50,233 nt of DNA from positions 1-50,233 of the forward strand of contig CAYLTU010000003.1 in assembly GCA_964386465.1 (NCBI GenBank). The letters run 5' to 3'. The position numbers and the translations under genes are program-made. The DNA comes from an uncultured Rhodospirillaceae bacterium (GTDB lineage Bacteria > Pseudomonadota > Alphaproteobacteria > UBA8366 > GCA-2717185). Of the stretch, positions 1-50,233 are shown in pieces (within the stretch, counting starts at the first letter, position 1; each line of letters starts with the position of its first letter). Under the pieces are notes generated by a model. The model worked only from the letters and a program-made list of their open reading frames with translations. It was not told the DNA's origin and did not search any database.

Positions 1-882
1 GACGCCGACGGGGACAAGGTCACGATCAAGGTATCGGTGCCGGAAGCCCATTATATCCGCCCCGCCGGGCTCGATTTCGAAGAAAACGAAATCGGCCTCG
101 TCGCAGGGCAGGTCATGACGGCGCGCGACGTGGGCTTGGCCGCGGCGATGAACGTCCCCTGGCTGATGGTGCACCGCAAGCCGCGGATCGCCGTCCTGGC
201 GACCGGCGACGAGATCGCCATGCCCGGCGATCCGCTCGGCCCGAACCAGATCGTCAGTTCGAACAGTCTGGCGCTGGCATCCTTCATCAAGGCGCGCGGC
301 GGAGAGCCGGTGTTGCTGGGGATCGCGCCCGACGACCGAGAAACGCTGAAGGCGATGGCCGAAGGCGCACGCGGCGCGGACCTGCTGGTAACGACGGGGG
401 GCGCTTCGGTCGGCGACCACGATCTGGTGCAAAGCGTGCTCGGCGAACTGGGTTTCGAACTCGATTTCTGGCGCATCGCGATGCGCCCCGGGAAACCCCT
501 GATTTTCGGCAATATCGGCGATACACCGGTGCTCGGGCTGCCCGGCAATCCGGTCTCCACCGTCGTATGCGCGATCATCTTCATGCTGCCGGCGATCGAA
601 ACGATGCTTGGCGTCACGGCGGCACGGCGGCCGCGACTGACCGCCCGGCTGAAAACACCGTTGGGGGAGAACGACCGGCGCGAAGAATATCTGCGCGCGA
701 CCCTCGAACATGACGAAAACGGCAACCTGCTCGCCGTTCCATTCAGCAAGCAGGACAGCTCCATGCTGTCGCGCATGGCGAAGGCGGACTGCCTGGTCGT
801 CCGCCCCCCGCACGCCCCCGCCGCGGCGGCCGGCGACGTCGTCGATTTCCTGCCCATCCCCGGCGGCATGGCGCGCGTCTGA
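1..882 (+). CDS. moeA: Molybdopterin molybdenumtransferase MoeA (5' end outside window)
   Basis: Frame open from base 1; motifs ATGDE, TTGGASVGDHD, MRPGKP, GLPGNPVS, QDSS typical of MoeA/gephyrin E domain. Confidence 0.93.
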   Translation, partial: DADGDKVTIKVSVPEAHYIRPAGLDFEENEIGLVAGQVMTARDVGLAAAMNVPWLMVHRKPRIAVLATGDEIAMPGDPLGPNQIVSSNSLALASFIKARGGEPVLLGIAPDDRETLKAMAEGARGADLLVTTGGASVGDHDLVQSVLGELGFELDFWRIAMRPGKPLIFGNIGDTPVLGLPGNPVSTVVCAIIFMLPAIETMLGVTAARRPRLTARLKTPLGENDRREEYLRATLEHDENGNLLAVPFSKQDSSMLSRMAKADCLVVRPPHAPAAAAGDVVDFLPIPGGMARV

Positions 883-916
883 CGAGAATTGACAGATACC
901 GCTTGACCGAAAAAGC

Positions 917-955
917 GAACTAAACTAGAACATGTGTCGTGTTTTGGTTTTGTTC
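917..955 (+). promoter_or_regulatory. Alphaproteobacterial LexA (SOS) boxes upstream of lexA
   Basis: GAAC-TAAACTA-GAAC at 917-931 is an exact GAAC-N7-GAAC; GTTT-TGGTTTT-GTTC at 941-955 has one mismatch to GTTC-N7-GTTC; candidate -35 TTGACC at 903-908. Confidence 0.8.
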
Positions 956-1041
956 TATATCTTGTGTCCGAATATCGTGACAAATGGGGTCGCCGAAAGG
1001 GTGCGAGATACACAAAGCGGTAGCCTGGGGGAGAGTCGTTT

Positions 1042-1746
1042 ATGCTGACCCGTAAACAGTACGAGTTGTTGATGTATATCCAGGAACGCTTGGCCGTATC
1101 GGGCGTGTCTCCTTCCTTCGAGGAAATGAAGGAGGCTTTGGGCCTGAAGTCCAAATCCGGCATCCATCGGCTTATCACGGGTCTTGAAGAACGCGGCTTC
1201 ATTCGCCGCTTGCCGCACCGCGCGAGGGCGCTTGAAATCGTACGGCTGCCCGAGAACGCGGAATCCGCGGGGCTTGGCTCGAAAAACGGCTTCTCGCCGA
1301 AGATCATCAGCAACGATGAATTCGCCCCGCCCCCGGCAACCGCCGACTTCAGCGAAGGCGGCGAATCCGTACCCCTGCCCCTTTACGGCAAGATTGCCGC
1401 TGGAACACCGATCGAGGCGCTGAGGGATCAAACCAACGCGGTCGACATTCCTGCCAACATGCTTGGCGGCGGCGATCACTACGCGCTGGAAGTCGAAGGC
1501 GATTCCATGGTCGATGCCGGCATTCTGGAAGGCGATACGGTCGTCATCCAGCGCTGCGACAACGCCGAAACGGGCGCCATCGTGGTCGCGCTGATCGACG
1601 AGAACGAGGTCACATTGAAGCGGCTGCGTCAGCGCGGCAATGCCATCGCGCTTGAACCCGCGAACACGTCCTATGAGACCCGGATATTCGGACCCGACCG
1701 GGTCAAGGTGCAAGGTAGGCTGATCGGACTCCTGCGTCGCTATTAG
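1042..1746 (+). CDS. lexA: SOS transcriptional repressor LexA
   Basis: [25 protein letters not shown] winged helix; IAAG-P cleavage site; GDSM catalytic Ser; TLKR catalytic Lys. Confidence 0.97.
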
Positions 1747-3811
1747 GACGCGGTCGATTAGGACGCGGTCGGCGTTTCGTCGACCACGGACGGTTACCTT
1801 GCACGTCGGCGACGGTGACAATCCGCGGCCCATCGAGCCAAACGGCGTGCCCGCCGTATCGCCACAGATCGAAGCGATCGATCACCAGATGCGCCGACGG
1901 GCAATTCCAGCGCACCGGTACCGAACTGATCACGACACTCGCACGTCGGCAATCCTCGGCGAGTGAACGCGGGTCCCGTACGAGCGAGACAGTTCGGCCT
2001 TTCGCGCGAAAAATACAGGCCAAACTATCGCATGTAACAACCTTTTCGTCCGCTTGCCACGACCGTACCTCACGCTGCCCGGCGCGGCTAAGCCAGGTTT
2101 TCGCGATCCGCTTCTCGCGCCTGGTCGTCGACAGGACGAGGTCGCCGTTCGTCGTACGCACACCCATCAATCGACCGTCCGACGATATCAGGATATCGGG
2201 CGGCGACTGTAACGAGACGGAAATCAGGCCGGCGGCGAGACCGCACAAACCGGCATAGCGCCAGCGCTCCCGCCAGAGGCAAAGCCACAACCCGCCAATC
2301 GCCGCCGCCGACAGGCCGAAGACTGGCATGGCCGGTGTCAGGCTGACCGCGCCGGGCCATCCTGCCACCTGTTTGGCGATACCGGTGACCAGTTCGATTC
2401 CCCAAGCCATCGGGGTCAGCGCGACCGCTTCCAGTCCGAAAGGCATCAACGCCATCGCGATCACCGCCCACGGCATTATCCAGAAGGCCGTTATCGGCAC
2501 AGCGAGCAGGTTGGCCGCCAGACTGAAATGCGCGATGCGGCCGAAGTGATACAAGGCGAATATGCCCGTCGCGAACCCGGCGACGAGCGTCGTCAGAGAA
2601 ACTCCCGCGAGATAGAGGGTGAATTTCCGAAGCCATCCGCCACCGGCCCAACCACTAAACTTTCCTTGCGCTTTCTCGTAGACCGCCACCAAAGCCACGA
2701 CCGCCGCGAAGGACATCTGAAAGCTTGCACCAAGCAGGCTCTCGGGCGTTAACAGCAGGATCGCCGCGGCGGCCCAGGCGACCAGGCGGAGCGATATCGC
2801 CGTTCGGTCGAGCAGCACGGCGGCGAGAACCAGCGCCGCCATCAGGAAAGCCCGCTGTGTTGGAATCGTCGCACCCGTCAGCAACAGATAACCAAACCCG
2901 CCGAGCAGGGCGGCCGCTGCGGCCCATTTCTTTATCGGGTGCCGCAATGCCAGTCGCTCGCTAATCGCCAGCAGGGCGCGCAGACCGAAAAAAAGCGTCG
3001 CCGCAACGAGCCCCATATGCAGGCCCGATATCGCCAGGAGATGCGCCAATCCCGAGTCCCGCATCGCGGCGATGGTTTCCCGAGGGATCGCGCTTCGATC
3101 GCCGGTGATCAGGGCTGCCGCGACGGCACCGCTCGTACCGGGTATCGCAGCCCTTACGCGCTCGGCGACATTTTGCCGGACAGTCGCTATCCAGATTGAC
3201 AAAGTTCCACCGCTTGCCTCCCTTCCCGATGCTATCTTGCGGGTTGCTCCGTAGGCGTAGCCGACGGCCCCGATCCGAGCGAACCAGGCGTGGCGCTGGA
3301 AATCATAAGCGCCGGGCATCGCCGGAGAGCCGGGTGGCAGCAGTCGCGCGAAGACCATGATCCGCGAGCCAACCGCCGGCAAATCGGCGGCGCGGAGCTT
3401 GATGCGCACGAATTCCGGCGTGCGCGCCGCTGGCAAATTGCGAAGCGAGACGGTATCGAGCAGCACGCGCGGGCCGTTTGCGAACGCCTCTAGATGCCGA
3501 ACACGCCCGCTGACCGCGGCGGTGAGCGGGCGCACCAGAACGGGCGCCGAAACGGACCAGGTGCGTATCTGCGCAGCGGTAAACCCAACTGCGACGAGAC
3601 CAAGTGCCAACACCAACAGCGTGAATCCGGCGCGGGCGCGGGCCAACCAAAGCATGCAACCGGCGGCGCCCAATACGGCAAGCCCGCTCCACAGGGGTGG
3701 CTCGTCACGAAGGGTGAAATAGGCGGCAATACCACAGCCAATCAGAACCGGGCCCCAAAGCGGCCAACGCTCACGCTCGGCAAGAAAACAGCCTGCCAAC
3801 ATAGCTGCCAT
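1703..3811 (-). CDS. comEC: ComEC/Rec2 family competence protein
   Basis: [12 protein letters not shown] motif, [21 protein letters not shown], many TM segments; start uncertain (ATG 3811 or TTG 3820). Confidence 0.92.
1742..1771. repeat. 15-bp perfect tandem duplication ATTAGGACGCGGTCG x2
   Basis: Units at 1742-1756 and 1757-1771; first unit contains the lexA stop; encodes [10 protein letters not shown] in ComEC on the minus strand. Confidence 0.9.
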
Positions 3812-4009
3812 ACGGCGCAATCCGACACTGTGTCCACGGATATCTACACGTTAAAATATACGCACCTTATTGCAAGCGGCGCGACGGTCTCGCCAATCAA
3901 ATTTTTGAAAATTCGGACGCAACGACCGCAGGAATCCACGCGCTTCTCTTTCGCGGGCGCTTCGTGGTACACCGCACCCGCCCATGGCCCAAACACGAAA
4001 GGACGCCGC

Positions 4010-5422
4010 ATGGCCGTCGTCACGCGCTTTGCCCCCTCGCCGACCGGGTTCCTCCATATCGGCGGCGCGCGCACCGCGCTGTTCAATTGGCTTTACGCCA
4101 AACACCATGGCGGTGAGTTCCTGCTGCGCATCGAGGACACCGACCGCAAGCGCTCGACGCCCGAGGCAATCGACGCGATCCTGGAGGGGCTGCGCTGGCT
4201 CGAACTGGATTGGGATCGGGACACAGTCTTCCAATCGAAGCACGCCGAGCGGCATGCGGAAGCGGCGCACGAACTCTTGGCGCGGGGCCGCGCCTACCAT
4301 TGCTACTGCTCCGCCGAAGAGCTGGCGGAAATGCGCGAGGCCGCGAAACGCGAAGGCCGCTCGATGCGTTACGACGGCCGCTGGCGCGACCGCGATCCGT
4401 CCGAAGCGCCGGAAGGCGTCGCGCCCGTCGTCCGGCTCAGGGCGCCGCTCGAAGGTGAAACCGTCATCGACGACCAGGTCCAGGGGGCCGTTCGTGTCGA
4501 TAACAGCCAGCTCGACGATATGATCCTGTTGCGCAGCGACGGAACGCCGACCTACATGCTTTCCGTCGTCGTCGACGACCACGATATGGGCGTCACTCAT
4601 GTCGTTCGCGGCGACGATCACCTGACAAATGCCGCGCGGCAGACCCAATTGTTTCTCGCCCTCGGCTGGGAACCGCCAACCTTCGGCCACATTCCGCTGA
4701 TTCACGGTGCCGATGGACAGAAACTTTCCAAGCGGCACGGCGCGCTGGGCATCGACGCCTACCAGGAAATGGGCTATCTGCCGGCCGCCCTGCGCAATTA
4801 CCTGTTGCGGCTCGGTTGGAGCCACGGCGACGACGAGATCATCTCGACGGAAAAAGCGATCGAATGGTTCGACCTCGACGGTGTCGGTAAATCGCCGTCG
4901 CGGATCGATTTCGCGAAACTTGAACACGTCAATCAACAGTATTTGCGCGAGACGGACGCCGCGACGCTAATCGACCTGCTATTGCCGCGATTGACCGGAG
5001 GCACGGACGAAGCGATCAGCGAAACCGTTCGCGCAAGGCTCGAAGCCGGCATCGGTGGATTGACGGAGCGGGCCAAGAACCTGAACGAACTCGCCGATAT
5101 GGCGCGCTTTTACGCCTATGCGCCCGCCTATCCCTTGGAGAACGCGAAAGCGGCAAAAATCCTGGATGGTGACGGTCTCAACTACCTTACAGCATTCTTG
5201 GACGCTTTGGGTGCGGTCGACAACTGGACACAAGAGTCGCTGGAACAGGCAGCGCGCGATTTCGTCGCGGCCCGGGACATCGGCCTGGGGAAGATCGCAC
5301 AGCCCTTGCGTGCCGCCTTGACCGGTTCGAACGCGTCTCCCGGCATCTTCGAAGTCCTCCAAATTCTCGGCAGGGAGGAAGTGTTGGCGCGCCTGTCGGC
5401 GGTCCCGGGTATCGCCGAATAA
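4010..5422 (+). CDS. gltX: Glutamate--tRNA ligase
   Basis: [15 protein letters not shown] (HIGH), [17 protein letters not shown] (KMSKS); start set at ATG 4010 behind AAAGGA. Confidence 0.96.
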
Positions 5423-5574
5423 GTCAGGGCAAATTTGCTCAAGGCCACGTTTGGCTCTATATTTAGTGCGAGCGCGGAATATAGCTGACGCCAAGTTTCT
5501 AAGGGGTGGCGCAGATACAAAAATGATGCCGTGGCTACCTTGTAAGGTATTGATAAATAAAAGAAAGGGCTGCA

Positions 5575-6891
5575 ATGAGTCAGGAAACGAAAGGCTCCGG
5601 AAACGAGTATGTAACGCTACAGGATCACAGCACAGGGAAAAATTACGACCTGCCGCTTATGCCGGGTTCGGTCGGACCGAAAGTCATCGACGTTCGACCG
5701 CTCTACGCCCAGACGGGCCATTTCACCTACGATCCGGGCTACACGTCTACAGGGTCGTGCGAATCGAAAATCACCTATATCGACGGCGAAGAAGGCGTCC
5801 TGCTGCATCGCGGCTATCCGATCGAGGAGTTGGCCGAGCAGAGCAGTTTTCTGGAGCTCTGCTTCATACTCCTGAATGGCGAGCTACCATCCAAGGCCGA
5901 GCGAGAGGAATTCGAGACCGTCATTACGAACCACACGATGGTTCATGAGCAGCTTCTCACGCTTTATCGCGGCTTCCGACGCGATGCCCATCCGATGGCG
6001 ATCATGTGCGGTGTCGTCGGCGCCCTGTCGGCCTTCTACCACGACTCGACCGATATCAACGATCCGCACCAGCGGATGATCGCGTCGCACCGGCTGATCG
6101 CCAAGGTGCCGACGATTGCCGCCATGGCTTACAAATATTCTATCGGTCAGCCCTTCGTGTATCCGCGCAACGATTTGAGCTATTCGGAAAACTTCCTGCA
6201 CATGATGTTCTCGGTACCCGCCGAGGATTACAAGATGAGTCCGACAGTCGCGCGCGCGATGGACCGGATATTCATCCTGCACGCGGATCATGAGCAGAAC
6301 GCATCGACCTCGACGGTCCGCATGGCGGGCTCGTCCGGCGCCAACCCGTTCGCCTGCATCGCGGCGGGCATCGCCTCGCTTTGGGGCCCGGCGCATGGCG
6401 GCGCGAACGAAGCGGTCCTCGAAACGTTGAGCGAGATCGGTTCCGTCGACCGGGTCGGCGAAATGATCGCCCGGGCCAAGGACAAGGACGATCCGTTCCG
6501 CTTGATGGGCTTCGGACATCGGGTCTACAAGAACCACGACCCGCGCGCGCGCGTGCTGATGAAGAGTGCGCACGAAGTTCTGGGCGAACTTGGCATCGAG
6601 AACGATCCGTTGCTCGAAATCGCCATGGAGCTGGAAAAGGTCGCGCTCGAGGACGAGTATTTCATCCAGCGCAAGCTGTTCCCGAACGTCGATTTCTACT
6701 CCGGCATCATCCTGAAAGCCCTCGGCTTCCCGACCTCGATGTTCACCGTGCTGTTCGCGGTTGCGCGGACCGTCGGCTGGATCGCACAGTGGAAAGAAAT
6801 GATCGAGGACCCGTCGCAGAAGATCGGCAGGCCGCGTCAGCTCTACACGGGCTATACCAGCAGGACCTACGTCCCGGTGGAGCAACGGTAA
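5575..6891 (+). CDS. gltA: Citrate synthase (type II, Gram-negative)
   Basis: [39 protein letters not shown]. Confidence 0.97.
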
Positions 6892-6899
6892 AGTTAGCG

Positions 6900-6928
6900 A
6901 AAACGGCGCCTCGGCGCCGTTTTTTTTC
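6900..6928 (+). terminator. Rho-independent terminator, probably bidirectional, between convergent gltA and lpxB
   Basis: AAAACGGCGC-CTCG-GCGCCGTTTT hairpin followed by a T run, with an A run on the 5' side. Confidence 0.85.
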
Positions 6929-6942
6929 TGCCGTGCCGAACC

Positions 6943-8109
6943 CTAATCCGTACCGGCGCCAGCCCGAAGGATATCCAGGACGGCGGCGGCGGCCCGCTCG
7001 CTGGGTGGCGGCCCGTCCAATCCCAGGGCTTCCAGCGCCGGCCCCATTTCCGCGACCTGCGCCGCGCCGGCACCTTCAAGCAACTCGACTATCCTCTTGA
7101 AGAGGATATTCGGCTCGCATCTGGTTTGGATACATTCAGGTACGGTTTCTTTGTTCAACGTCAAATTGATGAGGTTCGCGTACGGTATTCTCACCAGAAG
7201 CGAGGCCAGCCAATAGGTCACCGTCGTAACCTTGTAGGCGACGATATACGGTACGCGCGCCATCGAAAGTTCCAATGTCACCGTACCCGAAGCCGCCAGG
7301 CCGACATCGCAAGCCGCCATCGCGGAGTACTTTTCACCTATTTCGTCGATAACGACGGCGCGCATTGTCAAAGCGCCGAATTTCTCCTTCACCGCGGCGG
7401 CCACGTTCGGCACCGTCGGGATTACCGCGGTCAAATCAGGATAACGCGCATGGAGCCTGTCGAGCGTTTTGAGGAACGGCACCGCGAGCCTCGCAACCTC
7501 ACCATGACGGCTTCCCGGCAGGACGCAAATCACCGGCGCGCCGGGATTGATGCCGTATTTCTCGCGAAAGCCCGCGCCATCGGCCTGCGAGACTTCACTC
7601 TCGACAACGGGATGCCCGACGAACCGGCAGTCCACGCCGTATCGCGCGAACCAATCGGGCTCGAATGGCAACAGCGCCAGAATGTGATGAAAGTGACGAC
7701 GGAATTTATAAACTCGCCAGGGTCGCCAGGCCCAAAGCTGCGGCGCGACATAATGAATTCGCCGGATGTTCGCATCCCTAATTCGTTTCGCCACGCCATG
7801 GGCAAAAGCAGGGGCGTCGATCGTGACGACCGCGTCGGGCTTCGCAACATCAATCGCCGCGGCGGTCTCTTTCATGCGGGCGAATAGATTCCGGGCATGG
7901 GGCAGGATTTCGACAATTCCCATAACGGAGAGCTCGGCCATGGGGAACAGGCTTTTCAGCCCTCGCGCCTGCATCTCGGGCCCGCCGACGCCGATGAACC
8001 GAATGTTGTCGCCGGTCAACCGTTGCAGAGCGGCCATTAGCCGTCCTCCAAGCACGTCTCCAGACGGCTCACCGGCCACTACAAATATCAAAAGCTGGTC
8101 GCGGCTCAC
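6943..8109 (-). CDS. lpxB: Lipid-A-disaccharide synthase
   Basis: AGEPSGD, HYVAPQLWAWR, LLPFE, FVGHP, LPGSR, AASGTVTLE. Confidence 0.96.
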   Translation of the reverse strand: MSRDQLLIFVVAGEPSGDVLGGRLMAALQRLTGDNIRFIGVGGPEMQARGLKSLFPMAELSVMGIVEILPHARNLFARMKETAAAIDVAKPDAVVTIDAPAFAHGVAKRIRDANIRRIHYVAPQLWAWRPWRVYKFRRHFHHILALLPFEPDWFARYGVDCRFVGHPVVESEVSQADGAGFREKYGINPGAPVICVLPGSRHGEVARLAVPFLKTLDRLHARYPDLTAVIPTVPNVAAAVKEKFGALTMRAVVIDEIGEKYSAMAACDVGLAASGTVTLELSMARVPYIVAYKVTTVTYWLASLLVRIPYANLINLTLNKETVPECIQTRCEPNILFKRIVELLEGAGAAQVAEMGPALEALGLDGPPPSERAAAAVLDILRAGAGTD

Positions 8110-8927
8110 GGTTCGGACAGACCGACAATGAACAGGCCGGCCGCATCCGCCTCATCGATGGTCCTGTCGCGCGAGATGACAAGCGTGCGTTCAGCCTCAA
8201 TGGCGATACCGCGCAATCCGGCTTCACGTGCCTGACGCACGGTATCGACCCCGATTGTCGGCAAGTCGGCCCGTTTTTCCTGACCGGGCTTGCTAAGCTT
8301 TACCAGAACGCCTCCGGGACCCTCGCGACGCAGCGTTGCGCAACGCCGCAACAAGGATTCGGTACCTTCGACAGCCTCGACGCCGAGCACGATCCCATCC
8401 TGAATGACCGCCGCCTGCCCCACATCAACGGCGCCGAGCGCGCGTGCGACTTCGACGCCCCGTTCGATGTCGCGCTCCGCCGCCGCATCGGGCGCATGCT
8501 TGCCCAAGGTCCCGCGAGGCGCCGTGATACCGCCCAGGATATCGTCGACACCGACGACACGGAACCCTTCCTCTTCCTCCAACATGCGAATAACGCTGCG
8601 GAGCAGGCTGTCATCGCCCATTGCCTTGCCGCCGGCGCGTGCGAACAATTTCAGGCCCCTCGCGTCCGGCCGCAGGTCCGCCAACGACGGACGACGAATT
8701 GGACCGGCCAAGACCAGGTCCTCTACCCCGGCGTCGTGGAGGCGCCGTAGGCCTTTTCCGGCGGCACCCAGCCGCACCCAAGCATGCTCGACACCTTGCG
8801 TCGTCTCCGTATCCGTAAATCCTTCGAACGCGAGAACGAAGACGGGCCTTTGCCGCTCACGGCATGCGGCGACAAGCATCTGCGGCAACTCGCCGCCACC
8901 GGCCAATATTCCGAGTTTTCGAGTCAC
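8106..8927 (-). CDS. lpxI: UDP-2,3-diacylglucosamine diphosphatase LpxI
   Basis: LGILAGGGELP, GDDSLL, DVGQA, VEAVEGT, DLPTIG; lies between lpxA and lpxB. Confidence 0.92.
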   Translation of the reverse strand: MTRKLGILAGGGELPQMLVAACRERQRPVFVLAFEGFTDTETTQGVEHAWVRLGAAGKGLRRLHDAGVEDLVLAGPIRRPSLADLRPDARGLKLFARAGGKAMGDDSLLRSVIRMLEEEEGFRVVGVDDILGGITAPRGTLGKHAPDAAAERDIERGVEVARALGAVDVGQAAVIQDGIVLGVEAVEGTESLLRRCATLRREGPGGVLVKLSKPGQEKRADLPTIGVDTVRQAREAGLRGIAIEAERTLVISRDRTIDEADAAGLFIVGLSEP

Positions 8928-8931
8928 ATCT

Positions 8932-9717
8932 CTATCGGGGTTGCGTCAATCCACGCGTGGCATCCACGCGCATGAAGTCGACGATCTCCCGTATATCGGC
9001 GTTGTCCTCGAACATCGTGGCGACGTCGTGGATCCTCTCCTGCAGCGTCCCCTCTTCCGCGAACAACATGCGGTATGCGGTACGCAAATTATGGATTTCA
9101 TCTTTCGCGAAGTTGCGACGTTTCAAGCCGATTACGTTCAAACCGCTGAGGCGCGCCCTGTCGCCCATCACGGAGCCGTAGGGGATCACGTCGTTCTCGA
9201 CGCCCGACATGCCGCCAACGATGGCGTGCCGGCCAATCCGTACAAATTGGTGGACGGCCGAAAGCCCTCCCAGGATTGCGTAGTCGCCTACGACGACATG
9301 TCCGGCAAGCGTAGCGTTGTTTGCCATGATGACGTGGTCGCCCACGAGGCAATCATGCGCAACATGCGCACCCACCATGAACAGGCAATCGTTGCCGACC
9401 CGCGTAATCATTCCGCCTTCGGCCGTACCGGGATTCATCGTGACGTGTTCCCGGATCCTATTGCGTTCGCCGATGATCAGCTCGGACGATTCCCCCGCGT
9501 ATTTCAGGTCTTGCGGCGGCAGTCCGATCGACGCGAAGGGGTAGATTTCCGTCTCCGCCCCGATCTTGGTCGAGCCGCCAACGACGACATGCGAATGCAA
9601 CCGGACCTCGTCGTTCAAGGTCACGCCGGCCTTGACCACGCAATACGGTCCGATGACAACACCGTCGCCAACTTCGGCCTTAGGATCGACGATCGCCGTC
9701 GGGTGGATATCGGTCAT
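8932..9717 (-). CDS. lpxA: UDP-N-acetylglucosamine O-acyltransferase
   Basis: IHPTAIV start, hexapeptide repeats, PQDLKY, HVAHDC, LAGHV, VHQF. Confidence 0.96.
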   Translation of the reverse strand: MTDIHPTAIVDPKAEVGDGVVIGPYCVVKAGVTLNDEVRLHSHVVVGGSTKIGAETEIYPFASIGLPPQDLKYAGESSELIIGERNRIREHVTMNPGTAEGGMITRVGNDCLFMVGAHVAHDCLVGDHVIMANNATLAGHVVVGDYAILGGLSAVHQFVRIGRHAIVGGMSGVENDVIPYGSVMGDRARLSGLNVIGLKRRNFAKDEIHNLRTAYRMLFAEEGTLQERIHDVATMFEDNADIREIVDFMRVDATRGLTQPR

Positions 9718-10179
9718 TCAGTTATCCATGATCATGGCCGCAAAGGTCGCTTCCGCGCACAAGGCGTCATTGACCTTCGCTTCGCCGGTAAAACGCCAGA
9801 CATTGCCGCGCATGCGCTCTTTGGTGACATGAACATGCAGCACGTCGCCCGGCACGACCGGTTTGCGAAAGCGGGCCTTGTCGACAGACATGAAATAGAC
9901 CAACTTGCCTTCCGCCTCGGGACCGAGCGACTTCACCACCAATACCGCGGCCGTCTGCGCCATCGCTTCAATGATCAGAACGCCCGGCATTACCGGTTGC
10001 GACGGAAAATGCCCTTGAAAGTGCGGCTCTGCGATCGAAACATTCTTGATTCCAACCGCACTTTCGTTTTCGACAACATCCTCGACTCTGTCGATCATGA
10101 GGAAAGGATACCGGTGCGGTATCATCCGCAGGATCCCGTCGATATCGATATCCCCTACCCGTTCGGCGTGGTCGTCCAT
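9718..10179 (-). CDS. fabZ: 3-hydroxyacyl-ACP dehydratase
   Basis: [31 protein letters not shown]. Confidence 0.97.
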
Positions 10180-10181
10180 TC

Positions 10182-11204
10182 CTACGCGCCCTTTTTCTTG
10201 GTTAGTTTCTCGAATTCGGCCATTTGCCGGAAGAATTGCCGCGCCGGCACCGCCGGGGAACCCAGCATCCGTGCACCCGGTTCCACATCCCGCATGACAC
10301 CGGACTGAGCGCCGATCTGGGCGCCCGACCCGATCCTGAGATGGCCTGCAATCCCGCTTTGAGCGGCTGCTACGGCGAAATCCTCAAGGACCGAACTGCC
10401 TGCGATCCCAGCCTGTGCGATGATGATGCAGCCCTTTCCGATCTGCACGTTGTGCCCGATTTGCACCAGATTATCAATCATCGTACCGGCACCGATAACC
10501 GTGTCCGGGCCGGCCCCGCGATCGATAGTCGAATTCGCGCCGACTTCGACATCGTCGCCGATGATAACGCGCCCCAGCTGGGGCACTTTGATGTGACCCG
10601 CTGTATCGATCGCAAAGCCGAATCCACGCTGGCCGATACGTACGCCCGGATGGAGAAGGACGCGCGCCCCGACATCACAATGGCTGAGCGACGCATTTGC
10701 ACCGATCAAGGTCGCCGCGCCAACCCTAACAGCGTTGTCGATAACGGCATTCGGGCCGACATGGCAACGCGCACCCAGTACGACATCTTCTCCTATCACC
10801 GCGCCCGCGTCGATCCGACACCCGTCGCCGACGATCGCGGATTTAGCGACGCTTGCCACGGAGGAAACACCGGCTTCGGGCGTGGGTACCGGGTAGAACA
10901 GCGCGGCAGCCCGCGCATACGCCTTATAGGGCTCTTCCGATACCAGCAACGCCATACCTTCTGGCGCCTTGTCGGTGAATTTTGGCGCAACGATACAGGC
11001 CGCCGCCGCGCTGGCTTCGAAGGCAGCGACATATTTCTGATTGTCGAGAAAACTCAGAAACCCGGACGTCGCCGTGTCCAATGGGCCAACATCGAAGAGC
11101 TCAAGCTCCGGATCGCTGCCGGAATTTACCTCGGCTTCGATCTCGCGGGCCAGGACGCCAAGTCGGAACGGCCCTTCGCGTGTGAAAAAGCGCGGATCCG
11201 CCAT
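10182..11204 (-). CDS. lpxD: UDP-3-O-acyl-glucosamine N-acyltransferase
   Basis: MADPRFF start, [27 protein letters not shown]. Confidence 0.96.
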
Positions 11205-11208
11205 GGAT

Positions 11209-11856
11209 CTACTGTACTTTCGGAACCTTTAACCGAGGCGTCTGCTGCACCGGTCTTTGCTGCAGGACAGGCTCGACGACTTCGATATCCGGCAATATCT
11301 GATTGAGGCGTTGCGTCGCCTGAGCGGTAACGACAAGCTTCGAATCCGTAAATAGAATGTTACCGCGGTTGGGACCCGCATCGACGACGATGTTCGCGCC
11401 CATCTCATGCGCCATGTCGCGCAATATCTTCGCGAGCTCCGCCTCGACCTTCAAGATGCTTTGACCCAGCATCAGATCCAGCTTCTTCTGCTCGGTTTGA
11501 ATGTCCCGTCGGTATTTTTGCACTCTGATCTGAAACTCCCGCCATCTCTGTTTGAAGATATCGGGCGCCAGCACCGCACGCTGTTGATCCAGTTGCCGTT
11601 TGTCGGCTTCCAGAACAGCGGTGTCATTGGCGATTTCCTTTTGTATCCGTGCGTGCCGTTCATTGATCTGCCGAATAATGCTCTGACCCGCCGTTGAATC
11701 CTCAACCGCGCGCTTGAAATCGATTACGGCGACAACCGGCGCCGGAAGCGCGGGCAACGTTGCAGGCTGCTGGCTGTTCGCAGACGATATCTGGAATACA
11801 AGCGAAAAGGCTAACGCCGCAGCCGCGACGATGCGTCCGATATTGATGTCAATCAT
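11209..11856 (-). CDS. skp: OmpH/Skp-like periplasmic chaperone
   Basis: Signal peptide, VAVID, long coiled-coil; between bamA and lpxD. Confidence 0.78.
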   Translation of the reverse strand: MIDINIGRIVAAAALAFSLVFQISSANSQQPATLPALPAPVVAVIDFKRAVEDSTAGQSIIRQINERHARIQKEIANDTAVLEADKRQLDQQRAVLAPDIFKQRWREFQIRVQKYRRDIQTEQKKLDLMLGQSILKVEAELAKILRDMAHEMGANIVVDAGPNRGNILFTDSKLVVTAQATQRLNQILPDIEVVEPVLQQRPVQQTPRLKVPKVQ

Positions 11857-11918
11857 ATGTGCGATTCCATTTTCCGATTTCGGCCAAAATTACGAGGCAT
11901 TACACCGTCGGTAACGTA

Positions 11919-14294
11919 CTAGAACCTGGTGCCAAAATTGAAACGGAAATTCTCTATTTCGTCGAAACTCTCTTTCAGAATCGGCACGGCGAAATCGAGC
12001 CGAACCGGGCCGAAAGGCGACCGCCATGCGACGCCAACACCCGCGGTCCACCGCAGGCTGGCGGTATCCGCGATAACCGGGTCGTCGAAATCGAGCTCCG
12101 TCAGGCTGCCGGCATCCGTAAAGATGGCACCGTTTACGCCAAACTGCTTGGGCAAGCCCAAGGGGAATATCAGCTCAACCGACCCCGAATATACGATGTT
12201 GCCACCCAGCGCGTCGTCGGTGGAAAGGTCGCGCGGGCCGGCACCTCCATTATCGAAACCACGCAGCTTATCGCCCCCCAGGAAAAAACGATCGCTGATC
12301 CGCACATTATCGTCGCCGAGACCAACAATATATCCGACATCGCCGCGGGTGCTGACGACCCAATCCTGCGCGATACCATAGTAGAACGCCCCCGACAGGC
12401 GGGATTTGAAATAGGAGACATCGCCGCCCAAACCCGCCACATCGGTGGACAGTCGCGCAACGTAACCGTCCGTTGGCTCTATCTTGGAATTGCGCCGATC
12501 GTAACTTAATTCCTGACCGATGACGGAGACGGAGTCGACGCCTTCTTCGCTCAGGATAAATTTGGACGCGTTGACATCGACATCCGTGACTTCGTCACGG
12601 CGATAGGTATATCGGACACTTTGCCGCAGATTTTCGGCGAGTACGTAGCCGAGACGAAGCCTGCCGCCCGTCGAGATGGATTCGAACTCGCTGACGTTTG
12701 ACGAGGCGGTGTGAAAGCCGTCAACGCCAAATGAAAGTTCCTTATCCAGAAAATAGGGTTCGGTAAAGCCAACGTCGAAGTTCTGATTTTCCGCCGCGAT
12801 CGTGATCGAGGCTCGCAGATCCTGTCCTTTGCCCAATAGATTCCTTTCGCTAATACGCAAATCGACCAAGGGGCCGCTCTGCGACGAGAAACCCGCGCCG
12901 ACGCTCAATTCCCCTGTCGACTGCTCGGCAACGTCTACTTTGATCACCGTTTTGTCGGCTTCGCTGCCAGGGACGTTATTGACGTCGACACGCGAGAAAT
13001 AGCCCAGATTTTGGATACGTGTTCGCGATCGCCGCAGTTTCGTCGAGTTGAAGGCATCCCCTTCAACGACCTGGAACTCACGACGGATGACCTTGTCCAG
13101 CGTGCGCACATTGCCGCCGATATCGATCCGTTCGATAAAGACCCGTGGCCCTTCCTGGACCACGAACTCGATATCGATGGTCCGTTTCTTCCGGTCCCGT
13201 TTTACATTCGGCAAGACTGCGACGAACGCGAACCCGAGATCGCCAACGGCATTGGAAAGCGCGACGACAGTGTCGTCTACGGCTTCGGAATCGTACCAAT
13301 CGCCCTTTTCGATTTCGACGGCCGGCTGAATCGCCGCAGGCTTTACATCCTTGATCTTAGATTTGATCGTCAAGGCATTGAATGTATAACGCTTTCCTTC
13401 CTCGATCGTGAAGGTGATGAAAAAGTCCTTACGGTCCGGAGACAGCTCGGCAACCGTAGAAACGACCCTGAAGTCGGCGAACCCATTACGCAAATAGTGC
13501 CGGCGCAGCAGTTCGCGATCGAAGGTCAACCGGTCGGGATCGTAGGTATCTTCCGAGCTTAGAAACCGGTACCACCGGGTTTCCACGGTCTGGATGATCT
13601 CACGGAGTGCTCTGTCGGAAAACTCCCTGTTGCCGATAAAACTGATCCGGCGAATACCGGTCGACTGCCCCTCTTCGATTTCAAACACCAGATCGACCCG
13701 GTTCTGCGGCAGCTGAACGACTTTCGGCTCAACCGTTGCCGCGAACCGCCCTGTTCGTCTGTAAAGATCCAGAATCCGCTTCACATCATTCTGAACCCGC
13801 GTACGGGTGTAGACGATGCGGGGTCTAAGCTGAACTTCGTTGCGGAGGGTTTCTTCTTCCAGCTCCTTGTCGCCCTCGAAGGCAATTCGGTTGATGATCG
13901 GATTCTCGACGACGCGAACGAAAAGTACGTCGCCTTCGCGGCGCAAAGTGACGTCGGCAAAAAGTCCAGTCGAATACAAGCCTTTGAGCGACTCGTTAAC
14001 CCGTTCGGGATCGAGCGGATCGCCTTCCTTGATGAGCATGTAGGACCGGACTGTCTCCGGTTCGATCCGCTGCGTCCCCTCTACCACGATTTCCGCAACG
14101 ACTGGAGATCCAGGGCGAGCCGGCGCGGATCGTCGCGGTATTGGCAGCGTGGGGCCACCGCGGGGCGATGGCGGGACGATCGTCGGACCCGATTGCGCAT
14201 GCGCGGGGACCCAAAGCAGAAGGGCGCCCAAAAGCAGCGCCCAAGCAGCTGATATCCGCACGACAATCGTCAAAAAAGCCCCCCCACAACCCAC
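11919..14294 (-). CDS. bamA: Outer membrane protein assembly factor BamA
   Basis: POTRA repeats (VEGTQRIE, GNVRTLDKVIRRE), LRGF loop-6 motif, C-terminal FNFGTRF; start uncertain. Confidence 0.96.
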   Translation of the reverse strand: MGCGGAFLTIVVRISAAWALLLGALLLWVPAHAQSGPTIVPPSPRGGPTLPIPRRSAPARPGSPVVAEIVVEGTQRIEPETVRSYMLIKEGDPLDPERVNESLKGLYSTGLFADVTLRREGDVLFVRVVENPIINRIAFEGDKELEEETLRNEVQLRPRIVYTRTRVQNDVKRILDLYRRTGRFAATVEPKVVQLPQNRVDLVFEIEEGQSTGIRRISFIGNREFSDRALREIIQTVETRWYRFLSSEDTYDPDRLTFDRELLRRHYLRNGFADFRVVSTVAELSPDRKDFFITFTIEEGKRYTFNALTIKSKIKDVKPAAIQPAVEIEKGDWYDSEAVDDTVVALSNAVGDLGFAFVAVLPNVKRDRKKRTIDIEFVVQEGPRVFIERIDIGGNVRTLDKVIRREFQVVEGDAFNSTKLRRSRTRIQNLGYFSRVDVNNVPGSEADKTVIKVDVAEQSTGELSVGAGFSSQSGPLVDLRISERNLLGKGQDLRASITIAAENQNFDVGFTEPYFLDKELSFGVDGFHTASSNVSEFESISTGGRLRLGYVLAENLRQSVRYTYRRDEVTDVDVNASKFILSEEGVDSVSVIGQELSYDRRNSKIEPTDGYVARLSTDVAGLGGDVSYFKSRLSGAFYYGIAQDWVVSTRGDVGYIVGLGDDNVRISDRFFLGGDKLRGFDNGGAGPRDLSTDDALGGNIVYSGSVELIFPLGLPKQFGVNGAIFTDAGSLTELDFDDPVIADTASLRWTAGVGVAWRSPFGPVRLDFAVPILKESFDEIENFRFNFGTRF

Positions 14295-14323
14295 TTTTTC
14301 AAGAAATTAACGAGACGAGATCG

Positions 14324-15709
14324 CTAATAGCAAATATTCAAAATGTCATTGGCAAATACAAATACCATGAGACTCAATACCAGGACCAGCCCAATTCTAA
14401 AGCTATATTCTTGGGTTTTCTCGCCAAGCGGACGGCCACGTACGCCTTCGAAAGCAAAAAACAGCAGATGACCGCCATCGAGAACGGGGATCGGAAACAG
14501 GTTAATTAGTCCAAGATTGATCGACAAAAGCGCCATAAACGAGATTGTTTCCACAAAACCGATGTTCCAAACCGCATTGGACATCTGCGCGATCTTGATC
14601 GGCCCTCCCAATTCGTCCGACGATCGGGCGCCGATGATCATTTCCGATACGGCCTGCAACGTACCGACTGTAATCACCCAGGTTTCCTCGATGGACTGCC
14701 AGGCCGCGCTCAACGGATCCAGCTTCCGAACGGCCCGGAACCCACTTTTTACGGACCTCACACCCAACGAACCGTATTTTACAACCTCGCAGTTATGGTC
14801 TTTTCCCTCCCGCAGCGCGGGCGTTACGCTAAGCGATATCCTTTTACCAGCCCGGTCTAAAACGACATCGATTGGCGTTTCAGCGTTCGCGCTGACGATT
14901 TTCTGGACGTCGCTAAAATCGCGCGTGGCAGTCCCATCGATCTGAATGATCCGGTCATTCGCCAACATTCCGGCTTTTTCGGCAGCCCCCCCTTTGACAA
15001 TCTCGCCAATTTTGGCGGGCGCGGTGCGCGACACGCCGAGCAAACCGATGCGCACCAGGTTCCCGATGGAATCCGTCGTCTCGTAGAGCTTCGGCGTCAC
15101 CGTCAGTTTAAGCTCGTCGCCGTCCCGCAAAACGGAAATATCCATCGTCTTTTCAGGATTCATCCTGACGATCTGCTGAACTTCCTCGAAGCGTTCGATT
15201 TCCGTCGTCCCCAATCGAACGATCAGGTCTCCAGGCAATAGGCCCGCTTCTTCGGCGGCACTACCCTCGATAACCTTATTGAACGTAGCCGGTGTAAACG
15301 GTTGGCCCTTAAAGACGAACAAGCACCCAAGTACCAAGATCGCAAATATGAAATTAGCGGCTGGCCCGCCAAAGACTATCGCCGCACGCTGGCCAAGCGA
15401 TTTGTATTTGAATGAAACCTGCCGTTCCGCTGGCGTCAAGGGGCGCGGCATTTCTCCTTCGCCGCTCATTTCGCCTTCGCCGAACATCTTGACGTAGCCG
15501 CCCAGCGGTACTGCGCTGATTTTCCAGCGGGTATCCGCCTTGTCGGTCCAGCCAACGATCTCCGGCCCGAAACCGATCGAGAAGACTTCGACGCGCACGC
15601 CGCAGCGGCGGGCGATCCAGTAGTGCCCAAGCTCATGGACAAATACCAGGACGGTGAGGACAACCAAAAACTGAACTACGGGATACCAGTAGTCTAAAAA
15701 TAATTCCAC
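14324..15709 (-). CDS. rseP: Site-2 intramembrane zinc metalloprotease RseP with two PDZ-like domains
   Basis: HELGH, FSIGFGP, PLGGYVKM, GPAANF, NLFPIPVLDGGH. Confidence 0.95.
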   Translation of the reverse strand: MELFLDYWYPVVQFLVVLTVLVFVHELGHYWIARRCGVRVEVFSIGFGPEIVGWTDKADTRWKISAVPLGGYVKMFGEGEMSGEGEMPRPLTPAERQVSFKYKSLGQRAAIVFGGPAANFIFAILVLGCLFVFKGQPFTPATFNKVIEGSAAEEAGLLPGDLIVRLGTTEIERFEEVQQIVRMNPEKTMDISVLRDGDELKLTVTPKLYETTDSIGNLVRIGLLGVSRTAPAKIGEIVKGGAAEKAGMLANDRIIQIDGTATRDFSDVQKIVSANAETPIDVVLDRAGKRISLSVTPALREGKDHNCEVVKYGSLGVRSVKSGFRAVRKLDPLSAAWQSIEETWVITVGTLQAVSEMIIGARSSDELGGPIKIAQMSNAVWNIGFVETISFMALLSINLGLINLFPIPVLDGGHLLFFAFEGVRGRPLGEKTQEYSFRIGLVLVLSLMVFVFANDILNICY

Positions 15710-15724
15710 GCTTGTACCCGTCAG

Positions 15725-16918
15725 TTACTTCGATGTCCGCGCGGCGAGATGGTCGGCAGCGATCCGGCGCGCTTCGGTGTCATAGGTCCGCACATCGTCG
15801 AGAGAATTCATCGCACCGTGTGAAAATTGCATTAACACGTCCTCCACGATCGCCGCGATATCAAGGAAGCCGATCCGGCCGGCAAGGAACCCCTCAACCG
15901 CGATCTCGTTTGCCGCGTTCAGAACAGTTGGGGCGCTGCCGCCATTCTTCAAGACCTCGCGCGCCAGGCGAAGCGCGGGAAACCGTTCCGTGTCAGGCGC
16001 TTCGAAGGTGAGTTTGGCCATCGCCGCCAGATCGAGCCGGTCCTGCGGCGCCTTCATGCGGGCCGGCCAGGCTAACGCATAGGCTATCGGCGTACGCATG
16101 TCCGGCGTCCCCAACTGCGCCAATACCGACCCATCGACATAAGCGACCATGCTGTGGATGACCGACTGCGGATGTACCAGCACATCGATGCGCTCTTCGG
16201 GGATGTCGAACAAATGGTGCGCCTCGATGACTTCCAGCCCCTTGTTCATCATCGTCGCGGAGTCGACCGAAATCTTCGCGCCCATGTCCCAATTCGGGTG
16301 CGCCACCGCTTGCGCCGGGGTCACCGTGCGCATCGCCTCCCTGTCCAAAGATCGGAATGGTCCGCCCGACGCGGTCAGGATGAGCTTGTCGACCGCCTCT
16401 CGCCGGTCGAAGTCGAAGACCTGAAAGATCGCGTTGTGTTCCGAGTCGACCGGCAGGAGAACCGCGCTATTGCGGCGGATTTCGTCGACCATCAGCGAAC
16501 CGGCGCAGACGAGACACTCCTTGTTCGCCAACCCAACCATCGCGCCCCGGTTTACCGCCGCCAATGTCGGCGCCAATCCGGCGGCGCCGACAATAGCAGC
16601 CATGACGAAGTCGGCGGGCCGCCGCGCCGCACCGACGATCGCCTCGGAGCCGGCGGCCACTTCTATACCGTCGCCCGAGAGTCCAGCCTTCAACGCGTGA
16701 TACTGCTCTTCGTCGCCGATGGCGACGTAGCGCGGTTTCAATTTTTTCGCCTGTTCGATGAGCAGTTCTACATTGCGCCGCGCCGTCAGTGCCTCGACGA
16801 CATAGCCTTCCGGGTTCCGCTCGATGAGATCGATCGTGCTGCAGCCTATGGAACCCGTCGAACCCAGGATCGTGACCGATCGCGGCGCCGATGTGGCGTC
16901 TTGCACCATTACTGCCAT
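15725..16918 (-). CDS. dxr: 1-deoxy-D-xylulose 5-phosphate reductoisomerase
   Basis: LGSTGSIG, LANKE, LPVDSEH, TASGGPF, HPNWDMGAKISVDSATMMNKGLE; start set at ATG 16918. Confidence 0.96.
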   Translation of the reverse strand: MAVMVQDATSAPRSVTILGSTGSIGCSTIDLIERNPEGYVVEALTARRNVELLIEQAKKLKPRYVAIGDEEQYHALKAGLSGDGIEVAAGSEAIVGAARRPADFVMAAIVGAAGLAPTLAAVNRGAMVGLANKECLVCAGSLMVDEIRRNSAVLLPVDSEHNAIFQVFDFDRREAVDKLILTASGGPFRSLDREAMRTVTPAQAVAHPNWDMGAKISVDSATMMNKGLEVIEAHHLFDIPEERIDVLVHPQSVIHSMVAYVDGSVLAQLGTPDMRTPIAYALAWPARMKAPQDRLDLAAMAKLTFEAPDTERFPALRLAREVLKNGGSAPTVLNAANEIAVEGFLAGRIGFLDIAAIVEDVLMQFSHGAMNSLDDVRTYDTEARRIAADHLAARTSK

Positions 16919-17745
16919 TCGAGCGGACTCCCACCTGCGATCCACGTCATAAGAGCCGTCACCGGCGCTACCGTCAAGAACCCATCCAGTCTATCAAGAA
17001 CCCCACCATGGCCGGGAATGAAATTGCCCGAATCCTTGACGCCGACATGCCTTTTTACCGCCGATTCAATCAGATCGCCGGCCTGCGCCACGACCGCGAG
17101 CGTTCCGCTTGCCAGCACGACCCAGAGATAGCCGCCGCCGCCGGTCGCCGCGAGTATGAGTGCGCCCGCCAGCGCGGCGCAGACGGCGCCGCCGGCCAGA
17201 CCGGACCAGGTTTTGGCGGGACTCACTCGCGGCGCCAGCTTCGGACCACCGATTCCGCGGCCCGCGAAATAAGCGCCGATATCGGTTGCGACAACCACCG
17301 CCACCATCCAGCAGAATGGCACCAATCCGGCTTCCTCGGCGACGCGCAGCCAAACGATCGAAAGCAGCGCCAACGAAACATAGGCGACACCGGCAGCGAG
17401 GAGGATCGGCGCTTCCACGGCACGGATTCGGGACGCCGCAACGGCAATGATGGTCCCCGCGATGGCGCAGGCCAGGCCCTCGCGCGGCAACCCCGCAAAC
17501 GACAGCCCCGCCACCAGCAGCAATACCGCAATGACAATCGATCTAAGCACGAGCCCCGTCCCGCAAAGTCGGGACAACTCCCACCCCATTGCAGCCGCGA
17601 TCAAAAGGACCATGCCCCAGAAATACCACCCCCCGGACCAAATCGCGGCAATCGCCAGCGGCAGAATGACCGCCGCCGACATGACCCGCAATGTTAGCTC
17701 GGAGAATTCAGGCCGGGCCAACGGCTGCGCCATAGCGTCGCTCAC
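16909..17745 (-). CDS. cdsA: Phosphatidate cytidylyltransferase
   Basis: SPAKTWSG, GDLIESAVKR..GVKDSG..IPGHGGVLDRLD; hydrophobic. Confidence 0.95.
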   Translation of the reverse strand: MSDAMAQPLARPEFSELTLRVMSAAVILPLAIAAIWSGGWYFWGMVLLIAAAMGWELSRLCGTGLVLRSIVIAVLLLVAGLSFAGLPREGLACAIAGTIIAVAASRIRAVEAPILLAAGVAYVSLALLSIVWLRVAEEAGLVPFCWMVAVVVATDIGAYFAGRGIGGPKLAPRVSPAKTWSGLAGGAVCAALAGALILAATGGGGYLWVVLASGTLAVVAQAGDLIESAVKRHVGVKDSGNFIPGHGGVLDRLDGFLTVAPVTALMTWIAGGSPLEWQ

Positions 17746-18448
17746 GACGATTGAACTCGCAAATCGCGCGACGAAGATCTTCTTTCGAAAAATCAGGCCA
17801 GAGCGTTTCGAGAAACACGAACTCGGTATAGGCGACCTGCCAAAGCAGGAAATTGCTGATGCGCTGCTCGCCGCTTGTCCGGATCAACAGGTCCGGGTCG
17901 GGGATTTCGGCCGTCAGCAGGTAACGGCGGAACATTGATTCATCGATATCCGCGGGGTCGAGACGCTTATCGGCAGCATCCTGGGCGATAGCCTGGACCG
18001 CGGCTTCGATTTCCTGTCGTCCGCCATAGCTCAACGCGAGAACGAGGGTAAGTCCCGTGTTCGCTGCCGTCGTCCGCTCCGCCTCTTCGATAAGACCGAT
18101 GATATCAGGCTCGAATCGGCGGCGGTCGCCAATCATCAGCAGCCTAACATTCTTGCCGTGCAGTTCGGCGATTTCCGAACGGAGATAGAGCCGCAGCAGG
18201 CCCATCAGATCGCCGATCTCCTGCTTGGGCCGATTCCAGTTCTCGGATGAAAATCCAAACAGCGTCAGATATGAGACGCCGTACTCGCCCGCCGCCTCGA
18301 CGGTGCGCCGAACCGCTTCGGCGCCGCTTTTATGGCCCATGGCCCGCGGCAGCCCACGTGATTCCGCCCACCTGCCGTTGCCATCCATGATGATGGCAAC
18401 ATGCATCGGCGGGGTCATATCATCGGTATTCTCGATCGCCGACTGCAT
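17708..18448 (-). CDS. uppS: Undecaprenyl diphosphate synthase
   Basis: HVAIIMDGNGRWA, FSSENWNR, IRTSGEQRISNFLLWQ. Confidence 0.96.
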   Translation of the reverse strand: MQSAIENTDDMTPPMHVAIIMDGNGRWAESRGLPRAMGHKSGAEAVRRTVEAAGEYGVSYLTLFGFSSENWNRPKQEIGDLMGLLRLYLRSEIAELHGKNVRLLMIGDRRRFEPDIIGLIEEAERTTAANTGLTLVLALSYGGRQEIEAAVQAIAQDAADKRLDPADIDESMFRRYLLTAEIPDPDLLIRTSGEQRISNFLLWQVAYTEFVFLETLWPDFSKEDLRRAICEFNRRERRYGAAVGPA

Positions 18449-18451
18449 ACG

Positions 18452-19009
18452 TCAGACCTGCATGATTTCCTGTTCTTTTGCGTCAAGTGCGGCGTCGATT
18501 TCCTTGACATGCGCGTCGGTCAAATCTTGGATTTCATCGCCATACAGATGTTGATCGTCCTGCGACAGATCCCCCGCCTTCTCCATTTTCTTGAGCCGGT
18601 CCATGCCGTCGCGCCGGACATTGCGTACCGCGACACGCGCCTGCTCGGCATATTGACCCGCGACCTTCGTCAATTCAACGCGCCGCTCCTCGCTGAGGTC
18701 GGGAATGGGTATCCGGATCAGGTTTCCCTCCGTTTGCGGGTTCAGACCAAGGCTCGACTCCAGGATCGATCTTTCGACGGCTTTCACCAGGCTCTGGTCC
18801 CAAACCTGTACCGTAAGAAGCCGCGGTTCGGGAACGCTAATCGTTCCAACCTGATTCATCGGCATTTGCGAATCGTAGGCATCCACGTTCAAGGGCTCAA
18901 GCAAGGCTGTCGAGGCGCGCCCGGTCCGCAGTCCGGCGAATTCCCGATTAAGGGCGTCCAAGGCCCCATCCATCCGGCGTTCGATATCCGATATGTCCGC
19001 TTCCGCCAT
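18452..19009 (-). CDS. frr: Ribosome recycling factor
   Basis: [26 protein letters not shown]. Confidence 0.97.
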
Positions 19010-19042
19010 CGTTCCGATCCTCCGCTAAGTTTCGCCTGCCTG

Positions 19043-19756
19043 CTATGAAATTATCGTGTACTTCCCTCCACCCTTCACAACATCAATGAAGGCACCGGCA
19101 TTGTGTATCGAAAAGACAAGAATCGGAATGTTGTTTTCGCGTGCGAGTGAAACCGCCGCCGCATCCATGACTTTGAGGTCCTTCGACAGAACGTCGAGAT
19201 AACCGAGCCGGTCGAACCGTTCCGCGTCGGGATTGGTCTCCGGGTCAGCACTGTACACGCCGTCGACCTTTGTCGCCTTCAACAGCGCGTCGCAGTCCAT
19301 TTCGGAGGCACGCAGGGCGGCTGCGGTATCGGTCGTAAAGAACGGATTGCCGGTACCCGCAGCAAAAATCACGATACGGCCCTTTTCCATATGCCTGACG
19401 GCGCGCCGCCGGATGTAGGGCTCCGATACGGATTGCATCGGGATCGCCGACAGAACACGGGTTTGCGCGCCGATCCCTTCCAGCGCGCTCTGCATCGCCA
19501 ACGCATTCATGACGGTGGCGAGCATGCCCATATAGTCAGCGCTGGCCCGGTCCATCCCTGACGAAGCGCCCGAAACACCGCGGAAAATATTTCCGCCACC
19601 GACAACGATGCAGACTTCCACACCGAGTTCGGAGACGGTTTTGACTTCGCTGGCGATCCGATCGACGGTCCCGGAGTCGAGACCGAACTCCTGTTCGCCC
19701 ATCAGCGCTTCGCCGGAAAGTTTCAAGAGGACGCGACGGTATTTCGGCTTGGCCAT
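19043..19756 (-). CDS. pyrH: UMP kinase
   Basis: [29 protein letters not shown]. Confidence 0.97.
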
Positions 19757-19802
19757 TTCCGGGATATGTCCTTTCCGGCTTGTCTGTGCCTGTCTCCGGC
19801 CG

Positions 19803-20729
19803 TTAGCCCGCTAGCGTTGCGGCGACTTCGTCCGCGAGGTTCTCTTCGGCTTTCTCGATGCCTTCGCCCAACGCGAAGCGAACGAAGCCCTTCAGCTCAA
19901 CGGGACCGCCGGTGTCCTTGGCTGCATTTTCGAGAACTTTGGAGACCTTGGTTTCGTTGTCGATGACGAAGACCTGTTCGAGCAGCGCAACCTCCTCGTA
20001 ATATTTGCGGAGGCGGCCTTCAACCATCTTTTCGATGATCTCTTCCGGCCGGCCGCTTTCTCGCGCTTGCGCGCTCAGGACTTCGCGTTCACGTGTCAGG
20101 CTGTCTTCGTCAATATCGGCGACCGAGACGAACAGCGGCCGAGCCGCCGCGATATGCATCGCCAGTTGTTTGCCAAGCCCTTCGAGCGCACCGGCGTCAC
20201 CGGCGGATTCGAGAGCGACGATTACGCCAATCTTGCCTATACCAGTGCCCAACGCGCTGTGCACGTAGGGCACGACAACACCACTCTCGACCGAAAGCGC
20301 GGCACAGCGACGCAGCGCCATATTCTCACCGATTGTCGCGATCTGATGGGTGAGCTCGTCCGCAACGTTCCGATCCGACACCGGATAGTCAGCCGCGGAC
20401 AACGCGTCGATCGATCCGCCGCTGGTCAGCGCGAGTTCGGTAACGTTTCTGACGAAAGCCTGAAAATCGCCATTGCGCGCGACGAAGTCGGTTTCCGCAT
20501 TGACCTCGACGACAGCGCCCGCTTTACCGTCGACGACGACGCCGACCAAGCCTTCGGCGGCGACACGCCCGGCTTTCTTGGCCGCCATCGACAAGCCCTT
20601 CTTGCGCAGCCAATCGACGGCTTCCTCGATATCGCCATCGGTTTGCGTAAGCGCTTTCTTGCAATCCATCATTCCAGCGCCGGTTTTGTCGCGCAGCGAC
20701 TTTACGAGCGCGGCAGTGATATTCGCCAT
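19803..20729 (-). CDS. tsf: Elongation factor Ts
   Basis: [30 protein letters not shown]. Confidence 0.97.
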
Positions 20730-20806
20730 TTCCTAAACCTCTATCTTAGATATACGTGTTCAACCTATTAAAACAACGCGCATATCATGCAATTTATTCT
20801 CTGTTA

Positions 20807-21781
20807 CTAGGCGTTTTCGGCGGGAACCTCGGGGGCTGCTTCCGCTGCGGGCACCTCGACCGGAGGCTTTTCAGCGGGCGCCTCGGGGGTGGCCTCCTCT
20901 GCCGGCGGCGCCTCGGGTGCGGCTTCCGCCGCAGGCGTCTCAGATGCGGCATCGGCCGCAGGCGTCTCGCTTGCAGGCTCCGCCACGGGCGCCTCGGGTG
21001 CGGCTTCCGCCGCTTCGACAGGCGCGACCTCTTCAGGCAACGGCTCGGACGGTACGGTTTCGCCTTCACCGATATCAACGCCGGTGGACATCATTTCCGC
21101 CTGCAACCCATCAAGCACGCAATCGGCGACGAGATCGCAATACAACGTGATCGCGCGCATCGCATCATCGTTGCCCGGCACCGGGTGGGTGATACCGCGG
21201 GGATCGGAATTGCTGTCCAGGATCGCTACGACCGGAATACCGAGCTTCTTCGCTTCGGCGACCGCGATCGCTTCCTTGTTGGTATCGACGACGAACAGAA
21301 TGTCCGGAAGGCTGCCCATTTCCTTGATGCCGCCCAGCGCGCGCTCGAGCCTGTCGCGCTCCGCCGTCAAGCGAAGCAGCTCCTTCTTGGTCAGCCCGAT
21401 ATCCTCTTCGGCGAGCTGTTCTTCGATATCGCGCAACCGCTTGATCGAATTCGAAATTGTCCGCCAATTGGTCAGCATCCCGCCGAGCCAGCGGTGATTG
21501 ACGTAGTACTGGCCGCACCGGATCGCCGCCGTGGAAACAATTTCCGTCGCCTGACGCTTCGTGCCGACGAAAAGCACGCGGCCACCGCCTGCGGCAACCT
21601 CGCGGACCGCTTCCAACCCACGCTGCAGCATCGGCACCGTCTGTTCCAGGTCTATAATATGGATGCCGTTCCGTTCGCCGAAAATATAGGGCCGCATCAG
21701 CGGGTTCCATCGGCGCGTGGTATGGCCAAAGTGAATGCCAGCCTCAAGCAGCTGGCGCATCGTGAATGATGGCATCGCCAT
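20807..21781 (-). CDS. rpsB: 30S ribosomal protein S2 with long acidic Ala/Pro/Glu tail
   Basis: [38 protein letters not shown]. Confidence 0.97.
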
Positions 21782-21925
21782 GATCGTATCCTTTACCGGT
21801 TATACCGCCGCGGGCGAAAGCCGGTTACCCGGCACCGGAGCGGCCACTGCCATGATCGACAGCAGGCGCAAACCCGCGTGAGAGATGGCTGCGGTATATA
21901 GCCAATTTTACGGCCTTGCAAGGCC
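21782..21925 (-). promoter_or_regulatory. rpsB promoter and structured 5' leader (candidate S2 autoregulatory region)
   Basis: On the minus strand, TTGCAA then CTATATA in sigma70-like spacing; ~100-nt GC-rich leader ending AACCGGTAAAGGA before the ATG. S2 autoregulation is established in other bacteria and only inferred here. Confidence 0.5.
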
Positions 21926-22127
21926 TTAGCGGCATTATCGGGAACCGGCGGCGGGCCGTATTTCCCGGCCGAACCTCGGTGGCGCTCCAGACCGCGTGCG
22001 TTGCGGTATGCGCCATTTCAGGCGACCCGTCCCGGTCGCCCGCGCCGAAACGTAAAAAGCAGGGCTCGATACTCATCCAGCTGCCCTTCTGCGCAAAAAT
22101 AGACCGCTATTTTCGACGCTGCGGCAA

Positions 22128-22169
22128 TTGATCGACATCAAGTACGGCTCCCCACCTGGGTTCTATAAG
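22128..22169 (+). promoter_or_regulatory. FNR/FixK box with class II promoter geometry
   Basis: TTGAT-CGAC-ATCAA at 22128-22141 is the exact consensus; TATAAG at 22164-22169 is where a -10 falls if the box is centred at -41.5. Confidence 0.78.
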
Positions 22170-22211
22170 CATGCTGGCGGCGAAGCCGCCTATAGAAACA
22201 AGGACACCAGA

Positions 22212-22603
22212 ACGAAATTGACCGATGCCCGCTGGGCGAATACGCCGTTCTGTGCGAACTTTACGAATATCCGAACCAAATGACAGCCAACAACGGTACC
22301 CTTCAAGAAGTTCGAAGAGTCATCTCGACTTTAGAAAAAGTTCTCGCCTGCCGTGCCCGGGCCGCGGAAGATCTTTTGTTTCCCACCCTTGATCCCCATC
22401 TTGGACAGAAGAAGCCTTTTACCGTGATGCGTACCGAACACCGGAAAACCAACGATCTTGTGGAAGCCATGAACCGGGAAGACGACGTCGACGCACTGAA
22501 CGCCCGCACCGCTGGCCTCCTGACGTTAACCACGCCGGGCGACCAATGGGCCGCACGCCGCAAGGTCGTGATTGTTGGCCGGGATTGCATGGTGGCGGCA
22601 TGA
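22212..22603 (+). pseudogene. Decayed hemerythrin/HHE cation-binding domain protein
   Basis: RBS AAGGA, then ACG in place of ATG (K-L-T-D-A), a frameshift near 22230, then LGEYAVL, EDLLFP and MRTEH; the second H-x3-EE-x-LF motif is absent. Confidence 0.68.
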
Positions 22604-23145
22604 CGAAACAGATCGAAACGAATGCCGTCGCGCCGTTCGCCGCTGTTGTCTATCCACGCGGTGCCGAGGTGCTGGGCTTCCTGAAGTCGTTCGCCGAAGG
22701 CCTGAAGCGGGTCGGCGTGCGGGTCGCCGGCTGCGTCCAGGAAGGCGTGTATGACCAAGACGGGGCTTTCCTGGGTATCGACGCCATCGACGTCACCGGC
22801 GACAGCCGCCGCGTTCCCATTAAACGGTTGACCCACGTGAACCGCGTGACCGAGACATGCGGACTTGATGTCGCCGCCCTGGTAGGCACGAGCGGCATCC
22901 TGCGTCAGGCTATTGCCGCGCGCGTCGAACTGATCGTGTTCGACAAGTTTGGCGCCGAGGAACAGCACGGTCGCGGCCTGTCGGATGAGCTGTTTCACGC
23001 CATCAGCTCGGACGTCCCTCTGCTGATTACGGTCCCTGAAGCGGCCCTGGATATCTGGACCGACCGGAGCGGCGGCATGGGAACCGTCTTGCCTCTCGAC
23101 GCGACGACGGTCGAACGGTGGTGGCGCGGGGTTTCGGGAGGATAG
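22600..23145 (+). CDS. DUF2478-like protein (P-loop NTPase-like fold)
   Basis: G.RVAG.VQ, C.LD..AL, KFG..E..GRGL, PLL..V and terminal W motifs; ATGA overlap with the upstream pseudogene stop. Confidence 0.75.
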   Translation: MTKQIETNAVAPFAAVVYPRGAEVLGFLKSFAEGLKRVGVRVAGCVQEGVYDQDGAFLGIDAIDVTGDSRRVPIKRLTHVNRVTETCGLDVAALVGTSGILRQAIAARVELIVFDKFGAEEQHGRGLSDELFHAISSDVPLLITVPEAALDIWTDRSGGMGTVLPLDATTVERWWRGVSGG

Positions 23146-23452
23146 GGGTTGTCCAATCGCTGCCGTCAATCCCCGGCTTAATGTTCCGCGACCGCTCTCC
23201 TTTTCGCCCAAGTTAAACGCTTACAAATCACAACATTTAAACTAACAAGCGACCGCGATTACCCTATGTCTTTCTTTTTGCATAACCGTTGTTCGCGGCG
23301 CTGAATTCCGCCAAAAAACATGAGGGAAAGGCCTACCCCTCCCTCTTTATTTAACGAAACGGCCGCGGCGTGCGAGGAATGCTCGCCACTCGGCTCGCAC
23401 GGCGTCGCCGGTTATTTCTTCGAGCGGGCCGAATTTGCCGGCCCGATCCGCG

Positions 23453-26400
23453 CTACAGATCCTGCACGTCGATAACGCCCGGGATCGCCTTCACCGCCGA
23501 GCGAACGGCAACCGAAATCGCGTAGCCCCGCGGCAGATCCATTTCAATCTCCCGGTCTCCCGCCTCGAGCGTAATCCGAACCTTTCCCGGCCCAAACTCG
23601 CCATGTTCCTGGAACACCGTCGCCAGGCTGCTCAGCGGCGCCTTGTCGCGGACGAAGACGCGCAGGCCCGCCGCCGCCTTAACCGCCGCTTCGTCCAAGG
23701 GTTGGACGTCCTGCGCGGTCAGGCGAAAACCGTCGTTCCATTGCTGGACATCGACGACGGCGATCAATGGCGCGCCCGATTCCAGTAATTCCCGGCTCAC
23801 AGCGAGTACTTCGGAGAAGACGGTGACTTCGAACGAACCGCTGGCGTCAGACATCTGAACGAAGGCCATCTTCGCGCCGCGCGACGACGTCGTGAAGCGG
23901 CGGGAGGACACGATCCCGGCAAGCTTGATACGGCCTTCGCTCATGCGGCCGGAAGTGACCGCGGCCCACTCGACGACGCCCAGTTTCTCGCAGGTCTTGC
24001 GATATGAGGCGAGAGGGTGCGACGACAGGTAGAAACCCACCGCTTCGAATTCCTGCTGCAACCGTTCCTGGACCGCCCAATCGTCCATTTCCGGCAAGGG
24101 CGGTATGACCGCGGCCGTATCCTCGACCCCGAACAGGTTGACCTGCTTGCTCTCCCTGTCGTTCTGCGCCGCGTTCGCGTGCCGAACAAGCGTCTCGACA
24201 GCTTCGAATACCTGATGGCGGTTCGGATTGAGAGAGTCGAAGGCGCCGGCCCGGCTGAGATTCTCGACCTGCCGCTTGTTCAGAACGCTGGTGTCGAGCC
24301 GTCCGGCGAAGTCGAATACCGACTCGTAGGGCCCGTTTTGTTTCCGCTCCCGGACAACCGTATCCATCGCCGCCGCGCCGACATTCTTCAGCGCCGCCAG
24401 GGCGTAGCGCACCGCGCTTTCGCTATCGCCGATCGCTTCGACAGTGAAATCGACCGCGGATTTGTTGATGTCCGGCGGCAGCAGCGCGATTTCCATACGG
24501 TCGAGCTCTGCCCGGAAGAGACCGAGTTTATCGGTATTGCCCATATCCTCGCTCATCGAGGCGGCGAAGAACTCGACCGGATAGTTGGCCTTCAAATAGG
24601 CCGTCTGGTAGGCGACGAGCGCATAGGCGGCGGCGTGCGATTTGTTGAACCCGTAACCGGCGAACTTGGCGACCTGATCGAAAATCCGCCCGGCCAGCGC
24701 TTGCCCGACATCGTTGGCAACGGCGCCTTCGACGAAATTCTGCCGCTGCGCGTCCATTTCCGCCTGGATCTTCTTGCCCATGGCGCGTCGCAGCAGGTCG
24801 GCGCCGCCGAGGCTGAACCCCGACAGGGTCTGCGCGATCTGCATCACCTGTTCCTGGTAGATCATGATGCCGTAGGTTTCCTTCAGGATCCCTTCGAGCG
24901 ACGGGTGCAGATAGTCCGGCGTCTCCTCGCCATGCTTGCGCTTGATAAAGCTCGGAATATTGTCCATTGGCCCCGGACGATACAGTGCCACGACCGCTAT
25001 GATGTCCCCGAAACGGTCAGGCCGGAGCTTCTTCAGGACATCCCGTAATCCGGAACTTTCCAACTGGAACACGCCGGTCGTATCGGCGCGGCAGAGCATT
25101 TCATAGGTTTTTGCATCGTCCAGCGGGAGCTGATCGAGCGCGATGTCCACGCCGCGCTCGCGCAGGCGCCGCACCGTGCTGGACAGCACGGTCAGCGTTT
25201 TAAGGCCGAGAAAATCGAACTTCACCAGACCGGCCTGTTCGACATATTTCATGTTGAACTGGGTGACCGGCATCGTCGAACGCGAGTCGCGATAGAGCGG
25301 CACTAGCTCCTGCAACGGCCGGTCGCCGATGACCACGCCCGCGGCATGTGTCGAGGCGTGACGGTAAAGACCTTCCAATTTCAAAGACATTCCGACCAGA
25401 CGATCGACCGACGGGTCTTCCTTGCGCATTTCCTGCAGCATGGGCTCGTCGTTGAGCGCCTTCTTCAGGCTAACCGGGTTGGCCGGGTTGTAGGGGACCA
25501 GCTTGCTGATCCGGTCCACCTGACCGTACGGCATTTCGAGCACCCGGCCGACGTCGCGCAGCACCGCGCGCGCTTCCAGCTTACCGAAGGTGATTATTTG
25601 GGCGACCCTGTCGAAACCGTATTCCTTCTGCACGTAGCGGATAACGTCGTCGCGCCGGTCCTTACAGAAATCGATGTCGAAATCCGGCATCGACACGCGT
25701 TCCGGGTTGAGAAAACGTTCGAACAGCAGATCGAAACGCAGCGGATCGAGATCGGTGATGGTCAGCGCCCAGGCAACCACCGATCCAGCACCCGAGCCGC
25801 GTCCCGGCCCCACCGGAATGTCCTCGTTCTTCGCCCATTGGATAAAGTCGGCGACGATCAGGAAATATCCCGGAAAGCCCATCTGCGCGATGACATCGAG
25901 CTCGTACTGTACGCGCTCGCGATATGGTTTCGCGGTCGCCTCGCGCTCTTCCGCGCTTTGCCCTTCGACATAGACCTGGCTTTCAAGCCGTTCTTCCAAT
26001 CCCGCCGCCGCCATCTCGCGCAGCACTTCCTCCTCGCCACGCCCTTCCAACTTTGGATAAGGCGGCAGGATCGGCGCCCGCGTGTCCGGCATGTAGGCAC
26101 AGCGTTGCGCGATGACGAGCGTGTTCGCGACCGCCTCGGGCAGATCGGCGAACAATTCGCACATTTCTTCCGGCGTCTTGAAATAATGTTCGGCCGTGAC
26201 CCGCCGCCGGTCGGTCCGCGACACGGTCGCCCCGGCAGCGATGCACATCAACGCATCATGCGCTTCATACATGCCCCTGTCGGCGAAAAAGACCTCGTTG
26301 GTCGCGACCAAGGGGATATTGTGCGCGTAGGCCATCTCGATAAGGGCCGGTTCGATCTGCTCTTCGTCCAGCTGGCCGTGCCGCATCAGTTCAATATACA

Positions 26401-26914
26401 GGCGGCCATCGAACAGCTTCTCCAGCCGCACCAGCATTTCCTCCGCAGCCGGCCGTTGACCTTCGACCAGCAGGCGGCCGACCGCACCGCCGACCCCACC
26501 GGTCAATGCGATCAGTCCGGCATTCCGCGTTTCGAGGTCCGCAAGGGCGACTTGCGGCGAATCCTCCGCCGCGGAGTTAAGGTAGGACCGGCTCACGAGA
26601 TCGAGGAGATTGCCGTATCCTTGCTCCGACTGCGCCAGCAACACGAGCCAATCGCTGGCGAGGCCCGCGCCGCCAAGCACGCCCGAATCTTCGCGCTGTA
26701 TTGCGATCTGACACCCAATGATCGGCTGAACGCCCTTCGTTCGCATCGCGAGCGAGAATTCCAGGGCACCGAAAAGATTTCCGGTATCCGCAACGCCGAC
26801 GGCCGGCATGTCGTGCTTCGCACAGAGTTCGGCCAAGTCGGGAATCTTGATCGCGCCCTCGGACAGCGAGAAGGCATCATGGACTCTGAGATGAACGAAA
26901 TCCGCATGCGGCAT
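23453..26914 (-). CDS. dnaE: DNA polymerase III alpha subunit
   Basis: FVHLRVH PHP domain, GPGRGSGAGS, FLNPERVSMPDFDIDF, KFDFLGL, FAGYGFNKSH; no intein-sized insert. Confidence 0.98.
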   Translation of the reverse strand: MPHADFVHLRVHDAFSLSEGAIKIPDLAELCAKHDMPAVGVADTGNLFGALEFSLAMRTKGVQPIIGCQIAIQREDSGVLGGAGLASDWLVLLAQSEQGYGNLLDLVSRSYLNSAAEDSPQVALADLETRNAGLIALTGGVGGAVGRLLVEGQRPAAEEMLVRLEKLFDGRLYIELMRHGQLDEEQIEPALIEMAYAHNIPLVATNEVFFADRGMYEAHDALMCIAAGATVSRTDRRRVTAEHYFKTPEEMCELFADLPEAVANTLVIAQRCAYMPDTRAPILPPYPKLEGRGEEEVLREMAAAGLEERLESQVYVEGQSAEEREATAKPYRERVQYELDVIAQMGFPGYFLIVADFIQWAKNEDIPVGPGRGSGAGSVVAWALTITDLDPLRFDLLFERFLNPERVSMPDFDIDFCKDRRDDVIRYVQKEYGFDRVAQIITFGKLEARAVLRDVGRVLEMPYGQVDRISKLVPYNPANPVSLKKALNDEPMLQEMRKEDPSVDRLVGMSLKLEGLYRHASTHAAGVVIGDRPLQELVPLYRDSRSTMPVTQFNMKYVEQAGLVKFDFLGLKTLTVLSSTVRRLRERGVDIALDQLPLDDAKTYEMLCRADTTGVFQLESSGLRDVLKKLRPDRFGDIIAVVALYRPGPMDNIPSFIKRKHGEETPDYLHPSLEGILKETYGIMIYQEQVMQIAQTLSGFSLGGADLLRRAMGKKIQAEMDAQRQNFVEGAVANDVGQALAGRIFDQVAKFAGYGFNKSHAAAYALVAYQTAYLKANYPVEFFAASMSEDMGNTDKLGLFRAELDRMEIALLPPDINKSAVDFTVEAIGDSESAVRYALAALKNVGAAAMDTVVRERKQNGPYESVFDFAGRLDTSVLNKRQVENLSRAGAFDSLNPNRHQVFEAVETLVRHANAAQNDRESKQVNLFGVEDTAAVIPPLPEMDDWAVQERLQQEFEAVGFYLSSHPLASYRKTCEKLGVVEWAAVTSGRMSEGRIKLAGIVSSRRFTTSSRGAKMAFVQMSDASGSFEVTVFSEVLAVSRELLESGAPLIAVVDVQQWNDGFRLTAQDVQPLDEAAVKAAAGLRVFVRDKAPLSSLATVFQEHGEFGPGKVRITLEAGDREIEMDLPRGYAISVAVRSAVKAIPGVIDVQDL

Positions 26915-27013
26915 ACGGTGACTCCCTGGCGCGCTGTTTTACCAGCCCTCTTGGCCGACTATCACACCGTAGAATGACGGATACGCCGATCTAATTTAAG
27001 CCGATAGTGTCGA

Positions 27014-27697
27014 TCACTCCGGGATCAACCTGCCGTCCTCCAATCGAACGACCCGGTCCATTTTCGCCGCCAAGTCGAGATTGTGCGTCGCGATAACCGC
27101 GGCAAGTCCGCTTTCCCGAACGAATTCAATCAACAATCCGAAAACGTCCTCGGCCGTATGCGTATCGAGATTGCCTGTCGGCTCGTCCGCCAGCAGCAGT
27201 CTCGGGCCGTTCGCCAGCGCCCGCGCGATCGCGACGCGTTGCTGCTCGCCACCCGACAATCGTGCCGGGCGATGGCTGGCCCGCTCTTGCAGGCCCACCG
27301 ATTCGATCAAATCGGCCGCGCGCTGCCGCGCCTCGCGGCGCGCGCGACCGGCTATCATCTGCGGCAGCATGACGTTTTCGATCGCCGAAAATTCCGGCAA
27401 CAGATGATGAAACTGATAGACGAAGCCGATTTCGTTGCGCCGAACGTCCGTTCGGGCGCTGTCGGACATCGCACCGCAGATCTTTCCGGCAACGTGCACC
27501 TCGCCGCCGTCCGGCAGTTCGAGCAGGCCTGCGACATGGAGCAGAGTCGATTTTCCCGCACCCGACGGCCCTATCAGGCCGACGAGTTCTCCCGCGGGCA
27601 CCACCAGGGACGCCTCCCGGATCACTTCGAGGGGCGATCCTGCCTGTTCGTAGGTCCTGACGACCGCGTCGAGTTCGAGGACCGCAGGATCACTCAT
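27014..27697 (-). CDS. lolD: Lipoprotein-releasing ABC transporter ATP-binding protein
   Basis: [35 protein letters not shown]. Confidence 0.95.
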
Positions 27698-28934
27698 ACC
27701 GCAAGACTTCCACGGGATCGAGACGCGCCGCCCGGCGCGCGGGAAGTATCGAGGCCAGGAATGACAAGGTCAGCGCCATGACGATCACGGCAATCGCCTC
27801 GACGGGGTCGATCTCGGCCGGTAGGCGCGACAGATAATATACGGTCGAGTCGAAGAGGTCGGTCCCGCTCACCCCCTGGATCAACTGCCGGAGGCCTTCG
27901 ATATTCTGGGCAAAGGCGATCCCGAGAACGCTGCCGGCAACCGTGCCGACGATGCCGACGCTGGCGCCCGTCATGAAGAAAATTCGCAGGATCATGCCCT
28001 GCGTGGCGCCCATGGTGCGCAATATCGCAATTCCCTTGCCCTTGTCGTTCACCAGCATGATCTGGCTGGATATCACGTTGAAGACGGCGACGATGATGAT
28101 CAAGGTGAGGATCATGAACATCACGACGCGCTCGACCTGAAGCGCGGTGAAAAAGCTCGAATTGATGCGCTGCCAGTCGATGACCCGGAATCCGGCGCCG
28201 ATCGCCTGGCGGATTTCGACGCCGATTTCGTAAGCGCGGTCGGGATTGTCGGTTATCACTTCGATCGCCGTCGCCTGTCCCTTCTTGCGGAAGAATATCT
28301 GCGCCTGCTTGAACGGCATGTAGATGAACGTGCTGTCATACTCCGACATGCCGACCTCGAAGATGGCGGCAACCGGATAGGCCTTCATGCGCGGTACAGT
28401 GCCGAACGCGCTGGGATTGCCGCGCGGCGAAACCAGGGTCACCTTGTCGCCCGGCCGCAAGCGCATGGAGCGCGCCATGCGGCTGCCGATAATCACGCTC
28501 TTGCTGTCCTCGAACCCTTCAAGATCGCCACCGACGATGTTGTCGACGAGCAAGGGCCGTCGCCGAAAATCCTCCTCGCGCAGGCCCCGCACCAGCGCCC
28601 CGTTCGCCACGCCGCGCGCCGTCGCCATCACCTGCCCTTCCACGAGCGGCGCGGCGGTCACGACGTTCGGCAGCTCGCGGATTTTCGCCGTAATCTGCTC
28701 GTAGTCCTCGAGTTTACGGGTGCTCGCCAAGACGTTGACATGCCCGTTGACGCCGAGGATCCGGGTCAGCAGTTCCTGCCGGAATCCGTTCATGACGGCC
28801 ATGACGATGATCAGCGTCGCGACGCCGAGCGTAATGCCGGCGAGCGAGAAAATCGCGATGACAGAGATGAAACCTTCCTGCCGCCTGGCGCGCAGAAAGC
28901 GCAGGGCGACGAGACGTTCGAACGCGGTAAACAC
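27690..28934 (-). CDS. lolE: Lipoprotein-releasing ABC transporter permease (LolC/LolE family)
   Basis: [50 protein letters not shown]. Confidence 0.92.
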
Positions 28935-28948
28935 TTCAGGCTCCCAAC

Positions 28949-30268
28949 CTAACCGACCAACCGCGTCAGCGCTGCATCGACCGTCAATTCTTTGGTCTCG
29001 CCGGAACGCCGGTTCTTCAACTCGACCTTGCCTTCCTTCAGCCCGCGCGGACCCGCGATCAGTTGCCAGGGCAGACCGATCAGGTCCATGTCCGCGAACT
29101 TCGCGCCCGCCCGCTCCTCGCGGTCGTCGTACAGTACCTCAACGCCGGCACCGTTCAGCTTCGCATACATGTCGCCGCAGGCTGCGTCGCAGGCGTCATC
29201 GCCCGCGCGCAAATTGACTAGTCCGACCTTGAAGGGCGCAACCGACTCCGGCCAGATGATCCCCTTGTCGTCATGGCTCGCCTCGATGATGGCACCGACC
29301 AGCCGCGAGACGCCGATGCCGTACGAACCCATCTGAACCGGCACGTCCTCCCCGTCCGGCGTCGAAACGAAGGCGCCGAGAGGCTTGGAGTATTTGTCGC
29401 CGAAGAAAAAGATATGTCCGACCTCGATTCCGCGCGCCGACACGCGGCGATCTTCTGGAACCTCGCTCTCGAAACGGGCCGCGTCGTGCATTTCGTCGGT
29501 CGCCGCGTACAGGCTGGTCCATTCGTCGACGATCGGCTGCAAATCGGTGTCGTAATCGATATCGCGCTGCAGAACGTCGCGTTCGAGGAAGTCGCGATGG
29601 CAGAACACCTCGCTCTCGCCGGTATCGGCTAAAATGATGAATTCGTGGCTCATATCGCCGCCGATCGGGCCGGTTTCCGCCTGCATCGGGATGGCCTGCA
29701 GTTCCATGCGCGCGTATGTGCGCAGGTAGGAGACGAACATCTTGTTGTAGGCAACCCTCCCGGCCTCGGGATCGAGATCGAAGGAATAGGCGTCCTTCAT
29801 CAGAAACTCGCGGCCGCGCATGACTCCGAACCGGGGCCGCACCTCGTCTCTGAACTTCCACTGGATGTGATAGAGGTTCTTGGGCAGGTGCCGGTAGCTC
29901 TTCACATGCGCGCTGAAGATTTCGGTGATCAGTTCCTCGTTTGTCGGGCCGTACAGCATCTCGCGGTCGTGCCGGTCGGTGATGCGCAGCATTTCCTGGC
30001 CATAATCCTCATAACGACCGCTTTGCCGCCAAAGGTCGGCCGACTGAATCGTCGGCATCAGCATTTCCTGCGCGCCCGACGCGTTCTGCTCCTCGCGCAC
30101 GATCTGCTCGATCTTCTTCATCACGCGATAGCCCATCGGCAGCCAGGAATAGATCCCGGCGCTCGCCTGACGGATCATGCCGGCCCGCAACATATAGCGG
30201 TGCGAAACGATCTGCGCCTCGCTCGGCGTTTCCTTCAAGGTGGGGAGAAAATATTGGGAGAGGCGCAT
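28949..30268 (-). CDS. proS: Proline--tRNA ligase (short alphaproteobacterial form)
   Basis: [51 protein letters not shown]. Confidence 0.97.
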
Positions 30269-30337
30269 CGCGGCAGCTCGCTAATCGGTCATGGCGGATT
30301 TTCGCGAATGTAGGGGTTGCCCCTACCCTTGTCCACG

Positions 30338-30760
30338 CTACTTAGTCTTGCGTAGCCTTTCCTTGCATTTCTTCGAGATCCGCCGGGTTTCCGAACGGGT
30401 GAGCGGCTTGCCGTTGAAGGTCGCGCGGCGCTTTTTCATGTCGAAGCTCACCTTGCCGACCTCGAGCGAGGTTTCGCCAAAACGCGCCGCACCGCCCTTG
30501 AGCGGATTGAGCGCAACCGGGAACTCGATCACCTCGGGTACGAGATTTCTCAGATTGGGCGATGCTTCCACATCCGCCGGTACGACCTTTTTGCCGCGAA
30601 CATCTACGCCGGGCTGATAGGCCACATCGGCCGACGGGTGATGCTCGACGATCCGGATACAGTCCGATTTGGTGATACGGACCGCCGTGTCCTCGGCCGC
30701 CTGCGAATCCGTCGCGGCCATTATCAGCAGAATTGCCGACGCTAGGCGTATCTTGTTCAT
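30338..30760 (-). CDS. Hypothetical secreted protein
   Basis: Signal peptide (MNKIRL..SQA), two Cys, co-oriented and fills the gap between tag and proS. Confidence 0.7.
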   Translation of the reverse strand: MNKIRLASAILLIMAATDSQAAEDTAVRITKSDCIRIVEHHPSADVAYQPGVDVRGKKVVPADVEASPNLRNLVPEVIEFPVALNPLKGGAARFGETSLEVGKVSFDMKKRRATFNGKPLTRSETRRISKKCKERLRKTK

Positions 30761-30823
30761 ACCGATCCTCGATAAAACGAAGGAGACGGAATTGTGCTTA
30801 CAAAAATCGGGCCAAATTACGGC

Positions 30824-31381
30824 CTATTCATCGAAAATCGACAGATCGACTGCCATCCAGGGCGGCCTCAGACGCTCCAGTTTCCTGTGGATCGGGCAAT
30901 TCGGCACATGCGCGCCAGGCAGATAGCCGGTACTCATCAGGAACTCGCCGGTAATTTCGCCGCCGGTGAACAGGAAGGTTTTCTTGAACAGTTTAACCCA
31001 GTCCGTCTTCGGCATCGGATGATGCGCGTCGAGCCAGGCCTTGAAGCCGCCATGACTGTCGCGCATCGCCCGAACCCGGCCGGCGTTCTCGATCGCGGCG
31101 TTGACCTTCAGACGGTTGCGGATGATCGCCGCGTCCGTCAGCAGGCGCGCGCGGTCGTCGTCCGTGAAGTCGGCGACCATATCGACATCGAACCCTCGAA
31201 AAGCTTTATCGAACGCGGCACGCTTCTTCAGCACGGTCAGCCAGGACAGGCCGGCCTGATTGATCTCCAGCACCAGCCGCTCTAACAAGACGGATTCCTC
31301 CGTCGTCGGGAACCCGTACTCCGTATCGTGGTACGGGCCGTGGAACGGATGGCCCGGTGCGGAATCGCAATAGCCGGTCAT
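30824..31381 (-). CDS. tag: DNA-3-methyladenine glycosylase I
   Basis: YHDTEYGFP, LE..QAGLSWLTVLKKR, IIRNRLKV, FTGGEI, H...C Zn ligands; start set at ATG 31381. Confidence 0.92.
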   Translation of the reverse strand: MTGYCDSAPGHPFHGPYHDTEYGFPTTEESVLLERLVLEINQAGLSWLTVLKKRAAFDKAFRGFDVDMVADFTDDDRARLLTDAAIIRNRLKVNAAIENAGRVRAMRDSHGGFKAWLDAHHPMPKTDWVKLFKKTFLFTGGEITGEFLMSTGYLPGAHVPNCPIHRKLERLRPPWMAVDLSIFDE

Positions 31382-31394
31382 GATCCCGCTTTCG

Positions 31395-31637
31395 TCATGC
31401 CGACATATCGCGCAGGTCGATCCAACCCGCATCGACCACGAACCAGATGATGATGGTGATCACGGCCGCAATTGCGGTGGTGACACCGGCTTTCAACCAA
31501 AGGCGCGGATTTTCGGGCGCGCCCGCTTCGTGAACTGGTTCTGGATTTTCGGGACGGCGCACGCCCCAGGGCAACACCATGAAGAAGATCATCCACCATG
31601 TGATGACGAAAACGATACCGGAACCGACCCAACCCAT
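31395..31637 (-). CDS. DUF1467 family membrane protein
   Basis: WW..FF.VLPWGV and GAP..P.L..K motifs; usual position after mce. Confidence 0.85.
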   Translation of the reverse strand: MGWVGSGIVFVITWWMIFFMVLPWGVRRPENPEPVHEAGAPENPRLWLKAGVTTAIAAVITIIIWFVVDAGWIDLRDMSA

Positions 31638-31643
31638 AGATAT

Positions 31644-32048
31644 TTAAACCTGTTCCAGTTCTACCAGGGTGCCGGCGAAATCCTTCGGATGCAGGAAGAT
31701 CACCGGCTTATCGTGTGCCCCGTTCGTCGGTTCACCGTCGCCCAACACGCGCGCACCCTGTTCCACAAGCCGGTCCCGGGCGACATAGATATCGGATACT
31801 TCGTAGCAGACATGGTGCATGCCACCGGAAGGATTCTTGTCGAGAAACGGTAGAATTGGCGACCCCTCCCCCAGCGGATGCAGCAGTTCGATCTTGCTGT
31901 TTTCCAATTCGACGAAAACGACGGTCACCCCATGCGCGGGCAGGTCCCGCGGTTCGGTCACGCTGGCGCCGAGCGCATCGCGGTACATCGCACTGGCCCC
32001 CTTGAGGTCCGGAACGGCAATGGCCAAATGGTTCAAACGACCGATCAT
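31644..32048 (-). CDS. mce: Methylmalonyl-CoA epimerase
   Basis: MIGRLNH.AIAVPDL, HGV.VVF, GGMHHVCYEV, GAH.KPV.FLHPKD..GTLVELEQ. Confidence 0.95.
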   Translation of the reverse strand: MIGRLNHLAIAVPDLKGASAMYRDALGASVTEPRDLPAHGVTVVFVELENSKIELLHPLGEGSPILPFLDKNPSGGMHHVCYEVSDIYVARDRLVEQGARVLGDGEPTNGAHDKPVIFLHPKDFAGTLVELEQV

Positions 32049-32079
32049 CGGTTACGTCTCCCGAATTTCCTCTCAGCGC

Positions 32080-33759
32080 CTACAGCCGCACAAGATGTAC
32101 ATCAACCGTTGGGCGCTTGCCACACAGCGCGCGCAATCGGCGGCGCACGGCGAGCCGGACGGCCTCATGAACCTGATCGTCTTTCAGCCGGGACTTGCGC
32201 GGCAAATCGTCGACCGCGTCAGCCGCAGCGTCGATCAACGAGTCGGCGATCTCGTAGTCCTTTTCAAGATCGAAGACGCCATGCGTCGATATCTTCGGAT
32301 CGGCCTGCAGTTCGCCTGTCTCGTCGACCACTACCGTGACCACCGCGGCACCGCTGTGCAGCATCTTGCGGCGTTCGCGCAGGGCGCTGCTACCCATCGA
32401 TATCAACCGGCTGCCGTCGAGCGCGAGACGGCCGCTGAACACTTCGTCGACGATTTCCGCCGGTCCCGGCGCGAGCTTGAGCAGCGTACCGTTCGGCGCG
32501 ACATGCGCTTCGGGCACCTGGCATTCCCGCGCCAGCTGTGCATGCGCCTGCATGTGGCGGATTTCACCATGTACCGGTACCGCGACGTTCGGCCGGACCC
32601 ATTGATACATCTGCGCCAGCTCGTCGCGGGCGGGATGACCGGAAACGTGAATATGCTTGTCGTCGTGCGTCGTCAGCAGTTCGACGCCATGCGAGGTCAG
32701 GCGGTTCTGCAGGCGGCCGATGGATTTCTCGTTGCCGGGGATGATGCGGCTGGAAAAAATTACCGTATCGCCCGGGTCGAGAACCGTATCGGGATGGTCG
32801 TTCCGCGCGATGCGCGCCAGCGCCGATCGCGGCTCGCCCTGGCTGCCGGTGCAGATCAACAAGACCTTGTCGCGCGGCAGCAGCGCCGCCTCCTTCGGCG
32901 ACAGGAAACGCGGGATATCGGTCAGGTAGCCGTTCTCCTGTGCCGCTTCGTAGAACCGCCACAGCGACCGGCCCACCAACCCCACGCTGCGGTCGTTAGC
33001 CGCGGCCGCATGAGCAATCGATTCAACCCGCGCGACGTTCGAGGCGAAACAGGCGACGACGACACGGTTATCGAATCGCCCGATCATTTCCGTAAGTCGC
33101 GCGCGCACGTCCGCTTCGGATCCCGACACCCCCTTTACCAGCACGTTGGTCGAGTCGCAGACCATCGCCAGAATCCCCTCCTCGCCGGCCCGGATCAGCG
33201 CGGCCTCGTCCGTGCTGGGCCCGACCAGCGGGTCGGGGTCGAGTTTCCAGTCGCCGGTATGCATCACGGCGCCGGCGCCGGTGCGGATCACGCAGGCGTT
33301 GGGCTCGGGAATCGAATGGGTCAGGGTGATCAGCTCGATATCGAACGGACCGACATCGAAACGGCCCGACAGCGGGATCTCGGTGATCGGCGCCTTGTCC
33401 TTGAGACCGGCCTCGGAGAGCTTGCGGCGCAGGATGCTGGCCGTGAACGGCGTCGCGTAGAGCGGGCACCGCAAGCGCGGCCACAGATAGGGCACGGCGC
33501 CGATATGATCCTCGTGCGCATGTGTCAGGACCAAGCCGGCGAGCGTATCCGCGCGTTCCTCGATGAAAGTCGGGTCCGGCATGATGACGTCGATGCCGGG
33601 AGTCTCGTCGTCGCCGAAGGTGATGCCGAGATCGACCATCAGCCAGGCGCCCGAATGGCCGTAGAGATTGAGGTTCATGCCGATCTCGCCCGCCCCGCCG
33701 AGGGACAGGAACAGCAGCTCGTTCTCGCCAGGCTCCCCGGTCGCCTCGAAGCCGCTCAT
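32080..33759 (-). CDS. rnj: Ribonuclease J
   Basis: LGGAGEIGMN, THAHEDHIGA, HSIPE, HTGDWK, TGSQGEP, HVSGH, PVHGE. Confidence 0.95.
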   Translation of the reverse strand: MSGFEATGEPGENELLFLSLGGAGEIGMNLNLYGHSGAWLMVDLGITFGDDETPGIDVIMPDPTFIEERADTLAGLVLTHAHEDHIGAVPYLWPRLRCPLYATPFTASILRRKLSEAGLKDKAPITEIPLSGRFDVGPFDIELITLTHSIPEPNACVIRTGAGAVMHTGDWKLDPDPLVGPSTDEAALIRAGEEGILAMVCDSTNVLVKGVSGSEADVRARLTEMIGRFDNRVVVACFASNVARVESIAHAAAANDRSVGLVGRSLWRFYEAAQENGYLTDIPRFLSPKEAALLPRDKVLLICTGSQGEPRSALARIARNDHPDTVLDPGDTVIFSSRIIPGNEKSIGRLQNRLTSHGVELLTTHDDKHIHVSGHPARDELAQMYQWVRPNVAVPVHGEIRHMQAHAQLARECQVPEAHVAPNGTLLKLAPGPAEIVDEVFSGRLALDGSRLISMGSSALRERRKMLHSGAAVVTVVVDETGELQADPKISTHGVFDLEKDYEIADSLIDAAADAVDDLPRKSRLKDDQVHEAVRLAVRRRLRALCGKRPTVDVHLVRL

Positions 33760-34529
33760 GCGCCGTTATTCCGCTTGTAGACTTCGAGCAGACCGCGGAT
33801 CGTCAGCTCGCGGTCGGTATGGTCGATGACGTCCGTCGAATCCGCAAATATCGCCGCGAGCCCGCCGGTCGCGACGACTTTCATATCGGAGTCGAATTCA
33901 CTTCTAATGCGCGCGATCATACCTTCGATCATTGCGATATAACCCCAAAAGATGCCGGATTTCATGGCTGGAACCGTCGACTTTCCGATGACTTCGTCGG
34001 TCGGTTCGATCCGAACGCGTGGTAATTGCGCGGATGCCATGTGAAGAGCCTCGGCGGACAGGTTGATACCTGGCGCGATGACGCCACCGAAATAGCTGCC
34101 CTCCGCATCCAAGACGTCGAACGTTGTCGCTGTACCGAAATCGATCACGATTGCCGGGCCACCATAACGGTTGTATGCGGATACCGCCGTTACCAGCCGG
34201 TCCGCCCCGACATGATCCGGCCGGTCGACAAGCACTTTTAGGCCCAAATCGACACCCTTGTCGCCGATCACCATAGGCGGTCCGCTGAAATAGCGTTCGC
34301 ACAGCGACACGAGATTGAACAGGCCCTGCGGTACCACGGACGCGATGATGCATCCCGTAATCGCACCTTCCGGGATGCCGCGCAGCGTCATCAGTTGGGT
34401 CAGCCAGACCGCATATTCGTCGGCCGTACGGTTGGTATCGTTGGCGCAGCGAAAGACGCCCTTCAAATCGTCGCCATCATAGACGGCAAATACGACATTG
34501 GTGTTTCCGGAGTCGATCGCGAGCAGCAT
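33756..34529 (-). CDS. coaX: Type III pantothenate kinase
   Basis: MLLAIDSGNTN, VGADR, IDFGTATTFD, GGVIAPG, VATGG. Confidence 0.95.
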   Translation of the reverse strand: MLLAIDSGNTNVVFAVYDGDDLKGVFRCANDTNRTADEYAVWLTQLMTLRGIPEGAITGCIIASVVPQGLFNLVSLCERYFSGPPMVIGDKGVDLGLKVLVDRPDHVGADRLVTAVSAYNRYGGPAIVIDFGTATTFDVLDAEGSYFGGVIAPGINLSAEALHMASAQLPRVRIEPTDEVIGKSTVPAMKSGIFWGYIAMIEGMIARIRSEFDSDMKVVATGGLAAIFADSTDVIDHTDRELTIRGLLEVYKRNNGA

Positions 34530-34544
34530 GCTAGGCGCTCCTTA

Positions 34545-34812
34545 GGAGCCTGTCCGAGTAATGCTTATGAACTGCATCGGCCAGAGAGTCGTACGTGTTA
34601 GGCGTGGTTGCGCCGGCGATGCCGGCGGCATCGTCAAGCAGCCACAACGCGGCACGCGCGCCTCTCCGGTCGACCCGAAGGGCCGCGTTCTCAAGGGTTT
34701 GGGACGTCGTCCGGCGCCGCTCGCGATGCCCCCGGCATCGCCACGCAACTCCCTCCTAACCCAAACCCTTGAGAACGCGGTGCAGTCTATAAGCATTACT
34801 CGGACAGGCTCC
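34545..34812. mobile_element. 268-bp MITE-like palindromic element, copy 1
   Basis: 24-bp perfect TIR GGAGCCTGTCCGAGTAATGCTTAT, flanked by TTA/TTA (34542-34544, 34813-34815); no transposase; 84% identical to 48791-49058. Confidence 0.88.
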
Positions 34813-35551
34813 TTATAAAGACGTCGCCCGCCGTGATCTTTTGGCGTTTACCGTCCGGCAGTTCCAGCAGCAATGCGCCGTCCGCGTCCATATCGTGGAA
34901 CCGGCCGGTAAGTTCACGGTCCGGCAACCGCACGGTAATTGGCCCACCGATACCCGCAGCCCGGTCCACCCAGGCCCGGCGCACCGGCGCCACCCCGGCC
35001 TCGAGCCAGCGGTCGCGCCAGACGAACAGCCTGTCGAGATAGTGTTCGAGGACGGTATCCAGCGCTACGGCCTTGCCGCAAACGGTTTCCAGATTGGTCG
35101 CCGGATAAGCGGTGTCGTCCGGATGCGACGCTACATTCACGCCGCACCCGATCACGATCCAGGACGCTCCGGCGCCGTTACCCTGCGACTCCAGCAGGAT
35201 GCCCGCGACCTTGCACCCGTCGACGAGTATGTCGTTCGGCCATTTGCACGCAATTTCCGCCGCCGCCGGCAGAACGGCTACGACGGCTTCCGCAAGCGCG
35301 ACTGCCGCGACGAGTGAAAGCTGCGCCGCCTCGCTCGCCGGCTTCCCGGGACGCAGAATCGTCGACGTGTATAGATTTCCGGCTGGAGAGGTCCACGCTC
35401 GGCCGCGCCGTCCGCGGCCCGCCGTCTGCTCGCGGGCCCAGACAACCGTACCGTCCGCCGCGCCGTCGAGCGCCCGCATGCGCGCCTCGTCATTCGTCGA
35501 TCCGACCGATTGGAGTTCGATCAGCGTGCAACCGTCTGGCAGGGAAGGCAT
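34796..35551 (-). CDS. birA: Biotin--[acetyl-CoA-carboxylase] ligase (no HTH); last codons and stop come from the inserted element
   Basis: STND, QTAGRGRRGR.W.SP.GNLY, KWPNDI, KVAGILLE, AGDV. Confidence 0.95.
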   Translation of the reverse strand: MPSLPDGCTLIELQSVGSTNDEARMRALDGAADGTVVWAREQTAGRGRRGRAWTSPAGNLYTSTILRPGKPASEAAQLSLVAAVALAEAVVAVLPAAAEIACKWPNDILVDGCKVAGILLESQGNGAGASWIVIGCGVNVASHPDDTAYPATNLETVCGKAVALDTVLEHYLDRLFVWRDRWLEAGVAPVRRAWVDRAAGIGGPITVRLPDRELTGRFHDMDADGALLLELPDGKRQKITAGDVFIRSLSE

Positions 35552-35566
35552 GTGATTGGTTTCGTA

Positions 35567-37027
35567 TCAGCCCGGTACCGCGAAAAGCGACGCGGCGGCC
35601 AATGCGGCGCTGTCCAGCAGCGGCGACGGCCATAGGAAAAACAGCATGGTGACGATACCGGTCAACGCCATGATGATGCGGATCGGCCGGTCGATCGGCT
35701 TGTCGAACATCTCCAGCAAGTCATCGAAGAACACGATCTTGACGATGCGGAGGTAATAGAAAGCGCCGACGACGCTGGACACCACGCCGATCACGGCGAG
35801 CGTATAAAGTTCCGCCCCGATCGCCGCCTTGAAGATGAAAAACTTGCCGAAGAAACCGGCCATCGGCGGGATACCCGCCAGCGAGAACATGAAGATCAGG
35901 ATGCCCAGCGCCATCATCGGATGGCTCTTTGCCGTACCCGCCAGATCGTCGATATTTTCCACCATCCGGTCATTGACCTTCATGGACAGGATGCAAGCGA
36001 AGGCGCCGACGTTCATCACCAGATAGATCGCCATGTAGATCAGCACGCCTTGCAGCCCCTCCTCGGATCCCGACGCCAGTCCGATCAACGCATAGCCGAC
36101 ATGACCGATCGAGCTGTAGGCCATCAGCCGTTTGATGTTGTGCTGCGCCACGGCCGCAAACGCACCCAGCACCATGGACGCGATGGAAATCAGCACGATG
36201 ACCTGCCGCCATTCCTCGATCAGGCCACCGAACGGCTCCAGCATCACGCGCATGAACAACGCGATCGCGGCGACTTTCGGCGCGACCGCGAACAGCGCGG
36301 TTACCGGGGTCGGCGCGCCCTCGTAGACGTCCGGCGTCCACATATGGAAGGGCACGGCGGACACCTTGAACGCAAGGCCGGCCGACAGGAAGACGATGCC
36401 GACGATCAGGCCGGGCGAAGCCGCCGCGCCATGGCCGTCGAACAGGCCGGCAAGCGCCACGAACTGCGTGGTCCCGGCGAATCCGTAGATCAACGAGCAG
36501 CCATAGAGCAACAGGCACGACGACAACGCGCCCAAGACGAAATATTTCAGGCCCGCTTCCGAGGAGCGGACGCGGTCGCGCTGGAAAGCGGCGATGACGT
36601 AGAGCGACAGGCTCTGCAGTTCGAGGCCCATATAGAGCGAGATGAGGTCGTTCGCCGAGATCATCATCATCATGCCGACCGTGGCGTAGACGACGAGGAC
36701 CGGGAACTCGAACCGCGCCATTCCTTCACGCCGGACGAAGCTGTCGCCCATCAGCAGCACAAGTATCGAGCCGAGCAGAACCAGAACCTTCATGAAAACC
36801 GCGAAGGAATCCGTAACGAAGAGGCCCGCGAAGGCGATCGAACGGACGCCGGAGGCCCAAAACAGGTAATAGGCCAGCACCACCGCGAACGAGGCCAGTG
36901 TCAGGGCGCTGACAATGCCTAGCGCGCGTTTCTCCGACGAGAAGACGCCGATCATCATCAGCACCATTCCCATGGCCGCGAGGAAGATTTCCGGGCCGGC
37001 GGCGAGCAAATCAGGCGTCGTAATCAT
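35567..37027 (-). CDS. nuoN: NADH-quinone oxidoreductase subunit N
   Basis: [35 protein letters not shown]; start set at ATG 37027. Confidence 0.96.
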
Positions 37028-37040
37028 CTGCGCCCCCCCC

Positions 37041-38564
37041 TTACCGGCTCGCCGCCACCGCCGTGCCGCTTTCGGCAGCGGCGAGGGCGCCGTGGTAGTT
37101 GTCGACCAGATTGGCAACCGAAGCCGAGATCATGTCGAGGAACGGCGCCGGATAGACGCCCATCCACATCACGAGCACTATCAACGGCGCGAAGATCGCA
37201 ACTTCCCGCGCGTTCAAGTCGAGGATCGATTTGAGATCATCCTTTGTCAGCTCGCCGAAGATGACGCGGCGATAGAGGTAGAGCATGTAGGCGGCGCCCA
37301 GCACCATGCCGCTCGCGATCAGGAACGCCACCCAGGTACTCACCTCGAAGGCGCCGATCATGATCAGGAACTCGCCGACGAACCCGCTGGTCCCCGGCAA
37401 CCCGACGGATGCCAGCATGAACAGCATGAACACGGCGGCGTATCTCGGCATGCGGTGCACCAGCCCGCCATAGCGCGCGATCTCGCGCGAGTGAATGCGG
37501 TCGTAGACGACGCCGACGCAGAGGAACAATGCGGCCGAAACGAAGCCATGGCTGAGCATCTGGATGATCGCCCCTTCGACCGCCTGCTGGTTGGCGGCGA
37601 AGATGCCGACGGTGACGAAACCCATGTGCGCCACCGACGAGTAGGCGATCAGCTTCTTCATGTCCTCCTGCGCCAAGGCGACGAGCGAGGTGTAGATCAC
37701 CGCGATGATGCTTAGCGTGAAGATGAACGGCGTGAAGAAATCCGAGGCGATCGGCAGCATCGGCAGCGAGAAGCGCAGGAATCCGTAGGCTCCCATCTTC
37801 AGCAGCACGCCGGCAAGGATCACCGAGCCAGCCGTCGGCGCCTCGACATGGGCGTCCGGCAGCCAGGTGTGCACCGGCCACATCGGCACCTTGACCGCGA
37901 AGGATGCGAAGAAGGCAAGCCACAGCCAGGTCTGCAGGGCCGGGTCGAACTTGAACCGCATCAGCTCCGGAATATCGGTCGTGCCCGAGATGATGAACAT
38001 GGCGATGATCGCCAGCAGCATCAGTACCGAGCCGAGCAGCGTGTAGAGGAAGAACTTGAACGCCGCGTAGACACGCCGCGGGCCGCCCCACACACCGATG
38101 ATCAGGAACATCGGGATCAGTACGGCCTCGAAGAAGATGTAGAAGACCACGAAGTCGAGCGCGGCGAACATGCCGACCATCATCGTCTCCAGCACGAGGA
38201 AGGCGATCATGTACTCCTTGACGCGCTCCTGGATCGCTTTCCAGCTCGCCAGGATGCAGATCGGCGTCAGCAGTGTCGAAAGCAGGACGAAGAATACCGA
38301 AATCCCGTCGACGCCCAACTTGTAGGAAATATCGAAGGCGGGAATCCAGCTGTGCAGCTCGACGAACTGAAAGGCGGGCGTGCCGCTCTCGAACCGGAAC
38401 CACAGGACGAGCGACGCGAAGAACGTCGCGAGCGAGACCCAGAACGCGCCCCAGCGCGAATTGCGCGCGACGTCTTCCGGCGCGCCGCGTACGAACAGCA
38501 GGATCATGATCGCGCCGGCGAGCGGCAGGAAGGTAACGAAGGACAGAAGCGGGAAATCTGTCAT
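37041..38564 (-). CDS. nuoM: NADH-quinone oxidoreductase subunit M
   Basis: [40 protein letters not shown]. Confidence 0.97.
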
Positions 38565-38568
38565 CGCG

Positions 38569-40515
38569 TCAGCCCTTCATGAAGAAGTAGAACGTCACGA
38601 GGACCACGACGCCGATCAACATCGCGAAAGCGTAATGATAGAGGTAGCCGCTCTGCAACGCGCTGGCGCGGCGCGCGAGGCGTAGCGTTGTCTCGGCAAT
38701 ACCATCCGGTCCAACCCCGTCGATCACCGCGCCGTCGCCGGATTTCCAGAAACCGCGCCCCAGGTAAAACGCCGGTCGTACGAAGATCCGGTCGTAGATT
38801 TCGTCGAAATACCACTTGTTGAATGACAGCAGATAGGCCGGCCGCAACTTCGCGGCCCAGATCGCCGGCAGGTCGGTCTTCAAAATGTACATGTAATAGG
38901 CCAGCCCAATTCCACCCGCGACCATCACAAGCGGCAGCACCTTGACCCAGATCGGAACGTGATGTGCATCTGCCAACGCGGTATGGGTGGGCAGAATGGC
39001 AATCGAATCGCCCCAGAAATCCGCCATCCCGTCACCAACGAACAGATGGTAGCCCAGCGCGCCGGAGAATATTGCGCCGAGCGCCAACAGAAAGAGCGGC
39101 CAGATCATCACCCGGGGCGACTCATGCACATGCGCCAGGGTATCCTCGTCGCAGCGCGGCTCGCCATGGAAGGTCATGAACAGCAGGCGCCAGGAATAAA
39201 ACGCGGTCATGAACGCGGCCGCTATCCCGAGCCAGAACGCATAAGTGCCAACACCGCTATGCGCAGCGAAGGCCGATTCCAGGATCACGTCCTTCGAAAA
39301 GAACCCAGCGAAACCGATAAACGTGCCGGGAATACCGATGCCGGCGAGTGCGACGCTGCCGATCAGCATCAGCGAATAGGTCACCTTGATCCGGCTTCCC
39401 AGCCCGCCCATCTTGCGCATGTCCTGCTCATCGGACATGGCGTGGATCACCGAGCCGGAGCCAAGGAAAAGCAGCGCCTTGAAGAAGGCGTGGGTCATCA
39501 GGTGGAAGATCGCCGCCGGATAAGCGGAGACGCCCACCGCGAAGAACATGTAGCCGAGTTGCGAGCAAGTCGAATAGGCAATCACCCGCTTGATGTCGTT
39601 CTGCGTCAGCCCGATCGTCGCGGTCACGAACGCCGTCGTCGCGCCGACGATCGTGACGACCATCAGCGCCGTCTCCGACTGCTCGAACAGCGGCGACAAG
39701 CGTACCACCATGAAGACACCGGCGGTGACCATGGTCGCGGCGTGGATCAGCGCGGAGACCGGGGTCGGGCCCTCCATCGCGTCCGGCAGCCAGGTGTGCA
39801 GGCCGATCTGCGCCGATTTGCCCATCGCGCCGATGAACAGCAGCAGACAGGTGACGGTCAGCGCATGGAATTCCATGTCGAGGAAGACGAGCGTGGCGCC
39901 CGCCTTGCCCGACGCCGCTGCGAAGATCGTGTCGAGATGCACGGTGCCGAACAGCACAAAGACCGCGAAGATGCCCAGCGCAAAACCGATATCGCCGACC
40001 CGGTTGACGAGGAACGCCTTGATCGCCGCCGCGTTTGCCGACGGCCGCTTGTACCAGAAGCCGATCAGCAGATAGGAGCACAGGCCGACGCCTTCCCAGC
40101 CGAAGAACAGCTGCACCAGATTGTCCGCCGTCACCAGCATCAGCATGCTGAAAGTGAACAGGCTGAGATAGGCGAAGAAGCGCGGGATGCAATCGTCGTG
40201 GTGCATATAGCCGATCGAGTAGATATGCACCACGGCGGACACCACCGTGACGACGATCAGCATGACGGCCGTCAAGGTGTCAACCTTGAGCGCCCAGAAA
40301 AATTCCAGGTCGCCCGACGTCACCCACTCGAACAGCACGACGGTACGCGGATCGCCGCCCAGCGCCACCGCAACGAACAGGTAGCAGGAGATCAGCGCCG
40401 AGATCACCAGCAGACTGCAGGTGATGTACATCGACGCCTTGTCGCCGATCATCCGCCCGAAAAATCCGGCGATGAATGCGCCCAGCAACGGCAGGAATAC
40501 GACCGCGGCTTCCAT
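38569..40515 (-). CDS. nuoL: NADH-quinone oxidoreductase subunit L
   Basis: [51 protein letters not shown]. Confidence 0.97.
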
Positions 40516-40520
40516 CCCGA

Positions 40521-40832
40521 TTAACCCTTCATCACGTTGATATCCTCAACCGCAATGGATCCGCGGTTGCGGTAATAGACGACCAGGATCGCGAGACCGA
40601 TCGCCGCCTCCGCCGCCGCGACGGTGAGGATGAACATCGCGAAAATTTGCCCCATCAGATCGCCGAGATGGGTCGAAAACGCGACAAGATTGATATTAAC
40701 GGCGAGCAGCATCAGCTCGATCGACATCAGGATAATGATCACGTTCTTGCGGTTCAGGAAGATTCCGAACAGCCCGAGCGTGAACAGGATCGCCGCGACG
40801 GTCAGGTAATGGGAGAGGCCGATTTCCAGCAT
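40521..40832 (-). CDS. nuoK: NADH-quinone oxidoreductase subunit K
   Basis: [21 protein letters not shown]. Confidence 0.97.
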
Positions 40833-40833
40833 G

Positions 40834-41448
40834 TCAGATACCGCTACCCGTCGTGACCTTGACGATTTCGATCGCCTCGTCCGGCCGACGCGCGAGCTGG
40901 TCGCCGATACGCTGTTTGCGCACGCCCGCCCGCGAGCGCAGAGTCAGAACGATGGCGCCGACCATCGCGACCAGCAGCACGAGGCCCGCCGCCTGGAACA
41001 GGTATATGTACTTGGTATAGATCAGTCGGCCGATGGCTTCCGTATTGGTCACCTGGTCAACCGGCGGAATCGGCGCGGCGGCGACGGTTCCGGCCTGCGG
41101 GAGGACGACCCACCCGCTGCCGACGACCAGAAGTTCCGCCAGAAGAATGAGCCCGATCAGCCCGCCCATCGGAAGGTATTGCGCGAAGCCGGCGCGAAGC
41201 TCGACGAAATTGATGTCGAGCATCATGACGACGAACAGGAACAGCACGGCGACGGCGCCGACATAGACGATGACCAGGATCATCGCCAGGAATTCGGCGC
41301 CCATCAAGACAAACAAGCCGGCGCCATTGAAGAAGGCAAGGATCAGGAACAGCACGGAATGCACCGGATTGCGCGAAGCGATCACCAGCACGCCCGCGGC
41401 CACCGCCACGAACGCGAAGAGATAGAACGCCAAGGCTTGAATGATCAT
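40834..41448 (-). CDS. nuoJ: NADH-quinone oxidoreductase subunit J
   Basis: [31 protein letters not shown]. Confidence 0.97.
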
Positions 41449-41487
41449 GCAGTCCCCTCCACGCTTGCGGCCGCAAGCGCGCCTTGA

Positions 41488-41976
41488 TTACCGATAGGGT
41501 AAATCCTGTTCAATGTTCCCGGCGATCTCCGCCTCCCAGCGTTCGCCGTTCGCCAAAAGCTTGTCCTTGTCATAGAAGAGTTCCTCGCGGGTTTCCGTCG
41601 CGAACTCGTAGTTCGGGCCTTCGACGATCGCGTCTACCGGACAGGCTTCCTGGCAGAAACCGCAATAGATGCATTTCGTCATGTCGATATCGTAGCGGGT
41701 CGTCCGCCGGCTGCCGTCATCGCGCGGCGCCGCCTCGATGGTGATCGCCTGGGCCGGGCAAATCGCCTCGCACAGTTTGCAGGCGATACAGCGTTCCTCG
41801 CCGTTCGGATAGCGGCGCAACGCATGTTCACCGCGGAAGCGCGGCGACAGCGGCCCCTTCTCATAAGGATAATTTATCGTGTGCTTCGGCCGGAACATCG
41901 AACGCCACGTGAGGTACATGCCCTGAACGAGCTCGGCGAGCAGCAGGCCCTTTACGGTGCGTTCTAGCAGCGCCAT
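41488..41976 (-). CDS. nuoI: NADH-quinone oxidoreductase subunit I
   Basis: [12 protein letters not shown] and [12 protein letters not shown] 4Fe-4S motifs. Confidence 0.98.
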
Positions 41977-41998
41977 GTCGGATCCCTCACCAAATCAC

Positions 41999-43024
41999 TC
42001 ATGTGCCCGGTACCTTATCGAGCAAAAACAGCCAGCCGGCGGCGACAACCACCCACAGCAACGAGAACGGCAGGAATACTTTCCAGCCCAGCCGCATCAG
42101 TTGGTCGTAGCGGTAGCGCGGGAAGGTCGCGCGCACCCACAGGAAGATGAACAGGCAGAAGGCGATCTTGCCGGCGAACCAGATCGGCCCCGGAATCCAG
42201 GTGAAGGGCACGATATCGAACGGCGCCATCCAGCCGCCGAGGAACAGGATCGACGTCATCGCGCACATCAGGATCATGTTCGCGTATTCGCCGAGAAAGA
42301 ACATGGCGAAGGTCATCGCCGAGTATTCGACGTTGTAACCCGACACCAGCTCCGCTTCCGCTTCCGGCAGGTCGAAGGGTGCGCGGTTGGTCTCCGCCAG
42401 GGTCGAGATGAAGAAGATGACCGCCATCGGAAACAGGATGCCGAAGAAATGCCAATTCCAGAAACCTCCGGCCTGCGCCTCGACGATGGCGGACAGGTTC
42501 AGCGATCCGACGAACAACAGCACGGTAATGATGACGAAGCCCATCGACACTTCGTAGGACACCATCTGCGCCGCGGAGCGCAGCGCGCCAAGAAACGCGT
42601 ATTTCGAATTCGACGACCAGCCGGCCATGATGATGCCGTAGACGCCCAACGATGAAATCGCAAAAAGATAAAGAATTCCGACATTTAAATCCGAAAGAAC
42701 AAGTCCTGCATCAAATGGAATGACGGCCCATGCGATGAGGCTGAGGATGAATGTCACCATCGGCGCGGCAAAGAACATGCCGCGGTTCGAGCTCGCCGGG
42801 ATGATGGTTTCCTTGAAAAACAGCTTCATGCCGTCCGCGATCGGCTGTAGCAAGCCGAACGGCCCGACCACGTTGGGCCCCTTGCGCAGTTGCATCCAGC
42901 CGATGACCTTGCGCTCCGCCAGGGTCAGATAGGCGACGGCGCCCAACAGCGGCGCCACGATAAGCACGATGTAGAAGACGATGACGATCGTCGGCCAGGC
43001 GTATATGTCCCAGAATTCAGCCAT
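41999..43024 (-). CDS. nuoH: NADH-quinone oxidoreductase subunit H
   Basis: [42 protein letters not shown]. Confidence 0.98.
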
Positions 43025-45083
43025 CGGTTCCGGTCGCCCCGTTTTCGCTGTCGACGAACTCCTGCGTGCATTTCGCCATCGTTTCCGAGGCGCGGCTGAT
43101 CGGGTCCGTCATATAGAAATTCGCGATCGGCGATGCGAACGGCGCTGATTCCAGGGAGCCTACGCTGCCGAATTCGCCCCAGGCCGCCGGTTCCGGATCA
43201 TCCAGCCTCGCGAAGTGCGGACACGCGTCCCGCATCTGCTCGCGCAGCGCCGACAGGCTGTCGAAAGGCAGGGTTTCCCCGACGACGGCCGACAATGCGC
43301 GGACGATCGTCCAGTCCTCGCGGGCATCGCCCGGTGGAAAGGCAGCGACCCGCCCCTGCTGTACACGGCCCTCGGTATTCACATAGGTGCCGCTTTTTTC
43401 CGTATAGGCCGCGCCGGGCAGGATGACATCCGCGGCATGCGCGCCTGCGTCGCCGTGGTGGCCCTGATAGATTACGAAGGCCTTCTCCAGCTTCCCGGTA
43501 TCGATCTCGTCGGCGCCCAACAGATAAACCATTTCGATGGCGCCTGACTCCGCCCCGTCGACGATGCCTCGCGTATCGAGCCCGCCCTCGCCCGGCACGA
43601 AGCCGATATCGAGCCCGCCGACCCGCGCCGCGGCCGTGTGCATGACGTTGAATCCGTTCCAGTCGCCGGCCACCATACCCGTGTTCTCGGCAATCCGGCG
43701 CGCCGCCGCCAGGACGGCACCTCCGTCGCCGCGATTCAGCGCACCCATGCCGAGGATCAGCATCGGACGTTCCGCGTCTTTCAGGACGGACGCGAAGGTA
43801 TGACTACCGTCCGCGATCTGTTGCAAGGTTTCCGGACCCGCGCCGAGATATTCTGCGTCGTAGGTCAGATCATGCGAGGGTCCGACAACGCCGACCTGGA
43901 AACTGCCTTGCAGCCAGCGTTTGCGCAGCCGCGAATTCACCAGCGGCGCTTCCCAGCGCGGATTTGAGCCGACAATCAGGCACGCATCGGCCTCCTCGAC
44001 CCCGGCGATACCGGTATTGAATAGGTATGAGGCACGGGCAGAAGGATCGAGCGCCGCGCCGTCCTGTCGGCAATCCAGGTTCGGCGAACCGAGCGCCGCC
44101 ATCAGCGCCTTCAGTGCGAACATCGATTCCGCATCGCAAAGATCACCGGCCAGCGCCGCGATCTTACCGCCCTCGAGCCCCTTTATCCGGTTCGCGATCG
44201 TCTCGAACGCCGTATCCCAGTCCGCCGCTTCGAGCTTGCCTTCCGCGCTGCGCACATAGGGCCGGTCGAGACGCTGCCGGCGCAACCCGTCACAGGCAAA
44301 CCGCGTCTTGTCCGAGATCCATTCCTCGTTCACGTCCTCGTTGAGGCGCGGCAGAACCCGAAGCACTTCGTTGCCGCGCGCATCGACCCGGATGTTGCTC
44401 CCCACCGCGTCCATGACGTCGATGGTCTCTGTCTTGCGCAGCTCCCATGGGCGCGCGACGAAGGAATAGGGTTTCGAGGTCAGCGCGCCGACCGGACAGA
44501 GATCGATCACGTTACCCGACAGTTCGGAGGAAACCGCCTTGCCCAGCGTCGTGATCTCGGCGTTCTCGCCGCGGTTGACCATACCCATATCGGTCACGCC
44601 GCCGACTTCCGTAGAGAACCGGACACAGCGCGTGCAGTGGATGCAGCGGGTCATGATGGAGTTGATCAGCGGTCCCATATATTTGTTGTCGACCGCGCGC
44701 TTGTTCTCCTCGAAGCGGCTGCCGTCATGGCCGAAGGCCATCGCCTGGTCCTGTAGGTCGCACTCGCCGCCCTGATCGCAGATCGGGCAGTCGAGCGGGT
44801 GGTTGATAAGCAGGAACTCCATGACCCCGTGGCGCGCCTTCCGGACCATCTCGGAATCGGTGAAAATTTCCATTCCCTCGCCCACCGGCAGGGCGCAGGA
44901 GGCGGCAGGTTTGGGCGGTCCCGGTTTGACTTCGACAAGGCACATGCGGCAATTGCCGGCGATCGACAGGCGCTCGTGATAACAAAAGCGCGGTATCTCG
45001 GCACCCGCCATTTCACAGGCCTGTAGCACGGAAATACCGTCCGGAACTTCCAGTTCCACGCCGTCGACTTTTAAATTCGGCAT
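43017..45083 (-). CDS. nuoG: NADH-quinone oxidoreductase subunit G
   Basis: [40 protein letters not shown]. Confidence 0.98.
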
Positions 45084-45092
45084 GGCCCGCTC

Positions 45093-46382
45093 CTACTCCG
45101 CCGCCACGGCGACGCTCTTGCGTCCCACGATGCGGCTCTCGATCACGTCTCGGAAATGCCGGATCAGGCCTTGCACCGGCCAGGCCGCGCCGTCGCCCAA
45201 CGCGCAAATCGTATGACCTTCGATCTGGTGTGAGACTTCCAGCAGCATGTCGATTTCGGCGATTTCCGCCTCGCCCTTGGCCATGCGCTCCAGCACGCGC
45301 CACATCCAGCCGGTCCCTTCGCGGCAGGGCGTGCACTGGCCGCAACTCTCATGCTTGTAGAAATAGGCAAGGCGCGCGATCGCCTTGATGACGTCGGTCG
45401 ATTTGTCCATGACGATGATGCCGGCGGTGCCCAGTCCGGACCTGTGCTCCTTCAGTGCATCGAAATCCATCAGCACGTCGTCGCAAATCGATTTCGGCAG
45501 CATCGGCGTCGAACTACCGCCCGGAATGACCGCCAGCAGATTATCCCAGCCGCCGCGCACGCCGCCCGCATGCTTTTCAAGCAGTTCCTTCAGCGGGATC
45601 GACATCGACTCTTCGACGTTGCAGGGCTTTTCGACATGCCCCGAGATGCAGAACACTTTCGTCCCGACATTGTTCTCGCGGCCGAAGCTGCCGAACCAAT
45701 CGGCGCCGCGGCGCAGGATGGTCGGCGCGACCGCGATGGTCTCGACATTGTTGACGGTGCTGGGACAGCCATACAGACCGGACATGGCCGGGAAAGGCGG
45801 TTTCAGCCTCGGTTGACCTTTCTTGCCCTCCAGGCTTTCCAGCAGCGCGGTCTCCTCGCCGCAGATATAGGCGCCGGCGCCGCGATGCACATAGACGTCA
45901 AACGCCCAGCCGGTGCCGCATGCGTCCGGCCCCAGCAGCCCCGCCTCATAGGCCTCGTCCACGGCGCGGTCGAGCGCCGCGGCTTCGTTGTAGAATTCAC
46001 CGCGGACATAGACGTAAGCCGCGTGCGCGCCCATCGCAAAACCGGCGACGAAACAGCCTTCGACCAGCTTGTGCGGGTCGTGCCGCAGGATGTCGCGGTC
46101 CTTGCAAGTACCGGGCTCGCTCTCGTCGCCATTGACGATGAGATAGTGCGGTCGGCCTTCGGCCTCCTCCTTGGGCATGAAGGACCACTTCAAGCCGGTC
46201 GGGAAGCCCGCCCCGCCGCGGCCGCGCAGGCCGGAGGACTTCATCTCCTCGACGATCCAGTCACGGCCTTTCTCGATAATCGCCTTGGTGTTGTCCCAGT
46301 CGCCGCGCGCACGGGCCCCGGCGAGGCCCGGATCGTGCAGCCCGTACAGGTTGGTGAAAATGCGATCCTTGTCCTGCAGCAT
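45093..46382 (-). CDS. nuoF: NADH-quinone oxidoreductase subunit F
   Basis: [30 protein letters not shown]. Confidence 0.98.
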
Positions 46383-46972
46383 CAGTCGGCCTTCGCGAAG
46401 TCGAGATCGGTAAGCACTTGCGGTCCGCCGACCGGCGCGGAAGTCTGCCGGTCGATCTGTGGGCCATAGGGCGGCGTCTCGCCCGCCTTCAAGGCGTCCA
46501 GCACCGCGACCATCTGTGGGCCGGTCAGGTCTTCATACATGTCATCGTTGATCTGAACGATCGGCGCGTTGACGCAGGCGCCGAGGCACTCCACCTCGCG
46601 CATGGTGAACAGTCCGTCCTCCGTCGTCTGACCGTAGTCGATGCCAAGATGCTCGCGCGCGGCCGCGACGACGTCATCGGAATTGCACAGCCAGCACGGC
46701 GTCGTCGTGCAGAACTGCAGCAGGAATTTGCCGACCGGTTCAGTGTTGATCATCGTGTAGAAGCTGGCGACTTCGACAACACGTATCCGAGGCATGCCGA
46801 GCAAATCGGCCACCGCATCGATCACCGCATCGGACGCCCAGCCGTCATTCTGCCGCTGCGCCAAATCGAGAAGCGGCAACGCCGCACTCGCCTGCCGGCC
46901 CGACGGATATTTCGCAATATGTTTCCGAGCGGTCGCCATGTTTTCGGGCGTGAACTCGAACTTGTCGCTCAT
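46382..46972 (-). CDS. nuoE: NADH-quinone oxidoreductase subunit E
   Basis: [20 protein letters not shown]; start set at ATG 46972 (ATGA overlap with nuoD). Confidence 0.96.
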
Positions 46973-48150
46973 CGGTCGATCTCCCCGAACACGACGTCCA
47001 TGGCGCCCAGGATGGCCACCGAATCCGCAAGCATGTGCCCCTTGCACATGGAGTCCATCGCTTGCAAATGCGCGAAGCCGGGCGCCCGGATCTTGCAACG
47101 GTAGGGTTTGTTCGTGCCGTCGGAAACCAGGTAGACGCCGAATTCGCCCTTCGGTGCCTCGACGGCGGTGTAGGTCTCGCCCGCCGGCACATGAACGCCT
47201 TCGGTGTAGAGCTTGAAATGGTGGATCAGCGCTTCCATCGAACGCTTCATCTCGCCGCGCGACGGCGGTCCCACCTTGCCGTCTTCGGTCATCACCGGTC
47301 CGTCCGGCATTTGCTCAATACATTGCCGCACGATGCGCAAGCTCTGCCGCATTTCTTCCACACGGATCAGAAAACGATCGTAACAATCGCCGTTCTTGCC
47401 GACCGGGATGTCGAAATTCATCTGATCGTAGGCGTCATAGGGTTGCGACTTGCGCAGATCCCAGGGGACGCCGGAAGCTCGCAGCATCGGTCCAGAGAAA
47501 CCCCAGGCCATCGCCTCCTCTTCCGATACGACGCCGATATCGACCGTCCGCTGCTTGAAGATGCGGTTTTCGTTGAGCAGGGTTTCCAGGTCATCGAGAA
47601 ACTTCGGGAACGCGTCGGCCCAGGCAAGAATATCCTCGCCCATGCCGGCCGGCATGTCCTGATGAACCCCGCCAACCCGGAAATAGGCCGCGTGCAGGCG
47701 CGCGCCGCAGGTGGCCTCGTAGAACTCCATAATTTTTTCGCGTTCCTCGAACGCCCAGAGCATCGGCGTCATCGCTCCAACATCCAGCGCCAGCGCCGGC
47801 GCGTTAAGCAGATGGTTGAGTATTCGCGAGATTTCAGCGAACAGCACGCGGACGTATTGGCCGCGCGGCGGCGGTGCGATGCCGAGCAGCTTTTCGGCAG
47901 CGAGCACGAACGCGTGCTCCTGACACATCGGCGCGACATAGTCGAGGCGATCGAAATACGGCATCGCCTGTAGATAGGTCTTGTATTCGATAAGCTTCTC
48001 GGTGCCGCGGTGCAGGAGGCCGACATGGGGATCGATCCGCTCGACGATCTCGCCGTCCATCTCCATCACCATGCGCAGCACGCCATGCGCGGCCGGATGC
48101 TGCGGGCCGAAATTCAGCGTCAGATTCTTGATTTCCGCTTCCGCCGCCAT
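46969..48150 (-). CDS. nuoD: NADH-quinone oxidoreductase subunit D
   Basis: [32 protein letters not shown]; start set at ATG 48150. Confidence 0.98.
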
Positions 48151-48773
48151 CAGCCCTCTTCCGCCTCCGCCTTCTCGTCGCCCGGCAACTCGCGCGTCAT
48201 GCCCTCCCAAGGGCTCAGGTAATCGAAAGACCGGAACGCCTGGGTCAGCTTCACCGGTTCGTAGACCACGCGTTTCTGTTCATCGTCGTAGCGGACCTCG
48301 ACATAGCCGGTGAGCGGAAAGTCCTTGCGCAGCGGATGTCCCTCGAAGCCGTAATCCGTCAACAGGCGCCGCAGGTCGGGGTGATCGGAGAAAAAGACGC
48401 CGTACATGTCCCAGCATTCCCGCTCGAACCAGGAAGCCGTGGGAAACACGCCCGATACCGACGGCACCGGCGTGTCTTCATCCGTGCGGACTTTGATTCG
48501 AACCCGCTGGTTATGCTTGTAGCTGAGCAGGTTGTAATTCACTTCGAAGCGGATTGCCCGCTCCGGATAATCGACGCCGCAAATATCCATCAAGCTCTTG
48601 AACAGGCAACTTGAATCATCGCGCAGGAATTTCAAGGTACGAACCACATCGCCGCCCGCGACTTCAACGTTCAGCTCACTGTTTGTAATATTATGATCGA
48701 GGACAACTGCGCCGAGTGCCGCAACGATATGCGCCCTTAACTCTTCGAGCGCGTCTTGGGTGGCGTCGTTCAT
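48150..48773 (-). CDS. nuoC: NADH-quinone oxidoreductase subunit C
   Basis: [32 protein letters not shown]; start set at ATG 48773. Confidence 0.96.
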
Positions 48774-48790
48774 CGAGCTTCCCGTCTCTA

Positions 48791-49058
48791 GGAGCTTGTC
48801 TGAGTGATGCTTCCGGTCTGCATCGAGCAGAGAGGCGTGCATGTTAGAAGGGGGTGCGCCGGCGATGCTGGCGGCATCGTCAAGCATCCACGACGCGGCA
48901 GGCGCGCCTCTCTGCTCGACCCGAAGGGCCGCGTTTTCAAAGCCTTGGGACGGCGTCCGGCGCCGCTTGCGATGCCACCGGCATCGCCACGCGACACCGT
49001 CCTAGCCCAAGACTTTGAAAACGCGGTGCAAACCATAAGCATCACTCAGACAAGCTCC
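48791..49058. mobile_element. 268-bp MITE-like palindromic element, copy 2
   Basis: 22-bp perfect TIR GGAGCTTGTCTGAGTGATGCTT, flanked by TA/TA (48789-48790, 49059-49060); colinear with copy 1, no indels. Confidence 0.88.
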
Positions 49059-49588
49059 TAACGCGCGATCGTACCGGTGCGCTTGATCTTCTTCTGCAAC
49101 TGCAGAAAGCCATAGACCAGCGCTTCGGCGGTCGGCGGGCAACCGGGGACATAAATGTCCACCGGTACGATCCGGTCGCAACCGCGCACCACGGCATAAG
49201 AATAATGATAATAACCGCCGCCATTGGCGCAGGACCCCATCGAAACGACCCAGCGGGGTTCCGCCATCTGGTCATAGACCTTGCGCAGCGCCGGCGCCAT
49301 TTTGTTGGTCAGGGTCCCGGCGACGATCATCACATCCGATTGGCGGGGACTGCCGCGCGGTACGATTCCAAAGCGGTCCAAATCGTAGCGCGGCATATAG
49401 GCGTGGATCATCTCGACGGCGCAGCAGGCGAGACCGAACGTCATGGGCCACAGCGAGCCGGTCCGCGCCCAGTTCACGACCTTGTCGGCGTTCGCGATGA
49501 TAAACCCTTTGTCGGCCAAGGTATCGTTGACCAGGCTCATCGCGCCTTCGTTGTCGCCCTGCTTGAGCGCCGGAGTATCTACTCCCAT
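49058..49588 (-). CDS. nuoB: NADH-quinone oxidoreductase subunit B
   Basis: [31 protein letters not shown]; start set at ATG 49588. Confidence 0.97.
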
Positions 49589-49944
49589 TCGAGCGCGCCT
49601 TTCCGCCATTCATAGATGAAACCGATCGTGAGGATTCCGAGGAAGATCACCATCGACCAGAATCCGAAGAGCCCGATATTGCCGAGAGAGATCGCCCAGG
49701 GGAACAGGAACGCGACTTCCAGATCGAAGATGATGAACAGGATCGCAACAAGGTAGAACCGAACGTCGAACCGGCTGCGCGCGTCATCGAAGGCTTCGAA
49801 TCCGCATTCATAAGCAGAGAGTTTTTCAGAGTCCGGTTTCTGGTGGGCGAGTATGACACTTGCCACGAGCATCCCGACGGAGATGCCTACGGCGATGGCT
49901 AGGAAAATCAGAACCGGCAGATACTCCCGCAATATGCCGTCCAT
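49579..49944 (-). CDS. nuoA: NADH-quinone oxidoreductase subunit A
   Basis: [36 protein letters not shown]. Confidence 0.97.
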
Positions 49945-50233
49945 CAACTCAACTCCTCAACCGCGTTCGCGGCCCCTACCCAAAGCGTTGTAGCCTGACA
50001 ATGCGACCTGATTCTACCAACGGAATGATTCCGAAGCGCGGCACTGTGCCGTTTGTGTTTGCAATATAAAGTCAAATCCCAATGAAGCAAAGACCGATCG
50101 GAACAAAACAATGCACTGCCCGAGTATTGCAATTTCAAAGTGTTAATAAGCCCCTAATAGGAACCAATTTAAGTTGAAGTGGGAATTCGCGCTAAGCGAA
50201 ATTCGGGGAATGGCCGGAGCGACGGGACACGAA

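Follow-up and report, generated by a model that had tools for sequence, protein, structure and literature searches.

A probable, apparently undescribed superfamily of IS630-type MITEs in Alphaproteobacteria

The window analyzed here, a stretch of 50,233 nucleotides from an uncultured Rhodospirillaceae bacterium (assembly GCA_964386465.1, contig CAYLTU010000003.1), contains two copies of a short repeated element, one near coaX and the other among genes for NADH dehydrogenase subunits (Table 1). The copies are both 268 bp long, lie in the same orientation, and align without gaps. Our script counted 43 differences between them (26 transitions and 17 transversions; 83.96% identity), as the original prediction had reported from a manual count of 43 substitutions and about 84%. 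Direct reading of the termini likewise agreed with it: perfect terminal inverted repeats (TIRs) of 24 bp in copy 1 and 22 bp in copy 2, both beginning with GGAGC, are flanked by TTA/TTA and TA/TA, respectively. The birA-like reading frame extends 17 nt into copy 1, with its stop codon at 34796-34798. No transposase gene was found in the window, and the element is thus without a coding partner there, as had been claimed.

Table 1. Positions of the two elements, their parts and the adjoining genes in the window.
Feature	Coordinates	Strand	Remarks
coaX, type III pantothenate kinase	33756..34529	-	PF03309, 5.5e-73; downstream of copy 1
Copy 1 left flanking TA (target duplication)	34543..34544	.	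TTA spans 34542-34544
Copy 1, 268-bp family-A element	34545..34812	+ (core-model orientation)	between birA and coaX
Copy 1 helix P1, 5' strand	34546..34576	+	contains 24-bp perfect TIR 34545-34568
Copy 1 left hairpin arm P2-P3-P4	34580..34672	+	G-U tolerated on + strand
Copy 1 inter-arm linker	34673..34680	+	part of conserved GACCCGAAGGGC
Copy 1 right hairpin arm P5-P6-P7	34681..34782	-	homologous to left arm on - strand
Copy 1 helix P1, 3' strand = right TIR	34781..34811	+	element end 34812
Copy 1 right flank TTA	34813..34815	.	TA at 34814-34815 plus one extra T
birA-like biotin protein ligase	34796..35551	-	PF03099, PF02237
nuoC, 30-kDa subunit	48150..48773	-	PF00329; start codon 17 nt from copy 2
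Copy 2 left TA (target duplication)	48789..48790	.	
Copy 2, 268-bp family-A element	48791..49058	+	between nuoB and nuoC, both on - strand
Copy 2 left hairpin arm	48826..48918	+	
Copy 2 right hairpin arm	48927..49028	-	left-arm homologue on - strand
Copy 2 right TA	49059..49060	.	with element base 49058, forms the nuoB TAG stop on the - strand
nuoB, NADH dehydrogenase 20-kDa subunit	49058..49609	-	PF01058

Both copies are predicted to fold very stably, with energies of -177.1 kcal/mol (z = -13.9) for copy 1 and -175.6 kcal/mol (z = -13.3) for copy 2; none of 200 shuffled controls folded as well. The repeat pair and its fold are far beyond chance expectation. A scripted comparison identified 19 base pairs of the copy-1 fold that are changed between the window copies: nine have changed on both sides and three on one side without loss of pairing, and seven are broken. 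The differences between the copies are largely compensatory, a feature that the original prediction had missed.

The source assembly holds 11 full-length copies of this family (hereafter family A), with 83-100% identity to one or the other window copy, and about 82 loci of a wider superfamily that includes it. The expectation that the genome would contain many more copies was therefore well founded. Both window loci are empty in all five congeners examined. Relative to these, the copy 2 locus consists of the empty site (CCTAG or CCTAT), the element, and two additional bases, TA. Full-length family A is present in only two of seven other congeners, and one congener represented by a 20-contig assembly (G005) carries at least 17 family-A copies. 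A core pattern matched 26, 24, 24, 2, 1, 1, 0, and 0 times in eight genomes of the genus, and a control pattern not at all. Two pairs of elements are 100% identical, the flanks differing between the loci of each pair, and the genes beside family copies are unrelated from one copy to the next. Judging from these sequence comparisons, both window copies are insertions of a mobile element. In three DNA runs, no contig in the empty-site form, i.e., joining across the element, was found; this result carries little weight, as contigs drop rare variants.

Could the copies instead represent a cis-regulatory or small-RNA gene that is immobile, passed on vertically, and similar to a transposon in appearance only? 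Such a gene would fit the very strong structure and covariation (see below) and the position of both window copies inside core-gene operons. It is contradicted by the emptiness of both loci in five of five congeners; the unrelated flanking genes, the range of 0 to 26 matches within the genus, the TA duplication, and the lack of an Rfam match also speak against it. We consider its probability negligible.

Family A is not isolated: it is one of at least nine distinct terminal-repeat families that surround one conserved, structured core. The superfamily elements are 257-268 bp long, contain no genes, and have TIRs of about 22-38 bp. Family A ends read GGAGCCTGTCCGAG..., and family-A-type ends are also written GGAGCCTGTC. 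The core comprises two hairpin arms of about 95 nt that repeat a single module (TAGGAG / CGATGC-loop-GCATCG / CAAG / CGACGC) in inverted orientation to each other, with GACCCGAAGGGC as the link between them; in the left arm of copy 1, the corresponding motifs are TAGG(C/A)G, the hairpin GGCGATGC-loop-GCATCGTC, CAAG, and (C/A)ACGC. The ends are predicted to close a three-way structure made up of a 31-bp terminal helix and the two internal arms.

This structure is well reflected in the alignment of the superfamily. Compensatory change was found in 79 of 90 predicted pairs. With the terminal helix left out, 91.2% of cells are paired, vs. 68.5% in shuffled alignments (0 of 500 shuffles reached the observed value), and the covariation is 0.591, vs. 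0.175 after shuffling and at most 0.184 in slid controls. The CGATGC-loop-GCATCG hairpin is invariant in all 49 aligned elements; loop lengths vary by 1-5 bases between families. Inspection by eye of a potential long-range AGGAG-CTCCT pairing revealed no covariation.

The same data bear on the notion that the element encodes a small protein, which is suggested by ORFs of 84-85 codons that traverse copy 1 on either strand (34561-34818 on the plus strand and 34542-34796 on the minus strand). On either strand, even the best frame stays open in just 6 of the 11 family-A copies, a finding that contradicts this notion. Further, the loop-length differences between families mean that no frame is conserved, and the pattern of substitution is one of compensation within stems, not one of codons. 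A coding role is thus scarcely credible.

What mechanism moves these elements? TA/TA flanks were observed at 8 of 11 family-A copies, at 50 of 63 superfamily elements in the source assembly, and at 58 of 88 elsewhere, with the TA frequently situated within CTAG. The left TA is absent in 2 of the 11 family-A copies, and the TTA/TTA flanks of copy 1 are an exception to the TA/TA rule. At copy 2, the sole site at which the target duplication is exactly measurable, it is 2 bp. The original prediction held that the flanks of the two copies disagreed such that no family could be assigned, and it had entertained a 3-bp duplication of the IS5 type. Because TA/TA predominates and the TTA of copy 1 is the odd one out, an IS630/Tc1-mariner-type mechanism can be assigned after all, and the IS5-type option is dropped. 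According to PMC2170065, IS630-family transposition duplicates TA. The elements have in common with IS630/Tc1-mariner MITEs the insertion at and duplication of TA, the TIRs, the small size, and the lack of coding capacity; a cognate transposase in the same genome, another characteristic of such MITEs, was not found in the source assembly. On the strength of these sequence features, it is likely that the elements constitute an IS630-type MITE superfamily in Alphaproteobacteria and use the IS630/Tc1-mariner route: a trans-acting transposase would bind the TIRs (roughly 22-35 bp), excise the element, and paste it into TA (with CTAG preferred), duplicating the TA.

Superfamily members occur in Kiloniellales-, Thalassospiraceae-, Inquilinaceae-, and Stellaceae-labelled genomes. 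The setting of the superfamily is one of marine and soil Alphaproteobacteria.

The superfamily is apparently undescribed. At the gathering thresholds of Rfam 15, there was no match on the element in the window or in 13 loci of diverse families; permissive thresholds brought up only generic long-hairpin microRNA models, far below their cut-offs. A literature search, supplementary files aside, yielded no description of the family, in keeping with the earlier failure to recognize a named repeat. In a 2024 census, only 1.6% of candidate MITEs were reported to be similar to described ones (bioRxiv 10.1101/2024.01.18.576219). Undescribed MITEs are thus common, and one more family is not news in itself.

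In a search for the transposase partner, the ends of eight IS630-family insertion sequences (PF13358-positive, TA-flanked, and drawn from three other element-rich genomes) were compared with those of the MITEs. For each of the 16 ends, there is a MITE end that agrees with it at 15-20 of the 24 anchored positions; shuffled ends had a mean best match of 11, and 0-16 of 1000 shuffles reached the observed value. The MITE families with IS630-like ends are three sister families (CCAAG/CCAAC, GAGCG, and GTGTCC), not family A. One IS630 copy was found inserted at a TA within a MITE arm. The partner is inferred by way of the sister families because PF13358 has no match in G005, despite the abundance of family A in that genome. 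In the source assembly (608 contigs, such that an unassembled insertion sequence is possible), there is no intact IS630 transposase, only a 37-residue DDE_3 remnant on contig C62; congener G003 has one 239-residue IS630-type ORF. This remnant, the empty sites, and the uneven counts within the genus are in line with the original prediction of a non-autonomous family mobilized in trans.

The longer element that had been envisaged, with the same ends enclosing a transposase, did not materialize: among the genomes and loci searched, no IS630 element has family-A (GGAGCC) ends. A terminal-repeat pattern search of G005 returned 34 sites, all of them MITE-spaced pairs or solitary, and no autonomous family-A element; three of the four solitary sites were fetched, and all are 25-nt remnants. 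There were no GGAGCC-type ends at loci L060, L199, and L030, and four further IS630 loci had CCAA-type or unclear ends only.

These gaps lend some appeal to a mover other than an IS630 transposase, be it an IS5-group enzyme that duplicates 2-3 bp (TNA or TA), a serine recombinase acting at TA, or a Y1 (RAYT/IS200-type) enzyme. The genomes richest in family A (the source assembly and G005) are without an intact IS630 transposase, copy 1 is flanked on each side by a 3-bp TTA, Y1_Tnp genes are present (three in the source assembly, four in G005, and one in G003), and G005 harbors 41 copies of a PF01609 transposase. Against any such mover stand the 2-bp duplication at copy 2, the overall dominance of TA/TA, and the match of sister-family ends to IS630 ends. 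The individual candidates fare no better. PF13340 was not found in the source assembly or G005, and the two PF01609 insertion sequences of G005, tried as partners, were rejected (their ends are unrelated and without TA flanks). A model of the hairpin arm had no match in four loci around Y1 genes, and long TIRs with TA duplication are not, to our knowledge, features of REP/RAYT or IS200/IS605 elements. We deem a non-IS630 mover quite improbable and retain the IS630/Tc1-mariner assignment.

Several known repeats resemble these elements in part. RUP of Streptococcus pneumoniae, which is 107 bp long and linked to IS630-Spn1 (<200 bp is the size given in a review), and MITEEc1 are IS630/Tc1-mariner-derived MITEs that are likewise non-coding, have IS630-like TIRs, insert at and duplicate TA, and occur in many copies (PMC2229807, PMC2170065); the elements here differ in their length (257-268 bp), their at least nine terminal-repeat families, and their single covarying two-arm core. 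The Correia/NEMIS elements of Neisseria share the TA duplication, TIRs of about 24 bp, and a transcript predicted to form a long stem, which has been proposed to be an RNase III substrate affecting neighboring mRNAs (PMC2229807). Compared by description only, Correia elements differ in their length (about 107 and 155 bp), in folding into one stem that spans the element from end to end, and in carrying an IHF site. The Caulobacter repeats CIR1-4 also are alphaproteobacterial and intergenic, with TA termini and two arms plus a linker in the predicted RNA (PMC2229807). By their description, which was the sole basis for comparison, these CcrM-associated repeats differ in being about 110 bp long, without end-to-end pairing, and in being defined by a conserved GANTC site in a terminal loop; of the 49 elements here, only 11 contain GANTC, and at no conserved column. 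ERIC/IRU repeats of enterobacteria are TA-flanked and palindromic and are co-transcribed with their neighbors (as presumed here), with reported effects on mRNA stability (PMC2229807). They are 127 bp long, have a terminal pairing of 7 bp, and act in an orientation-dependent manner, whereas the element here is symmetric and presents the same first arm either way. A MITE of the IS5 group (IS1031/IS427-type, with a 2-4-bp TNA duplication) is disfavored by the 2-bp duplication and the failure to find a PF13340 partner in the source assembly or G005. REP/REPIN sequences are palindromes of 20-40 bp, flanking a single-copy Y1 gene in practice, without TIRs or target duplication; a REP/REPIN with RAYT is disfavored by the long TIRs, the TA duplication, and the absence of arms at the four Y1 loci examined. 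A GTAG/CGTC head is given as a REP/REPIN criterion in PMC3733652.

The core itself has a strand signature. Counts of G-U vs. A-C stand at 41:37 for the terminal helix, at 110:24 for the left arm, and at 17:62 for the right arm without one conserved G-U pair (51:62 with it). The mirror between the arms is significant with the conserved right-arm pair counted (Fisher p = 2e-9). A replicate comprising 39 other elements, added to the columns of alignment A2, gave 47:50 (helix), 67:25 (left), and 39:63 (right; p = 1.6e-6). In each arm, G-U is tolerated on the inward-reading strand only. In copy 1, accordingly, A-C mismatches on the plus strand of the right arm are G-U pairs on the minus strand. This mirror most likely reflects selection on a single-stranded form, RNA being the best candidate, and a host transcript entering from either side would meet a well-formed arm first. 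To find such a signature in a MITE is unusual: it would be a clean population-genetic sign of selection on the single-stranded form, with both orientations served.

Is the core merely a remnant of a longer insertion sequence? The arm model had no match in 12 loci (IS630 copies or the surroundings of Y1 genes). Because the IS630 copies examined lack the arm, the core is not simply leftover sequence. No core had halves more than 500 bp apart in 115 fetched stretches, and isolated half-cores proved to be truncations. For ISY100, 30 bp per end is reported to be enough, a mini-transposon being as good as the full element (PMC2170065). Thus, with the arm absent from IS630 copies and mini-ISY100 active without internal sequence, a transposon model alone leaves the conservation of the core unexplained. 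It is this covarying core, shared by at least nine end families even though 30 bp per end suffices for an IS630-family element, that sets the superfamily apart.

The arms might nevertheless act in cis during transposition, as DNA hairpins extruded on the non-transferred strand (the strand with its 5' end at each transposon tip) that help a transposase or host protein in complex assembly or end choice. Mirrored arms that each fold on the inward strand are symmetric in the way of transposon ends, unlike a typical RNA gene, the invariance of the CGATGC-loop-GCATCG hairpin (49 of 49) suggests sequence-specific recognition, and elements with different terminal repeats have kept the same core. The sufficiency of short ends in ISY100 and the armless IS630 copies in element-rich genomes argue to the contrary. 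We know of no IS630/Tc1-mariner element that requires internal hairpins, and IS630-family cut-and-paste probably exposes little single-stranded DNA. This role for the arms seems rather unlikely to us.

We tentatively propose, as a possibility we still hold to be doubtful, that the ~95-nt module is a functional RNA carried on IS630-type mini-transposons, and that its mirrored copies, by making the first arm of a read-through transcript the working one in both orientations, render it a mobile, orientation-independent device that has spread onto at least nine terminal-repeat families. If the core were functional, it would exemplify a structured RNA that travels on DNA transposons. An RNA library contained one 171-nt contig with seven differences, which stems from another copy; carry-over of DNA is possible, and we do not regard the contig as demonstrating transcription.

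The positions of the elements relative to genes provide a context for this proposal. The flanking TA coincides with codon positions 1-2 at 30 of 41 element ends that face a gene-like ORF (chance expectation, one third), and 28 of these 30 in-frame ends (28 of 41 overall) form the stop codon of the facing ORF; the gene calls used in counting stop codons and orientations are rough, relying on an ORF-length and GC3 filter only. Since the G...C ends rebuild (C)TAG at the junctions, a gene whose TAA or TAG stop is hit by an insertion still ends in TAG, whichever way the element is oriented. The element can therefore occupy stop codons harmlessly, even between nuoB and nuoC. A simple scan of the element found no promoter-like or terminator-like sites. 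The rebuilding of TAG and the absence of terminators would allow residence in operons such as birA-coaX and nuoB-nuoC, where the elements would be co-transcribed with their neighbors. If the module is indeed a functional RNA, it might, when located after stop codons, capture or release terminating ribosomes via an exposed Shine-Dalgarno-like loop; alternatively, it might set mRNA processing and stability. A functional core would also make the element a natural portable insert that is tolerated within essential operons. At copy 2, the stop codon of nuoB is composed of the duplicated TA and the terminal base of the element.

The two copies of the element bear out the original prediction: they are each 268 bp long and co-oriented, their alignment is gap-free, and a scripted count gave the 43 differences expected (83.96% identity). 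The perfect terminal inverted repeats (24 bp in copy 1, 22 bp in copy 2, both starting GGAGC) and the flanks (TTA/TTA and TA/TA, respectively) were likewise as read from the sequence. Both copies fold far better than their shuffled counterparts (copy 1, -177.1 kcal/mol, z ~ -13.9; copy 2, -175.6 kcal/mol, z ~ -13.3), with none of 200 shuffles equally good in either case. Between them, 19 pairs have changed, nine on both sides with pairing kept; the differences are thus largely compensatory. The final residues of the birA-like ORF are encoded by the transposon end of copy 1; in relatives, the gene terminates within the short spacer preceding coaX. A simple scan of copy 1 and its surroundings detected no promoter-like or terminator-like sites.

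Features of the window (nucleotide positions) and parts of the consensus structure of 49 elements
Feature	Position or extent	Strand	Remarks
Copy 1	34545-34812		Flanked by birA-like biotin ligase gene and coaX, both minus strand
Copy 2	48791-49058		Flanked by nuoB and nuoC, both minus strand
nuoB stop codon, TAG	49058-49060	minus	Duplicated TA plus terminal base of copy 2
End of birA-like ORF inside copy 1	34796-34812	minus	17 nt of element read before the stop
rpsB leader RNA (RF01815)	21784-21882	minus	44.7 bits (gathering score 40); the window's sole Rfam match
Terminal helix P1	31 pairs		
Left arm	P2, P3, P4		
Linker between arms	GACCCGAAGGGC		
Right arm	P5, P6, P7		

The assembly to which the window belongs (G000; 608 contigs, 6.2 Mb, the window being contig C3) holds 11 full-length copies of this family, termed family A, at 83–100% identity to one of the two window copies, besides deleted forms; the anticipated further copies therefore exist. 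When each window copy with 500-bp flanks was used to query five congeneric genomes, the flanks adjoined without the element at both loci in all five, as expected of a mobile element. The empty sites of copy 2 read ...CCTAG/CGCG... or ...CCTAT/CGCG..., and the filled site has, beyond the element itself, exactly two extra bases, TA. For copy 1, duplications of TA and TTA are indistinguishable because the spacer length differs between relatives. Metagenome contigs from three separate studies span both junctions of copy 1, and its boundaries are confirmed by contig ends of other copies, which stop at 34543/34813; no empty-site joint occurred among the metagenome contigs checked. The runs containing the window stretch come from marine, seawater or hydrothermal-vent metagenomes. 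Of seven other congeners, only two have full-length family-A copies, and 33 other genomes of the family or order gave none at E <= 1e-5, save two short partial matches. Two 100%-identical element pairs, each at loci with differing flanks, suggest recent movement. We consider mobility and the TA mechanism well supported. Four TA-flanked mini-forms of 45–50 bp (G000 C258:6108-6152, C6:25537-25585, C482:1125-1173 and C66:302-336), in which the left terminal arm is joined to the last 5–11 bases of the right end, resemble full copies that have lost their interior by deletion.

BLAST with the element returned further internal matches, roughly 160 bp long, in other repeats. Three rounds of nhmmer with this internal part in G000 yielded 32, 104 and 165 matches, merged into 82 loci. 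Sixty-three are elements of 255–276 bp (most commonly 263, 257 or 268 bp) with inverted repeats of 20 bp or more at their ends, and 50 of these have symmetric TA flanks, often CTAG. There are at least nine end groups: family A has GGAGCCTGTCCGAG; others include CCAAAGGTCATGG, CCAAGGAGCG, GAGCCTTTCACGG and GTGGACACAATC, with GTACCCTC, GAGCCCGTTTGG, GGTCATGGACTC and GCCCGGATATC as further examples. A single internal architecture is common to all, and the element is a member of a superfamily, not a lone family. A pattern for the core motif matched 26 times in G000, in 10 of 40 relatives (within the genus, 26, 24, 24, 2, 1, 1, 0 and 0 times) and in 5 of 400 other genomes sampled evenly from the class; the reversed control pattern had zero matches in the same samples. 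Scanning one genome per species returned at least 115 stretches, nearly all from metagenome-assembled genomes (MAGs) and, in the matches listed, labelled Alphaproteobacteria, Rhodospirillales, Kiloniellales, Thalassospiraceae, Inquilinaceae, Stellaceae or similar. The matches listed include 88 near-complete cores, 58 of them in elements with clean TA flanks (mostly 264, 257 or 263 bp); among these matches, end families recur across genomes, with family A in several other taxa. A one-arm covariance model, with 150 candidates scored per genome, detected between at least 109 and at least 150 arms in each of four element-rich genomes; a fifth had 22. Two contigs with other labels, Nitrososphaerota archaeon (346 kb; L179:167-417) and Akkermansiaceae (2.7 kb; L110:216-478), carry complete core-bearing elements, through either mis-binning or transfer beyond Alphaproteobacteria. 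A cobalamin riboswitch (RF00174, 96.5 bits; L014:536-710, G000:C157) lies ~700 bp from a family-B element.

Which transposase moves these elements? The coding partner reported missing from the window is hardly better represented in the G000 assembly, which has merely a 37-residue DDE_3 (PF13358) remnant. In G005, a congener, PF13358 is absent despite 20 contigs, at least 17 family-A copies and dozens of TA-flanked elements; another congener, G003, has one PF13358 ORF of 239 residues. PF01609 was rejected as a partner in G005, its 41 copies being two insertion sequences (ISs; 1209 and 1274 bp) with unrelated ends, and PF13340 had no match in G000 or G005. Four family-A ends in G005 are solitary; of the three inspected, none bounds a longer element. 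Three long-read genomes carrying the superfamily gave 21, 67 and at least 150 matches to PF13358, and their TA-flanked IS630 elements (1050–1181 bp) start CCAAG/CCAAC, GAGCG or GTGTCC. All 16 IS630 ends matched the end of some miniature, gene-less element (MITE) at 15–20 of 24 anchored bases; the mean best for shuffled ends was 11, and the observed value was reached by 0–16 of 1000 shuffles. PMC2170065 describes IS630-family insertion at TA with TA duplication, and 30 bp per end as enough for ISY100. Because of these properties and the likeness of MITE and IS630 ends, we assign the superfamily, on sequence grounds, to putative IS630-type MITEs. Family A, its own partner missing, would belong here by analogy with its sister families. 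Since the identical pairs point to recent movement, its IS may lie unassembled in the fragmented G000 MAG.

Several further arrangements were observed. In one superfamily MITE, a TA of the left arm is occupied by a nested 1163-bp IS630-family element (L208:650-2258, G043:C1), and the same IS adjoins a truncated core in L202. Four head-to-tail IS630-family copies (L211:447-5177, G042:C1; period 1181 bp, transposase of 377 residues) share single TA junctions in a genome with at least 150 PF13358 matches. Y1_Tnp (PF01797) has three matches in G000 (C132:1299-1622, C304:2939-3265 and C427:623-787); the one inspected, on C132 (L215), had no hairpin arm beside it.

The core was aligned in 49 diverse elements (10 from G000, 39 from other MAGs; alignment A2). 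The consensus structure has 90 pairs, with compensatory change in 79. Because covariation in P1 could reflect two ends matching one transposase, the 59 internal pairs were tested alone: 91.2% of cells were paired vs. 68.5 +/- 0.6% after shuffling (reached by 0 of 500 shuffles), and 48 pairs had changed on both sides. The internal covariation score was 0.591, vs. 0.175 for shuffles and at most 0.184 with partners slid by 1–3 columns. A hairpin CGATG...CATCG and the loop bases (Y)AGGAG, CAAG and CGACGC are near-invariant. Read on the opposite strand, the right arm aligns with the left; the core therefore comprises two inverted copies of a ~95-nt module, which had no matches in 12 loci around IS630 copies and Y1 transposase genes. 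A protein-coding reading was rejected, as the ORFs that cross the element are not conserved (open in 6 of 11 copies). By eye, a tandem sheared G.A motif (G-C, G.A, A.G, G-C) could be drawn from the near-invariant AGGAG and CGACG, which face each other across the arm (A2 columns 56-61 opposite 103-108; copy 1 ~34598-34603 and 34645-34650).

Ratios of G-U to A-C oppositions on the plus strand
Region	49 aligned elements	39 other G000 elements
P1	41:37	47:50
Left arm	110:24	67:25
Right arm, all pairs	51:62	64:63
Right arm minus one conserved G-U pair	17:62	39:63

An A-C opposition on one strand is a G-U pair on the other, and from the counts each arm therefore stays foldable on its inward-reading strand; the terminal repeats have no strand preference. 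The arms of the 49 elements differ with the conserved G-U pair counted (Fisher p = 2e-9), similarly so after collapse to 32 clusters at 85% identity, and the 39 further elements, fitted onto the existing A2 columns, gave p = 1.6e-6 with that pair set aside. To judge from these counts, a single mutational bias could not yield opposite signs in the two arms, and a double-stranded or cruciform role would yield no asymmetry. The simplest reading is that selection acts on the single-stranded form of the arms; a transcript from either side would encounter a well-formed first arm. Its main rival gives the role to DNA hairpins on non-transferred strands. Direct evidence of element transcription is thin: one 171-nt metatranscriptome contig over 34594-34760, which stems from another copy because it has 7 differences from copy 1.

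As an IS630-type MITE, the element would work like RUP with IS630-Spn1, and its long stem recalls Correia and ERIC, whose effects on neighbouring mRNAs are reported in PMC2229807. Its size (257–268 bp), a two-arm core common to many end families and its mirrored strand signature set it apart from all three. The same paper defines the CIR repeats of Alphaproteobacteria by the CcrM site GANTC; here, in contrast, GANTC is unconserved (11 of 49 elements). The original prediction recognised no named repeat family, and indeed no Rfam 15 family matches the element and no prior description was found in the literature searched. The class of IS630-type MITEs is known already, and this superfamily is apparently undescribed.

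The 50 TA-flanked G000 elements were also examined for stop codons. Their 100 ends included 3 at contig edges and 56 without a gene-like inward-reading ORF (crude calls: at least 80 codons, GC3 >=0.68), leaving 41. In 30 of these, where chance predicts one third, the flanking TA occupies codon positions 1-2 of the facing ORF, and in 28 of the 30 it belongs to the stop codon, mostly TAG via the element's first G. Several elements between convergent genes provide stop codons for both. Between co-directional genes, the core-model orientation ran antisense to the genes 24 times and sense 9 times, a bias regarded as weak; convergent contexts numbered 13 vs. 4 divergent.

Follow-up and report, generated by a model that had tools for sequence, protein, structure and literature searches.

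Why should a stretch of 268 nucleotides between two genes of an operon keep pairing with itself, out to its very ends, while its sequence changes? The locus lies in what we call the window, the whole stretch of DNA analysed (50,233 nt of contig CAYLTU010000003.1, from an uncultured Rhodospirillaceae bacterium, assembly GCA_964386465.1 of 608 contigs), which holds two copies, A and B, of the same element. We number the element 1-268; adding 48790 gives window positions for copy B, and adding 34544 gives those for copy A. The parts of copy B, its neighbours and copy A are as follows.

48791..49058, plus strand: copy B, 268 nt, between nuoB and nuoC
34545..34812, plus strand: copy A, which folds into the same four-way junction; the genes on its two sides are those of the biotin-protein ligase and type III pantothenate kinase
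48789..48790, no strand: left TA of the target duplication of copy B (TA[268 nt]TA in the window versus a single TA in the empty site of congener G001)
48791..48822, plus strand: 5' half of the terminal stem, which is the left terminal inverted repeat (element 1-32); pairs with 49027-49058
48823..48919, plus strand: left arm hairpin (element 33-129), from the folds and the core consensus
about 48843-48900, plus strand: tip of the left arm, the conserved module, bearing AGGAG, GGCGATGC-loop-GCATCGTCAAG and CGACGC
48920..48928, plus strand: central mini-hairpin CCC-GAA-GGG (element 130-138), from the folds
48929..49026, plus strand: right arm hairpin (element 139-236), from the folds
about 48948-49008, plus strand: tip of the right arm, the reverse complement of the left-arm module, from the tip alignments
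49027..49058, plus strand: 3' half of the terminal stem, which is the right terminal inverted repeat (element 237-268), from the folds and covariation
49059..49060, no strand: right TA of the target duplication of copy B; with the complement of base 49058 it makes the TAG stop of nuoB (minus strand)
48150..48773, minus strand: nuoC (30 kDa subunit), the next gene downstream of copy B within the nuo operon, which is on the minus strand (Pfam Complex1_30kDa, E 1e-47)
49058..49609, minus strand: nuoB (20 kDa subunit), directly upstream of copy B (Pfam Oxidored_q6, E 1.5e-27)

Pfam matches give the order nuoA, nuoB, copy B, nuoC, nuoD, with all genes on the minus strand. Copy A is likewise set among minus-strand genes, in the order biotin-protein ligase, copy A, type III pantothenate kinase, RNase J. 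The present end of the ligase ORF, at 34796, falls within the element.

An earlier note on this DNA had described the element as a gap-free four-way junction, and RNAfold returned exactly that layout on both strands, with RNA and with DNA parameters. Copy B folds into a stem (1-32/237-268), a left arm (33-129), a hairpin (130-138) and a right arm (139-236), and these helices abut with no unpaired linker. Under RNA parameters, the plus strand reaches -175.6 kcal/mol (z -13.3) and the minus strand -184.2 kcal/mol (z -14.7), and on neither strand was any of 200 shuffles as stable; under DNA parameters, the same junction forms on both strands with z scores of -12.9 and -13.1. The apical hairpin that the two arms were said to share, CGATGCY-NNN-GGCATCG, is indeed present on both. 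That the two strands fold alike follows from the make-up of the arm tips, in which a single module is present in two inverted copies.

Copies A and B align without gaps and differ at 43 of the 268 positions. We found that each of the eight compensatory pairs reported between them was exact: changes on both sides preserve Watson-Crick pairing at 6/263, 11/258, 16/253, 27/242, 37/125, 146/229, 151/224 and 154/221. When 43 substitutions were placed at random, none of 20,000 trials reached eight such pairs; the maximum, seven, was reached once. At a ninth pair, 64/97, G.T became T.G; in ten further pairs only one side had changed.

A larger alignment had been named beforehand as a place where the claim of covariation could fail. 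We aligned 27 full copies of the window's family from three genomes (11, 13 and 3 copies). RNAalifold recovered the same junction, with 103 pairs and 96.5% of paired cells filled by pairs. Two-sided changes occurred in 40 of the 103 pairs, compared with 16.1±2.3 in column shuffles, none of 500 of which reached 40, and with 6-10 when the structure was slid along the alignment. The covarying pairs include 13 of the 30 pairs of the terminal stem, 12 of the 31 basal pairs of the left arm and 13 of the 21 basal pairs of the right arm; at element pair 13/256 (alignment columns 13/260) all four Watson-Crick pairs are seen. The CCC/GGG stem (27/27 copies) and both apical hairpins are invariant in sequence within the family. 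From these results, we conclude that numerous two-sided changes, in the terminal stem as well as at the base of each arm, preserve the pairing.

Paired changes of this kind could arise as a by-product of mutation. Quasi-palindromes are known to mutate in this way, their hairpins templating correction during replication or repair. On such an account, the inverted-repeat hairpins of the element would template their own correction, by template switching or conversion between arms, and would turn a mismatch into a perfect pair in either direction. Several observations fit: a given copy carries the same variant in both terminal repeats (for example C12, C14 and C17 in G005, and C599 and C154 in G000), 96.5% of cells are paired, 11 of the changes private to one copy are compensated doubles, and copy C115 looks chimeric, its left and right ends belonging to different subfamilies. 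However, 24 further private changes are one-sided; 10 of them give G.T and 14 break the pair, 8 of these as A.C, and the near equality of G.T (10) and A.C (8) makes these recent changes look like plain uncorrected decay. Correction also leaves unexplained the persistence of G.T pairs (non-Watson-Crick pairs are retained as U.G at 54/110 in 27/27 copies and as G.U at 72/90 in 26/27) and of an asymmetric internal loop, the mirroring of wobbles between the arms and, across the families and phyla described below, the conservation of length, architecture and modules. Together, the private compensated doubles and the conserved non-canonical features argue against plain decay after insertion, and against templated repair as the sole cause. 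We thus regard a purely mutational origin of the pairing as unlikely, while conversion between inverted repeats may be a contributor to the paired changes.

The distribution of copies indicates that the element is mobile. In the window's genome we counted 11 copies at full length (ten of 268 nt and one of 269 nt), whose identity to copy B is 81-90%; TA adjoins 9/11 of them on the left and 11/11 on the right. The nuoB/nuoC site is uninterrupted in 5/5 congeners examined, with a single TA in G001, and the birA/coaX (biotin-ligase/pantothenate-kinase) site, at which TA or TAA borders copy A, has no insertion in G001 or G003. The window's family occupies other sites in congeners, with at least 13 copies in G005 and 3 in G003. 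Two copies of the window's genome are 99% identical to each other, and one subfamily is 88-96% identical to G003 copies, the flanking nuo genes being 80-85% identical; therefore, at least part of the family has moved recently, or its active lineages are strongly conserved. Among sequencing runs, the locus was found in marine metagenomic DNA contigs only; those from three other studies bridge the junction of left flank and element with 0 differences; two of the three also bridge the right junction, with 0 and 9 differences. One low-depth metagenome contig that lacks the element differs by 18 other letters and thus fits the empty site of a relative, not excision. These data, with the reading-frame evidence below, identify the element as a MITE, a DNA transposon that is non-autonomous, does not code for protein and leaves a TA duplication where it inserts.

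The sole reading frame of the element runs from ATG 75 to TAG 213, and its length, frame and stop are not conserved across families. We rejected the reading of this 46-codon frame as a small protein: the frame is present in 9/10 scanned copies of the window's family, and elsewhere it is shifted, meets a stop at 5 codons or runs off the element. The ATG motif is missing from one of the 11 window-family copies. A discrete host RNA gene, which the earlier note had entertained, is likewise unsupported, because the copies are insertions private to the window's genome and lie inside operons. At the element boundaries, by crude ORF calls, a long ORF running into the element ends in the boundary TA(G/A) on 22/46 sides, one in three being expected by frame, so that we draw a conclusion for nuoB only.

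Iterated nhmmer searches of the window's genome recovered 84 loci with a core of ~160 nt in common, 62 of which hold the whole core. The 60 loci that could be bounded measure 240-288 nt (most 261-275 nt), are mostly flanked by TA or by C-TA...TA-G, with many copies reading C-TA-[element]-TA-G, and fall into at least nine families whose terminal ~35 bp are unrelated. A covariance model of collected copies, built from the window's family alone, nevertheless matched these other families over their full length, at 130-167 bits. Folds of single sequences, which are free of the bias of a model alignment, gave the same junction in 48/51 elements on the model (sense) strand and in 42/51 on the other, with a terminal stem of ~30 bp and three abutting branches of 93-97, 9-11 and 92-98 nt. 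The suggestion that structure rather than sequence is conserved, even in the terminal inverted repeats (TIRs), is thus borne out both by the excess of two-sided pairs within the window's family and by the like folding of families with unrelated ends.

The core has a consensus of its own. The left arm reads AGGAG ... GGCGATG-loop-CATCG.CAAG ... CGACGC, the centre ACCC-loop-GG, and the right arm is the reverse complement of the left module; in 77/78 elements, the left tip gives a better alignment with the right tip when the latter is reverse-complemented than when it is taken as it stands. The core is therefore two inverted copies of a hairpin module of ~60 nt. The AGGAG/CGACGC internal loop is conserved across families, and its sequence suggests that GGAG, facing CGAC, could form tandem G.A pairs with a G-C pair on either side. 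The 78 elements came from 150 model-aligned matches, of which the better strand per place was kept and rows below 245 nt and exact duplicates were dropped. In this set, 93.3% of cells are paired versus 57.2% in shuffles and 99/103 pairs show two-sided changes, in an alignment that was fitted to the structure and leans towards it. Counts of G.T versus A.C wobbles are 233 vs 69 in the left arm, 53 vs 114 in the right arm and 37 vs 41 in the terminal stem, a mirroring that the choice of strand by model score may inflate somewhat.

The central mini-hairpin fared less uniformly. Its GAA loop is identical in both window copies, as the earlier note had stated, but varies in other families (GGA, AAA, TCC, TTC, GCA and others besides GAA), while the third pair of its stem covaries across families (CG 52, GC 9). 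We therefore set aside the special role proposed for a stable cGAAg or, on the other strand, UUCG loop, as the loop sequence is not conserved across families. Together, these results show that the element belongs to a large superfamily of ~260-275 nt with a terminal stem of ~30 bp, two arms of ~95 nt and a 3-bp mini-hairpin, all meeting at a four-way junction that has no linker. The families have wholly different terminal repeats and share their architecture and core.

We found full-length matches to the model in 27/91 genomes of the order (12/30 genera) and, across the class, in 9/151 sampled families. In public genomes, among the matches listed, many of which are chance, nhmmer and the model together identified real elements in contigs labelled Kiloniellaceae, Denitrobaculum, Hwanghaeella and Inquilinus, and, again among the matches listed, in contigs labelled Stellaceae, Geminicoccaceae and Rhodospirillaceae. 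Also among the matches listed are elements of 267-274 nt, mostly TA-flanked, in long contigs labelled Acidobacteriota, Holophagaceae and Terriglobia; these have the terminal stem and the two arms, and some have the central mini-hairpin. The superfamily was not found in the plasmid collection. Rfam gave no match to the element in the whole window or in 15 loci with other families; at E up to 10, only miRNA-hairpin noise appeared, far below threshold. In the literature covered, which takes in journals outside subscription, we found no account of a linker-free four-way junction with a two-module core in many TIR families and in two phyla. Whereas a MITE is commonly recognised by its ends and has an arbitrary interior, in this superfamily it is the ends that differ, and the fold of the interior and the two-module core that stay conserved from family to family, between orders and in two phyla.

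What, then, maintains the fold? We tentatively favor, at a little less than an even chance, the hypothesis that it is selected in transposing lineages, where it would act as folded DNA in transposition by a trans-acting transposase, probably of the IS630/Tc1-mariner type. The constraint would lie in lineages that keep transposing, in line with the 11 compensated doubles, versus 24 one-sided changes, that are private to single copies, and would not serve the host's benefit. Cruciform extrusion, or exposure of a single strand at the replication fork, would let each strand fold into the same junction; the junction would bring both boundaries between element and flank together, and would present the terminal stem, whose sequence is that of the duplex terminal repeat, and one sense module per strand to the transposase. 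The duplication of TA, frequently within CTAG, makes an IS630/Tc1-mariner-type enzyme probable. Mobility would drop if a non-contact position in one TIR or arm strand varied, and would stay low until the partner base changed, which would explain the compensatory pattern. That both strands fold alike with DNA parameters, and that the modules are inverted copies, points to action at the level of DNA. There is a parallel in the T-shaped hairpin of parvoviruses (the AAV ITR), in which an outer palindrome surrounds two small ones; it is read as folded single-stranded DNA, and copying keeps its arms complementary. The likeness is one of architecture only: replicon, enzyme (Rep) and biology are unrelated, and we offer an analogy and claim no kinship.

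Several points stand against this preferred explanation. Cruciform or single-strand folding is a prediction, a bias in the orientation of insertions (below) points to some selection at the level of transcripts, and searches for the enzyme yielded no autonomous element with matching ends. In G000, G003 and G005, no autonomous element with the family termini was found, and a pattern search with the terminal repeats returned MITE-spaced pairs or solo ends. None of 17 transposase loci compared has the termini of the aligned elements of at least 245 nt, save for adjoining MITE fragments. The carriers G000, G005, G055 (complete), G021 and G069 contain no IS630-family match above the curated cut-off (NF033545). 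DDE_3 is represented in the window's genome by a 29-bit fragment only and was not found in G005 (20 contigs), G021 or G037, and DDE_Tnp_1 and DDE_Tnp_1_2 were not found in G055. Metagenome bins often lose IS copies, so absence from such bins is weak evidence.

Candidate partners were rejected on their ends: those of the DDE_3 elements of G003 and G040 and of two IS families of G005 are unrelated, an IS630-like element of G024 (1,063 bp, TA-flanked) does not match the MITE of that genome, and a terminal repeat beside a DDE_3 gene in G066 proved to be a solo fragment facing away from the gene. The earlier proposal to look for genes that co-occur with the element across genomes yielded weak associations and no cognate partner: DDE_3 is present in 14/27 carriers vs 14/64 non-carriers of the order, a weak difference confounded by kinship, and the figure for Y1_Tnp is similar (14/27 vs 12/64, likewise confounded by kinship).

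A precedent for a TA-targeting element moved in trans is RUP of Streptococcus pneumoniae, which is 107 bp long, inserts at TA and is thought to be moved by an IS630-family transposase (Delihas 2008, PMC2229807). As far as the accessible part of that source describes it, RUP resembles our element in being non-autonomous and in inserting at TA; it differs in that its TIRs match those of IS630-Spn1, whereas our searches recovered no IS whose ends match those of the element, and families with different ends have a structured core in common. With at least nine TIR families in one genome, many cognate transposases would be needed if termini were read by sequence.

We also considered a more radical version, in which these are structure-defined transposons: the enzyme would read the conserved junction and the two inverted modules on cruciform or single-stranded DNA, and its cut at the foot of the terminal stem would be set by a constant spacing from the modules and not by a specific terminal sequence. 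This would explain the near-constant length, the free but paired drift into at least nine families of ends, and the missing cognate IS. We consider it distinctly improbable. If true, it would mean that a mode of end recognition, and perhaps an enzyme, has gone undescribed for TA-duplicating transposons across at least two phyla.

The fold could instead be selected in RNA. In this case, only those elements whose transcript collapses into a compact, closed four-way junction would be tolerated, or would be of use, for instance in processing or stabilisation as with ERIC, Correia or bcr1 RNAs. Copies A and B lie on the strand opposite to the minus-strand operons that hold them, so that read-through is unavoidable. 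We counted 18 elements that lie between convergent and 4 between divergent ORFs, and elements face the same way as co-directional flanking ORFs in 13 cases and the opposite way in 28 (p 0.03), both counts resting on crude gene calls. The conserved G.U pairs are also consistent with a role in RNA, and a similar RNA would arise from either orientation of insertion, as a sense copy of the module comes first on both strands.

There is also precedent for such a transcript: bcr1 of the Bacillus cereus group, a MITE-like repeat of ~155 bp with a 5-bp direct repeat, is transcribed, and its cruciform-like RNA fold is kept by compensatory changes (Delihas 2011, PMC3184786). To the extent that the accessible part of this report covers it, bcr1 is, like our element, a small non-autonomous repeat with a target duplication and a cruciform-like fold so maintained. 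It belongs to Firmicutes, a relation in sequence is not expected, and our element is distinguished from it by its 268 nt, TA duplication, linker-free four-way junction, third mini-hairpin and single core under many ends. ERIC and Correia/NEMIS are co-transcribed MITEs whose RNA hairpins affect the processing and stability of mRNA, with orientation mattering (PMC2229807, PMC3184786, in the parts accessible); as described there, each is a single long end-to-end hairpin, unlike the four-way junction with inverted internal modules seen here.

Selection on transcripts is harder to reconcile with other data, however. The copies are insertions private to one species, and compensated doubles occur in single copies, for which selection acting locus by locus on host transcripts would be slow. 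The terminal stem is, moreover, also the pair of inverted repeats of a TA-duplicating transposon, and Rfam holds no matching family. We therefore view an RNA-level explanation as a possibility, albeit on the unlikely side. Whether a branched intrastrand fold serves the transposition of short elements or is kept for a transcript is a testable question that the superfamily raises, and it offers for this purpose a large natural data set of compensatory changes in mobile DNA.

The two inverted modules raise one further alternative, namely that the element is a REP doublet, akin to REPINs, that travels as single-stranded DNA once its modules are recognised by a tyrosine transposase (HUH/Y1, RAYT-type), with the outer stem as an accessory. 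To our knowledge, however, IS200/IS605 and RAYT elements do not insert by TA duplication with long terminal inverted repeats, and the element has both a TA duplication and inverted termini of ~30 bp. Y1_Tnp is found in 14/27 carriers vs 12/64 non-carriers but is not found in four carriers of genus g7, two of them complete (G020, G024, G039, G055). The hairpin module was not found within 2 kb of the three Y1_Tnp loci of the window's genome. Genome-wide, we counted 181 apex motifs, approximately two per element, and free-standing REPs of this kind are therefore few. We thus rejected linkage to RAYT genes, given carriers without Y1_Tnp and no module near the Y1_Tnp loci; the TA duplication and the lack of linkage make a RAYT-type mechanism very unlikely indeed.

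The resemblance to REPs is nonetheless informative at the level of motifs. In several families the module follows a GTAG, and the left apical stem finishes with CGTC, recalling GTAG- and CGTC-tagged REPs (Di Nocera 2013, PMC3733652). The left apical hairpin ends in ...GCATCGTC, with A-T and T-A pairs adjoining, and its CGTC is predicted to pair with GGCG. In the accessible part of the REP literature, a CGTC-tagged REP carries an unpaired CGTC tag at one end, its stem opens with A-T pairs and spans 8-9 bp, and its loop has 4-5 nt; CGTC REPs predominate in Alphaproteobacteria without a known transposase (PMC3733652). The same partial sources describe REPINs, or head-to-head REP dimers, as inverted short hairpins with a conserved spacer for which an alternative 'clover' fold has been proposed (PMC3116915, PMC3733652), and some REP dimers as sitting within longer palindromes (Di Nocera 2013, PMC3733652). 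Our element shares with REPINs the two inverted hairpins and the frequency of compensatory changes, which are common in REPINs (Bertels and Rainey 2011, PMC3116915, as far as accessible). It differs from REPs as described there, which are 20-40 bp long, have no TIRs and no TA duplication and, if GTAG-tagged, flank RAYT genes; in our element each hairpin forms the tip of a 95-nt arm within a TIR-bounded unit. In the accessible parts of these sources, then, the compensatory maintenance of a fold in a MITE (bcr1) or of a hairpin (REPINs), as well as TA-targeting MITEs tied to IS630 (RUP), are already known.

The covariance model and the core motif enable annotation of these repeats in marine and soil genomes, where they sit in operons and at stop codons and break short-read assemblies. 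On a Terriglobia contig, the intervals between clustered copies hold ordinary genes, for a T2SS ATPase and a beta-lactamase-fold protein.

Copy A, the element between the biotin-protein ligase and pantothenate kinase genes, is inserted in the last codons of the former and supplies the new short C-terminus and stop codon of its ORF. The ribosome-binding site of the pantothenate kinase gene, AAGGAG, remains in the native flank of this copy. At copy B, which lies between nuoB and nuoC, the nuoB stop codon is likewise built in part from the element:

34796..35551, minus strand: biotin-protein ligase ORF, its 3' end now 17 nt within copy A (34796-34812)
49058-49060, minus strand: nuoB stop codon TAG, made up of the duplicated TA and the terminal G of copy B

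We found that the base following TA is a purine in every terminal-repeat family; thus, when the TA targeted by an element belongs to a stop codon, either TAG or TAA is re-formed. Among the 46 element sides with a long ORF reading in, the ORF ended at the element boundary in 22 by crude ORF calls, against the one-third expected by frame.

Termini like those of the window's family also occur at two loci from other taxa:

L185 (Acidobacteriota contig), 383-656: element with such termini
L156 (Geminicoccaceae contig), 4331-4595: element with such termini

The termini of these two elements, AGAGCCTGTCCGCG... and GGAGCCGGTCCGGG..., are similar to the ends of the window's family, indicating that certain terminal-repeat types are themselves common to different phyla.

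Members of altered length were found as well. Some of the internally deleted derivatives in G000, the window's own genome, lack the left arm and others the top of one arm, while certain derivatives consist of just the two terminal repeats, making a short hairpin. In the longer member at L088, the added sequence lies in the right arm, which measures 136 nt versus the usual ~95.

G000 C494:1247-1418: deleted derivative
G000 C36:696-865: deleted derivative
G000 C75:20790-20994: deleted derivative
G000 C258:6107-6160: deleted derivative
G000 C6:25546-25581: deleted derivative
G000 C574:1613-1690: deleted derivative
L088 (Denitrobaculum contig), 2935-3245: longer member, 311 nt
G171:C11:16258-16562: longer member, 305 nt

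Copies of different families are grouped within a few kb, both in G000 and in distant taxa, which suggests local hopping or preferred regions:

G000 C31, 8419-8684 and 9001-9266: clustered copies
G000 C157, 3773-4033, 4670-4920 and 11227-11487: clustered copies
L162, L145 and L192: clustered copies

The congener G005 carries an IS5-type element (1,209 bp, 329-aa ORF, ~29 copies) and an IS4-type element (1,298 bp, ~12 copies; loci L250, L255, L256 and L260 for the G005 insertion sequences), and the ends of both proved unrelated to those of the MITE families. At G052:C11:276607-277107 (locus L270), a fragment of DDE_3, the domain used for IS630-type transposases, lies ~100 nt from a full element; here, the element may have inserted in an IS630 remnant.

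The window also contains an Rfam match:

21784-21882, minus strand: match to the rpsB sRNA/leader (RF01815), scoring 44.7 bits where the gathering score is 40
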